Positions 1-64,000 of a stretch of 64,000 nucleotides of DNA are shown here, piece by piece. Numbering within the stretch: the stretch's first letter is position 1; each line of letters opens with the position of its first letter. Source of the stretch: Octopus sinensis. Its lineage: Eukaryota. The notes below the pieces were generated by a model. It saw nothing but the letters and a program-made list of their open reading frames with translations. It did no database searches and had not been told where the DNA came from. The translations under genes and the position numbers were made by a program. Location: NCBI RefSeq assembly GCF_006345805.1, contig NC_043008.1:47306001-47370000 (forward strand). The letters are read 5' to 3'.

Positions 1-154
1 GATTGAAACAGAGAAAATTAAATAGAGAGCCTAATTGTGACGTGTAAGTCTATCACATGTTGATACAGGTGTATGTGAGAAACACGTAGATACTAATTAC
101 AGACCCCAATCAGCAAATGAATAACATTGAACAATATCAAAGTAAATGAGTGTC

Positions 155-371
155 TATTTTCTTTTCTACTCTAGGCACAGGCCCGAAATTTTGGAGGAGG
201 TGGGAGTCGATTACATCGACTCGAGTACGCAACTGGCACTTAATTTTTTGACTCTGAAAGGATGAAAAGGAAAGTCGACCTCGGCGGAATTTGAACTTAG
301 AACGTAATGACAGACGGAATATCACCAAGCATTTCGCCCGGCATGCTAACAATTCTGCCAGCTCCCCGCCT
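155..371 (-). mobile_element. tRNA-derived SINE, family A
   Basis: Reverse complement of the GGCGGCGAGCTGGCAGAATCGTTAGCA...GAGTTCAAATTCCGCCGAGGTCGACTTTGCC head seen at 10345, 27661 and 43374. Confidence 0.85.
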
Positions 372-659
372 TAGTAAATGAACGTCTATGCGAGACATCT
401 TGTTGCTCCAAATTCCATTTGTAGTTTATAGAGAGCTTTTAACTGAAATTCGTTTCCAGATGCATTATGTTCTAATTGATACCTTTAGTCCACTATGTTA
501 GGTCACCGACCCTGGGTTTGGCTGGAAGTCGAAATAAGCATCTTTTATTTATTCTGTGAGTTTAACATTTAGCTTTTCTTCCTAATGCAATATGGCTCAC
601 AAATTAAAAGATTCACTTCAGTTGTTGTTTGTATATAGAAGACCTGAACGTCGAAGAAC

Positions 660-668
660 ATATATATA

Positions 669-699
<31 letters not shown>

Positions 700-729
700 C
701 AAACATACATACATACATACATACATACA

Positions 730-765
<36 letters not shown>

Positions 766-768
766 TAT
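660..768. repeat. (TA)n/(CATA)n microsatellite
   Basis: Direct reading. Confidence 0.95.
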
Positions 769-1959
769 TCTAGTGTAGAACATTACATAGCGGTACGTGT
801 GTGCAGGTATGTAATAATGTATCTGGTATTTCAAAGATGTTTATCCCGTTAGTGGTCTAAGAGGTCTGTCGATATAGTCTTACCCAATGCGTTTGGCTCA
901 TTTGCCTAAATAATTTACAATTTACACCAGAGCTCTCTGATCTGAAGTTTATCAGAAACACACTGTACAACTACTGCAAACAGTTGAGAAACAGATTCCC
1001 AACGTCAATAACAAGAAATTGGACGTTCTATTTTAGTACTCTTTTTGTGAGGACATGGAGTTGATGTGTATCCCTCAGGATATGTAGCAGAACATGAATT
1101 GAAAATTCTGGTGTGACAAACTGGATGACAGTATCTGTAGTGTAACGACGTAGGAGTGTGTGTGTGTGTGTGTCTTTATCAGAATGATAATTGAGGAAAA
1201 ACTACCGAGGTAGGTATGGCACACGTAATTTTAGCCAACGCCAAATGTATTGAAGCATATATTAAATTCATTTTATGCAATAATGTAATAGAAACGATTA
1301 GTTTCCCGAGTGTACTTTTATCAAGACAAGTGCTAAAACATGTCTTAAACCATTTAGACGAAGCAAAAGCCATCACCAAAAGTTAAGATTTCACTGAGAA
1401 AAATATGTCTTTTAAAAAAAAAGAGTAAGTGCTTTTAGTATCAGACTACGAATATTATTTCTTTCCTTTATCGACATAGGTGTATAGTTACATGCATGAA
1501 AATCATTCGTATTCAAGGAAACATGTATTCTATAGGTATTGTCAGGACCTATATATTTAATAGTCGTGAAAGTGGTGATTAAAACTTGAAAGAATTAGAG
1601 TAGAGTAAGTGTTGATGCTAATGTGATGTTTCGAGTAATCTGATATCTAGTTTATTGATCAACCTTTGAGGTAAGTTAATATAAGTTGAACATAAAGATT
1701 TTCATGCATTTACCTCTTGAGGCCTTTACAACTTTCTTGATGGATTGCTTTGCTTTTGTTACGTAATTCTCATTAAAATGAATTCCGCATAATAGCTAAA
1801 TAATGTTTCTAGACTGCATTAAAGATTTGTGTTCCTTTTTTTAAAGATATAAATATTATGTATATGTGTACGTATGTATCTGTGGGCGCGTAACGTGTGC
1901 ATAGAGATATGAATATTCACACAAACTCACATATACATACATATGTGTGTGTGCGTGTG

Positions 1960-1980
1960 AATATAAATATATATATGTTC

Positions 1981-2037
<57 letters not shown>

Positions 2038-2060
2038 AGTGTGTATATATGTATGTATGC

Positions 2061-2118
<58 letters not shown>

Positions 2119-2215
2119 TATTCTTGTTGCTTATTTCGATATATATATACATATATATATATATGGATGAATGGATGGATGGATGTAAATGTGTTGTAAG
2201 AAAAATATATATATA
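1960..2215. repeat. compound (TA)n/(TG)n microsatellite
   Basis: Direct reading; source of several spurious IYIY ORFs. Confidence 0.95.
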
Positions 2216-3039
2216 CATAAAATAAACATAAAATTCTTTGATTGAAACTCACATTCTTATCAAGGTATCGTACAAAGGTATCTTTGTGAGTGTGTGTGTG
2301 TGTGTGCACATGTGTGTACATGGATGTGTGTATCCAAATGACTGCATGTGATTTTGAGTTGGTGAATATATGCGGTTGTATCGTTAATATTTGTGCATAC
2401 CTCAATGCCTCTGCTTGCATGATTCGCTAGCTGACACGCATGCGCTATGTAATATAATTTTCAAACATTTAAAAATCCAGTAATGAGTGTTCATTAATAA
2501 ATTCGATTATAATTGAAGTAATCAAAATTATGACGTGTCGATGAGCAACACATAAATTATATTTTACATTTTAGGTCTTAAACATATTTCATTTTAATTC
2601 GAGACCCGTGATTCCGAGAGGGAAGTGATTGTTTCTTGTGATAATGATTCAAAATGTTATACTCACGCACGCATAAATTCACGCGCGAACACACGCGCAC
2701 ACGCACATACACACATATTTCTGTTTGGTTTGAAATGTACTCAATACCATAATTAAGATTAATTATATATTTATTTGTCTTGGTCAAGTCAGTCTGTTGC
2801 TGCTCTGACCATCCCTCTTTATTTTTTTGGTTATCTCACCCTCATTGAAAAATTGTCATTAAATAAATGGATTATCTCCCCACTAATAAATCGAGTTAAT
2901 GTGGTGACAAGAGATCGGATTAAAAGGGTTTAGATCCTTTTCATTCAATACTTCAACACATTGTTGACGTTTGGCCTCCTCAATAGAAATGGTATGATTT
3001 GTTATAAAAATATTATCTGATTTACAACGATGTTTCATC

Positions 3040-3155
3040 TTACATTATTTACATTCTTTAAATTTGACGGATATTTTTCCTCATCTTATGGCATAGTGGT
3101 TAAGAGCGCGGGCTACTAACCCCAAGAATTCCGAGTTCGATTCCAGTAGTACCTT
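3040..3155 (+). mobile_element. tRNA-headed SINE-like element (head plus inverted tail fragment), same family as 31831-32185
   Basis: TTTGACGGATATTTTTCCTCATCTT (reverse complement of the tail) joined to ATGGCATAGTGGTTAAGAGCGCGGGCTACTAACCCC...GAGTTCGATTCC (box A/box B). Confidence 0.75.
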
Positions 3156-3269
3156 TGTTGCTATGTGTTCATTTCACTTCCTTTTAATTGTGATTTTTTT
3201 TTTCAGAAATTTTCAATATTCTGCTCTACTTCGCATTTGTCAACATGGAGAAATCCTTTAGTGGGATCC

Positions 3270-3570
3270 CTCTGATGGTCGAGACTAAGAATTGATGAGT
3301 CGCTGGCGAGAGGTGTCCATGTAGAGAGATTCTGTCGGTAATGGGGAAAGTCAGCAACGCGTTTAGTCGTGATTTTTGTGTGCGGATAAGACTTCACCAA
3401 GGGTCAGTTCTTAGCTCCTTCGTTTATAGTAGTGCCTCAGACCATAACGGAGGAACTTCAAACTAGTTGCCCCAGGGAGCTCATCTATGCCCTTGACTTT
3501 ATCCATAGAGCTGCTGCTCTAAGAAAATTGTAGAAGAAATTGCAGGTGCGATACCAATACTGAAGCCAAA
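3270..3570 (+). pseudogene. degenerate RTE-clade LINE reverse transcriptase fragment
   Basis: Manual translation with frameshifts gives RLHQGSVLS..FIVV..ITEELQTSCPRELIYALD, matching the RTE pattern GLHQGSVLSPLLF...CPWELLYADD. Confidence 0.7.
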
Positions 3571-4405
3571 GGGCGTTATAATTAATTTAGTAAAGACCAA
3601 ATTAGTAGCAATTAGAAGAGCGGATTAATTACAAGCTAATTAATGGTGATATGTAGAAACACTGTTGGCGGAAACTCTATACAGTTTACCTACTGCATTC
3701 TATGGACTCATAAAAGGCGCGTCGGAACCTCAGAAAGGCTAAAACGAAAGGTAAGCTTTGCGTGTCGTAATAAACATTAGCAATACACAGGAAGTAGATT
3801 TCTTCAAAATCCCAAGTGTTCTTTAGAAGTTGTACATAATTTCTTGCAGATCGTTGATATGCAACTAAATTAGCACTGAACATGTGTGCTTTAAATGCGT
3901 AGTTGCGAGAATAAGAACCGGCTGTGCAAAGTATAGAAAGATATTACCTTTGTTGGTAGCCAAAGAGCCCTCTCTTCATTCTCTTAAATCAAAATATTCC
4001 CTTCATTTCTTATTGTTCCTCTTGCTCTCTCTCTTCTTACGCTTTTTTCCCTTTCTTCCTTTTCTTCTGCTGTTCCCTCTTCCCTTTTCTTTTTTCTTTT
4101 TTCTTCTTTACTCGCTTTTTTCATTTCTTTTTGTGTCTCTTCTTTTTCGCCCCTGCATCATATTTTCTCTTCATCACCATAGGAAATCTATGTATGAATA
4201 CGGAAATCCATCATTTCCCACTCATAGCATGCCTCAACTTCCTGTACATCCACAGATGAAACACAAAGAGCCAAGAGATTGATTCGACCAAGATAAAATA
4301 CACACAAACATGCACACACACCCACCGACAAATATATGTATATATATGTGTGTGTGTGTGTGTGTGTATGTGTGTATAATCATATATATATATCATTTTA
4401 TATGT

Positions 4406-4650
4406 GGAGGCGCGTGGCTTAGTGGTTAGGGTGTCAGCATCATGATCGTAAGATTGTGGTTTCAATTCCTGGACTGGGCGACGCGTTGTGTTCTAGAGCA
4501 AAACACTTCATTTCACGTTGCTCCAGTCCACTCAGCTGGCAAAAATGAGTAAGGCTGCGATGGACTGGCGTCCCGTCCAGCTGAGTAACACATACGCCAT
4601 AGAAACCGGGCCTATGAGCATGGCTAGGCTTTAAAATGGCGCATCATTTA
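4406..4650 (+). mobile_element. tRNA-derived SINE, family B (CORE/MIR-like central domain)
   Basis: GGAGGCGCGTGGCTTAGTGGTTAGG head and CACGTTGCTCCAGTCCACTCAGCTGGC core shared with 25031-25351. Confidence 0.85.
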
Positions 4651-5299
4651 TTTATTATAATTATGTGTGTGTGTGTGTGTGTGAAGGAGGGATGTTAGAG
4701 CTATGGAATCTCATATACATTACACCTCTTCTTAGTAAGGTAGTCACGTGTGAAACACGTTTCAAAAGATTCACAGGAACCAATGTTACGTAATTTTCAG
4801 ATGCTACATCAATAAACATTGGTTGAATCATGTTCATGCATTCATTTCTTCGGGCGATATAGCATTGATGGATGTTTAACTGAGGGTTGTTTAATCAATT
4901 TGACCAATGAGAAGATTGATTGAGGTGTGTGGGTATATGTATATCTGGTATGGGTGGAAGGTGATGGAAAAAGAGGAAGGAATGGTAGTTACAAGGAGGT
5001 GGAGGTATCTGTGGTGATGCTGGACTTATTTTGCTTTTTGAGTCTGCAGATGTCAGGATGGATATTAGGATTCTTTGATTTGACCTTACTCACAGCAGGT
5101 GCCTTATCAATGAATTCAGAAGTGGTCGGGTCAGCAGGTACAACCATTACAGCCATTCAGTTGTTGGAGTTCATTGTCAGAATTGTCAAATGTTACATTC
5201 TTAAAGTGACCTTTTAATTACTTGTGGTGGTATAATGGTATAGCACGTATCATATGAAAATAATGGTTATTTTTTTTACTTGTTAATATTCTTCCCTTG

Positions 5300-5785
5300 T
5301 TCTATCATATGCCAAGGCGGTTAGTGCTTTTCTGTTTCAAAGTGTTATTTTTTGAATTCTAGGAATCATACCTTGCTTGTATGCTTACATGATATAATAA
5401 CTTCAGTGTATATATAAATTATATTTCTCTGCATGTGATGATCTCCAGGGTTTCCTTTAGGTATAGGTTGCACACCTGCGACGTTTTGGGCGAAATTTGT
5501 TTTATAATATACCAGTGAGTTGTATGCTCCACTCCATTCTGCTTGAACCTCCTGATGAGGTTAGATAGTGATGTTGATTGCCTTTTTATTTAAATTGGAA
5601 AATGACGTAAGACGGTTGCGCAGACGATTTTCATGGTGTCCCTGGAACCACCAAGGTACACGTATTTCTGTGCAGCCACCTTCACCTCACATTTGTAAAC
5701 TACATTCTTTATCATACAGTTGTTGTTACACCTGTATTCCTCGCTTCGTCTGCAGTTACATACTTTGTTGTCTTTTCTGTTGACT
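5300..5785 (-). pseudogene. Penelope-like element GIY-YIG endonuclease remnant
   Basis: Minus-strand translation gives VCNCRR...CMIKNVVYKCEV...KYVYLGGS...STSLSNLIRRFKQ...W...RCNL.LKE...SCKHTSK, the Penelope-type GIY-YIG C-terminus, with frameshifts. Confidence 0.75.
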
Positions 5786-5839
5786 TACAAACACACACCA
5801 CACCACACATTAGATAATATGAATAAGAAGGGGGCTTGA

Positions 5840-6290
5840 CATAGTTACGAAATTAGGTATACAAGATAGGACTACACTTTATACACCTGTGGCACCCAGA
5901 ACAAGCCTAAAAGACCATGAGGAAAACTTTCAGGATACCTCATCAGTAAGACTAATATGCTCATATAAATCTGATATAGGTTGAATTAGCAAAACCGTAA
6001 TAAATAAGATAATACCATAATTAAAATGTGTAACCAAGCTCACATTGTAGTCGAACACCAATGAAGTTATCATATGGTTTCAAAGCCTGGGGAACACATA
6101 CAAGGCTAAATTTGTGCAGCTAGATATATCTAACTACTACCAAACCATAAACTCAGAAATATTAAGCAAGGCATTTTCGTTCGCAAAAAGCAATTCCGAC
6201 CTCATTAGAGAAGAAACAGATCTGCTTTTAGCGGTTAGGAGAACTATTATAGAATACGTAGGTAAACTTTGGACTGTGAGACAGGAAATA
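5840..6290 (+). pseudogene. Penelope-like element reverse transcriptase remnant
   Basis: TSLKDHEENF..SVRLIC..KSDIG.ISK...NTNEVIIWF...FVQLDISNYYQTI matches the PLE RT pattern ITLKDHKENF...RLINP.KSEIG...FDI..FYPSI; contains in-frame stops. Confidence 0.8.
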
Positions 6291-6319
6291 TCTATTGGAC
6301 AAAGCAATGGGGGCTAGCG

Positions 6320-6620
6320 ACTCGGCACGAGTAACGAATATAGTAGGAATATAACTATTATCGCAAATCGAATCTTGGAGCAAGAGACGCATTGTGTTCT
6401 TGAGCAAAAAGCTTCAGTTCGCGTTGCTCCAGTCCACTCACCTGTAAATTAGTAAACCCACGACGGATTGCACTCCTGAGCATGCCGAATGCTGCCCGTT
6501 CGTTTAACCACTGGGTAGCATCTTTCGAAAGCTAAAACGATGGAAAACTCTCTATGTGGCCAGCAATGTATAACAGCCGATAGTCGGATCGACCACGCCT
6601 CTCAACCAGGTAAAATAATA
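6320..6620 (+). mobile_element. degenerate SINE family B
   Basis: TTGTGTTCTTGAGCAAAAAGCTTCAGTTCGCGTTGCTCCAGTCCACTCA core. Confidence 0.6.
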
Positions 6621-7630
6621 TTTTATGTAAAACCATTGCAATAATATTTCAAGTACACCATTCACAAAATTAATTTCCTTAAGATGATCGCTTTTTTCCA
6701 TGGCTATGGTCTTTCAAATGTATCGATATGGGACTGTAATGTCTCAAACAGAAGACTTATTACGCAGAATATTTTAGTATATTCAGCACAAACATATAAA
6801 TGTCAGCTACATACACAATTATATGTAATTTGACTCCATTCAATCAATTATATTTCCAAATATGTTTCACACAATGTTCATAAAAAAAAGACAGGGGAAA
6901 TAAGAAAGAAAAGTCAAACTGTTAAAACTGTCCTGTTTGCGTAAGGGGAGAACAGAGCGAGACATATTTATCATTGTCTATCCATTGAAACTAATAATTA
7001 TTACCGACAGAATATGAATAATTATTTTTCTAATATGTGGAAAAATTATTGAAGCGTAATAAAAAAAAATTCTTGCTCAGTAGAAATGAAATCAAATCAC
7101 AGGAGCATAAATGTCTGGAAATTGCTCCCCCTCTGACTAAAGTGTGTAATTATGTTTCCAGCATAAATAATATTTGGCACAATATTTAATTTCTCTCATT
7201 CAATTGTATGAATACAATTGCACATCCAAGCGTACACCAGAATATATATATATATCTGTGTGTGTGTGTGAGTGTGTATGTATATATATATGAATGTACA
7301 TATGTATGTATGTATGTACATACGTATGCACGTGTGTATGTACATGTGTATGTATGTATGTATGTATGTATGTAATGCTTAGGTATTCCAAGAATAAAAT
7401 ACTAACCTGGTGTAGAACTCAATATACCTAGACCTCAGAACGAAGCGCTAGTCCAGTTCAATGCGGTACTAATATATTCGAGGTTCCGATGAAGCTATGA
7501 GGTGCTTCTCAGACACTCAACTATGAGTCCACTGCATCTTACAGCAGGAACATCTGTAAGCTAATGCAATCCATAAGATAATCGTGCATTCCTTTGCCAA
7601 CACATTTATATATGTATGTATATATATATA

Positions 7631-7669
<39 letters not shown>

Positions 7670-10344
7670 TATGAGTAATTCTAGAATATCTTTATGCATT
7701 GAGCCTGGATAAGTACAGCCCAACCAGTAACAGAATGTAAAATGCGGACGTCGAGAGCTAGAATATATTAATGCATTAACACTGCTAAGTACAGGACAAA
7801 AAGAATAAAAAATCTTAAAAGATTGCTGCTGAAGTTAGATTTTCAAAACTAAAATACCCTTTTATACATTGTCTTTATATTTACATAAAAGTTTAAAGTA
7901 CTGAAGAATCTATTTATTTTAAATTTTAGTTAAAGATTTAATTTCCTGAATATTCCACATTAATAATTTGATATTACAAATTTATGTATTTCAAAATCAT
8001 ATAATAGCAGCTTAAGCAAAAGAGACAAAATATTATTACCAATTAGCTACATAAGACTCATTTCCATATAATGCACCCATTTTTTTCATTAGATTTTAGT
8101 TTTTAAACTATTCTTCTGACTGTAAATAGAAATGCTTCGTTACCTGATAATGCAAACTTGGAAGATATTAATCCTTTTTTTCTTTAATTTTTTTACTACT
8201 TTCTACTATTTTGAACTACATACCTTTCTACAAGAATTTAATTTTATGACATTGTCTGAGACTCAACATTTCGGAATAACGAGTTTTGATAAGAAACTAA
8301 CATTAAAAGAATAATATAAAATTAAAAATAAGATAGAAATTACTAGCTTAATATAAAGAAATTTTTTAGATAAAAATAATAACTTTCATTTTTTTTTAGA
8401 ATTCCAATAAAAAAACAAAAATTATATAAAACCTTGAAAGTGAACACTATTCGATGAACAATTTCAGAAATATATTTAACGATTTTAAAACTATTTACTT
8501 CGGATATTTTGATTTATTCAAGATCAAAGACCATACAATGTCTATTTCCATAAATTTCAGATAGACTAAATTATTCCAAAAAGAGAATTTACATCACTGA
8601 GAAGGGAAAAAGAGGTGATGCATTTCTGTTCTTTGGAGAACTCAGCTTCAAGGCAAGATTCATTTCAGTTTCCTTTTTCATTATTCTGCACAAATTCCTC
8701 TCAACATGGCACAGTACAAACCTTTTCCTTATTTAATGCTTGCATAATTTCAATTCATTAAAGTTACTTATCTGAATATATTCTCCACAATAATCACCGC
8801 TATATTTTGTATTTAATAACTAAAATGCGCCACCAAGCTATTTTCTTTGAGTGATGCTTTTCTCGTTATTTATAAATAGCGTCACTGCCTTACTTTCATA
8901 TCTATTCCTATTCCCCCTTTTTTAGAATTACGGAATATATTTTCTTGGAATATTTTCCGCTGTGAAGACATAATAAGGCAGAAATATGTCTATTATGTTC
9001 GGAATTTGAATACAATATGCATTGAATATATGATCCAGCGTTTTCGATCAGCTGACAAGGCACTAAATAACATGTTTTCTTCAGCTAACCTTTCCTCAAA
9101 CGTCACAAATTATTGATAAAAATTTATGGTAAATAGACTTTAGAAATGAAATTCAAAACATCGATATACGTTGTTGATATCTTGGTATGTTTGTTTATTT
9201 CTTCGTTTTGACCTAAAAAATCTAACCCGATTCTTCCATTCGATTCCATTCATGTCTGTTATTCTTTACGAACAATACTTTACTTTTCATTGAATGACAA
9301 AGTTGCTTCGCTGAGTGTAAAGATTTTCCCGCAATGCATGCATTAACACATGTGGCCATCCTATTATATGCGTGTGTTATGACTAGACACAATAATACAG
9401 AAATCATAAACTAAATATATAAATTATAAACTAAGTAGAGAAACATGGAGGATGCTTGGCTTTAAGCTTCAAGTGATGGTTCTTCAAAACACTGTTACAG
9501 AGAGAAATAGAAAAATGAAAGGAGAATAACTAAGAGAAATACTTATGTATATAATCGTTACTCAAATAATCTGTGTGAAATCGATTTTTATAGAGTCTGA
9601 CCTGTATACATGTGCGAGTGTATTTTATACTTATGTAAATCGACGAAAGATATTTTCAATATTCAAATTAGACGTTGAATAATCAAGAACTGGTCTAAAG
9701 TTGAGCTGACTTGAGAAAACTGACAAGTTGAATATTTTTACTTTGTATAACAGCACAAATAGAATACCAGATAGATTCAGTGCCGGAGCGGAATGAGAAA
9801 TCTAAATATTTCCCCCACGGAAACATTAACATTTAAAGTACACTAGAAATATTTAATGAATTACAGCACCAAGTCTCGTTACTAGTTTTCAGCAACAAAC
9901 TTACAAGTGTATTTACATACAATCGTATGTAAGTGAGCTTGCAGTATTGAATTGAACATTCTATTTTGGACATCAGCGCTCGATTTAGTAAATGTAAAAT
10001 CCAGGAAGATTCTAAATGCTTCCAGCAAATCTAAAACAAACATTTGAGCAATTTGTTTACAGCAAAGTAATTTGCGATCTAATTTCCGATTTAACTTATC
10101 GCTAATTTATATAATTTCTACAACGTTTTAATTATAAATATATATATTTAACATGTTGCTAGGTAATCAAAAATTTAAAACTGTAGATATAATTAGACTG
10201 CTAAAGACGAGGAATTGTTTGCGCAAATGTTGTGTATTAGATTTGACTAACATTTAAAATAACAGCTTTGCATTTGAAAGGAATTCAAAATAAGTGCAGG
10301 CAGTAAACAGACAAACGTTTATACATGCGTATATGAAAATACAT

Positions 10345-10568
10345 GAGCTGGCAGAAACGTTAGCACGCTGGGCGAAATGCGTAGCTGTATTTCATCTGTC
10401 GTCACGTTCCGAGTTCAAATTCCGCCGAGGTCGACTTTGCCTTTCATCCTTTCGGGGTCGATAAATTAAGTACCAGTTACACACTGGGGTCGATATGATC
10501 GACTTAATCCGTTTGTCTGTCCTTGTTTGTCCCGTCTGTGTTTAGCCCCTTGTGGGTAGTAAAGAAAT
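10345..10568 (+). mobile_element. SINE family A, near-intact, followed by (TA)n
   Basis: Highly similar to 43374-43599 and to the reverse complement of 27661-27891. Confidence 0.9.
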
Positions 10569-10576
10569 ATATATAT

Positions 10577-10645
<69 letters not shown>

Positions 10646-10686
10646 TTATACATATATGTGTATATTATGTATGTGTGTGTGTATAC

Positions 10687-10773
<87 letters not shown>

Positions 10774-10830
10774 CATATATGTACATAGATACATATATGT
10801 ATGCATGCATGTATGTTTGTGTGTATGTAT
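10568..10830. repeat. (TA)n-rich microsatellite
   Basis: Direct reading. Confidence 0.95.
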
Positions 10831-10866
10831 GTGTTATTATTAATATTATTATTATTATTATTATTA

Positions 10867-12326
10867 TCATTGTCATTTACTTTTAATCTGCATGTTTGAT
10901 GCAATCACCTGCCGGGGCACACCCAGCGCCCTAGGGCAAGTGAAGGTTAAGAGTTGTTGAAATATAGCTGAAAGCTTGGGGAGGGGAAGTAGAGATATAT
11001 CTCCATGTAATGCAAACACAAACATTTACATTGATAGGGTTTTTCTAAGGATGTGGGCAGTACTTGTTAGCACAATCTTTTGGATTTCCTTGAGACATGG
11101 TTTTCCAGGGATATTGTCTAGGTGTTTCTGACATCCCTTTTTTATCATACCTAGGGCACCTACAATAACAGGAACAGTTTTTGTTTTAAGATTCCACATC
11201 CTCTGTATTTCGATTTCCAGGTCCTTATATTTACTAAGTTTGTCAAATTCCTTGACAGATACATTTTTATCAGTGGGGACGCTTACTTCTATTAGTCTGC
11301 AGGTATTTTCTTCCCTGTCTTTAACAATTATGTCTGGTCGATTAGCCTTGATCGTTCTGTCAGTGTTGACTGGAAAATCCAGAGGATGGTGACATCTTTA
11401 CCTTCAACAACTGGCTGAGGATGGTGTTCATACCAGTTAGCAGGAGTGTCGGATTTGTAGTGTTTACATATCTTCCAATGTATATACTGTCCTACCCTAT
11501 CGTGGCGATTTTTGTATTCGTTTGGTGTCAGCACAGGACATCCCGAAACGAGATGGTCTATCGTTTCGTCAAATGTGTCGCAGAATCTGTATTTAGGGTC
11601 AGTACCGTTTCGGAGAACGTTAGCCTGGTAATTTCTGGTAAACAAGCTTTGATCTTGTGCTGCCATTATGAAACCTTCAGTCTCTGCTTTCAATCCAGAG
11701 CTCTTCAGCCACTGATGGGTTGTTGCTTGGTCTACATCAACATTTTGGCTTCGGAGAATATATTGTCCATGCAGGGGCTTCTGGCTCCACCGCCTCTCAA
11801 TTTGATTCTGCCCGTTCTTTTTTGCAGTCTGCTTGATTCGCTTTGCTTGCTTGGTAGCAGAGGTTTCCGGCTCTTCATCTGATTCAAGGTTAATGTCTAG
11901 TTCCCTTTCGAACTTATAAGCTTCCTTGACAATAGAATGTAGCTTTTTGCTGCTTTCGTGTTCGCACACAAGTCGCATCATCCAGTCTTTTGTACTAGAT
12001 AGGTACCTGTTCATTCCTACAGTAGAGGTCTTATAGCACAGCTCTAATTGCATCATTTCTCTCCCCCCGCTGCTTCTAGGTAGGTACAAGCGGTCTACAT
12101 CTGCCTTAGGGTGGTGCATGCTCTTGGATGTCAGTAACTTTCTTGTCTTCCTGTCCAAGCGTTGGAGTTCCGTAAGGTTCCAGTTAATGATGTTAAAACT
12201 GTACTGGACTACTGGAAGTGCCAGGGTGTTAATGGCCTGAATGCAATTTTTGGAGTTGAATTCAGTCTTCAGTACAAGCCTTATTCTCCTACAGTATTCC
12301 TTTCTTATTTTTTCCTTCATAGTAGC

Positions 12327-12327
<1 letters not shown>
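10867..12327 (-). mobile_element. 5'-truncated RLE non-LTR retrotransposon (Dong/R4-like), copy 1
   Basis: HPKADVDRLYLPRSSGGR, zinc knuckle YRFC..DETIDHLVSGC, RHDRVG, RPDIIV..LIEVSVP (RLE), KYKDLEIEIQRMW; 3' UTR ends in (TAA)n on the minus strand; (TAA)n also at the 5' junction. Confidence 0.9.
11026..12326 (-). pseudogene. C-terminal part of RLE-LINE ORF (thumb, CCHC knuckle, restriction-like endonuclease)
   Basis: ORF 11328..12533 plus a continuation after a 1-nt frameshift at ~11380 (TGGAT for TGGGAT) to a stop at 11026; first knuckle Cys replaced by Tyr. Confidence 0.85.
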
Positions 12328-12405
<78 letters not shown>

Positions 12406-12427
12406 GTTATTATTATTGTTATTATTA

Positions 12428-12496
<69 letters not shown>

Positions 12497-12503
12497 TATT
12501 ATT
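12328..12503. repeat. (AAT)n followed by (ATT)n microsatellite
   Basis: Direct reading; strand switch at ~12359. Confidence 0.95.
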
Positions 12504-12537
12504 TAAGATGCAAATATAATCACCAAAAATCACAAAG

Positions 12538-12579
12538 AACTGTTACTCAGAGTTTCCCGTTCCCGTTCGTCGGACAGTT
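12538..12579 (-). ncRNA. degenerate type I hammerhead ribozyme-like motif
   Basis: Minus strand AACTGT-CCGACGA-ACG GGAA CGG-GAAA-CTC T GAG-TA-ACAGTT: perfect 6-bp helix I, U4C core change, imperfect helix II. Confidence 0.5.
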
Positions 12580-12585
12580 TAGATT

Positions 12586-12621
12586 CCGACGAACGAGAGC
12601 GAGAAACTCCGAGTAGCAGTT
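12586..12621 (+). ncRNA. second, inverted copy of the same hammerhead-like motif
   Basis: CCGACGA-ACG AGAG CGA-GAAA-CTC C GAG-TA-GCAGTT; 5' strand of helix I absent. Confidence 0.35.
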
Positions 12622-12859
12622 TGCTGTGATACTGTTATGATATTTTTGCAGCTTTAATAATAACAAAGCATATTACTCTGCCTTCGGTATTCGAACACTA
12701 TTTTCACCCAACGTCTTTCACGTTTATGTGGTTAGTTTGGTATGTATGTATGTCATTATTCAGTTTTATTTCAAGATTTCTGGCCAATAGAGGAAAAACC
12801 AGTTCCTAACTTAGGTCCAAGGAGTCTTCATCGGAATTTCAGCATCAACAAGAGAATAA

Positions 12860-13002
12860 TTGTGTATGTATGTATGTATGTATGTATGTATGTGTGTATG
12901 TATTTATATATATATATGTATGTGTGCACATATATGTATGTATATATATATATATATACATATATGTATATATATATGTATACATATATATATATATGTA
13001 TA

Positions 13003-13051
<49 letters not shown>

Positions 13052-13100
13052 GTATACATATATATATATATGTATATATATTATATAGATATATATATTA

Positions 13101-13136
<36 letters not shown>

Positions 13137-13195
13137 CATATATACATATGTATATATATATATATATATATATGTGTATATATATATATATACAC

Positions 13196-13262
<67 letters not shown>
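12860..13262. repeat. long compound (TA)n/(TATG)n microsatellite
   Basis: Direct reading. Confidence 0.95.
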
Positions 13263-13437
13263 GAAAATAGTAATGCAGAGGTAAGACAATTTTTTTCATG
13301 TTTCTTGCACACACGCATCTTTACTAGTACATACGCAGTGAAGCTATACATTAGCGTCGTATTTATTACGTTCGCTATTTTCCAGTAAATATCGGTACTT
13401 CGTTGTGCCATTTATTTACTTATATATATATATATAT

Positions 13438-13488
<51 letters not shown>

Positions 13489-14949
13489 ATATATATATAC
13501 ATACATATTTGTATGCATGGACAATTATTTGTAACTTAAAATCCGTTCTGTCTGTCTCTCTGTGTGTCTCAAATTTGATATGTAGATACCGACGGTATCA
13601 GGGCCTTATAAGTCTTGAACAAATTTACAAAAATCTTTTCCAGGTGAGAATGCGATCGATAAATCCGTGGGAAATCGTTTTTCTTTATTTCCTCTTTTGC
13701 TGGTCTCTGAAATTTAGGTCGAATCAGTGTTTCTCAAAGGGGAGGCCTATGGGACGCTCGGACAATTTGTTTTGAGATAATTTGGTTGAAATGTCTGACA
13801 ACTCAGAACTGTATATTGGACAGGGGGCATTTTGCTTGTATATATATACATATATATACACATATATTTGTGTGCATGTATATATACAATTATCTATTCA
13901 TATGTATTTACACGTTTTTGCATTTGTTTTTTAAGATTCTTGATGTGAAATCGTGTTTTGAAACACACATTATTTTCTTTATGGATGGTCATTTTTTTGC
14001 CAAATAAACACAGGCTCTATATATTCGTTCTTCACTTCAGATTTTCTTTATGGGATGGAGAGTCAGTGACAAGGTCACAGGTTGTGTGACGAAAGATTTC
14101 CAGACAAAGGACATAATATAAGAACAATAATAAAATAAGTCTAAAGTGCAGGGCGAATATGTAGCGCGTGTGTTTATTTAGCAACAGAAAAATGACCGTC
14201 CCGAAATATAACAATCTGTTTGTATGTGCGTATATGTTTGTATGTAATATACTTTGATATTACTCTCGTTGTAATCAGTACAACGTTGATATTCTAGTTT
14301 AGAAAGTAATTGATTAAACTAATGAATCATCGATCTCCAGCAGATGAATAAGTACGATAGTATCAATACTTAATTTCGGAAACCGCTTTGAAGTCTATCT
14401 GCGAGACAGAACATAATTTATTCGAAACCGCAAAGGGTTATGCTCGATTTGATTATACTTCCAACGTTAGGATAATGGAAAATTAAAATAACTTAAAAGT
14501 TTGCCAAAGCTTTGTACAGGCTAGGTTTAATCTTGCTCAACATATGATAGGTCTATAAAATGGAGGACTGCAGCTAATATTTATGAATATTAATAACTCG
14601 ACCTTGCCATGTGAAATATTACTACGTAAAAAAATCTAATAACGTAAAGATATCATGTATAGACTGATTATATTTTACATAGATTTTGGGTTTGTGGTTA
14701 TTTCCGTTCAAAAACAAAGCGTTAATTTGATCACTATGTTGTAAGAACACACACATACAAACATACACACACACATACACACACACACACACAAAACATA
14801 TTCACACGCATATTCACACAAATCTACGAATTTATGGACATATATCGGCATGCGGTTGCGTACATATAGCTATTTATCTATTTGGTTGTGTATTTATCTG
14901 TGTCCATATTATAATATATATATATATAATTATATATATATATATATTT

Positions 14950-16294
14950 ATAATTAATCAATATAGGGTGGCAAGGAAAATTTTGTAGAATTTTATTGCC
15001 ACCAGCGGCAGCCGCCCAGTGGGAAAAAATTAAATAGTCATAGACCATTTTTAAGTTCAACAATAACAATAAGGAACGGCCATAATAGGCCATTCACCCA
15101 CTAGAAATAACAGCCAAAGCTTCTACCGCAAATAAGATTAATTCCGTAAACAGTAGAAAATTAAAAAACATTTACCCTGTGATTTCTTGTACGGTATACC
15201 GTTTCATCCGCTGTTTAATGGTAAACTAACATGATTAAATTAAATCAAGCCAATCTTCCATAAGCCTCGGATTCTTCAGCAAGAAATAGCTCAAGTCGGG
15301 ACAGATATTTACACGAGGCATACCCAATCTTGCCAAGTCAATATCTGACCTAAAATTTTCAAATCGTCGCACTCGCGCCAAATTTATCGGCAGCAAATAA
15401 ATATCAGCCGTCGATTCCATTACGGAATTAACCAAAAATCCATAATTAATCAATATAGGTGGCAAGGAAAATTTTGTAGAATTTTATTGCCACCAGCGGC
15501 CCAGTGGAAAAAATTAAATAGTCATAGACCATTTTTAAGTTCAACAAACAAATTAAGGAACGGCAATAATAGGCCATTCACCCACTAGAAATAACAGCCA
15601 AAGCTTCTACCGCAAATAAAGATAATTCCGTAAACAGTAGAAAATTAAAAAAACATTTACCCTGTGATTTCTTGTATCACAAGAAATCACAGGGTAAATG
15701 TTTTTTTAATTTTCTACTGTTTACGGAATTAATCTTTATTTGCGGTAGAAGCTTGGCTGTTATTTCTAGTGGGTGAAGGCCTATTATGGCCGTTCCTTAA
15801 TTGTTATTGTTGAACTTAAAAATGGTCTATGACTATTTAATTTTTTCCCACTGGGCCGCTGGTGGCAATAAAATTCTACAAATTTTCCTTGCCACCCTAT
15901 ATTGATTAATTATGGATTTTTTGGTTAATTCCGTAATGGAATCGACGGCTGATATTTATTTGCTGCCGAAATTGGCGCGAGTGCGACGATTTGAAAATTT
16001 TAGGTCAGATATTGACTTGGCAAGATTGGGTATGCCTCGTGTAAAATACTGTCCCGACTTGAGCTATTTCTTGCTGAAGAATCCGAGGGCTTATGGAAGA
16101 TTGGCTTGATTTAATTTAATCATGTTAGTTTACCATAAACAGCGGATGAAACGGTATACCGTACAAGAAATCACAGGGTAAATGTTTTTTTAATTTTCTA
16201 CTGTTTACGGAATTAATCTTTATTTGCGGTAGAAGCTTTGGCTGTTATTTCTAGTGGGTGAATGGCCTATTATGGCCGTTCCTTAATTGTTATT
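14950..16294. repeat. 492-bp tandem unit array that switches strand at 15677 (palindrome, arms ~615 bp, 3-nt loop), flanked by (TA)n
   Basis: ATAATTAATCAATATAGG recurs at 14950 and 15442; GATTTCTTGT-ATC-ACAAGAAATC centre; ORFs 15235..15465(-) and 15912..16109(+) mirror each other. Confidence 0.9.
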
Positions 16295-16549
16295 ATATAT
16301 ATATATATATATATATATACGTATATATATATATGTGTGTGTGTGTGTATGTGTGTGTGTGTGTGTGTATACATACATACGTTGTTGAATGCTCGAAATG
16401 AGGAGTAGATAGACAGCCGACAACTAATGCAACTTTATATGTCCTGTTTTCCTATTTTCTCTCGTTGTTTACGCATTTCATGTTATTTACGCCGTTGGTG
16501 ACGTCCAGTACCCATATATGCATATATATGTGTATATACATTATATACT

Positions 16550-17017
16550 GTTAGAGACCTCTTGAGGCAGTCTTTGTAGCGCTTCCTCGGAGCTCCTCTC
16601 ACTCGGTGGCCGATGGAGAGTTCGCCAAACAGAGCAATCTTTGGAAGAGACATGCCCTGCTCATCGGAGGTGGTACTTCAGTAGCGTGGCTTCAATGCTG
16701 GGGATCACGTCACGTTCCAAGACTTCAATGTCAAATTAACCACCAAGGCTGGTCAGACCTGGCTGCGGACCATGATGTCTGGTGCCACACGATCTTCAAC
16801 GCAGTCAGCAAGTTTGAGGAACAAAGAAGAGACGCACTTAAAGACAAGAGACGCAGGAGGAAGGCGCGAGCCGCCTCTGACACCACACCGGATGTTACTG
16901 CTCACGGACACTGCTCACGGACCTACCTTTCCCATATCGGACTTGTTAGTCATGAGCGTGCATGCACGCGACGTGGACAGCCTTCCTGATCTTCGTTCGC
17001 GAAGCCAAGCCATGATG
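16550..17017 (+). mobile_element. 5'-truncated RTE (BovB-like) LINE with inverted 5' segment; TSD ACATTATATACT
   Basis: 16729-17017(+) encodes CQINHQGWSDLAAD...GHCSRTYLSHIGLVSHERAC with a TGATGA tail; 16549-16730(-) encodes the adjacent upstream IEVLER..SIEATLLK..LR*AGHV..LPKIALFGEL..GAPRKRYKDCLKRSLT; TSD at 16538-16549 and 17018-17029. Confidence 0.9.
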
Positions 17018-17071
17018 ACATTATATACTATTTATTACTTATTTAATTGAACGCGATGCATCCATTTCCCA

Positions 17072-17114
<43 letters not shown>

Positions 17115-17171
17115 ATATTATATATATATATATATCATCTGTGTGTGTGTGTATGTATATGTATAAATATA

Positions 17172-17610
17172 CACGGTGCGAGGGGTATTTGAGGACAATT
17201 CATTGTTAGTTCATTACACCTTTTTTTTAGTTAATGCAACATTTAAAAAATATTTGGGGGTGGGATCGATAACCCCTTCAAGATGTCATGCTAACTCAAG
17301 GAATAAAAAGGCGTGCAGTCACAGTTGCTATACATGCAAACCACAGTGATTTAGAAATTAGCAACTTTCTAAATGGTTCAAGACCATTTGTGAACAAAGT
17401 TCGATTGGAATTGGTGACATATGATGGTAATGGTTCACCTGTATCAAAGAGAAAAAAAAACATTCACAATGTCCAGACACTAAATGGACATCGGAATTTA
17501 TAGATTTTTAAACCATTATCGATGAAAACCCCAGAAGATCAATGAGGTCCATTGCTGAAGACCTTCGGGTGTCAGAGTGAAATATCAGAACCGTGGTAGA
17601 TCGTAATCTA
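17172..17610 (+). mobile_element. maT/DD37D-like transposon 5' fragment
   Basis: KRRAVTVAIHANHSDLEISNFL..SRPFVNKVRLEL...SPVSKRKKHSQ...IIDENPRRSMRSIAEDLRVSE, typical maT transposase N-terminus; starts after TA. Confidence 0.75.
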
Positions 17611-17701
17611 TGGTAGCAAATAACGGTGCCCCAGCATGGCCACAGCCCTTCAGCTGAAACTAGGAAAAATATATATGCACACCCACATATATATATTATA
17701 C

Positions 17702-17739
<38 letters not shown>

Positions 17740-17743
<4 letters not shown>

Positions 17744-18040
17744 GGAACAAAAACGCAATTTGATAACAATAAAACATCCGGACAGATAGACGATGCAAAG
17801 GTGAACAGGAAAAACAACAATTAGGGGAAAAAAGAACGGGTCATTCGTGGCTTTCTTTCGTCAGTCAAGTTATCAGATTTTGTTACTGTTTCGGACAGTT
17901 ACCCTTGCGACTGTTCGATGTGGTTGACCCCCCCCCCCGCCCCAAAAAAGGCTAAGCTAAGAGCATTATATTTGTTGTAAGAAACCTACCGAATGTTTTC
18001 GATAACAAAGACAAAATAGGAGAACCAAATCCTTCGGTCT
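17740..18040 (-). mobile_element. unclassified dispersed repeat, related copy at ~36440-36680(+)
   Basis: Shared CTTGACTGANGA...GAATGACCCGT...GTATCGTCTAT...GATGTTTT...GCGTT..TGT.CCATT, ending at (TA)n. Confidence 0.5.
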
Positions 18041-18044
18041 GCCG

Positions 18045-18285
18045 CTTTCTCTATTGCGACGTACGACTGTATTTGTGCGTCTGAGTTTCTGACCCCACCA
18101 CAACTATTGCTTGATAACAGATGTTGGTGTGTTTACGTACCTGTAACATAGCGGTTCGGCAAAAGTAACCGATAGAGTAAGTACTAGGCTTACAAAGAAT
18201 AAGTCCTGGGGTCGATGTGTTCGTCCAAAGTCGTTGCTCCCGCATGGCCGCAGTCAAATGACTGAAAAAGTGAATGAAAAATAAC
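18045..18285 (+). mobile_element. SINE family C tail
   Basis: GCGGTTCGGCAAAAG...TAAGTACTAGGCTTACAAAGAATAAGTCCTGGGGTCGAT...GCAGTCAAATGACTGAAA, shared with 36900-37100 and 32520-32735. Confidence 0.75.
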
Positions 18286-18290
18286 TTATA

Positions 18291-18328
<38 letters not shown>

Positions 18329-19639
18329 AAGAGTGTATTTCAATATTGTAAACCGAAAGATTGCATTGGAATTTGATTTATCTGTTTACTGTTTTAGCGT
18401 TTTCTTTTTATTCTGCCTCAGATTTAGGGCAGATCAATTATTTGTATCATCAGACAGACTCGGAAGATTTACTACGTGAGCAGTTTGATGTGTATTATTA
18501 GCAGTTTGGGGGCGAAAGGATACTATTGTACTTTTGTTATTTTTCCCTTTGTTTTGTGTCTTCATTTCCGAATAAAGTTGCAGCTCTCTTCACATCCATT
18601 CTCTGCTTTTATTACTTTCCCGTTTCCTTCTGACTTTTAAAATGTCTCTCTTGTTTTTCTTACATTCTTTCAAACGTTATGTTCTTCTTAATAGTCAGGC
18701 GTACATTTCTTTTCTTCCTTTTTTTTCTTTTACTTCTCATATTGTATTATTACTCCTTTTTACACAGAGACTTACTAATCTCTCTCTCTCTCTCTTCTCT
18801 TTCATTTTGATCTGTTCCGTATGTATGAGATTTAATTGTTAATCAACTCATCCTACATTTTTGCAGAATGTTCGTATTTCTGCCAATAAATTTCGATCTT
18901 ATTGGCATAAATAGCCATCGATTTAATTTTTTTTTCTATAAATCGGTACCCAATTTGCAACTATATGATTGTGTCGAAATATCATTGCACGGTGACTAAC
19001 AATTGTTTACTGCCAGTCGAATGAAATCGTATCTCTGGCAGCGACTAATCGACATCTGCTCTACTACCCTTCAAATATTTATCACTGGTAGAATGCCGAT
19101 TTATGAAACAAATCAGATTCTGAAATATAATGATTAATGAATGTCACAAACGCCGGAAAGTTCGACTGCCAATGTTTATATTTCAGTAGTATAATTTCTC
19201 ATGGTGGAGGAAAACGTGTCTTCTTACGCCATAATTATCGGAAAGTATTATCTCTGGGCTTCACGTCAGTCTACAAAACAGCCGTCAATGGTAAGCTATT
19301 ATTAAGTACTACAACAGTTAATAGTAAAATTTTACCCATGTAATGTGCGTCATTTATTGTATTTTATGAATCTTATTAGATATTTAGTGTATTGGCAAGA
19401 CATAATTGAAATATATAACACACAAAATATATGTTGTCGTTAACGGTAGAGTAGAAATCATTTACTTTATGTCTCTTTTTTTTTTCATGTAGAAATAACA
19501 AATATGTTATTAGAATGGCATGAATTGAACAGGTTCTAATTCTAGTTTTGAGGAAAACATCCACTCGTTATTTCTTTTTCCGTGTATTACATGAAGTTTC
19601 GATTTTTTCCTTCGCTATTTCCATAGTAATGTTTCAAAT

Positions 19640-19855
19640 TTTGGCAGAATCCCAGCAATTTCAGGGTTTCAAGGGGAGGATTTTGTCGATTCCTTCAGAT
19701 CGCTCGCTTGACTGATGCTTTATTCTGTTGACTCTGAAAGGATAAAAAGAATAAATAACCTCGGTAAGTTCTGAAATCGGAACGTAAAGCCAGAAGAAAT
19801 GTCAAGCATTTCGTCCGGCGTCCGAATGATTTCCACAGATGCCGTCTTTGCAACT
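19640..19855 (-). mobile_element. old SINE family A-like copy
   Basis: GACTCTGAAAGGATAAAA...AAGCATTTCGTCCGGCG remnants. Confidence 0.5.
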
Positions 19856-20332
19856 TGCGTAATACCAACTGCGTTAGGATAAGTCATAATTTTATGCAAA
19901 TGTTTCGTGTTATTTGTTGTTAGTTTGCAGGTACAGAGTGTCTGTAATTATTTGAGATGACACACACAGCAGCCAGTTATCACATTCGTGTACAGAAGAG
20001 ATAAGAATAGTTAGGATATTTCTGAAGAAACAACAACATTGAAATGTTTGGCGGGGAAAAGTTCTGACTACACCGGTTGTAGTCTGAGTGGATTCACGTT
20101 ACGTCAAATAAATCAAGATAAGTCTCAACTAAAAGAACATTGAGAAAATAGATTTCGAAACGGCATTTTTGATGGGTCACCGCACGTTTTCATCTTTCCC
20201 GATGGGAATTTTAGATTTTAAGGAGTTTTTTCTTTCGCTTATAACTCTAACAAGCAATTCGTCCGGGTTGTTAAATCCTTATTGGCCAGCAATACGGGAA
20301 AATATCATAATTGGAACGAGATCTGTGTGTGT

Positions 20333-20379
<47 letters not shown>

Positions 20380-20462
20380 TGTGTGTGTGCAGATTCAATA
20401 TGTCAAAAGATGTACCAGTAATATCTCATTTACCTCTCTTTTATATTAGAAGTGATGTGAAG

Positions 20463-20688
20463 ACGACGAGTTGGCAGAATCGTTAGCATGGCAGGTAAAA
20501 TGCTTGGCAGCATTACGTCCGTCTTGACGTTCTCAGATCAAACTCTGTCCAGGCCGACTTTACCTTCCATCAGAGTTGAAAAAAGAGGTACCAGTTGAGC
20601 AATGGTCTATTCAATTCACTTCTTCCCCCAAAACTTGAAGGTTTTGTGCTAAGATTTGAAACTAATAGTACAGCGCTCCCTTGATTGA
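20463..20688 (+). mobile_element. old SINE family A-like copy
   Basis: GAGTTGGCAGAATCGTTAGCA...CCGACTTTACCTTCCATC...GTACCAGTTGAG. Confidence 0.7.
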
Positions 20689-21589
20689 CAGGCGGGAGTT
20701 ACGACGCTTTGTAAAAGCTCATAGAGATTTCCTTAGACGTTCACCTATTTCAGGATGGCTAGCTTTACAAGTTGCTTGGTGAGTGGCTGTATGGTTCTTG
20801 CTTCATGATTACTTATTTAGCTACATATTCTGTATTTCCCAGGGAAATGAAGTTTGAATATAGAATGCACGGATTAACAGAAACATTTAAGTGTTCTATT
20901 CATTGCAGAGAAACAATTCTGGGTCCACGTAGAAAAGACATGTTTAAATGTCTATTGATAAGGTAACTTCTCAGTGGTTTGAAGTTTCGTGTTACATGGC
21001 AGCTAGTTTCTGCGGATAAGACTTTTGCAGCTAAACCATATCATAAACCTCCAAGAATTAGATTTCATTAACCATCCATATTTTAATTAAAAAAATCCCA
21101 TCACTGAACACACATTCTAAAATTAACATTGTCTGAGAAACTTTGGTAGAAATATATTATAATCAAAGAAGGTCGCATCATTTCAGTAAACAAGAGGTCA
21201 ATAATTTGCTACGTAATGTATAAAAAAGTATTCCCATCTTAAACCCAAGTGTTAACGTTTTATAATAGAAATCTTAAAACTGCAGTCTTTTATGTTTGTT
21301 TTTGTTTTTCTTTTGTGTAGAGTTCTTGCCTCCAGCCTCCGCATTTCACTCAAAATTGCTCGTGCAGATTTCGAAAGCGTTTCTTTACGAAAATATTCAC
21401 AGTGTAAATAATCTTAAAGATAAAACCAGAAATATCACCGGATGTTTTTTGCTCGTTCCTTTTTTATCCTACTTTTACGCTTCATTGCTTCGGTTTATAA
21501 TGTATTCATTACCGTAACTGCTACTTCCGTCAATAAAGCATTTTCGAAATACATTCCTATGTTAATGATTCTTTTTATATATATATATT

Positions 21590-21870
21590 TCTTACATGTA
21601 GAGCCGATAATGAACCATTTCTATATTCAAAAGTTTAACAGTTCAGAAATTCTTTTGTAGAGCCCTTTTATTATTATCATATGCAAAACTTCGGATTTTT
21701 ATAGCTTAATATATGTAAAGCATAGGCAATATGGGATTCCCTAGAAACACGATAGCAACAAATGTTCGTCTAAATCAATAGCATATGTGTTCATCGGAGT
21801 GAAACTTAAGGTTACATATTCTTTAGCACGAATCTCCCTTTAAAATTAGTAACGCATTTCCGCATCCATA
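21590..21870 (-). repeat. old duplicated segment, paralogous to 27320-27580
   Basis: About 70% identity by eye, e.g. GCAATATGGGATTCCCTAGAAACACGAT vs GCAATATGAGATTCCCTAGAAACATGAT. Confidence 0.8.
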
Positions 21871-22063
21871 CACACGTTTTTATAGACATACGCACAGACA
21901 CACGCATGCATGTAATATTTTTACAAGAAAACGTTCAACAGTAACTTCGAAGTTTCAGGTCACCTACTGTCATCAACCTTCCTCGCGAAAATATCATAAA
22001 TGCGTTGTTCCACTTAAACATATTGGGTGAATGTCCATATATAAATGCTTGTATGCATATATC

Positions 22064-22106
22064 TCTACGTACATATCCGTACGTATATACAGGTACATAC
22101 AAATAT

Positions 22107-22141
<35 letters not shown>

Positions 22142-22176
22142 TTGTATGTACCTGTATATACGTACGGATATGTACG

Positions 22177-22180
<4 letters not shown>
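22064..22180. repeat. perfect 40-bp inverted repeat around (TA)n
   Basis: TCTACGTACATATCCGTACGTATATACAGGTACATACAAA ... TTTGTATGTACCTGTATATACGTACGGATATGTACGTAGA. Confidence 0.9.
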
Positions 22181-22227
<47 letters not shown>

Positions 22228-23209
22228 TATATATATCTATATATATATATATATATATATATAAATATATACATATCAATATAAGTATATATATATGCAT
22301 ATTTATATACTCATTTATCTGTGCATATTTGTGTTTGTGTGTGTATGCTTCAGTATATATATATATATATATATAATATATATATATAAACCAGCTTAGA
22401 GAAGAAGAAGAAACGAAACGAAACCAAACGAATCGAATCGAATCGACGCGAAGGCGCTCAGTATTACAATAGTGTAATAAATAAAATATATGCATACATA
22501 CAAACATATATGTACGTACCTACATCTACATGTATATATACATGCATATATAAATATATATACGTGTGTACAGGACACCACAAATAGACGTAGAACTCAA
22601 CGAGAAACGAAAACGTAAAAACAGCATGGAACGAAAAAAAACAGAGTACAAGACAACTACTCAAGGAAAAATCCCCTTCATCAGCCGTCCCTAGTTCAAC
22701 TCCAGCGTGTTTCAAAGGTGAGGACAGAACACGTCTCGTCGAAATAATCCTTCCTGCGAAGGAACTAAATAAAATTCCTTTGCAGAGGGGTAAAAACAAG
22801 GGAAAAAATGTGACAAAAACAGGACGTAAAAACAATACAATTAAAAACAAATACAAAATAAAAATACAATTACAAAAAGTACAGTACAAGAAGGAATAGA
22901 AACAGGACAGGAAAACAAATAAAGAGAGCCTATAAGCCTAGACGAGGAAAAAAATTTTTCACGAGCGCAGGAAGAAACATGTTTACTTGAATAAGGCTGC
23001 CAGCGAAAGGAAGTTGGTTGACCCGGCTGTGAGAGAGATGAGGAGGGTTGAGAGAGAGAGATAGAGAGGAAGGAAGCAAAAGAGGGTGAAAGAAAGAGAG
23101 AAGAAGGAGTTATAGGGTTTCGCGTCATAATTATATATAAAAACTAGCTTAGAGAAGAAGAAACAAAGCGAAACCAAACGAATCGAATATATATATATAT
23201 ATATATATA

Positions 23210-23244
<35 letters not shown>

Positions 23245-23964
23245 ATATATATATATATATATTATATATATATATATTTATTTATATATACTTGAGTGTA
23301 TGTACATATATATATATATATATGTACATGTACCGCAGACCATTGAATTACTAGCTAACTTCGTTTTCCCAAATGGAATTGTAAACGGGTAGTACAATGA
23401 TAACAATCTTACAACCTTACAACAACACAGAGTACTATTGGAGCTGACAGTTGTATATGTACATAAACCTTTTGAGCTGTTCTCTTCACATAAACTGGCG
23501 TGGAGGACAACCTGGACAATTTGCGCACACCTGTCATGCAGAATTCAAACATCGGCAGTTTAGAATAATTGCAGATATTTCTATGAAAGATTATTGAATA
23601 TTTCTCCAACTGCAGGTTATTGTTCATAATTAGAAAACCTACTTTCACTACTATTTAATATGAGCTGCTCGCAGTTAACAGAGATAACGTCGAATGCCTT
23701 CAGTATATCTTGCGCGTTATCATGAAATCTCTAGTTTGGTTTGGAAATTCTTCACTGGAACTAATTAACCATAAAGTAATTGCTTGAGAATTATGAATTC
23801 GTCAAGACCAATCGCATGCCGAACCCATCACATATATTGAGTGATACGGCAAGCTGTGTTGTTTGAAACAGCACCCTTCTTAGAATGTCTTCGTCAAATT
23901 TAAAGTATTTCACAATTTTAAGTGCATGTGAAAAGAAAACATGCGTAAGTTATATGCACTCATG

Positions 23965-24085
<121 letters not shown>

Positions 24086-25030
24086 ATAGATGGAGATATA
24101 TAAAATGACGAACGTACGTACGAAACCTTACACGAATACCCATGCTATATTACACTCTTATATTTAGATTTTGCATGCTTGGCTAAGCATAAAGCTGTGA
24201 ATATTTGCAGAAAGAGATAACGCAGAAAAGCGGCCTAATAAATCGAAATAATGATAAAAATATAAACTTTTGATATTTGAAATCTTTCATAGAGTTTGTT
24301 TCAATTATTTTATAATTTCTATATCTATAGAAATATTTGTACACCCACTTTTCAGATGAAGTTATTGAAATACCAAAACCAGTCAAAATATAGCGCTTAT
24401 ACACCAGAAAAGGACAACCAAGCAAAAAGAAGATAACCAATAAAAATATAAAGAAAATAAAAATCTGAAAAATTGTCTTAGTTTTGGACTAAAAATGTGA
24501 TAGGGAAATAAATACAAAAATAAATCCGGTTGACATGGCACGATACCTCTAGTTCAAAGGTTTCAGTCTACAAATACATTAGAAGAATTAAAAGCATTAA
24601 CACACATCAGCGCCAAGTACAAGATTATTTTGGCCCTGACATAACTGCTGTCGTTAGAGTAGACTTCATACGGTAAGAAGTGCTGTTGTTAACGCTTACT
24701 TCGTCTCCTAGATGAAGACATTACATACGATTGGTAGAATTCAACACCAACACACCCTCATACACACAACACCCCCCATACACACAACGCACCCCATACA
24801 CACAACACCCCCCCATACACACAATCCCCACAGAGTTGTAACCCATATACTCATGCGTAACTAAGTATATGAACTTCTTAATCAGAGAACACACATAAAC
24901 AAGCAATATACCCGACTATATACATACGAATAAACACGAAGACAACATATAAAATGCGCAAAATTACATCGTAGAAACAAATTTAGGGACTTGAAATATC
25001 AATAATTTTTTGGTGGGTCTTATTTTAATT

Positions 25031-25351
25031 AAAGACTCCGCCGGTTACGACGACGAGGGTCCCAGCTGATACGATCAACGGAACAGCTTGCTCGTGAAAT
25101 TAACGTGCAAATGGCTGAGCATTCCACAGACACGTGTACCCTTAACGTAGTTCTCGGAGATAATCAGCGTGACACAGAGAGTGACAAGGCTGACCCTTTG
25201 AAATACAAGTACAACTCATTTTTGCCAGCTGAGTGGACTGGAGCAACGTGAAATAAAGTGTCTTGCTCAAGGACACAACGCGTCGCCGGGAATCGAACTC
25301 ACAACCTTACGATCATGAGCCGAATGCCCTAACCACTAAGCCACGCGCCCT
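25031..25351 (-). mobile_element. SINE family B, full length
   Basis: Reverse complement of head GGCGCGTGGCTTAGTGGTTAGGGC, box B, CORE-like GTGTCCTTGAGCAAGACAC and tail. Confidence 0.85.
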
Positions 25352-25428
25352 CACCTTTATTTTAATTACAAACACGTACACACACACATACACACACACA
25401 CGCACACACGCACATATAAACATGTTGG

Positions 25429-25493
<65 letters not shown>

Positions 25494-25659
25494 TATATAT
25501 ATAGATATATATAATATATATATATATATTAAATATTAGGGAATTGTAGTGGCGAATTTAATTTTATTTAATTTATATTAAATTTTTTATGTACTGGATT
25601 AAGTCTTTCTTTGTTTGATTGCAAAGTAGTGGTTTTGTCTCTAATTAATATTATATATA

Positions 25660-25733
25660 TGACTTTTATGACCAGCTGCCGTCATATATATATATATATA
25701 TATATATATGTTGGCAGCTGGTCATAAAAGTCA
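25660..25733. repeat. perfect 21-bp inverted repeat around (TA)n
   Basis: TGACTTTTATGACCAGCTGCC ... GGCAGCTGGTCATAAAAGTCA. Confidence 0.9.
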
Positions 25734-27319
25734 CCTGATAGATCAACAACGGAGGGATTGTGCTGTGTGATGGGATGTGGTGAGTGAGTGTTGCTGGGAC
25801 GGCTATCATCTCTTAAGATGAATCAGTCATAATATATAGAGTGGAGTAACAAATAGAAAGTCCTTGATACAGTTCTATTATATTAGAACCAAAAAATGAA
25901 TAGAAGTGACTTTTCTGATAATTTCTCTACTTTACTAATTAGACGTTTCTAACTTTAGAAAAAGTGATTAGGCGTAGATTCGTCTCTACACCGTAGACAT
26001 CGTCAGTGGTGACTAGTCGAACGGCTGATGCTCGGCTAATGCTCCCTGCATATTTATATTTACCATAAAGATTTATACCCAAATCATCCATAAATTTATA
26101 TTGGCAAAATATGTATATATATATATATAACTAAGGAAACAAATTCCTTCAAAGGGGTGGTGTAAAACATCCACTTCACTGGTCCGTCAGTTGAATATCA
26201 TATAAATATGGGTATAATGCAAATTACAAATAATAAATTAAACAAATCTAATTACACAAGACAAATCTATGCTACGACAATTAAAAAAAAAGATATTTGA
26301 AAGATATTTGAAGTCCATGTCAGAGGTCTTTTTCCCTCTGGCTCCGTCTAACGCTCTTCCCAACTTTCTCCTGATGTTACAAGAGGTAAAAACGGATCGG
26401 ATTTTTTTTTAATTTTTAATACTTCAGATTAACTCATTTTAAAATCTCGCGTTAAATCATTCTGACGAGCACAGCAAGAGGACGAAATAGTACTATCTAC
26501 AGCTACCAGAGACATTAAGGAGTTTATCTCATGAAAAGAATTATATAGAAATATTTATATCCTCTTTCTACTCTTCGATAATGGTTTCTCATTGATTCCC
26601 TTAAGTAGCAATTCCCAGTAATTTCACCAAGAATTGCTTCATCTGTTTATTTTTAAATTGCTTGCCGTTTTCGAAACAAAATGGGTGAATATTTCCACAT
26701 CAACAGTTTAAAAAATATAAAATAAATTATATCAACAATATGCATCAAATCTTACGTTGCAAAATATTTGCACAGTCTCTGATTTCACAAAATCGCAATA
26801 TCTAGAATTATTAAGCACGTGCTACGTGTTAAGTCAGACCAGCATTTCTCGGAAATATTGCCATTTTACGTAAACTTGATGATATCCCGAGATATAGCTT
26901 CAGACTTTTCATGCTTAATTGCACACCATACTATTCTATTTTTACACCACAACTGGCAGATATACAATGCATTCATTCCCCTTAATGTTACTTCGCTTGA
27001 TAGAGGCTCTTAGAAGCGCATACAAAAATTGTTTTATGCATATTTATATATTATATATATTCCTACCTTAGTTCATCTAATTGTATATATCTTTCGTTAG
27101 TTTTCATAAAAAAACCTTTACTTTTTCTTTATTTGCAATGTGCATTTTCGTTTATTTATCTTATTTTCCCCTTACATTACCACGTGTAGTTTCTATTTTC
27201 TTTTTGTAACATATTTCTATTATATATATATATATATATACATACATGTATATATGTATATATATATATATATATACACATACATGTATATATGTATATA
27301 TGAATATGATACTTATAAA

Positions 27320-27580
27320 AACCCATAATGAATCATATCTATATTCAAGAATTTTACCGATTCCGAAATTCTTTTGTCGATCCCTGTTATTGTTATAATG
27401 CAAAAAATCTGACTTTCCTAATTTAAAATATGTAAAGTGTAGCAATATGAGATTCCCTAGAAACATGATCGCAACAACAAATATACGTTTCCAATCAATA
27501 ATATATTTAGTCACGGAAGGGAAACTTAATGTTGCAAATTATTTCGCATCAGCTTATTTTCCATTGTAACCGCAATTACA
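27320..27580 (-). repeat. old duplicated segment, paralogous to 21590-21870; possible signal-anchor coding remnant
   Basis: ORF 27161..27514 begins TKYIIDWKRIFVVAIMFLGNLILLHFTYF. Confidence 0.7.
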
Positions 27581-27660
27581 TGCGTGTCGATCTCTCTTAC
27601 TCTCTCCCACTCTCTCTATCTCTCTCTATCTATCTATCTATCTATATTTATCTCTATCTA

Positions 27661-27891
27661 TTTATTTACTACCCACAAGTGGCTAAACACAGATGGGACA
27701 AACAAGGACAGACAAACGGATTAAGTCGATTACATCGACCTCAGTGCGTAACTAGTACTTAATTTATCGACCCCGAAAGGATGAAAGGCAAAGTCGACCT
27801 CGGCGGAATTCGAACTCAGAACGTAACGGCAGACGAAATACGGCTACGCATTTCGCCCGGCGTGCTAACGTTTCTGCCAGCTCACCGCCTT
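27661..27891 (-). mobile_element. SINE family A, near-intact
   Basis: Reverse complement of the 10345-10568 element. Confidence 0.9.
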
Positions 27892-28224
27892 CTATCTCTA
27901 CCTATCTATCTATCTATCTATCTATTCATTTACCTATGTGTGTGTGCATGTATATACATATACATATGTGAGTGTGTGTGTGTACAATTGCTATGCTTAT
28001 TGAAAATTATGCATATAAATCATTGGCAAGCATGTAACTGCGGCCTTCTTTTAAGCTAACACGTCTTATAATGTATTGTGATTAAAAACGTAATACATAA
28101 CTGGGTGAGACAAAGTTACCACAGCAGCGTCGAGCGGAAAACTCTCACACATTTTATCCTAGTTGGATCCTATGACTGATGGGAACACTCACCAATCACA
28201 CTCCGATTTTTATTGTGTTTTTAA

Positions 28225-28580
28225 ACACAGCATGTCCATAAGAAATGTTACCTCAGACAAATCCAGCAGTTACTGGCCTGTCAATACTGTATATACGTAG
28301 TGAATGATACATAGCGGGCTATTTTAATTTAATAATGTTTCAAGTGTGTATACGATGTGCGCCCTCCACACATCCACACGGCGTCACAACAATCGGGATT
28401 GCTTTTCGGAGTTTGGTCACCCCCCCCCCATCTAACTGAGTACCGTTTCCAGGCCAGTTGAGCAGACTTTTTCGTGAACGACCGCCACAACCTTTTCAAT
28501 CGATTCGATTTTAGGAAAAGATCCCACCAGACAAATATCACTCGCACCGAATTTTTAGCACTTCGCACTCTCCATTATGT
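28225..28580 (-). mobile_element. possible degraded Tc1/mariner-superfamily 3' remnant
   Basis: Minus strand RRVDVWRAHI resembles the RLDVCR..GAHIE transposase C-terminus; CAGCATGTCCATAAG resembles a Tc1-type terminus. Confidence 0.35.
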
Positions 28581-29932
28581 TAGACTTTCTACCTCGATCC
28601 TCTCCAATGGTATCCAAATGAAAGCAAGTTGCGAGATTAGTGTTATGCAGTCACTGGTGTCACCTATATTGAAGCCTGCTGATAGAACAAATCACGAGTT
28701 GGCTTTGCAGAAACATGACTTGGCTCAATACAAAATTGATTTTTTTTGTTGTTTGATGTCATATATCTGACTTACGTATATTATTTCGCATGTTGAGTCG
28801 AGACGCAGGCTTTTGATACTCTAAACATTTATTAACTTGTTATTGAGAAGGTTGTAAAAATCTAGTATGTATGTAGATATGTGTTTATGTATGTTTGTAT
28901 TTTGCATATTCCAAAGCGATAGGTTTTTATATCATGTCCGTTTATATATTTCTGTATTGTCAAATGTACATCAGTAAATACTACTGTAGGATGCATCCTT
29001 TCTGATGATTATACCATCAATAACAACAGCAGTTATATTATGGCCGGTTATAACTATTATTAGAAGGAAATAGAATTCTACAGGCGTTATTTCAAAGAAT
29101 TAACCATTTCAATTTGTGTTCTTTTGTTTTTCATATGAGAACAAGAATCAAATATATAACAATAATTGTATGAAATTAAATCTTTGAAAATATGTGAGAT
29201 GTGTTGCCGGTTTATTTAAATAGAGTTTCAGCTTCTGGCTGTTCCGATAAAATATGCAAGATGAAAGCTTTAAGCCAAACAGGAACAAAGAAGCATCACA
29301 TTTTTATTAGCTTTTCTAGCGATTTATTCCCAACTTAAACGAAGGAATATCGAAATACACACCAACAACATTATAAATCTGCTTCCGTTTCTGAGGAATC
29401 TAGAATTTGGCGGTAGGGAAAAACAACATAATTTTCGTGAATGAAAATAATTAACAGAAAACTATAAAACAAAAACCAGTAAAATTGTAAAACAGAACAG
29501 CAGAATTCCTGCATTTGAAAAAGGTCACATGTAATATTTATTGCTTTTACAGCGACATCGATCACGTCATACAGAAAATAATACTTTGAAAGCAAAAATA
29601 AAGCAAGTAATAAAATGATTGAAATTGTTATCACATATTTGTTTAGAATATTTTCAAGACACTATGTCTAGGATAACAATAAAAATTTCAAAGGAAATGT
29701 TTCACCAGAATGAAGGCCTGCTGCAGTGGATTCCCCGTTGGGCTACTGCACTTCCGACTTATTTATGTATGAGTGAAATCAATTCTAAAATATATTACGA
29801 TATTACGACAAAGAACTTTTTGAAAATAGTTCCACATGTCTGCTACCGATACTGGTGCTTCCTTAATGTTTTATCAATCATATAGAATTGCTTCAAACAA
29901 CATGTTTGAAGTGTGATGTAACACATCCAAAT

Positions 29933-30030
<98 letters not shown>

Positions 30031-30033
30031 GGA

Positions 30034-30225
30034 GAGATTCAAATGAATATGGTACTTAAGTCAGATGCACCAGAATTTTGTATGGTGTTATCCATATAAA
30101 TCCATGGGGTGATTATAATCAAAATAAGCAACAAGAATATCTTCGGTAATTTGGTACGATCGTACATTGTACGATCGTACATTGTAAGTATTACAACAGT
30201 TTTAAAATGTTGAGCAATCATCAGC
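30034..30225 (+). mobile_element. unclassified dispersed repeat (segments A+B) flanked by (TA)n/(GA)n
   Basis: Homologous to 38435-38643 and to the outer ~100 bp of both arms of the 50.4-54.3 kb palindrome. Confidence 0.75.
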
Positions 30226-30431
30226 CATTTACAGAGGTTTATATATATATAAGGATATATATATAATAGTTATCGCCATACTAATATGGCATTCTTATAA
30301 AAATAAGAAAAAAGCTGTCCGCTTATTAGCTCCATGAGGCCATCGCCTTAAGTTAGCTATTTGATACACAAACTGTATCCATATAACCTTCGCACAAGGG
30401 AGGTCAGCCGCTCCACACTACTTGACCGGCA

Positions 30432-30473
30432 GCTACAGACGCGTTTCGGAGTATTGCCCCTTTTCAATGCAGC
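30432..30473 (-). ncRNA. minimal type I hammerhead ribozyme with U3-A8 core variant
   Basis: Minus strand GCTGCA-TTGAAAA-GGGG CAATA CTCC-GAAA-CGC-GTC-TGTAGC: 6-bp helix I, 4-bp helix II, palindromic ACGCGT helix III, GUC site. Confidence 0.65.
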
Positions 30474-30566
30474 GTAGCCAGCCAGTAGGTGTCGCTTCCG
30501 ACAATCTCTGTTCGATGGTTTTATTTACCTAGTTTCGGTGGAATATATATATATATCCACAAGTGG

Positions 30567-30623
<57 letters not shown>

Positions 30624-30960
30624 TATATATGCACATATACACACATACATATATATGTATGTATGTATGTAAGTGTGTGTGTGTGCGTCGTAATAGCAAA
30701 GATACAAAGAATCAAGCAGAGCTCCCATTCGGCTCTCTGTCAGGTGCTTGGCTAACAAGAATCAGCGTGGTTAAATTCCAGGAGTTGCAATGGTGGGGAG
30801 TATGCTTATGAATAAAACAGACAAGGGACGCGAAGGGCTGATAGAATGGATGTATATTCCATTCGCTTACAGTTTCATAACCATTTAGTTATATAGTAAT
30901 ATAACATCAACATTCGCACGTATATAAAATATACATATATAAAACACAGAAAGCCCCCCC

Positions 30961-31275
30961 CCCCAACGTCGGTCACGAATGACCATGGGATTACACGTAG
31001 AAAGTTCCCCTCCTAAGCACAAGGCCGACCGAGGTTGTTTGTGAAAGACCAGCAGTCGCCCATGCATAGCAGCCTCCCCTCTCCACACCACCAGTGTTAT
31101 CCACGGGAAAAGTAATGGCCGATACAGCATGGCACCAGTGACGTCGCAACTCATTTCTAAAGATAATTGAACTAGAGCAACGTGAAATAAAGTGTCTTGC
31201 TTAAGGACACAACACACAGGGCGGTCCGGGGATCGAACTCACGACTTCATGATCGTAAGCTCAATGCTCTAACAA
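30961..31275 (-). mobile_element. SINE with family B-like head/core and a different tail
   Basis: GAGCAACGTGAAATAAAGTGTCTTGCTTAAGGACACAAC core and GATCGAACTC box B on the minus strand. Confidence 0.75.
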
Positions 31276-31830
31276 CAGGCTAACCTTCCGTACTACTCAT
31301 TGTTTTCAAAACGCCAACTCTCCTACCGAAAACAAACTGCTCTAATATATATGTCTCAAAGGTGATAAATCTACTCAGCAGGTTGCTTTCAGGAGGCAAG
31401 GCCCATAGATCAAAACAGATTCAGAGAAAGAAGAAGGAGATAAATACGACAGAGTCAGCTAATCTGATATATCAAGAAACAAAAAAAATTAAAGAACCAG
31501 AAAATAATATATAAATGCAAACCAGAAAAATAAATTTCTAAACGAAAATGGCTTCTACAGGAGAAATGCTTATTAAAAATAGATCTATTTTCTAAAGAAA
31601 GGTGAATTGACTATTCTCCTATAAATTTGAATCAATGCTTCTCCAGCGGGGTCGATAAATCTCTAAGGGTGTATATGACCCTTGGGGGTGCATATGGCCC
31701 TTGGGGGGGGGGGGCATATGGCACTTCAGAGTCAAATAGGATTTTGTTGTTAAAATGTATCGACAATAAATTGGTTGTCTTGCTACAGTACAGAAATTAC
31801 TTTAATTTTTTATACAACTCCTAATAATAG

Positions 31831-31988
31831 GGTTCTCTATTTAAGAGATGAGGAATTATGTACGTTATTTATATTATTTACATTTGACAGATATTTGTCC
31901 TCATCTTGTTTGTTGGGCATCTGGGGTAGTGGTTAAGAGCGCGGGCTGCTAACCCCAAGATTCCGAGTTCGATCCCAGGTAGTGACCT

Positions 31989-32043
<55 letters not shown>

Positions 32044-32185
32044 GATAATAATAACATCGAAAATTACTAAAGGAAGGAGAACCCAAGACACCTGATGAAG
32101 GATGGAGGGTATATCAACCAAAACGTTGTGTTAACAACAAACAAGATGAAGACAAATATCCGTCAAATGTAAATAATGTAAATAA
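31831..32185 (+). mobile_element. tRNA-headed SINE-like element with (AAT)n linker, hammerhead-bearing tail and inverted tail copy at the 5' end
   Basis: 31831-31916 is a reverse-complement tail segment that overlaps 32133-32185 in sequence; head 31917-31985 has a tRNA-Ser(GCT)-like anticodon arm and box B. Confidence 0.85.
32087..32132 (+). ncRNA. degenerate minimal type I hammerhead
   Basis: GACAC-CTGATGA-A-GGATG..CAACC-AAAA-CG-TT-GTGTT; G12 mutated in this copy. Confidence 0.5.
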
Positions 32186-32519
32186 TGAATTCCGAATAAC
32201 ATTTAATTATGAAAATATATGATTCTCTTTGGAATCCTCGAATGGCTAAGAGGTTCCAGCTGAGTAATTCATAGGTAAAAAGTGGTTGGAAAACACTGAT
32301 TTAAATGAATGAAGCAGATGTTAAGGGAAGAAAATATAAATAAAACCACCAGAAGCTTCTAAGACATAATTATAATAAGAAGAATTGAGGAAAAGAAAAG
32401 AACAAATTAAGGTTTAGAAACCAAAGAGGAGGAATGAGATTTGGAATTTCACGCATCGTTGATTTTGAAGAATAGAGGCGTTATTATTATGTATCTTAGA
32501 TCACTTAGATATGGTTACA

Positions 32520-32735
32520 CATGTGTGTCTTTGAGTTCGTATTTATTCCCCATTTCTTGACAACCGATGCTGGTTTGCTTACATCCCCCTAATTTAGTAG
32601 TTCGGCAACAGTTATCGATAAACTAAGCACGAGGCTTTAAAAACACAAGAATTGGGACTGATTTGTTCGAATGAGTCCTACAAGGCAGTATGTCACATCA
32701 TGGCTGCAGTCCAATGACTGAGACAGCTAAAAGAT
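32520..32735 (+). mobile_element. SINE family C tail, old
   Basis: CTTGACAACCGATGCTGGT...GTTCGGCAA...CATGGCTGCAGTCCAATGACTGAGACA. Confidence 0.65.
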
Positions 32736-32805
32736 AAATGACTATATACTTACATGAATGTGGGCTTGAGTGTGTGTGTGTGTGCGTACAAGCGTATGTG
32801 TGTAA

Positions 32806-32839
<34 letters not shown>

Positions 32840-32842
32840 ATG

Positions 32843-32884
<42 letters not shown>

Positions 32885-32950
32885 TGATAGACTTTCACTG
32901 AGATACCTTGTATCAATTTAGTTCCAGTCGATTAATGAATATTTTATCTA

Positions 32951-33868
32951 CGAGATGCATCCAAATTGTATCCGACTTTATTTTTCCTGCCAAAACTAAT
33001 GCTGCGTGAGTAAGAATAAAATGGATCTGAGTAACGCCGCGCTCTCTGCGCAGGACCGGAAAGTTTCTCGGCGGTCGTACTCGTCAGTTCCCGGCTGTTC
33101 CGCCTACAGTACAGGCGTGTAGGATGCGCTCGTGGGATTTCATTTTCATGCAAGATGATAGAATGCATAGAGCAGAAATACTGCATCACGTTTTGTTAAA
33201 AACTTGGTGATACTCAGGCTCAAGCTATCCAGAAGATTCCCCAGGCCTTTGGTGATGATGCCTTGAGCAAAACTCAGAAGCAAAGAGTGGTACAACTGTG
33301 TCAATTATGGCTTCACCACATTGGAGAGGGCGGCACGCCCAGGCAGGCCATCCACAAACCGCAACGACGAGCCGATTGAGAAGATTGGCGAATACACATG
33401 GAAGATTGTCGTGTAACAGGCAAGGAAATTGCTCACGAAATGAAAATAAACACAAGATCAATGCATTAAGTTTTAACGGAGGGTTTGTGCATGCGCAGAG
33501 TTTGGGGCAAAATTCGTACTAGTGGAGCTGCAGATGCAACTCCGCATGGAAATCGCTCAGAACCTGCTGAACTGTGCAAACCATGACACAGATTTCATAA
33601 AGACTATCATCGGTGCTGATGAGACCAGGGCTTATGGTCTTTGTTCGTTGCATTCGGTCATCTTGCGCGAAAATGAAAATCCGATGAGCGCGCACAGCAC
33701 GTGTGTATTTTAAGGGTAAAAGCCGGGAAATGACGCGCCGACAGGCGCAAAAATTCTTACTCTTGCACAAAAAGTGTGGCCTCACCTTTCACTCAAATGA
33801 TTTTTCCGACACCGCATTGGTTTTTCGGCGAGAAAAAATAAAGTCGAATACATTTTGAACGCACCTCG
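32951..33868 (+). mobile_element. non-autonomous mariner made of two 5' ends, TA TSD
   Basis: ~45-bp TIRs; + strand MIECIEQKYCITFC*KLGDT...AFGDDALSKTQ and RMEIAQNLL...IIGADET; the right end on the minus strand restarts MTECNEQR. Confidence 0.85.
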
Positions 33869-34150
33869 TATTAAACTTAATTTTCAAATGATGTGAATTT
33901 TGTTAGTGAACGCGTTTAAGTCGAGCCCTACGGTTACAATCTGGATTACAATCACCTATAATTCAAAATATGAAGCCATATGAAGCCAATAATTAACGCA
34001 TGAGACCGATTCCAGGATTGGATCTTCCCTGAGATTGCTTATAAATCATTCCCAGAATACCTTATGAGTCATTAGCAAAAATATTTAACACCTTATGTGT
34101 CAGATGCCCTGGTTATTAGAACATTTCTCTGGATCTATTCATAAGATATA

Positions 34151-34718
34151 CGTGGGTGAGTCAAAAAGTAATGCCATTTTGTTTAGAACAAGTATAATTA
34201 CCAACACACGGACATGTATCCTACATCAAAATGAAGCTGGTCCTATGTGGATCACTTCCCTACTTCGCAACATAGTCACAGTTTCTCTCAATAGCAATGT
34301 TCCACCTTCGAATGAGAGCATATATCCCTGCCCTGTAAAATTCTGTTGACTCTTTTCTGAGCCCCTTCTTCACTACAGTTTTCACTTCCTCGTCACTGGA
34401 ATAAGGTTTGTCTCTCAAAACCTCTTTCATGGTGCCGAAGAGATGATAGTCTGAAGGTGCTAAATTATTCCAGTGACGAGGAAGAGAAAACTGTTGCGAA
34501 GAATTGGTTCAAAGAACAGTCAGCAGAATTTTGCGGGGCAGGGATATATGCTCTCATTCGAAGATGGAACGTTATTATTGAGAGAAACAGTGACTATGTA
34601 GAAAAGTAGGGACGTGATCCAAAGAGGACCGGCTTCATTTTGATGTATGATGCATGTTCCTGTGTTGGTAATTATACCTGTCCTAAACAAAATGGCATTA
34701 CTTTTTGACTCAGCATCG
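34151..34718. mobile_element. mariner-derived MITE made of two 3' ends (~250-bp arms), TA TSD
   Basis: 34260-34463(-) LAPSDYHLFGTMKEVL...RRWNIAIERNCDYVAK*; 34466-34609(+) YSSDEEEKTVAKNWFKEQ...RRWNVIIERNSDYVEK*. Confidence 0.9.
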
Positions 34719-35793
34719 TATTTCCGATAGGCCGTCTTGAAAGAGTTATAAGTATCTTGACCATGAACACAGTTCGACGTCGGTACCAGATAGAAATGAT
34801 CGATTTTTAGACTGCCAATCCAACATATTATCGATTCGTTCAGTGGGGCCTCTAAAATATTTATTGTGGCCAGTTGCCATTCTACGAAGCTTATTGATTT
34901 TATTTTTACATTACCTGATATTATCAATTAATTGCCATTATCTTTTGTTTCGTTTATCACAAACTTCCGTTCCTTAACTCTCCCTCTCTCCCTCTCTCTC
35001 TCTCTCTCACTCTCTTTCCCTATCACTCTCTCCTCTTCCTCTTTCTTTGACACACGTCCTCTCTCTTTCCCTCTCTCTTTCCTTATCACTCTCTCCTCTT
35101 CCTCTTTCTTTGACACACACCTTCTCTCTCTCGCTCTCTCCTCCCACATTTTCTCATAATCTTTTGTCCCCTCTTCCCGTTCGCTGTTTTTCTTTTTCTA
35201 ATTTCATCTCTTACTTTACCTACATCACTTTGTCTCTATGTCTATCTGACTAACGATAACCAGCTGTCATCGTAAATACAGATAAAGTATCATGAAGCGA
35301 ATTATTATTGATTCCCCTCCTCCATTTTACTAAGCTTTCAGTCAAACAAAATATACATTTCAAAGTCACTGAATGAAAGTCCCCCCAGAACAAGTCAATA
35401 TGGCATAATGGCTTCTCTTCACCGATAAAATCTGAATATCGCCCAATATCTCATACATGTGTGTGTGTGTGTGTTGTGTGTGTGTCTGTCTGTCTGTCTG
35501 TCTGTGTGTATGTCTGTCTGTCTGTGTGGATGTGTGTGTGTGCTAGAGAGCATATATACACGTATATGCATACATGCATTATTTATATTAGTATATGTAT
35601 ATATATATATATGAATGTATGCATGTATGTATGTATGTATGCATGCATATACATATGTATATATGTATGTATACGTGTGTGGGTGTGTATAATAGCAGAG
35701 TTTGGATTATAGGATGTAGAAATGCAGTTAAGAAAAGGAGATACAGGAAATATTAACCTCACTCACACACACGAAGATAGAGAGATAGATAGG

Positions 35794-35829
<36 letters not shown>

Positions 35830-35944
35830 GAGACAGACAGATAGATAGACAGACATACAGACAGACAGACACATAGAGAGAGAAAGAGAGAGATGCACTT
35901 GTTCATATGTTTCTGAGTAATAGGAGTTAAGCGATTCCTACCTG

Positions 35945-36018
<74 letters not shown>

Positions 36019-36689
36019 TCTGTTCCTTAAATACCTTCATTGCAATTAGTGTGTATCAACTAAAAATGTCGTTAGCTGTTAATAAAACCTTGCTATTGCC
36101 ACTGAAAGAAAAGAAAACAACCATTCATACCATTCACATCGTTCAGTCTCGCATTTTTTAAAGCATTCTATTTCTTTCCCATTCTCCTCTTATTTCCATT
36201 CTTTTTTGTTTAAATTGTTTTAAGGAAACGACTTTGTTATTCGTTCAGTGTGCACAAACTGTGAAATTGCGTAAAGTGGAATTATGAGACCGACACGGTG
36301 TTTCCACTTGCTCAGGTGTTTTTCAGCTTAAATCAATAATTATACCTTTGTACGTGTGTGTTTGTATTATGTCTTGTTGTTATTATTATTATTGTTTTTT
36401 GCATTAATATTCGTAGTATTTTTTTTTGTATTTATATTCGTGTAACATCGTCTGTATTTCTTTCCTTGTTTCGTACACATTCGATCCTTTTCCGAGGAAT
36501 CTAATGCTCTTAGCTTAGTTTTTCCTTGGGGCTGGTCAGATTGGATCAATCTTAAGATTAATCAGCGAAAATTGCGAGGATGATCCGGTTCTTGACTGAA
36601 GATTAAAGGCTTCGAATGACCCGTCCGTGTTTTTTGTATCGTCTATTTGGATGTTTTGCGTTCTTGTCCCATTTTGTATATATATATAT

Positions 36690-37100
36690 AGTGCAGGAGT
36701 GGTTGTGTGGTAAGAAACTTATCCACATGATTCTGGGTTCAGTTCCATTGCGTGGCAACTTGGGCAAGTGTTTTCTACTATTGCCTCGGGCCGACCAAAG
36801 CCTTGTGAGTGTATTTGGAAAATGGAAACTGAAAGAATCCCACCGTATGAACATATATATATATGTGTGTGTGTGCGTGTGTGTGTGTGTGTATTTGTGT
36901 GTTTGTATTAATATCCCCCACCATTGCCTGACAACCGATGTTGGTGTGTTTAAAACCCCGTATCTTCGCGGTTCGGCATGAAAGAACGATAGAATAAGTA
37001 CTAGGATTACAAAGAATAAGTGTTGGGGTTGATTTGTTCGACTACAGGAGGTGACCCAGGATGACTGCAGTCAAATGACTGAAACAAGTAAAAGAATATA
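36690..37100 (+). mobile_element. SINE family C (head, internal microsatellite, tail)
   Basis: GCAGGAGTGGTTGTGTGGTAAG...GGGTTCAGTTCCATTGCGTGGC..TTGGGCAAGTG...GCCGACCAAAGCCTTGTGAGT. Confidence 0.8.
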
Positions 37101-37160
37101 AGAAAAAAAACATATATGTGTGTGTGTGTATATATATATGTATATGCGTATGTATGTATG

Positions 37161-37191
<31 letters not shown>

Positions 37192-37237
37192 TATGTGTGT
37201 GTGTGTATATATATATGTATATGCGTATGTATGTATG

Positions 37238-37303
<66 letters not shown>

Positions 37304-37687
37304 GTATATGTGTGTGTGCGCGTGCGCGCATGCGTGTGAGTATATGACAATATCTCTTAAAACGCCATTTAAAAGGAAATAGCTTCTGTGTGGTTTGCAA
37401 ACAGTCCTCTATTAAAGTATTTTGGGGGCGGGCACTTTCTGTTGTTTATATTTGCCATTGTGCTCTTCTTTGTTTTGGCATAAAATATGCTTTTCAACAT
37501 GGCTAGAGTCAAATCATTCATGCACCACGTCTCACCAACTAAAGACCATTATCGATTTTTAAAAATGTTTACGTTGCATTGATACTTAATTAAATATTGC
37601 CAAAAAAGAGCACCTACATTTCTCTCTCTCTCTCTCTCTCTCTGTATCTCTCCCTCTCGCTCTCTCTCTCTCACACACGCACACACA

Positions 37688-37721
<34 letters not shown>

Positions 37722-38094
37722 CGTTCTCTCCCTCTCTTTCTGTCACTCTCTAACTTTGCTAGACAGCCGGAATGACTCTCTCGCAGAGAACTGTCGGTAA
37801 CTAGTGAATCACCAAGTTTAGACAAATAAATGCACTGCTATATTCGCAGGCATTTCGTATGCATACGTACTTGCATATATAAGTATATTTATAATACCTG
37901 TATGCGTTTATATATTTATATATGTATGTATGCATGTATGTGTGCATGTATGTATGTATGTATGTATATATGTATGTAAGTGTGTGTTTATGTATGCATG
38001 CATGTACGTGTGTGTGTGCATGAATGTATTTATGTATGTATGCATGTATGTATGTATATATGTATGCGCTTATGTATATATATATGTATGTATA

Positions 38095-38375
38095 AGCGTA
38101 GGCAAGTAGCCCAGTAGGTAAGTTACTTGCTTCAAAATTGTAAGGTCATGAGTTCGTGCCCTTGAACATGACATTGTTTCACGTTACTCCAGCCCTTTCA
38201 GTTGCCAAAAATGAGCGCTACCTATATTTCAAAGGACCAGCCTTATCACATTCTGCGTCACGTTGAGAACTACGTTAAGGGTACACGTTTTTGTGGAGTG
38301 CTCAAAAGTAGAAGGCATCCTCCGAACGTGCGGCATAACAGTGGCGTCGAGGATTTCGTTGCTCACACAGCGACT
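38095..38375 (+). mobile_element. old SINE family B copy
   Basis: TTTCACGTTACTCCAG...CTACGTTAAGGGTACACGT...GTGGAGTGCTCA matches the reverse complement of 25031-25351. Confidence 0.65.
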
Positions 38376-38392
38376 GTGTAGTATTGCCACCT

Positions 38393-38434
<42 letters not shown>

Positions 38435-38440
<6 letters not shown>

Positions 38441-38643
38441 CAAAATAAGCAACAAGTATGTCTTCGGTAATTTGGTACGATCGTTTCATGCTACTTCATT
38501 TTATTAAACATTGTATTACATCAGTTTTAAAATGTTGAGCAATCTTCTTATTTTGATTATAATCAACCCATGGATATTTATGGATGATACCATACAAAAT
38601 TCTCGTGCCTCTGACTTAAGTACCATTTTCATTTGAATCTCTC
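38435..38643. mobile_element. rearranged copy of the 30034-30225 repeat (segment B forward, segment A reversed)
   Basis: 15-bp inverted repeat TATAATCAAAATAAG (38435-38449) / CTTATTTTGATTATA (38547-38561). Confidence 0.75.
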
Positions 38644-38782
38644 ACTATATATATATGTATATATATATAACGGGAAGCTTTATGAAAATAGACAAAAGAC
38701 GAAGGTAGGTTTACGGAAATAAACAAAAGACGAAGGCAGGTGGAATACAAACAAACAATTGTATTAGTATGGCGCTCAGGAA

Positions 38783-38813
<31 letters not shown>

Positions 38814-38873
38814 TATATACGTATATATGTATGTATATATATATATTATATATATATATATGCGTATATATAC

Positions 38874-38957
<84 letters not shown>

Positions 38958-39167
38958 ACTGTTCAGTGACAGCAAATTCAAGAAAGACGCGTTCCATCTG
39001 GTGAGAGATGAATATTACTTACTTAAAGGTCACAACACATGTATTGAAACGCTACCAATAATTTCATGTGTTGCGAAAACTCAAATATATTCTTCAGGCT
39101 CAAACCACATATCATAACGAACTAAAAAAAAGGTTGAATAAAAGAAGAAACGCGAGGAAACTGAGAA

Positions 39168-39378
39168 GGCAGCATATTGCTAACTGGTAAGCGAACACTC
39201 TCGTAAACGTAGAAATATCTCTATGTTTTGAGTTCAAATCTCAACTCGACCAACTTTGCCGTTTATCCTTTCGCCGTCATTTAAAATAAAGTACCAGTGA
39301 TCTACTAGGGTAGATGGTACCGTCTTACGCCTCCCCTCAACTTTGCAGGCGTTGGACCTAATTCAGAAATTATTATTT
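39168..39378 (+). mobile_element. old SINE family A-like copy
   Basis: GAGTTCAAATC...ACTTTGCCGTTTATCCTTTCG...AAAGTACCAGT. Confidence 0.55.
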
Positions 39379-39716
39379 CATTGGCCCTGCAATACGCACA
39401 CACACACAGAAACACACACACATACACACGCACACACACACACACACACAAATGCATTCTTGTGCACAACAGACAACTGCACATACTTCACCATAAATAG
39501 CTGATAACCGAATAAAGGACAGAGAGATAGAGAACCGAAGCTGGGAAAATAGTGCCGCAGACCTACCTATATTGTTACGACGGAAATAATTCTACGACCG
39601 AGAACAGCTGAGAAATACTCTCAATAACACATGATAATTCTTCAACGCATTTTCTTATATTGTATATTTCTCTCCTACGTATTTGCACGAACACGCATAT
39701 GTCTTCCTATAACTCT

Positions 39717-39767
<51 letters not shown>

Positions 39768-41199
39768 ACTATCTATCTCTCTTTCTCTCTCTTCCACTTT
39801 TCTTCATTTCTTCTCCCTGCTTTCTTTACCACTATTTATAAATGTTGTGCTCTCTTGTTTTTCCTTATTTAAACCGTCAATATCTTTATCTTAGCCTAAA
39901 ACTGAGATCATATACACACACCAGCTTTCTACAGCAAAGTCATATCGGCGGATCTTCGCAGTAGAGATCTCAAGTCTTCAAATCTATTCAATGTAGTATA
40001 ATAATGCTTGCAGCATAAAACTATTCAAACTAAACAGTAAGATAACGCATAGAGAAAAGCAGTAATTGGGAGGCGTTCAATTGGTATCAGTGTTCGGATG
40101 CATCTTGGCATGAATGTAGCGTGATCTGGATGTGTTCTTGGAATGATCCATTCCAAGAACACGTTTAAAAGCAATTGATACTATGTCTGACATATTAAAT
40201 GTTCAACATGAAAAATACGATAGAGTGCAGTTACTTCTAAGGAGGCGAAGTTGTAAAAGATACATTTATATTATTGGAAACATATATATATATATATATA
40301 TGTGTATCTGTGTGTGTGTGTGCGTGTATATGTGTATATATATATATATAATTATATACATATATACTTCGTTAATATAATTTCTACTTTTGTTCATCTA
40401 TTTTTCAAGAATCGATTTCAAATTTCAGCTCCTGCATTATTTTCAATACAGAAGAGTTCCGTTAATGATCCCACATCGTATTACAATTATCCAAACTGAT
40501 TTTTGGATTGCAATTAAAGAATTCACTTCCTTTTAATTTCTGTTTCATAATTCCTGATCTAAAATATTCGCCGAAGTGTCTGTTAATACAGACCTTCACT
40601 TTGTCACATTTCTCTTTATTGGAATAGGTTCTTTTAAACACTTGTTAAAAAAAGATTCTTTATTTAATCAATTATAAGGATCCGCAACACCTGATACTCA
40701 CTGGAGTTATTCCGGGAAAAGTTGTTGCAATGCTGCAGGCGACATAGAATGCCTTCAAACTTCTAATAATTTATCTCCGAGACATGTTTGGAAAAAAATT
40801 TACCCAAATCATATGCCTTTAAATTCTAGAATGCATAACGCCAATAAGTGCAGATATATAAAGTTCATTAATTGTGCCACTCATTATTGCTAGTTATCTA
40901 TCTACAGACATATTGTCTGAGAGAAATTTTCTTGGAGGTTTTCCGGAATATACAAATCTGTCCACGAATATATTTAGGTAACATTATCGCGTGAAGTAGT
41001 AACAGGATCTAGAGCTTTAACTTTTTGTTTTCATATCGAAATATTTATACAAGGACAATATTGTTATTCTAGCTGCCGTCATGCATCGTATAAATAATAT
41101 AATGTCTGAGATTTGACAGCGTACGGTTTCCTGTGCGTTTCAATGCAACTCTACGCATATTTGTGTGGAAGCGTATATAGTTACACGGATAAATTAGTA

Positions 41200-41204
41200 G
41201 TTGT

Positions 41205-41286
<82 letters not shown>

Positions 41287-41299
41287 TGATGGATAGATG

Positions 41300-41365
<66 letters not shown>

Positions 41366-41385
41366 TAGATAGACAGACAAACAGA
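41200..41385. repeat. (GATA)n/(GACA)n microsatellite
   Basis: Direct reading. Confidence 0.95.
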
Positions 41386-41706
41386 CGTGTTATATCATGT
41401 AGATTCCGAATATACAAAACTTTGGGGGGAACGTGTTTTAGGAAGGGGCGGGGTGGGGAATTTCGGAAAATTCACATGGCGTCCACCTCAACTCTATTTT
41501 ATAATAAAATTCTCTACAAATATACCTCGGACTATGTAGAATTCCGAGAACATAGGGATTGGGGGGCAATTGGTTATTGGGTTATTGTTGAGGACTGTTC
41601 CCCTCTCGGGAATGTTTCGAAACAAGTCGTCCATATTTATTTCATATTCTCAGTTTCGATTTCACACACAAACACACACATATATATATAATGTACATAT
41701 ATACAT

Positions 41707-41752
<46 letters not shown>

Positions 41753-41889
41753 CATGCATACATCTATATAAGTGTGTGTTCATTTTAATGGGTGTAGCTC
41801 GACTTCTTTTCAATTTACTATTCTGTTAAAATTCTTTATATAAGACGACTCAGACATACACAGATGCAAGAATGGATGGATGGCTGGAT

Positions 41890-42127
41890 GGATTGATAGA
41901 TAGATAGATAGACAGACAGAGATAGATAGATAGATAGACAGAGATAGATAGATAGATAGACAGACAGAGATAGATAGATAGATAGACAGAGATAGATAGA
42001 TAGATAGACAGATAGATAGATAGAAAGATAGACAGACAGAGATAGATAGATAGATAGACATATAGATAGATAGATAGATAGATATAGATAGATAGATAGA
42101 TAGATAGATAGACAGACAGAGATAGAC

Positions 42128-42162
<35 letters not shown>

Positions 42163-42163
42163 C

Positions 42164-42246
<83 letters not shown>

Positions 42247-42280
42247 CAGAGATAGACAGATAGATAGATAGATAGATAGA
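41890..42280. repeat. long (GATA)n/(GACA)n compound microsatellite
   Basis: Direct reading. Confidence 0.95.
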
Positions 42281-43373
42281 TACGCACACATACATAAATA
42301 CATAGCGATATAGCTTGATGGGTGTGTTTGGTGAGCCTGCGTGTGAGTGTTTGTGCTTGTATGTACAAGAAGCTATAAACGAACAAAGGAAGATTTGTAT
42401 GAAACTTGTTTCTATATTTCGAAATGGTTTACTATTTAAATAGCATTAATTACAATAGCTCGATTGCAAGAAGCTTCGTCTGTTTTGTTGGAAAGTTGGA
42501 AGTTGCGTGACAGGACACTCACCACGACTCTATCTCTTTGCTACAGCGATTGTATGTGTTAAAAATGATTATCGCATTAAAAAAAAAAGTTAAAAGGACA
42601 TAACATAACCTAAACAAGGCTATGAAATTAAGATATTTCAAACATCACAACAGAGTTTATAACTGTGTATCACTTAAAATATTTCGTTACATTTTTATTT
42701 GTAAAATTTTGAATAAAAATATTTTAGTAGAAAGGAAAATTCGAACAACCGCAAAATGGACATAACTAAATGTTATAGCTAACTTAGTAAATACCAAAAA
42801 CTACTATAATGGCTTTTTAAAATGGGCTTTATTTAGCAAATTGTCTGAATTTACACAGTTATCCGTCAAACATAAAATTCTAATAACATATTTTTTCCTA
42901 TCTGTTTATACGATATTTTAGAATCAATACCAGCAAATAATCTGTGTTTTTATTTTAAAACGAAACATTACCCCCCCCACACACACACACAACGTGCGCG
43001 GGTACGCACACACACATACACACACAGGTAACTGATACAAGAACTGCAATAAAGTTTCCATACATAAACTTATGTATATTTTAGATTCTCTGAGTATAGA
43101 TCTTCGGAAATTGATCCAGCTTCCAAAGCTACACGATTCAATAGAAACGTATTAACGACGATATTTATACGACGGAACAGCTTTTTATGTTTCGACAGGA
43201 CGCAAACGGATATCGGTCAAAAAGAAATGCTTTCTACGTCGGATATTCGTCCATCACCGAAGTCTAAAGATATCTTTTACCAACAGAAGTTTGGTAATCA
43301 TTAGAAATCTATCCAGCTTGGATCAGGAAATAAAGGACTGAGTTTTGTTGTCATTATATCTTTTATGAGACTT

Positions 43374-43599
43374 AGGCGGCGAGCTGGCAGAATCGTTAGC
43401 ACGCCGGACGAAATGCGTATTTCGTCTGCCGTTACGTTCTGGGTTCAAATTCCACCGAGGTCGACTTTGCCATTCATCCTTTCGGGGTCGATAAATTAAG
43501 TACCAGTTACGCACTGGGGTCGATGTAATCGTCTTAATCCGTTTGTCTATCCTTGTTTGTCCTCTCTGTGTTTAGCCCTTTGTGAGTAGTAAAGAAATA
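43374..43599 (+). mobile_element. SINE family A, young
   Basis: Near-intact head, body and tail. Confidence 0.9.
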
Positions 43600-43619
43600 T
43601 ATATTTTTTTATGAAACTT

Positions 43620-43790
43620 AGGCGGCGAGGTAGCAGAATCGTTAGCACGCTGGGCATTTCTTTCGTCTCTACGTTCTGAGTTCGTATTCCGACGAGGTGT
43701 TGACTTTGCCTTTCATCAATTCTGGATCAATGTAATCGACTTACCCCTCATCCGAAATTTCAGGTCTTGTGCCAAAATTTAAAACCAATA
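43620..43790 (+). mobile_element. SINE family A-like, older, directly downstream
   Basis: AGGCGGCGAGGTAGCAGAATCGTTAGCACG...GACTTTGCCTTTCATC...GTGCCAAAATTT. Confidence 0.8.
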
Positions 43791-43958
43791 TAATTTATCA
43801 GAATCAAGATATTCTCTGTTTTAGTTGAAACATTAACACACATACATACAAGTACTCGGATAAATACATCTATATACATACATGTATATATAAATATTTG
43901 GGTGTGTATACAGTCATGTGTGTGAGCGTGTGCGTGCGTGTGCGTGTGTGTGTTGTTG

Positions 43959-44002
<44 letters not shown>

Positions 44003-44005
<3 letters not shown>

Positions 44006-46054
44006 TAGTTTTATTTTTATTTTTATAGCGTGCTTTCACTTCACTACCGAGCGCAGCTCTGTGTGCCTTGGGTATGTGCTGTGATTTGTTGTGATGCTCT
44101 GATGGTTATTGTATGGAAAGTGTTCTGCGTAGGATGTGTGCAGTGCCTAGTAGTGCAATTTTCTGTATGTTATATGTGTTTGTAAGTCCTGGTGTTTTTG
44201 TTATGTATTTTTCTGAATATTTTTTTATCATGCCTAATGCACCTACTATGATAGGAATTGTTTCTGTTTTCAGATTCCACATTCTAGTTACCTCTATTTC
44301 CAGGTCTTTGTATTTTGAGAGTTTCTCCATTTCTTTTAGAGACACGTTGTCATCTGCCGGTACTGATACATCAATTAGAAAGCATTTTTTTTCTTCATGG
44401 TCTCTGACAACTATATCTGGTCTGTTGGCCTTAATTTCTCTATCTGTGTGTATCGGCATATCCCAGAGTATGGTTGCTTTCTCGTTTTCTGTGACCTTTT
44501 CTGGTGTGTGCCTATACCATCTTTTTTCTGTTGTTATTCCATAATGTTGGCATAGCTTCCAATGTATGTAAGTTCCAACTCTGTCATGTCTGTGAATATA
44601 TTCCTTCTTAGCCAAGACTGGGCAGCTAGAGATAATATGATTTATTGTTTCTTGTCCATCTCCACATATTCTGCAGTTACTTGTAATATTTCTTTTCATT
44701 ACATGTTTTTGGTAATTTCTGGTGGGGAGGCTTTGGTCTTGTGCTGCAATTAAAAATCCCTCTGTTTTGCTTTGAGTCCTGAGCTTCTCAACCATTGCTG
44801 GGATTTTTCTTTGTCTATTTCTTTTGCGTTTAGTTTAGTCCAGTATTTACCATGAAGGGGCTTTTCTTGCCATCGTTTTATCATGGTTCGTTGCTGTTCT
44901 ATTTTTAGTTTGGATTTCATTTTTTTTATAGCTTTTGTTGTTTCTTCATCTTCTTCTTCTTCTTCTTCATGTTTATTAGGTGGTATGATTTCTTGTTTGT
45001 ATTTGTCAGCTTCCTTAAATACTGAGACCAGTTTTTTGTTTTGCTCGTGTTTTGCCGCTATCTGGATCAGTTTTCCTTCCTTCTGAAGTAGATATTTTGC
45101 AGTCCTATGGTGGTTATTTTATAGTAGTTTTCCAGCTGTATAAGGCCTCTACCACCTTCTATACGTTGTATATATAGTCTTTCTATGTCAGATTTTGGGT
45201 GATGCATCCTAGATCCTGTCATTATTTTTCTTGTTTTCCTGTCTATTTTGGTCAGTTCATTTCGTGTCCAGTTAAGGATATTGTAGCTGTAACTTATAAC
45301 TGGGACAGCTAAAGTGTTGATACCTATTATCTTGTTTTTAGCATTGAGCTCTGTGTTTAGTATTGATCTAACTCGTCTATAATATTCTTTTTTTATTTTC
45401 TCTTTCATTTGTGTGTGTTGTGTCTTATCTAGTTCATGGATTCCTAAGTATTTGTAAGTTTGGCTTTGGTCTAATTCTTTTATTTCATTTGCTTCATCTA
45501 GTGTGATGTTGTTACTCTTAACTAGTTTTCCTCTTTTCATGGTTACTTTGGCGCATTTTTCTAATCCAAATTTCATATCTATTTCTTTGGTAAATCCATG
45601 AACTGTCTTTAATAGTGTTTCCAGCTGTTTGTCATTTGCAGCGTATAGTTTTAGGTCATCCATATATAAAAGGTGGCTGATCGTTTTGCCGTAACATTTA
45701 TATCCGCATCCAGTTCTATTTAGCATATCAGATAGAGGTGACAGTGCCAAGCAGAAAAGGAGTGGAGAGAGCGTATCTCCCTGGAATATTCCTCTTCTAA
45801 TGGGGATGTCTTTGGTTTTCACGAGTCCCTCTTTTGTTTGGAGGTGTAGGACTGTTTGCCATTTATTCATAGAGTGCTCTATGAATTTTATGATTGTTGG
45901 TGCTACTTTGTTAATGGCTAGTGTTTCGAGGATCCATGTGTGGGGGATGCTATCAAACGCCTTTTTGTAGTCAATCCAGGCCATACTGAGGCCTTTCTTC
46001 TTTCTGTGGCTGTCTTCAGTTATGGCTTTATTAATCATTAGTTGATCTTTACAT
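44003..46054 (-). mobile_element. 5'-truncated RLE non-LTR retrotransposon (Dong/R4-like), copy 2, inside a (TAA)n tract
   Basis: RT motifs WIDYKKAFDS, GIFQGDTLSP, LLYMDDLKL; HPKSDIERLY; CRICG..ETINHIISSC; RPDIVV..LIDVSVP; (ATT)n on both flanks. Confidence 0.95.
44106..46054 (-). pseudogene. RT-CCHC-RLE ORF remnant (~650 codons) with two 1-nt frameshifts
   Basis: ORFs 45067..46038 and 44106..44795 join through a stop-free frame; shifts at ~45096 and ~44767, both in T-runs. Confidence 0.9.
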
Positions 46055-46081
46055 TATCTTTACATTGATCTTTATTATTAC

Positions 46082-46460
<379 letters not shown>

Positions 46461-46568
46461 TCAGCTGAAAACGTTACCTTTAACATCTAAAAAATGTTCG
46501 TACGTTTATATGACAGAGAGAGACAGAAAGAGACTTCACCCGTGGCCCAGGGTTATTTACTTTCTTTG

Positions 46569-46599
<31 letters not shown>

Positions 46600-47649
46600 T
46601 TGGTAACTCTTTGTAGTTGAGATATTGACCGTCACCTTCCTTAAACGTAACATACACTCGACTACAACAAACACACGTTTATATAATAATGGGTGTCCTG
46701 TGAGTTCCACGCACGCAGCACATCCCACGCTACGCCACGGCATTGCGTATAGAAATGTTTGCAAATATTGAAGTCAAAATTATAAGTTGATTGCTGAAGG
46801 ATATCTGATAGCAGAAATGTAATTCAATGTTTGCCAGTGTTGGCTTTGGCATTAAGTGTTCTTACCGATCGTGTCCGTTCCACACAAAGATCTGATTAAT
46901 ACATTAAATCTCGTATTCAGGTATAAATACCGCTGCAATAAAAATTCCTGTGCGTTTAATTTAAGTCACATTGCTAATTGAAATCAAATGATATAAGGAA
47001 CTTGTATACACGAGTGTGTGTGTATGTGTGTACATATACCTTATACACACATATATGTGTGTGGGCATCTGTGTATGTATATACGCACACATACACACAT
47101 ACACACACGTATAGATTGGTATATGTTTCTGCTAAAGGTTTCATTTTAATTAGCGCCCTGCTGAGACATATCCACCGAGGACTTCAGTCTGTTCTGTCAG
47201 TAGTTTGTCTCGTATGTAATTGTATCGATCTCAATTTATTGAAGGGTTCCGCTTAACTAAGTGTTAAATTATGTCACTCATGCGTAAAAATTAACACGAT
47301 ACACACAGACACACACACACAGAGAAATAGTGACATAGATAAAGCACACACACTCTCTCGTAAATATATATCTGCGGATGCTTGTTTATTGCGCGAGCGC
47401 ATTGTAATGGGGACGGCATACTGCTTTAATCTAACAACACAGACAATGCGCTGATTAGCCTGAGGCCAGAGCAGAAAAGATGAGACCCCGCTGTGCAATA
47501 GAATCCTGAGACGAGAGCCTTCCTACAAAAACAGAATCGACACTTTAAAGAAAATTGTTGATATCGTAACAGTATCTCTTACACTGGCGGTTGTACTTAT
47601 GGATGAGAATGTATTCCTTATCAAATATATATAAAAACAATTGACTGCA

Positions 47650-47835
47650 CGGCGCGGGCATGGCAGTGTGTTAAGAAGGTTTTTTCCCAACCACATGGTT
47701 CCGAGTTCAGTCCCACTTTACGGCACCTTGATCCGGTGTCGTCTACTATAACCTGGGGCCGACCAATGCCTTGTGAGTGAATTTCGTAGAGTTGTGGAAG
47801 AAATTTGAAAGATGCCTGTCGTGTGATGTGTGTAA
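47650..47835 (+). mobile_element. SINE family C head
   Basis: CCAACCACATGGTTCCGAGTTCAGTCCCAC...GGCCGACCAATGCCTTGTGAGTG. Confidence 0.75.
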
Positions 47836-48193
47836 GTTTTGGTAAGAATGAAAATCAGTTATGTTGGGAGTATAATGCATAATTATTCATAAAATGTATT
47901 TATATGAAGAATACATATTGCTTAAGAGAAAGAAAAATATAGGGATGGAGGATTTGCGTGGAAAAGACAGATACCTATCTTAACTTAACTTAAGATGATA
48001 AGTTTATTTGTGAACGAAGTATATATTCAGGCTCACCATATCTCAGATATTTATCAGCAGAGAAGGAAAGAGCGATATAATTATAACAGGAATCATTCTC
48101 GAAGGAATTAAGAATTTGCTACAAGATAACATGAATATAATAGTTGTTGATACGACTTGAACCAGAGATACTGACACACACACACACACACAC

Positions 48194-48255
<62 letters not shown>

Positions 48256-48674
48256 AGATATCATTAACACTAATTTTTTTTTTTTAAACTATTCCACCCT
48301 TTCCAAAATGTCTGTTTCTGTGATAGAATATGTGTGTGTGTGTGTGCGTGTAAAGAAAACAGAAACGGGAGGTAATATTGATGAACAATAACTTATTTGC
48401 ATCAATTATTATTTATGAAATTATTTACGAAAAGACTGCATCCCATCTAACAGCTGTTTCTGCTGCCAATGTTCTTTAGTATTAGCATTATTATGCTAAA
48501 AAATATATTTTGTAAGCTTGGAACTTATTTCAACGTCTCTTAACACCGAAACTCTAAGTTACGAGGACGTAACCAAACCAATACCGATTGTCAAGCAGTG
48601 GTGGGAGACAAAGACACGTATACACACACATACACACAGATATATATATATATATATCTATATATATATATATA

Positions 48675-48876
48675 TATAAATACAAGAGGCTTCCAAATAG
48701 GAAGGCCTTGTGCTAGAAAGAGCAGTAGAAAACTCAAACCATCTGAAACCCAAATTTTGATGGTAAACGTTTTTAATTTTCATTCCTTTGGAGAATTTAT
48801 CCTTAATTGGTGGTTTGATTTTCTACTGCTCTTTCTAGCACAAAACTTTCCTATTTGAAAGCCTCTTGTATTTATA
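48675..48876. mobile_element. MITE with ~65-bp TIRs (Tc1/mariner-like ends)
   Basis: TATAAATACAAGAGGCTTCCAAATAGGAAGG...GTAGAAAACTCAAACC vs GGTTTGATTTTCTACTGC...GCCTCTTGTATTTATA. Confidence 0.8.
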
Positions 48877-49029
48877 AGTGAATGATATATAGTCTAATGA
48901 CTAATTCGTTTTTGTGCTAGGCCACTGGTAATAATAATTTCTTATTACCCTATTGCTACTTATTACACACACACACACATATATATATCTATATATCTAT
49001 CTATATATATATATATATATAGTATATAT

Positions 49030-49175
49030 ATACACGATGTGTTCCGATTTCCAAATCCACTTAAAAGGCTTTGGTAGGGACGATGCCATAGTTGAAGATA
49101 CTTGCCTAAGGTGCCATGCTGCGAGACTGAACCGGAAACATGTGGTTGGTAAGCAAGCTTCTTACCACACAGCCA
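49030..49175 (-). mobile_element. SINE family C head
   Basis: GAAGATACTTGCCTAAGGTGCCATGC...CATGTGGTTGGTAAGCAAGC. Confidence 0.75.
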
Positions 49176-50054
49176 ACGGTGTCGATTGTTTTGTTAGGTA
49201 GAACCGTGCTTGTTCGTGAATGCGCGATTGAACGTTTATCATTCTTCAACCTGCCTTCGAACAGCCCCTGGCACACTCATCTACCATTATTGATTATATT
49301 TTCCGCCAGTCTTGATGTGCATTGATAAACATACCAAACATTCAATGAGGTTCGCCAAACATTTTCTCTCCCCTCTTTCTCTCTCTCACTCACACATAAA
49401 TATATACATATATATACACATTACCGTGTATATATATAAATATATACGTAAATAGTTAAAATGGTGTTGATTTATGATTCGTACATTAAGAATGATAAAT
49501 ACTTTCAATCCTTTATATTCCAATCCGATCTCTCGACGGCAGACATTAAATTAATTTCTCTAAGGAATCTCTCTCCAAATAAATGTGTTAATTTGGAGGT
49601 TAGCAATTTATGAAAATGGTTTTCTTGTTAGACATGTTATACTGTCTCGCGACCAATTCTCTGACTGACAATGTTTTTAATTTGTTGTAAATCCTGAATT
49701 AAAGCATCTGGCAAAGATCTTTTTTTTTTGTTTTCTGTTTCTATTGTTCGTTCGGCCACTTTCCTCTCTCTATTCGCTTGCAATTCCCAATATAAATGCA
49801 ATGTAAAATAAGCAATACAGACACACACAGATACACACACATATATATATTCGTATGTAAATATTGACAGTTGCGCTTATGCGTTTGTGTGCGCTGCTTC
49901 TAATCTCTCTATACATATAGAGATAGCTAGATAGACAGGGAGAGCAAGAGAGAAACAGATGAACATTCATACATCTACGTGTACTAATACATACACACAC
50001 ACACACACAACACATACACACACACATATCTATATATCTATCTATATATATGTG

Positions 50055-50115
<61 letters not shown>

Positions 50116-50365
50116 CGCCGTTGCCGTTTTGTTACACTGTAATTATTGAAAACCTCCTCTGACATGTGGAATATAGGAGTCATTAATATATACATATTTT
50201 GATATTCAAGGAGTGAAACGGATAAAATCCAAGTTACATGTATTTATCGGTTAGTTAATCCTCTGACGTAAATAATCACGCGAGGTAGGTACCCAGCTTA
50301 GCCAGCCATCAGGCGAAGATTATCTTAGTCAAATGAAAGTTGCATTGTTTTTTGGAATTTCCAAG

Positions 50366-50398
<33 letters not shown>

Positions 50399-50401
<3 letters not shown>

Positions 50402-53400
50402 ACACGGATATCCAGGGGTAATACAGTGCGATCGTTTCATGCAACTTCATGTAATTGACCAATGAAATCATTACATCCATTTAAAATGTAGAGCAATCTT
50501 CAGCTGCACAAAGACATAGAGTTTAATTAAATTAGAACAGATGGACACATTAGTATAATTTTACCTAAAGTCTCCAAGAAGTTAAGGAGATAGACAAAGA
50601 ACATATTGTACCTACAACAGCATAGTGGTAACTAAAGGTTTCAAGGAGATACTGCCTGCCATTGATTTTTTTTGATTTTTGTATGGGGTCAGTTTTAATT
50701 TATAGATTAGTTTATCAAATCCTTTGTATATTTAAGGCAGAGAGAAACAGAAGGCTGTATTTATTTGGGTTAGAGTTGAGGGAGTAGACAATCATTCTAG
50801 ATGGTATAATCATAAAAATCAAGATTTATTTGAAGCAATGTCATGCGGTTTAGTAAGGGAAAGCTTAAAACAAGATGTTAGCTGAGTATTAAGGGGTTAC
50901 CCGTTAGCAGACTATTGAAAATGAAATAGGGGAAGTGTTATCATGTAGTATTATAGTTAAATACTTTAAAACAATGTTGCTATATTGTATACAGTTGAAG
51001 TTTAGGGATATGCAAAAGATTATATTAAGAAGAATATTCTAACAAAAGGATAGAAATTTATGAATAATTATGAGTATATACCAAACTTTTACCACAATAG
51101 AGGGAGGAAAAGAAGTTATATAGAAATAGTTTAATATTTATACATATTGTATACTTAAATACTAACTCATCAGATGGTATCTGTGAATATTGATTAAATG
51201 ATATTTACTGGTATTAATAAAGGAGTGTTGAGGTAAAAAAACATGCTAATTATATGTTAATAAAACCTTAATCTAAGCAGTTTTCTTATACGTAGGGAAT
51301 ATATCGGTACAGTTTTATATAAGCTAAGTATGAATTTATAGAGATACAAAACTTAGAATAATTATATAAATGAATAAATAAAGGCTAATTATAAAATAAA
51401 ATAATCAAGTAGAGCAGAACACCATAGAAAAGGAATAAAATGGCTTAATTACTAATACTATGGTAAAGTATATGTAGCTTGTTCACAAATTGAGAAGATT
51501 TTTCAGAAAAAAATATAATAATTCAAAATATGTTAGACTAAAAGTTTTATTTACTTATTTAGCTAATATCTATAAAAGACTGCTGTTTAGTATCGGCTAA
51601 AGGAATATTTAAGTTATGGAACAATCATATGTTGCACTAATCTTTTTTTAAAGACAAAGGCTTATATTATAGGTTTAAGAAGTTATTATTGTTTCTCCCT
51701 ACATGATATTTATAGTTTCTTAGTGGTACTTGTTTAGAAGGGTTATTTATATAAAGGCTCTTCTCAATACTAAGATCAGGAGGGTAGAGCCATTTAAGAA
51801 AGAGATAAATCAAGTAATTTCTAAAGATCATTTCAAACAATACTTTCATATTGTATAAAGTTAAAATTTTGGGTAATCAAGAAGATTATTAAGAATGAAA
51901 ATTTTAACAAAAGGATACCACTTCTTTGAATATTTTGGGTACAAACCAAACGTTTACCACAATAGAGGGAGGGAAAAGGAAATTGCAAAGAAATAGTTTA
52001 ATATTTATTTACTTATTACTTATCTAAATATGAACTTATTTTATGGTTTCTATGGAGATTGATCAAATCGATTTAACTGGTATTTAGTAAAGGGGAGGCA
52101 ATTGAGGTTAAAGAACATGTCAACTATATACTGATTTAATTAAAGTTGTGAAGAAACCGGTATTACCTTATATAAGCTGAGCAGAAATTAATAGGGGTAC
52201 AAAGATTAGAATTATTTAAGGCTGCTATAAAATTAACAATAACAACAATAAGATAGGGTAGAATATCATTGAAAAGCAATAAAAATAGTCTAATCACTAA
52301 AAACCCATGATAAAATAATAAAATATTCATACCATATTAACTCTAATAGCAAGTGTTTATAGAAAATGTATAATAATTGATGAGGTAAAAATTGTTAATT
52401 AACTTATTTAGTTCACTATAATCAGGGCTGAAACTCGGTATTGGTTGAAAAGTTAATTTTTGTTAAAAGGACAAGCTAACCATATATTAATATTAAATTA
52501 AGACTATTTTTATTGCTTTTCAATGATATTCTACCCTAACTTATTGTTGTTACTGCTAATTTTATAGCAGCCTTAAATAATTTTAATCTTTGTACCCCTA
52601 TTAATTTCTGCTCAGCTTATATAAGGTAATACCAGTTTCTCCACAACTTTAATTAAATCAGTATATAGTTAACATGTTCTTTAACCTCAGTTATCTCCCC
52701 TTTACTAAATACCAGTTAAATCGATTTGATCAATCTCCATAGAAACCATAAAATAAGTTCATATTTAGATAAGTAATAAGTAAATAAATATTAAACTATT
52801 TCTTTGCAATTTCCTTTTCCTCCCTCTATTGTGGTAAACGTTTGGTTTGTACCCAAAATATTCAAAGAAGTGGTATCCTTTTGTTAAAATTTTCATTCTT
52901 AATAATCTTCTTGATTACCCAAAATTTTAACTTTATACAATATGAAAGTATTGTTTGAAATGATCTTTAGAAATTACTTGATTTATCTCTTTCTTAAATG
53001 GCTCTACCCTCCTGATCTTAGTATTGACAAGGGCCTTTATATAAATAATCCTTCTAAACAAGTACCACTAAGAAACTATAAATATCATGTAGGGTGTAAC
53101 AATGATAACTTCTTAAACCTATAATATAAACCTTTGTCTTTAAAAAAAGATTAGTGCAAAATATGATTGTTCCATAACTTAAATATTCCTTTAGCCGATA
53201 CTAAACCTCAGTCTTTTATAGATATTAGCTAAATAAGTAAATAACATTTTTAGTCTAATATATTTTGAATTATTATATTTTTTCTGAAAAATCTTCTCAA
53301 TTTGTGAAAAAGCTATATATACTTTACCATAGTATTAGTAATTAAGCCATTTTATTCCTTTTCTATGGTGTTCTGCTCTACTTGATTATTTTATTTTATA

Positions 53401-54348
53401 ATTAGCCTTTATTTATTTATTTATATAATTATTCTAAGTTTTGTATCTCTATAAATTCATACTTAGCTTATATAAAACTGTACCGATATATTCCCTACGT
53501 ATAAGAAAACTGCTTAGATTAAGGTTTTATTAACATATAATTAGCATGTTCTTTTACCTCAACACTCCTTTATTAATACCAGCAAATATCATTTAATCAA
53601 TATTCACAGATACCATCTGATGAGTTAGTATTTAAGTATACAATATGTATAAATATTAAACTATTTCTATATAATTTCTTTTCCTCCCTCTATTGCGGTA
53701 AAAGTTTGGTATATACTCATAAGTATTCATAAATTTCTATCCTTTTGTTAGAATATTCTTCTTAATATAATCTTTTGCATATCCCTAAACTTCAACTGTA
53801 TACAATATAGCAACATTGTTTTAAAGTATTTAACTATAATACTACATGATAACACTTCCCCTATTTCATTTTCAATAGTCTGCTAACGGGCAACCCCTTA
53901 ATTCTCAGCTAACATCTTGTTTTAAGCTTTCCCTTACTAAACCTCATTATATTGCTCCAAATAAATCTTGATTCTTATGATTATACCATCTAGAATGTTT
54001 GTCTACTCCCTCAACTCTAGCCCAAATAAATACAGCCTTCTGTTTCTCTCAGCCTTAAATATACAAGGGATTTGATAAAAGCAGAAAACACAATGACAGG
54101 CAGAATCTGCTTGAAAACTTTAGTTACCACTATGCTGTTGTAGGTACAATATATTCTTTGTCTATCTCCTTAACTTCTTGGAGATGTTAGGTATAATTAT
54201 ACCAATGTGTCCATCTGTTCTAATTTAATTAAACTCTATGTCTTTGTGCAGCTGAAGATTGCTCTACATTTTAAATTGATGTAATGATTGCATTGTTCAT
54301 TGAAATGGAGTTGCATGAAATGATCGTACTGAATTACCTCTGGATATC
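50399..54348. repeat. 3.9-kb palindrome: arms ~50407-52291 and 52501-54348, spacer ~209 bp (foldback-like element)
   Basis: Arms are reverse complements throughout (~95% by eye, one ~35-bp indel); ORFs 51667..51849(-) and 52942..53124(+) are near-identical mirrors. Confidence 0.95.
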
Positions 54349-54464
54349 AACCTTACCACTGCAAGTAAAATTCATGAGATACTCCCTGTGTGACAGCTAT
54401 TCAGTTGAACCTGATCAGATTTCATGTTAATTACATTCGGCTAGTTTTCATAAATAGGAATATC

Positions 54465-54716
54465 ATTATTTCTAAATCTCACTAAAGGAGACTGGGGCAG
54501 CTGTGCTGGGTATTAATAGTTATCACCACATGGCAGTCCAGAAAAATAGGTTGTAATGGACACAGGTTTGTGTGTCACATAGCTAGCAAGAGGCGATGGC
54601 CTCTTGGGGCTATACAACGACTGCATTTGTCCTATTTTTCTGGACTGCCATGTTAGCTTGGTGAAAACTATTAATACCCAGTACTGCTGCCGTAGTCTCC
54701 TTTAGAGGGATTTAGA

Positions 54717-54722
<6 letters not shown>
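54465..54722. mobile_element. MITE-like hairpin with ~88-bp TIRs and 80-bp spacer
   Basis: ATTATTTCTAAATC..TAAAGGAGACT..CTGGGTATTAATAGT..CATGGCAGTCCAGAAAAATAGG mirrored at 54631-54722. Confidence 0.85.
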
Positions 54723-54777
<55 letters not shown>

Positions 54778-54845
54778 TAATAATAATAATGATAATAATA
54801 ATAACAATAACAATAATAATAACAATAATAATAATAATAATAATT
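54720..54845. repeat. (AAT)n microsatellite
   Basis: Direct reading. Confidence 0.95.
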
Positions 54846-56299
54846 TCTATTCCACTTTTGTACTTATGTCGGTTATCTTTTAATTCGCGTTTTATGCTTA
54901 TGTACCAGTTTATCTTTGTTTGATAGTTTTAGTTCAATATTGGATACTTTATACCGTTCTCTAATGAGATGGCTCGCACCCTTCTATCTCTCTGTATTTC
55001 TGTATCCCTCTCTATCTCTGTCTCTTTTGATAAAACATATTATATTCAGTTTCCACATTTTATTCGTAAATTCTAATTTTAATTTCATTTTGTCATTTCC
55101 CTTGTTTTCTCTCCACCGTTTCTCTAACTGCCAAACCTTCCAACTCAGACCATGTTCAGTTGTTCACATAACAGCTCGGGTTTTGCATTGATTAACATTC
55201 CTCTATTCTTTATATTTATCCTGTTTTAATTTAACGTTTCTATAAAATCCGTTCCTAATCCCATGTTTGTGTCTGTTATAATCAGTCGACTTCATTAATG
55301 TTGTGGTTCTAATTCCATTACATCTCCATCTTTATCTACCTCAATATTAATGGCCTTAATTGACATTTCTCTTACTTCAAAAGTTACCAAGACTCATTTT
55401 TCTAAAGCGAATATCTTGTTAAACTTCTGAACTGAAACTGTTCACTCTGCGTAACAGAGCTTCAAACATATTAGACCTGGCAACGTATAAGTGTATACCC
55501 TGGTTGATTCACACCCATCAATTTTGAATCGATTTTCAGTTTGTGAATAAAGTTTATTTCTAGAAGAAGAAAAAAACATGATTAAAATGACTGGGAATAT
55601 TTTTCGTTCTTCCTCTTCTAATATGGGTGTATTTCTTTTTTTTCTTTATCTGATTATCTCGTGTTTGAATCAGCAATATTGTATTGCATCATTTCCAGAA
55701 TGCATAAGTGATGGAGTGAGGCATAAAAAAAGATTTCATTTAATCATTTTTTCCTCTAAATTTTATAACCCAGTATATTTTCTATTGTTTTCTTCTTTCT
55801 ATCATCACCTTTGTCGTACTTGCTTACACACAGCAACACACCTTTCCAAGTATTATTTCACTGAGTAAAGATGGTGGCCTCTTATTGATATTATTGACAA
55901 TGTAAATGTCACAATGTTTTCTATTATAAAGATATTCTTACTCTTGTTATATTGGTTGCTGTTGTTGTTGTTATCTGCATTTCTCTTAGATATATAACAA
56001 CATTATGCTTTAAATTTTTTAAAATTATTTGACACATCTTGGAAAACATGCAAAAATATGTTCAATATTACATGTATCTTACACAAATATCCCAAAAATA
56101 TTTTCACATTCTGAAATTGAAATCGCTTCCCTCTATTCGAATATGTAACCGCTCAATGTCTTTACAAAGTCGTTCGAATCTCAATCCACATCTACCACTT
56201 ACCGATAGACATCTTCCACAACTATCATAGTATATTTATTGTAATTAGTTAAAGTTCACGGAAATTTTTATCATCCCTTATTTCAAGTTCTATCAACCT

Positions 56300-56425
56300 A
56301 CTGCCCCCTACTGTTTTCAGTCATTAAATTAGGGACGACACACTGGGGAACCGCATTGAAGAATTTCATTCGAACAAACCAACGCCGGTTGTCAACGGGT
56401 AGTGGGGACAAATACATACACAATG
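56300..56425 (-). mobile_element. SINE family C tail fragment
   Basis: GTTTTCAGTCATT...AACAAACCAACGCCGGTTGTCAA...GGGGACAAATAC. Confidence 0.55.
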
Positions 56426-59400
56426 ACACACACCTACACGCGCAAACACACATATATACGTGTGTGTATGTGTGTATGTGTGTGTGTGTAGAATGATAGA
56501 TAAATAGGCAGATAGATGCCCTTTGCCTCCACTCCATATGCTGCACTTACTTTTCTTCCCTCACACTCCAGATGTTTCATCCCCACCTCCTTACACCTTC
56601 ACTCTTTATCTGACCTCCCTTTCCTTTTGCATAACACTATTGCCCAAGGTTCCCATGGTCTTTTCTGTAGGCTTTACTGTCCACGGAAAAACCTAATCTG
56701 TTCTCCCCTTTTACATTGACATTACTGTGATACACGTTCCCTATTGATCGGCCACAAATTTTTTCCACGATCCCTTTTGATCGGAATTCGTCCCCCTTTT
56801 TTATTTATTTTTTCCTCCCTTTCTCTTCTTCCAAAAAAAGAAAAGCTCTACTTTGTATTCCGTGTTTAGCCCTGCGTGGCCAATAAAGAAATCTATCTGT
56901 CCTCCCTCTATTTCTCCCCATTCAATCCTTCAACGATTTATTTCTCTGCAACCCAGACAGAAACACCACTTCTCCCATACTCCTTCTTTCGGTTTCTCTT
57001 CTTCTCTCCTCCCTTCCCTCTCTTCCCTTATTCTCTCTCCGTTACTCTTTTCTTCTCTCGATATCGTACCACAATGTCCGGAACACTAGAATCTTCCCGT
57101 CTCCCTAAACCAATTAAACAGATCAAACGTTCCTATGAAAATACTGTTACCAATGATACACCTATCACAACATTTTTGGTTTTCAATCGGTTTTCCTCAT
57201 TTTACCCAATAAACTTGCCTATTATCATAAAATAGATTATAATGTATGAATCGTTTTTTTTTTTTTAGTTTTTTACTTGCAATTATTGATATGATTTTGA
57301 GCCTGAAAGGAAATTACATTCCGTATTGTTTGTATTATAATTTGAAATATTGCACTCATGTCACTCACATAATGTTTAATGAAATGGATATAGTGTTGAA
57401 TTAAAGTCGTGTTAAAATAGATAAAACGGAGTATTACCCAGAGACCTATAAAATAATAACTATAAATTATCGGTGTTAAACGGATTAATTATAAATATTT
57501 GGTGTATTGGAACTGAAATAATTCAATATGTCTTCTTAATAAATGAGACGTCATGGGATATATATTTCTGCCTCATAAAAATATCGCCCATTTATTTACA
57601 ATATTCATTCACCAAAGAAGTTCGGGAACTGCAACATAATACTACGTGCTTGAAATATTATGGTGAGCATAGTTTCAGGATGACACGCTCTTCAGGATAC
57701 GAGAAGTGACTCTAGTTAGTTTAGAGGCCATGATAACAATATCTGCTGCTTCTGATTGGTCCCCATGGAGTCAATACCACAAGTCATATATGCTGAAGTA
57801 AATTCATTTAACTTTACTAATGACCCATATTAGATGGCGTTATAACAATATAAACATTATTATTAGGGTCATTAGACTATGGAGTTGTGTCAAACATACG
57901 GCACTGGAGAACTATTTGTCAGTATTTATTTCTTCCATAATGATTTTGCGTTAAAATTCGACCATTAATTACGTTGCCTTTCAATTTAGTCAATAAAATA
58001 TTAATGACAAACCTATCTGAATTGTTTTGAGTATAAGATTTTGCGACAAATGTGTGATGTTGTGTCAATATAATGACCGTCACTGATGATATATTACTTG
58101 TGTAGAATAAAAAAGAAACGATACATTAACGAGCCATCTTGGCATTTTGTGGTGAATCTGTCAAATACTTTCACATGGAAATTAATGACTTCTATATTAT
58201 CTAACGTATTTTGAAACGCCAAAGCAAATCTGTTTCGCTTTCATTCTTATATTTTACTTATTCACACGCAGCTATTATCAATTATAGATTATAGAGCTAT
58301 ATGCTATTTGGCTTAATGAATTTTCTCTACTAGTGACGTAAGGACATTTCTCACTCATAGTATTTATATGAACGCTGCATAAATTAAAATAAACGAAAGC
58401 AAAGCGAGCAAAAATTAAAACCGGAATCTCGGAGAGATATCATTGGCTAGCAGATACACTTCATACATTTTGCGTTTAATCCATTAAATATATTAGCACC
58501 AACAAACCAATATATTCTTCATTGGAGGGGGTCATACGAAATATACCTTTATAATTATTTTGAATTGTAGACTCAGTAAATATTTTCCCACTGAAAATCC
58601 AATCTTTTCAAATATCAAAATGTTTAGAATATATTTTGCAAAGAAGAAATACTAAGAGCGAAACATCTCCAAAGTCACGCCCCCTGTTTACCGTACATCG
58701 AACCCACAACCCAGTGCCTAATTCGCTTTTTACTTTGGGGTTCTCAGCCTTACTTTTCTTTAAGATAATTATGATCATCCCTAATGAATGCTATCTTAAT
58801 TACAGGTGTTTAATTTTCACTGATTACATGAATGCACTGGGTTCTGTACTTCTTTATATTTGTCCTTCATTCAACTGTTATGAACCGACCCGCATTCGTT
58901 ATTCTCCTAAAACTTCCATGGACTTCGGGAATATCAAGTTATTTCTAGTTCAAAGCTATTGAAAATATGAAGCTTAATGTTTACTAAACAAATGAATAAT
59001 TTCTCATTGTTTTGCGGCTTCACTTATCTGAAATTAGTCAACTGACTGCACTTATCCTCCCTCTATATTTTGGTGTAGATGGGTAAGACACCAACACCAA
59101 AATCATTCTTTTCTTCTCCACTGTTAGGAACAGTAAGGACAAACTGGAATTCTAAGGTAATCATTTTGGTCTGAAGCTCTGTATTCAATTTAGCACTGCA
59201 TCTCTGTAAAACTCTTGTCAGTTTATAGATTGTTCTGAATACATAGAGTAATAAACTGTATCTTGCTTTGTGTTTATTGAAAACGATGCTTTTACAAGAA
59301 AGCGAGGCTAGATGTAAAATAAGGAATATATATCATATCTGTTGTATTTTATTGCTAATCCGGTGATATCCCCCACCCATTTTTTGTAAGTACATTTAGG

Positions 59401-59991
59401 CATTTCAAAGCAATAAATATAATATAAAGATCGGAGGAGAAGCGATATATTCACAGCTAATGCTTGTGTTCTCATTATACAACCTAACACATCAATAAAA
59501 TCATAATGCAACATTTCTTTTCTAAATAAACATAGGATATATATTATGCGGTATCCTTAGTAAGGAAAACTATCCTGCGCTGACTTATCGCATGAAATAA
59601 TACAGTGATAGAAATTCTGTGTTCTTGGATATTCTGTTTGCCTTCGAATACTTACTCATAATAATCTGTGTCTCAGTATATAACAAACATATCTTCAAGA
59701 ATAACGGCTCAATTTACTAATATCCTGGCATCGACTGTTTACCATTTTCCCTCGCTTTATACATTTATGTATTTTCTTAATATATTTAGTTCAATAGTCT
59801 GCTGTTATTTATATCCATTTATTCTTTTATCCTTTTTCACTATTTACGATCATTGGACAGCGACCAGGTTAAGTAACTTTCTCCAAATTGTTTAGTGGAA
59901 AATATCAACTCCATAATTCTTTAACACTTTTACTTATGTATTTTTAACTACGTATCAAATAAATTGGTACTTCACACTTCTTAACACGTGT

Positions 59992-60049
<58 letters not shown>

Positions 60050-61177
60050 GCCCTCATATACATATATGAAGTTTGTGCATGCATATCTATATATATATAT
60101 ATTTATGTAATTATTGTAAGTGGGATTTTGTGAGAAGATAAATTCCTCTTTAAAGGGATGTCGACATCCAAACGTCCCCCAGTTTTATCGTATATATCAA
60201 TGAACTTTCTGGACTCCTGCTGTTTCGCAGTAGTCTTAGCGCTTATTATTTATTAGGCACCAGTATTATACACATTTTGAAGTTCCAATATTCCGTGTAC
60301 ATGTTTACTTCTCAGCGATATATGTAGGTATAGTTATATTCATATATCATAACGAAAATGGATAGTTTGAACGGAACAAAAACAATTTATTTACATTTTC
60401 TCTATTGTATAAGTTTACGACCGTTTCTATTTCAATCTTGATTCAAATTACAATTTAAATTGCATCATGAAATGTCGAAGGTAGATATTTCCTCAGGGCG
60501 AAATTTGACTCATTTGTTTTACATCCTAATAAACTGAGCGTCCAACAGACTAAATTAGCAGCACGCGTTTATTTACGTATGTGTGTGCGTGTTAGCATGT
60601 TTAAAACAAAGAAACGTTATAGGTGTATATATACTTATTTTTTGTTTATTTGTTTATCAGTAAATAAATATATTATTTCATTTTAATTTATGTTATCAAT
60701 TGTGAAAACTTGAAGTGATAGCATTGTTTTTATCAATTTATTAATTATTTTGTGGGTGTGCTAGTCATAATTGCTGGTGTCTAGGGTTAATCTTTATATT
60801 TAATTAAATTACTGTAATTAGATCTATGTAACCGGAGTATTGTTTTCTATGTATCATGTGACTGGGCTAGGTTTTACCTTTGTTTTTTTTTTGTACATGG
60901 TGAGTGTATGTTACCTCTCAAAGATTTGAGTTATATTATTATTATTATTAGACTTACAGCTTAGATTTATATTCTAGAATTTGTATTTTCATATTTTCTA
61001 TTAGACCTATTCTTATTTAATTTTTCTACTTTAATTGTATTTCTTAAATATGTATTTCATAATTGTAAATTGAATGAAGATTGTTAGAGAAACGAACGTT
61101 GGCTTAATTAATTGACAACATGCAAACAAATTGATTATGCTCTGTTCAAACACTCCATTTTGTAATGCTATATTACT

Positions 61178-61275
<98 letters not shown>

Positions 61276-61380
61276 ATATAGTTAATCCAAACAAGAAAAC
61301 AAAAACAAAAAAATAACAACGCAAGGACGTAGAACAAATAAAGTATTATTGGACGCTCAGGAAAGAAGGGAAGAAGGAGG

Positions 61381-61415
61381 GTTTGACGTTTCGAGCGGAG
61401 CTCTTCGTCGGAAAC
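61381..61415 (-). ncRNA. minimal type I hammerhead ribozyme in a (TA)n-associated repeat (~61280-61490)
   Basis: Minus strand GTTT-CCGACGA-A-GAGC TCC GCTC-GAAA-C-GTC-AAAC; U4C is the only core change. Confidence 0.6.
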
Positions 61416-61489
61416 ATAGGAGAAAGAAAGATCCCGAGAAAGGAAGGCAGGGGAAAAAAATCCCTAGTGATACAGACGAGGTCACATAC

Positions 61490-61830
61490 TGTGCAGTGAT
61501 ATATATATATATGGAAAATACTGGAAGGACTGGTACCAAACTTCGGAATAAAGAGCTATACCAGACCACGAACAGGACGCCACTGTGCTGTCCCCATTGT
61601 GCCGATTGCTTCATCTCGGGCAAGGACGATGTACTGCAATAGCTTGGGTTTCAAGGGCCCACAGCTGTTTAACTGTCTGCCAAAGCATCTGAGGAGCTGC
61701 CATGGAGTGGATGTAGACGTTTTCAAACGTGAACTTGACCCCTGACTCGTGGAGATCCCGGATGAGCCAATATCAAAGCAAGAAACCCAAAAGAGGGCAG
61801 TAACATCGAACTACATCCTTCACTAAAAGC
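61490..61830 (+). pseudogene. CR1/L2-group LINE ORF2 3' fragment
   Basis: IWKILEGLVPNFG...GRHC.VP...CNSLGFKGPQLFNCLPKHLR...VDVFKRELD..L.EIPDEP. Confidence 0.75.
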
Positions 61831-61861
61831 CGCTCCCACACACGTGGAAAGTGGAAAGATG

Positions 61862-62203
<342 letters not shown>

Positions 62204-63253
62204 GTGTGTGTGTGTGTGTGTGAGTGTGTGTGTGAGTGTGTGTGTGTGTACATACATACATACATCATACACACACACACACACTATCGAAATATAATTT
62301 CAAAATAATTTATCACCTGTTTGCTTTGATTATATTTTTTTCCATGAAGTTTGTAAAAAATTTCATGATGCATATATTTATATCTCACAATTTTTTTTTC
62401 TCGTGTCTAAATAAACTGATGAGAATGGAATACATATTTATATTTATAAAAGAATATTGACATTTTTCAGTGAGGATAGCATTTGTGATGAAGTATTATT
62501 TATCTGGCTTACTCGGTTTAATCGATTTTTAAGTTGAAGTGTAAAGTATTCGAACGTTTTGACAGGCGCCAAGAACACAGTTGACACTCCGCCCCCGCCC
62601 TAAACCTCTGCTCTTTTTTATTCCACTTGCCAACCTAGAAGGAAACGATATTCTATGTTGTATGACTACTTCTACTACTACTGCTGCTGCTGCTATTTCT
62701 AACACTACTAATACTGCTGCTAATACTATAGCTAGTAGTAGTAGTAGCAGTTGTATGAATGTCAGACACGTGATTTCCTCGCTTACTTCACTTTTTCTTG
62801 GGCATCATCTGTGCAGTTAACTGCAGTACTGCAGCTTCTTTTGTTATGGAGGAGATTTTGTGATTAAAATGTGTCAAGTCTTTCTTTGAAATAACACATC
62901 CACCCTCATTATACTTATATGTGTGTATGTGTTTATATCTGTCTATCTGCATGTATATACGTATGTATGTATGCATGTGTGCCTGTATGTTTGCGTGTAT
63001 GCATGTATTTATTATGTATGAATGTATTTTCATGAGTGTTATAGTTTTCATGTCACAGCTGTACTTGAGCCGTGGAAAACTTTAGAGATTCAATAAAGGC
63101 GAGAAAAGAAAACTCCCAAGAGATGAATTCATCGCTAAATTAAAAATTTTGTTAAGAATTCAATAAAAATGTTGTAAAGAAAATTATATTTAAGACAGTT
63201 TACATCGCGAAATAAATTACTAATCTACGGATATGTAATAATATCTTGAAATA

Positions 63254-63490
63254 TTAGGTTGTCAAGGAAGTTCTTGCGGTTTTTAACCTTTAAATTCAGA
63301 TGCACATATCTCGGCTCAAACAAAACTTTATTAATCGAAATAAACACCATCAGAATCAACACACTTTGCCAACGCAAAACAAGTTTATGTTGTGCGACGT
63401 GTGGCCGAGCGTTGTTGTGAAGAAGAATTGGTCCTTTTCTATTGACCAATGCTGGCTGTTGTTGTCGAAGTTTCTTATGCATTTAATTCG
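63254..63490 (-). mobile_element. internally deleted mariner 3' remnant (Hsmar1/cecropia-like)
   Basis: LVNRKGPILLHNNARPHVAQ fused to KLVLRWQ(KCVDSDGVYFD*); TIR TTAGGTTGTCAAGGAAGTTCTTGCGGTTTT next to TA. Confidence 0.85.
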
Positions 63491-64000
63491 GTGAATTAAA
63501 AAGTCAATGCACAGGGTATTGACATAAATTCATTTCATTTGGCAAATAAATGAGATTATAATAACACATTTTTACAATATTTCTCGGCTGCGGAAGCATG
63601 AAGGGCAAAGTCGATCACACCAAGACCTAAACTCTAAACTCCGCAAAAATATCGCAAATATCTCTAGAACCGTTCTGCCATTTGGGTGCCGCACATGCAT
63701 TCTTTTCGTACAAGCAAAATATTTCCATAGAAATTATTTTAACATATAGTTTCTTTGACATACAAAAAAGTTGAAGACTTATTGATACAATATTATTAAT
63801 TTGGAAGGAAAGAATTTGAATCAATACGCGATTACTTCCAACTATCTGGTTTATGGATGTTATATTATGTCTTGTCTCAATCACAGGTTATATTTTTATT
63901 TTTCTTCTGTTCCATGAAAACAATTCGTTCTGATTCCTGGGAACGAATAAAAAAATTATTGGAAGAAAAGTGTGGAAATGTGAATCAGATATGTTTAGTG

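What the first reader, a model, noticed from the sequence alone, without database searches (positions are those of the whole stretch)
50399..54348. 3.9-kb foldback palindrome of unexplained sequence with diverged arms
Seen: arms of ~1.87 kb and a ~209-bp spacer, with no transposase and no clear TSD. By-eye identity is ~88% in the outer 90 bp, ~93% further in, and 96-98% over the inner 1.4 kb, with a ~35-bp indel. Substitution-type divergence argues against a read artefact. The spacer continues the left-arm module, so the right arm looks like a fold-back copy. Inference: a Foldback-type element with modular arms, or an old inverted duplication kept similar by arm-to-arm gene conversion. It could yield very long dsRNA, relevant in cephalopods given their extensive A-to-I editing.
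Basis: partly seen in the sequence, partly recalled or inferred. Interest (0 to 1): 0.8.

Follow-up and report, generated by a model that had tools for sequence, protein, structure and literature searches.

The report
Old non-coding 3.9-kb inverted duplication
A real but ordinary 3.9-kb palindrome of AT-rich, non-coding animal DNA, most likely an old local inverted duplication partly kept alike by arm-to-arm gene conversion; it cannot be shown to be a transposon and has no demonstrated function.

Summary
The arms are 50407-52291 and 52501-54348, with a 209-bp spacer. They differ by 65 substitutions in 1848 aligned sites (3.5%; 36 transitions, 29 transversions), three 1-bp indels and one 34-bp indel. 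Each arm reads T (558 bp, unique), R1 (611 bp), U (255 bp), R2. R1 and R2 are an older direct repeat (81% identical, period 866 bp). The spacer continues R2, so the right arm is a reversed copy of the left-hand sequence.

Divergence is 8.6% in the outer 269 bp and 2.7% further in (p = 1.6e-5). One stretch of 333 bp is identical (p = 0.002). This patchiness fits gene conversion.

There is no coding capacity: the longest ORF is 60 aa, and Pfam, Rfam and protein searches found nothing. There is no unambiguous target-site duplication and no subterminal repeats. The window holds no second copy apart from one 85-bp shared piece, and the public DNA scans found nothing related (one 24-nt match, judged chance).

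My best reading is a local fold-back or template-switch inverted duplication ending at a (TA)15 tract (about 0.55). The main rival is a dead Foldback-like non-autonomous transposon (about 0.3). Neither the source genome nor reads were available, so copy number, transcription and cephalopod origin are untested. Interest is low.

The parts
50369..50398 (.). (TA)15 microsatellite, 8 bp outside the outer end of the left arm; the right arm has no counterpart
   Evidence: only 3.2% of window positions lie within 16 bp of the edge of a (TA)>=8 tract
50407..52291 (+). Left arm of the palindrome (1885 bp): T - R1 - U - first 461 bp of R2
52292..52500 (+). Asymmetric spacer (209 bp). It continues module R2 and is homologous to about 51457-51640 of R1/U
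52501..54348 (-). Right arm (1848 bp): reverse complement of 50407-52291 without the 34-bp segment
50407..50676 (.). Outer zone of the left arm, 8.6% diverged from its partner 54080-54348 (23 of 269 sites)
   Evidence: Fisher p = 1.6e-5 against the inner zone (42 of 1579)
50677..50710 (+). 34-bp segment present only in the left arm; it marks the step between the more diverged outer zone and the less diverged inner zone
50407..50964 (+). Domain T: terminal 558 bp, not related to the R modules and without internal direct or inverted repeats
50965..51575 (+). Module R1 (611 bp), an older direct repeat of R2 (447 of 553 aligned columns identical, z = 86 against shuffles)
   Evidence: (D5-D8)
51576..51830 (+). 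Segment U (255 bp) between R1 and R2; with R1 it makes the 866-bp period
51831..52470 (+). Module R2. It runs from the left arm through most of the spacer; the fold-back junction cuts it
51764..52097. Mismatch-free stretch between the arms, bounded by the differences at 51763 and 52098 (run of 333 sites); candidate recent conversion tract
   Evidence: permutation p = 0.0024
50407..50412 (.). Terminal GATATC hexamer (also at 54343-54348). Being self-complementary, it is either the last 6 bp of the inverted repeat or a 6-bp direct repeat flanking CAGGGG.../...CCTCTG ends
50417..50501 (+). 85-bp subterminal piece (partner 54254-54338), about 78-80% identical to 38466-38547, which is the interior of a 119-bp MITE-like unit

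Best explanation
This is a local inverted duplication of ordinary non-coding sequence, not demonstrably a mobile element. Shown: the ancestral locus read (TA)n - T - R1 - U - R2 and onward, and it already contained an old 866-bp-period direct duplication. A reversed copy of the 1.85 kb from the (TA)n edge to position 461 of R2 now sits 209 bp downstream of that point. Inferred: the copy arose in one repair or replication event. A broken or stalled 3' end near 52500 folded back on its own strand or sister strand and primed at about 52291. It copied leftwards until the hairpin-prone (TA)15 tract, then was joined to the present right flank. Since then both arms have decayed neutrally, to about 9% (Jukes-Cantor) at the outer edge. 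Intrachromosomal arm-to-arm gene conversion has repeatedly re-homogenised the interior, giving 2.7% divergence with a 333-bp identical tract. The 34-bp heterology and the arm edge limit conversion outwards. No gene, RNA family or regulatory role is indicated. If transcribed through, it would form a hairpin of about 1.8 kb, which is a generic substrate for ADAR or Dicer.
For: The spacer is homologous to the continuation of R1, so the left side is the template and the right arm the copy. No TSD was found in a scan of 51 x 51 boundary pairs, apart from the self-complementary GATATC. The outermost 100 bp is the least similar part (89%), the opposite of what functional TIR ends would show. Divergence is uneven: outer 8.6% against inner 2.7%, p = 1.6e-5, and the longest identical run of 333 bp has p = 0.0024. 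Only 4 of 65 differences touch CpG, and GC content differs little (34% against 23-33%), so mutability does not explain the step. The left boundary lies 8 bp from (TA)15, and only 3.2% of positions are that close to such a tract. The similarity between the left locus and the 38.4-kb MITE-like copy appears to run outwards past the arm boundary to the (TA)n tract, which suggests the duplication boundary cuts a pre-existing repeat. There is no coding remnant in any frame, no Rfam family and no subterminal repeats. The window holds no other copy of T, R or U, although it contains several copies of other repeat families. A true transposon-derived palindrome in the same window (34149-34724) still shows a TA TSD, mariner-like ends and a transposase C-terminus at 13% arm divergence. 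Hallmarks of that kind would therefore still be legible here if they had existed.
Against: No empty site, orthologous locus or second genome copy could be examined, so transposition is not excluded. The architecture resembles Foldback elements such as Tetris (PMC4079207): long arms, a unique terminal domain, internal direct repeats and a short non-coding middle. The GATATC hexamer could be a genuine palindromic 6-bp TSD, and under that reading the ends CAGGG/CAGAG fit the hAT-type YARNG motif (my own knowledge). The sequence right of the right arm does not continue R2, so the event was not a clean insertion without loss. Gene conversion is inferred from the pattern only. The apparent extension of similarity past the arm boundary is weak (about 10 of 17 bases).
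Confidence: 0.55

Rival explanations
1. A dead, non-autonomous Foldback-like DNA transposon. It would have 1.85-kb terminal inverted repeats containing internal direct repeats, and it inserted here by cut-and-paste. Under this reading GATATC is a palindromic 6-bp target-site duplication and CAGGGG.../...CCTCTG are the true ends. The unequal arms reflect different amounts of the R module, as in Drosophila FB, Galileo or Tetris copies.
For: Long arms make up 95% of the element, with a unique terminal domain, internal repeats and a short non-coding middle. This is the layout described for Tetris, whose TIRs reach 1735 bp (PMC4079207). A perfect 6-bp direct repeat flanks symmetric CAG...CTG ends. 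An 85-bp subterminal piece is shared with a MITE-like unit elsewhere in the window, recalling Tetris and DAIBAM. Fold-back MITEs do occur in this genome (34149-34724).
Against: The candidate TSD cannot be told apart from the end of the inverted repeat and is shorter than the 7-10 bp of known Foldback-type families. The terminal 10 bp are not part of the piece shared with the 38.4-kb copy. The outer ends are the most diverged part. There are no short tandem subrepeats or subterminal repeats. The window has no second copy, and protein and DNA scans found none, although those collections probably lack this genome. A (TA)n tract is present on one side only.
Confidence: 0.3
2. Two independent copies of one dispersed repeat (for example 5'-truncated retroposon copies with a microsatellite tail) that landed head-to-head, or an inverted-copy arrangement of the Penelope type.
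For: The outer ends are the common ends and the inner ends differ in length. (TA)15 abuts one outer end like a tail.
Against: The two copies would have to abut with zero spacing. The right outer end has no tail. There is no RT or endonuclease remnant. The step in divergence and the 333-bp identical tract are not expected for independent insertions. The window has no other copy.
Confidence: 0.07
3. An assembly or library artefact: a chimeric fold-back read, or a mis-join of two haplotypes in opposite orientation.
For: Fold-back chimeras are a known artefact of long-read and amplification-based libraries (my own knowledge). No reads were available to check.
Against: The arms differ by 65 substitutions with a transition-to-transversion ratio near 1.2 and a 34-bp indel, and show only three 1-bp indels. 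The 209-bp spacer is asymmetric. Divergence of 3.5-8.6% is too high and too structured for read error or haplotypes. The window has no N gaps.
Confidence: 0.03

Closest known systems
Foldback-type DNA transposons (Drosophila FB, Galileo, Tetris; PMC4079207, PMC3573991)
   Same: Kilobase-long inverted arms forming nearly the whole element. A unique terminal domain is followed by internally repeated sequence. The middle is short and non-coding, there is no transposase, and the arms are unequal in length.
   Different: There is no unambiguous 7-10 bp TSD. The internal repeats are two 600-870-bp units at 81% identity rather than arrays of short (10-220 bp) homogeneous subrepeats. The outer termini are the least conserved part. 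No other family members or autonomous partner were found.
Palindromic segmental duplications maintained by arm-to-arm gene conversion (for example primate sex-chromosome palindromes; my own knowledge)
   Same: Two inverted arms around a short unique spacer. Arm identity is uneven, with identical tracts, consistent with intrachromosomal conversion that is weaker at the outer edges.
   Different: This one is about 10 to 1000 times smaller. It is 96.5% rather than more than 99.9% identical. It carries no genes, so nothing suggests that selection maintains it.
Inverted duplications made by fold-back priming or template switching (MMBIR/FoSTeS-type events; fold-back inversions; my own knowledge)
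   Same: An asymmetric spacer whose sequence continues one arm. One boundary lies at a hairpin-prone (TA)n tract. There is no TSD.
   Different: There is no accompanying direct duplication (DUP-TRP/INV-DUP pattern).
Hairpin-RNA (hpRNA) endo-siRNA loci of Drosophila (my own knowledge)
   Same: A long inverted repeat able to fold into a perfect-to-near-perfect hairpin of more than 1 kb.
   Different: The arms show no similarity to any coding gene. Transcription and small RNAs are untested.
Mariner-derived fold-back MITE in the same window (34149-34724)
   Same: A palindrome formed from one end of a sequence copied in reverse, with a short spacer.
   Different: That element has a TA TSD, mariner-like terminal repeats and a recognisable transposase C-terminus. 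The 3.9-kb palindrome has none of these.

Membership tests
Foldback-type DNA transposon | Long terminal inverted repeats making up most of the element, with a short or absent non-coding middle domain | tested here: met
   Arms of 1885 and 1848 bp and a 209-bp spacer; longest ORF 60 aa
Foldback-type DNA transposon | Arrays of tandem subrepeats inside the TIRs | tested here: inconclusive
   Only about 1.7 units of an 866-bp period at 81% identity. TRF finds no short-period array in the arms, and T has no subterminal repeats
Foldback-type DNA transposon | Target-site duplication of 7-10 bp flanking the ends | tested here: not met
   The scan of all boundary pairs within about +/-25 bp finds only the self-complementary GATATC, or GGATATC with asymmetric ends
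Foldback-type DNA transposon | Multiple dispersed copies sharing the termini | not testable with these tools
   The 64-kb window has no second copy. Metagenome and viral scans found nothing, and the prokaryote-genome scan gave only a 24-nt match judged to be chance. The ORF probe against 5.8e9 proteins was negative. The source genome is not in any searchable collection
Foldback-type DNA transposon | A related autonomous copy encoding a transposase (MULE or P superfamily) | not testable with these tools
   The six-frame Pfam scan shows no transposase remnant; the rest of the genome is unavailable
hAT-type non-autonomous element | 8-bp TSD with YARNG termini | tested here: not met
   The ends CAGGG/CAGAG fit YARNG under one reading, but the flanking 8-mers CGGATATC and GATATCAA do not match
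Gene-conversion-maintained palindrome | Inverted arms with a unique spacer and a signature of arm-to-arm conversion (identity far above that expected from age, or in tracts) | tested here: inconclusive
   The structure is met. The step from 8.6% to 2.7% (p = 1.6e-5) and the 333-bp identical run (p = 0.002) fit conversion, but no outgroup or population data are available
Gene-conversion-maintained palindrome | Arms carry functional genes | tested here: not met
   No ORF above 60 aa and no Pfam, Rfam or protein homologue
hpRNA / endo-siRNA locus | Transcribed hairpin that yields small RNAs and has sequence identity to a target gene | not testable with these tools
   Only the fold could be computed (MFE -2853.8 kcal/mol against -747 for a shuffle). 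No RNA data were available, and the arms resemble no coding gene

The most novel reading that the evidence does not exclude
The palindrome is a conserved, transcribed hairpin locus. It would be a long-dsRNA source feeding endo-siRNA production or acting as a major ADAR substrate or sponge in a cephalopod. Its arm identity would be kept up by selection on pairing rather than by passive gene conversion.
Probability: 0.04. Interest if true: 0.6.

Novelty: new member of a known kind. Interest (0 to 1): 0.15.

Why it matters
It matters little on its own. Long inverted repeats of non-coding DNA are common products of repair or replication errors and of transposon decay in repeat-rich animal genomes. 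This one is a clean, datable small example of a palindrome with an asymmetric spacer, one boundary next to a (TA)n tract, and a divergence step at a 34-bp heterology. That makes it useful as a case study of how conversion tracts are limited in short palindromes. It is also a candidate fragile or recombinogenic site, and a hyper-edited dsRNA locus if it is transcribed. It needs to be masked or annotated so that it is not mistaken for a gene-bearing feature.

Tried and rejected
1. Genome-wide copy search by proxy.
- An exact look-up of the 10 ORFs of at least 40 aa in or overlapping the element found none in the 15-billion-protein collection.
- A 1020-aa concatenated probe of all stop-to-stop segments of at least 33 aa found nothing among 5.8e9 proteins.
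- Two conserved motifs found nothing in the metagenome contigs. The first motif also found nothing in the viral contigs.
- The prokaryote-genome scan gave one hit, a 24-nt match in an Acidobacteria MAG with no further similarity, judged to be chance.
- These negatives are weak, because the source genome seems to be absent from all these collections.

2. Identifying the organism, or an independent assembly of the locus, through neighbouring LINE ORFs.
- The exact products are not on record.
- The best RT relative is 78% identical, on a 2.2-kb contig of NCBI assembly GCA_024449705.1.
- I could not resolve which organism that assembly belongs to.
- That contig is only 75% identical to the window at the DNA level.

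3. Other checks.
- Coding remnants: the Pfam scan of all six frames, with stops masked as X, found nothing.
- RNA families: Rfam found no match in the whole window.
- Continuation of module R2 or of any arm sequence in the flanks: only low-complexity matches. No 'empty-site' paralogue of the flanks exists in the window.
- T as a degenerate third module copy: rejected (z of about 0).
- A Tc1-like 'TA|CAGTGC' motif at 50422-50429: rejected. It is not conserved in the right arm or in the 38.4-kb copy, and it lies inside the shared piece.
- CpG or GC mutability as the cause of the outer/inner divergence step: rejected.
- An A-to-G bias that might point to an edited, RNA-mediated copy: none (G>A 13, A>G 10, T>C 7, C>T 6).
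Full report
**Observation**

The repeat finder, a local alignment and BLAST all recover one large inverted repeat. The left arm is 50407-52291 (1885 bp) and the right arm 52501-54348 (1848 bp), separated by 209 bp (52292-52500).

- Identity is 94.6% over 1885 columns with gaps.
- Counting substitutions only, 65 of 1848 aligned sites differ, or 3.5%.
- There are 36 transitions and 29 transversions, with no A>G or C>T excess. Only 4 differences touch a CpG.
- There are three 1-bp indels, and one 34-bp segment (50677-50710) is present only on the left.
- The window has no N.

Divergence dominated by substitutions, together with an asymmetric spacer, rules out a fold-back read artefact for practical purposes.

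**Anatomy**

Each arm has four parts:

| Part | Coordinates (left arm) | Length | Notes |
|---|---|---|---|
| T | 50407-50964 | 558 bp | Unique; no internal direct or inverted repeats; not related to R (z of about 0) |
| R1 | 50965-51575 | 611 bp | Older direct repeat of R2 |
| U | 51576-51830 | 255 bp | Lies between R1 and R2 |
| R2 | 51831 onward | runs into the spacer | Cut by the fold-back junction |

R1 and R2 share 447 of 553 aligned columns (81%), with an alignment score 86 SD above shuffles and a period of 866 bp. A four-way alignment shows that R2 continues through the spacer to about 52470, in step with R1 and the start of U. The spacer is therefore not foreign sequence. The left side is a continuous T-R1-U-R2 stretch, and the right arm is the reverse complement of its first 1885 bp. 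The sequence to the right of the right arm does not continue R2, and neither flank resembles any part of the element.

**Content**

- The longest ORF is 60 aa.
- None of the ORFs is in the 15-billion-protein collection.
- A concatenated probe of all open segments found no relative among 5.8e9 proteins.
- A Pfam scan of all six frames with stops masked found nothing.
- Rfam has no match in the whole window.
- GC content is 23-34%.
- The only other similarity inside the window is an 85-bp subterminal piece (50417-50501 and its partner 54254-54338). It is about 78-80% identical to 38466-38547. There it forms the interior of a 119-bp unit bounded by the 12-bp inverted repeat AATCAAAATAAG/CTTATTTTGATT and by TA.
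- The outermost 10 bp of the arms are not part of that shared piece.

**Ends**

A scan of 51 x 51 candidate boundary pairs for flanking direct repeats returns only variants of one thing, the hexamer GATATC that ends both arms. GATATC is its own reverse complement, so two readings are possible. It is either the last 6 bp of the inverted repeat, or a perfect 6-bp target-site duplication around ends CAGGGG.../...CCTCTG.

Either reading requires a hexamer that happens to be palindromic, so the observation does not discriminate between them. No 7-10-bp TSD of the kind reported for Foldback-type families exists here (Tetris has 8-10 bp; PMC4079207). The 8-mers needed for a hAT-type reading do not match.

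The left arm starts 8 bp from a (TA)15 tract, and the right arm has no such tract. Only 3.2% of window positions lie that close to the edge of a (TA)>=8 tract.

**Divergence pattern**

- The outer 269 aligned bp differ at 8.6% and the inner 1579 bp at 2.7% (Fisher p = 1.6e-5).
- The step coincides with the 34-bp heterology.
- Inside the inner zone, a 333-bp stretch (51764-52097) has no difference at all (permutation p = 0.0024).
- From the difference positions listed, I count about 4.3% for the inner part of T, 1.8% for R1, 3.9% for U and 2.2% for R2.
- CpG content and GC content do not explain the step.

Uniform neutral decay after a single event would not give this pattern. Arm-to-arm gene conversion that is less effective at the arm edge and beyond a heterology would give it. 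The outermost 100 bp are the least similar part (89%), which is the opposite of what functional transposon ends would show.

**Contrast within the window**

A second, smaller palindrome lies at 34149-34724, with 260-nt arms, 87% identity and a 60-nt spacer. Both arms translate to a peptide ending ...EFYRAGIYALIRRWNIAIERNCDYVAK*. This aligns with the last 50 residues of the SETMAR/Hsmar1 mariner transposase domain (PDB 3f2k_A, E = 0.005). Its ends carry mariner-like terminal sequence, and TA flanks both sides.

A genuine transposon-derived fold-back in this genome thus keeps legible hallmarks at 13% arm divergence. The 3.9-kb palindrome, at 3.5-8.6%, shows none.

**Interpretation**

The best-supported reading (about 0.55) is a local inverted duplication. 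A broken or stalled 3' end near 52500 folded back and primed near 52291. It copied the adjoining 1.85 kb in reverse until the hairpin-prone (TA)15 tract, and was then joined to the present right flank. The arms have since decayed, and gene conversion has partly re-homogenised the interior.

- Shown: the template-and-copy relation of the two sides, the uneven divergence, and the absence of coding capacity, of an unambiguous TSD and of other copies in the data available.
- Inferred: the fold-back mechanism, the role of (TA)n, and gene conversion.

The main rival (about 0.3) is a dead non-autonomous Foldback-like transposon. Its architecture fits, and the GATATC repeat and the piece shared with a MITE-like unit are compatible with it. 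Its defining tests either failed (a TSD of 7-10 bp) or could not be run (dispersed copies, an autonomous partner). Head-to-head independent insertions (about 0.07) and an artefact (about 0.03) are unlikely.

**dsRNA and the cephalopod claim**

If transcribed end to end, the element is predicted to fold into a single hairpin. The MFE is -2853.8 kcal/mol against -747 for a shuffle. There are 1797 arm-to-arm pairs, and the longest uninterrupted helix is 241 bp. This is a property of any long inverted repeat. Such repeats are the usual ADAR substrates throughout Metazoa (PMC5625713, PMC9989829; I saw only their titles and abstracts, so this rests partly on my own knowledge). Transcription is untested.

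The window is clearly from an animal genome:

- LINE RT fragments at 44106-46038 and 11328-12533;
- a mariner remnant;
- SINE-like repeats;
- 67 (TA)n tracts.

I could not confirm that the animal is a cephalopod. The nearest RT relative (78%) lies on a contig of assembly GCA_024449705.1, and I could not resolve which organism that is.

**Limits**

The public DNA and protein scans gave nothing related, but this says little because those collections probably lack this genome. The choice between local duplication and a transposon therefore rests on internal evidence only.

**Verdict**

The feature is real and accurately described. It is a new instance of a well-known kind, a long non-coding inverted repeat or palindrome, with no sign of function. 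Interest is low (0.15).

Noticed in passing
window 34149-34724: 580-bp palindrome (260-nt arms, 87% identical, 60-nt spacer). Both arms encode the C-terminal ~50 residues of a mariner transposase (SETMAR/Hsmar1 domain, E = 0.005). It has mariner-like ends and TA on both flanks, so it is a fold-back MITE built from two 3' ends of a mariner element.
   Followed up: partly
window 38439-38557: 119-bp MITE-like unit with a 12-bp terminal inverted repeat AATCAAAATAAG/CTTATTTTGATT. It is flanked by TA and abuts a (TA)n tract. Its interior is about 80% identical to the subterminal 85 bp of both arms of the big palindrome.
   Followed up: partly
window 54445-54742: Another hairpin-like inverted repeat (84-nt arms, 82% identical, 130-nt spacer) 97 bp to the right of the palindrome, followed by (AAT)43 at 54717-54844. 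Part of it (54548-54673) is 77% identical to 30264-30389.
   Followed up: no
window 48675-48876: Short hairpin repeat (58-nt arms, 93% identical, 86-nt spacer). It lies in a stretch (48160-50400) where (CA)n(TA)n microsatellites recur every 200-430 bp.
   Followed up: no
window 44106-46038 (-) and 11328-12533 (-): Non-LTR retrotransposon fragments: RVT_1 (E = 2.6e-22) and zf-RVT domains, plus a second ORF that looks like the C-terminal part of an RT by eye but has no Pfam hit. The best public relative of the RT is 78% identical, on a 2.2-kb contig of NCBI assembly GCA_024449705.1 (organism not resolved).
   Followed up: partly
window 205-372, 10344-10585, 27643-27891, 43416-43612; also 47651-47790, 49042-49175, 36700-36827, 61960-62104: Two dispersed short repeat families, with 4 copies found for each in the 64 kb. 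One is about 190-240 bp with a tRNA-like GTCGACCTCGGCGGAATT(T/C)GAAC motif, and the other is about 135 bp. Both are probably SINEs.
   Followed up: no
L002 4692-4715 (Acidobacteria MAG JACOSC010000300.1): A 24-nt exact match to the most conserved motif of module R (51085-51108) with no similarity beyond it. Judged to be chance, although longer than a random 20-mer hit would usually extend.
   Followed up: partly
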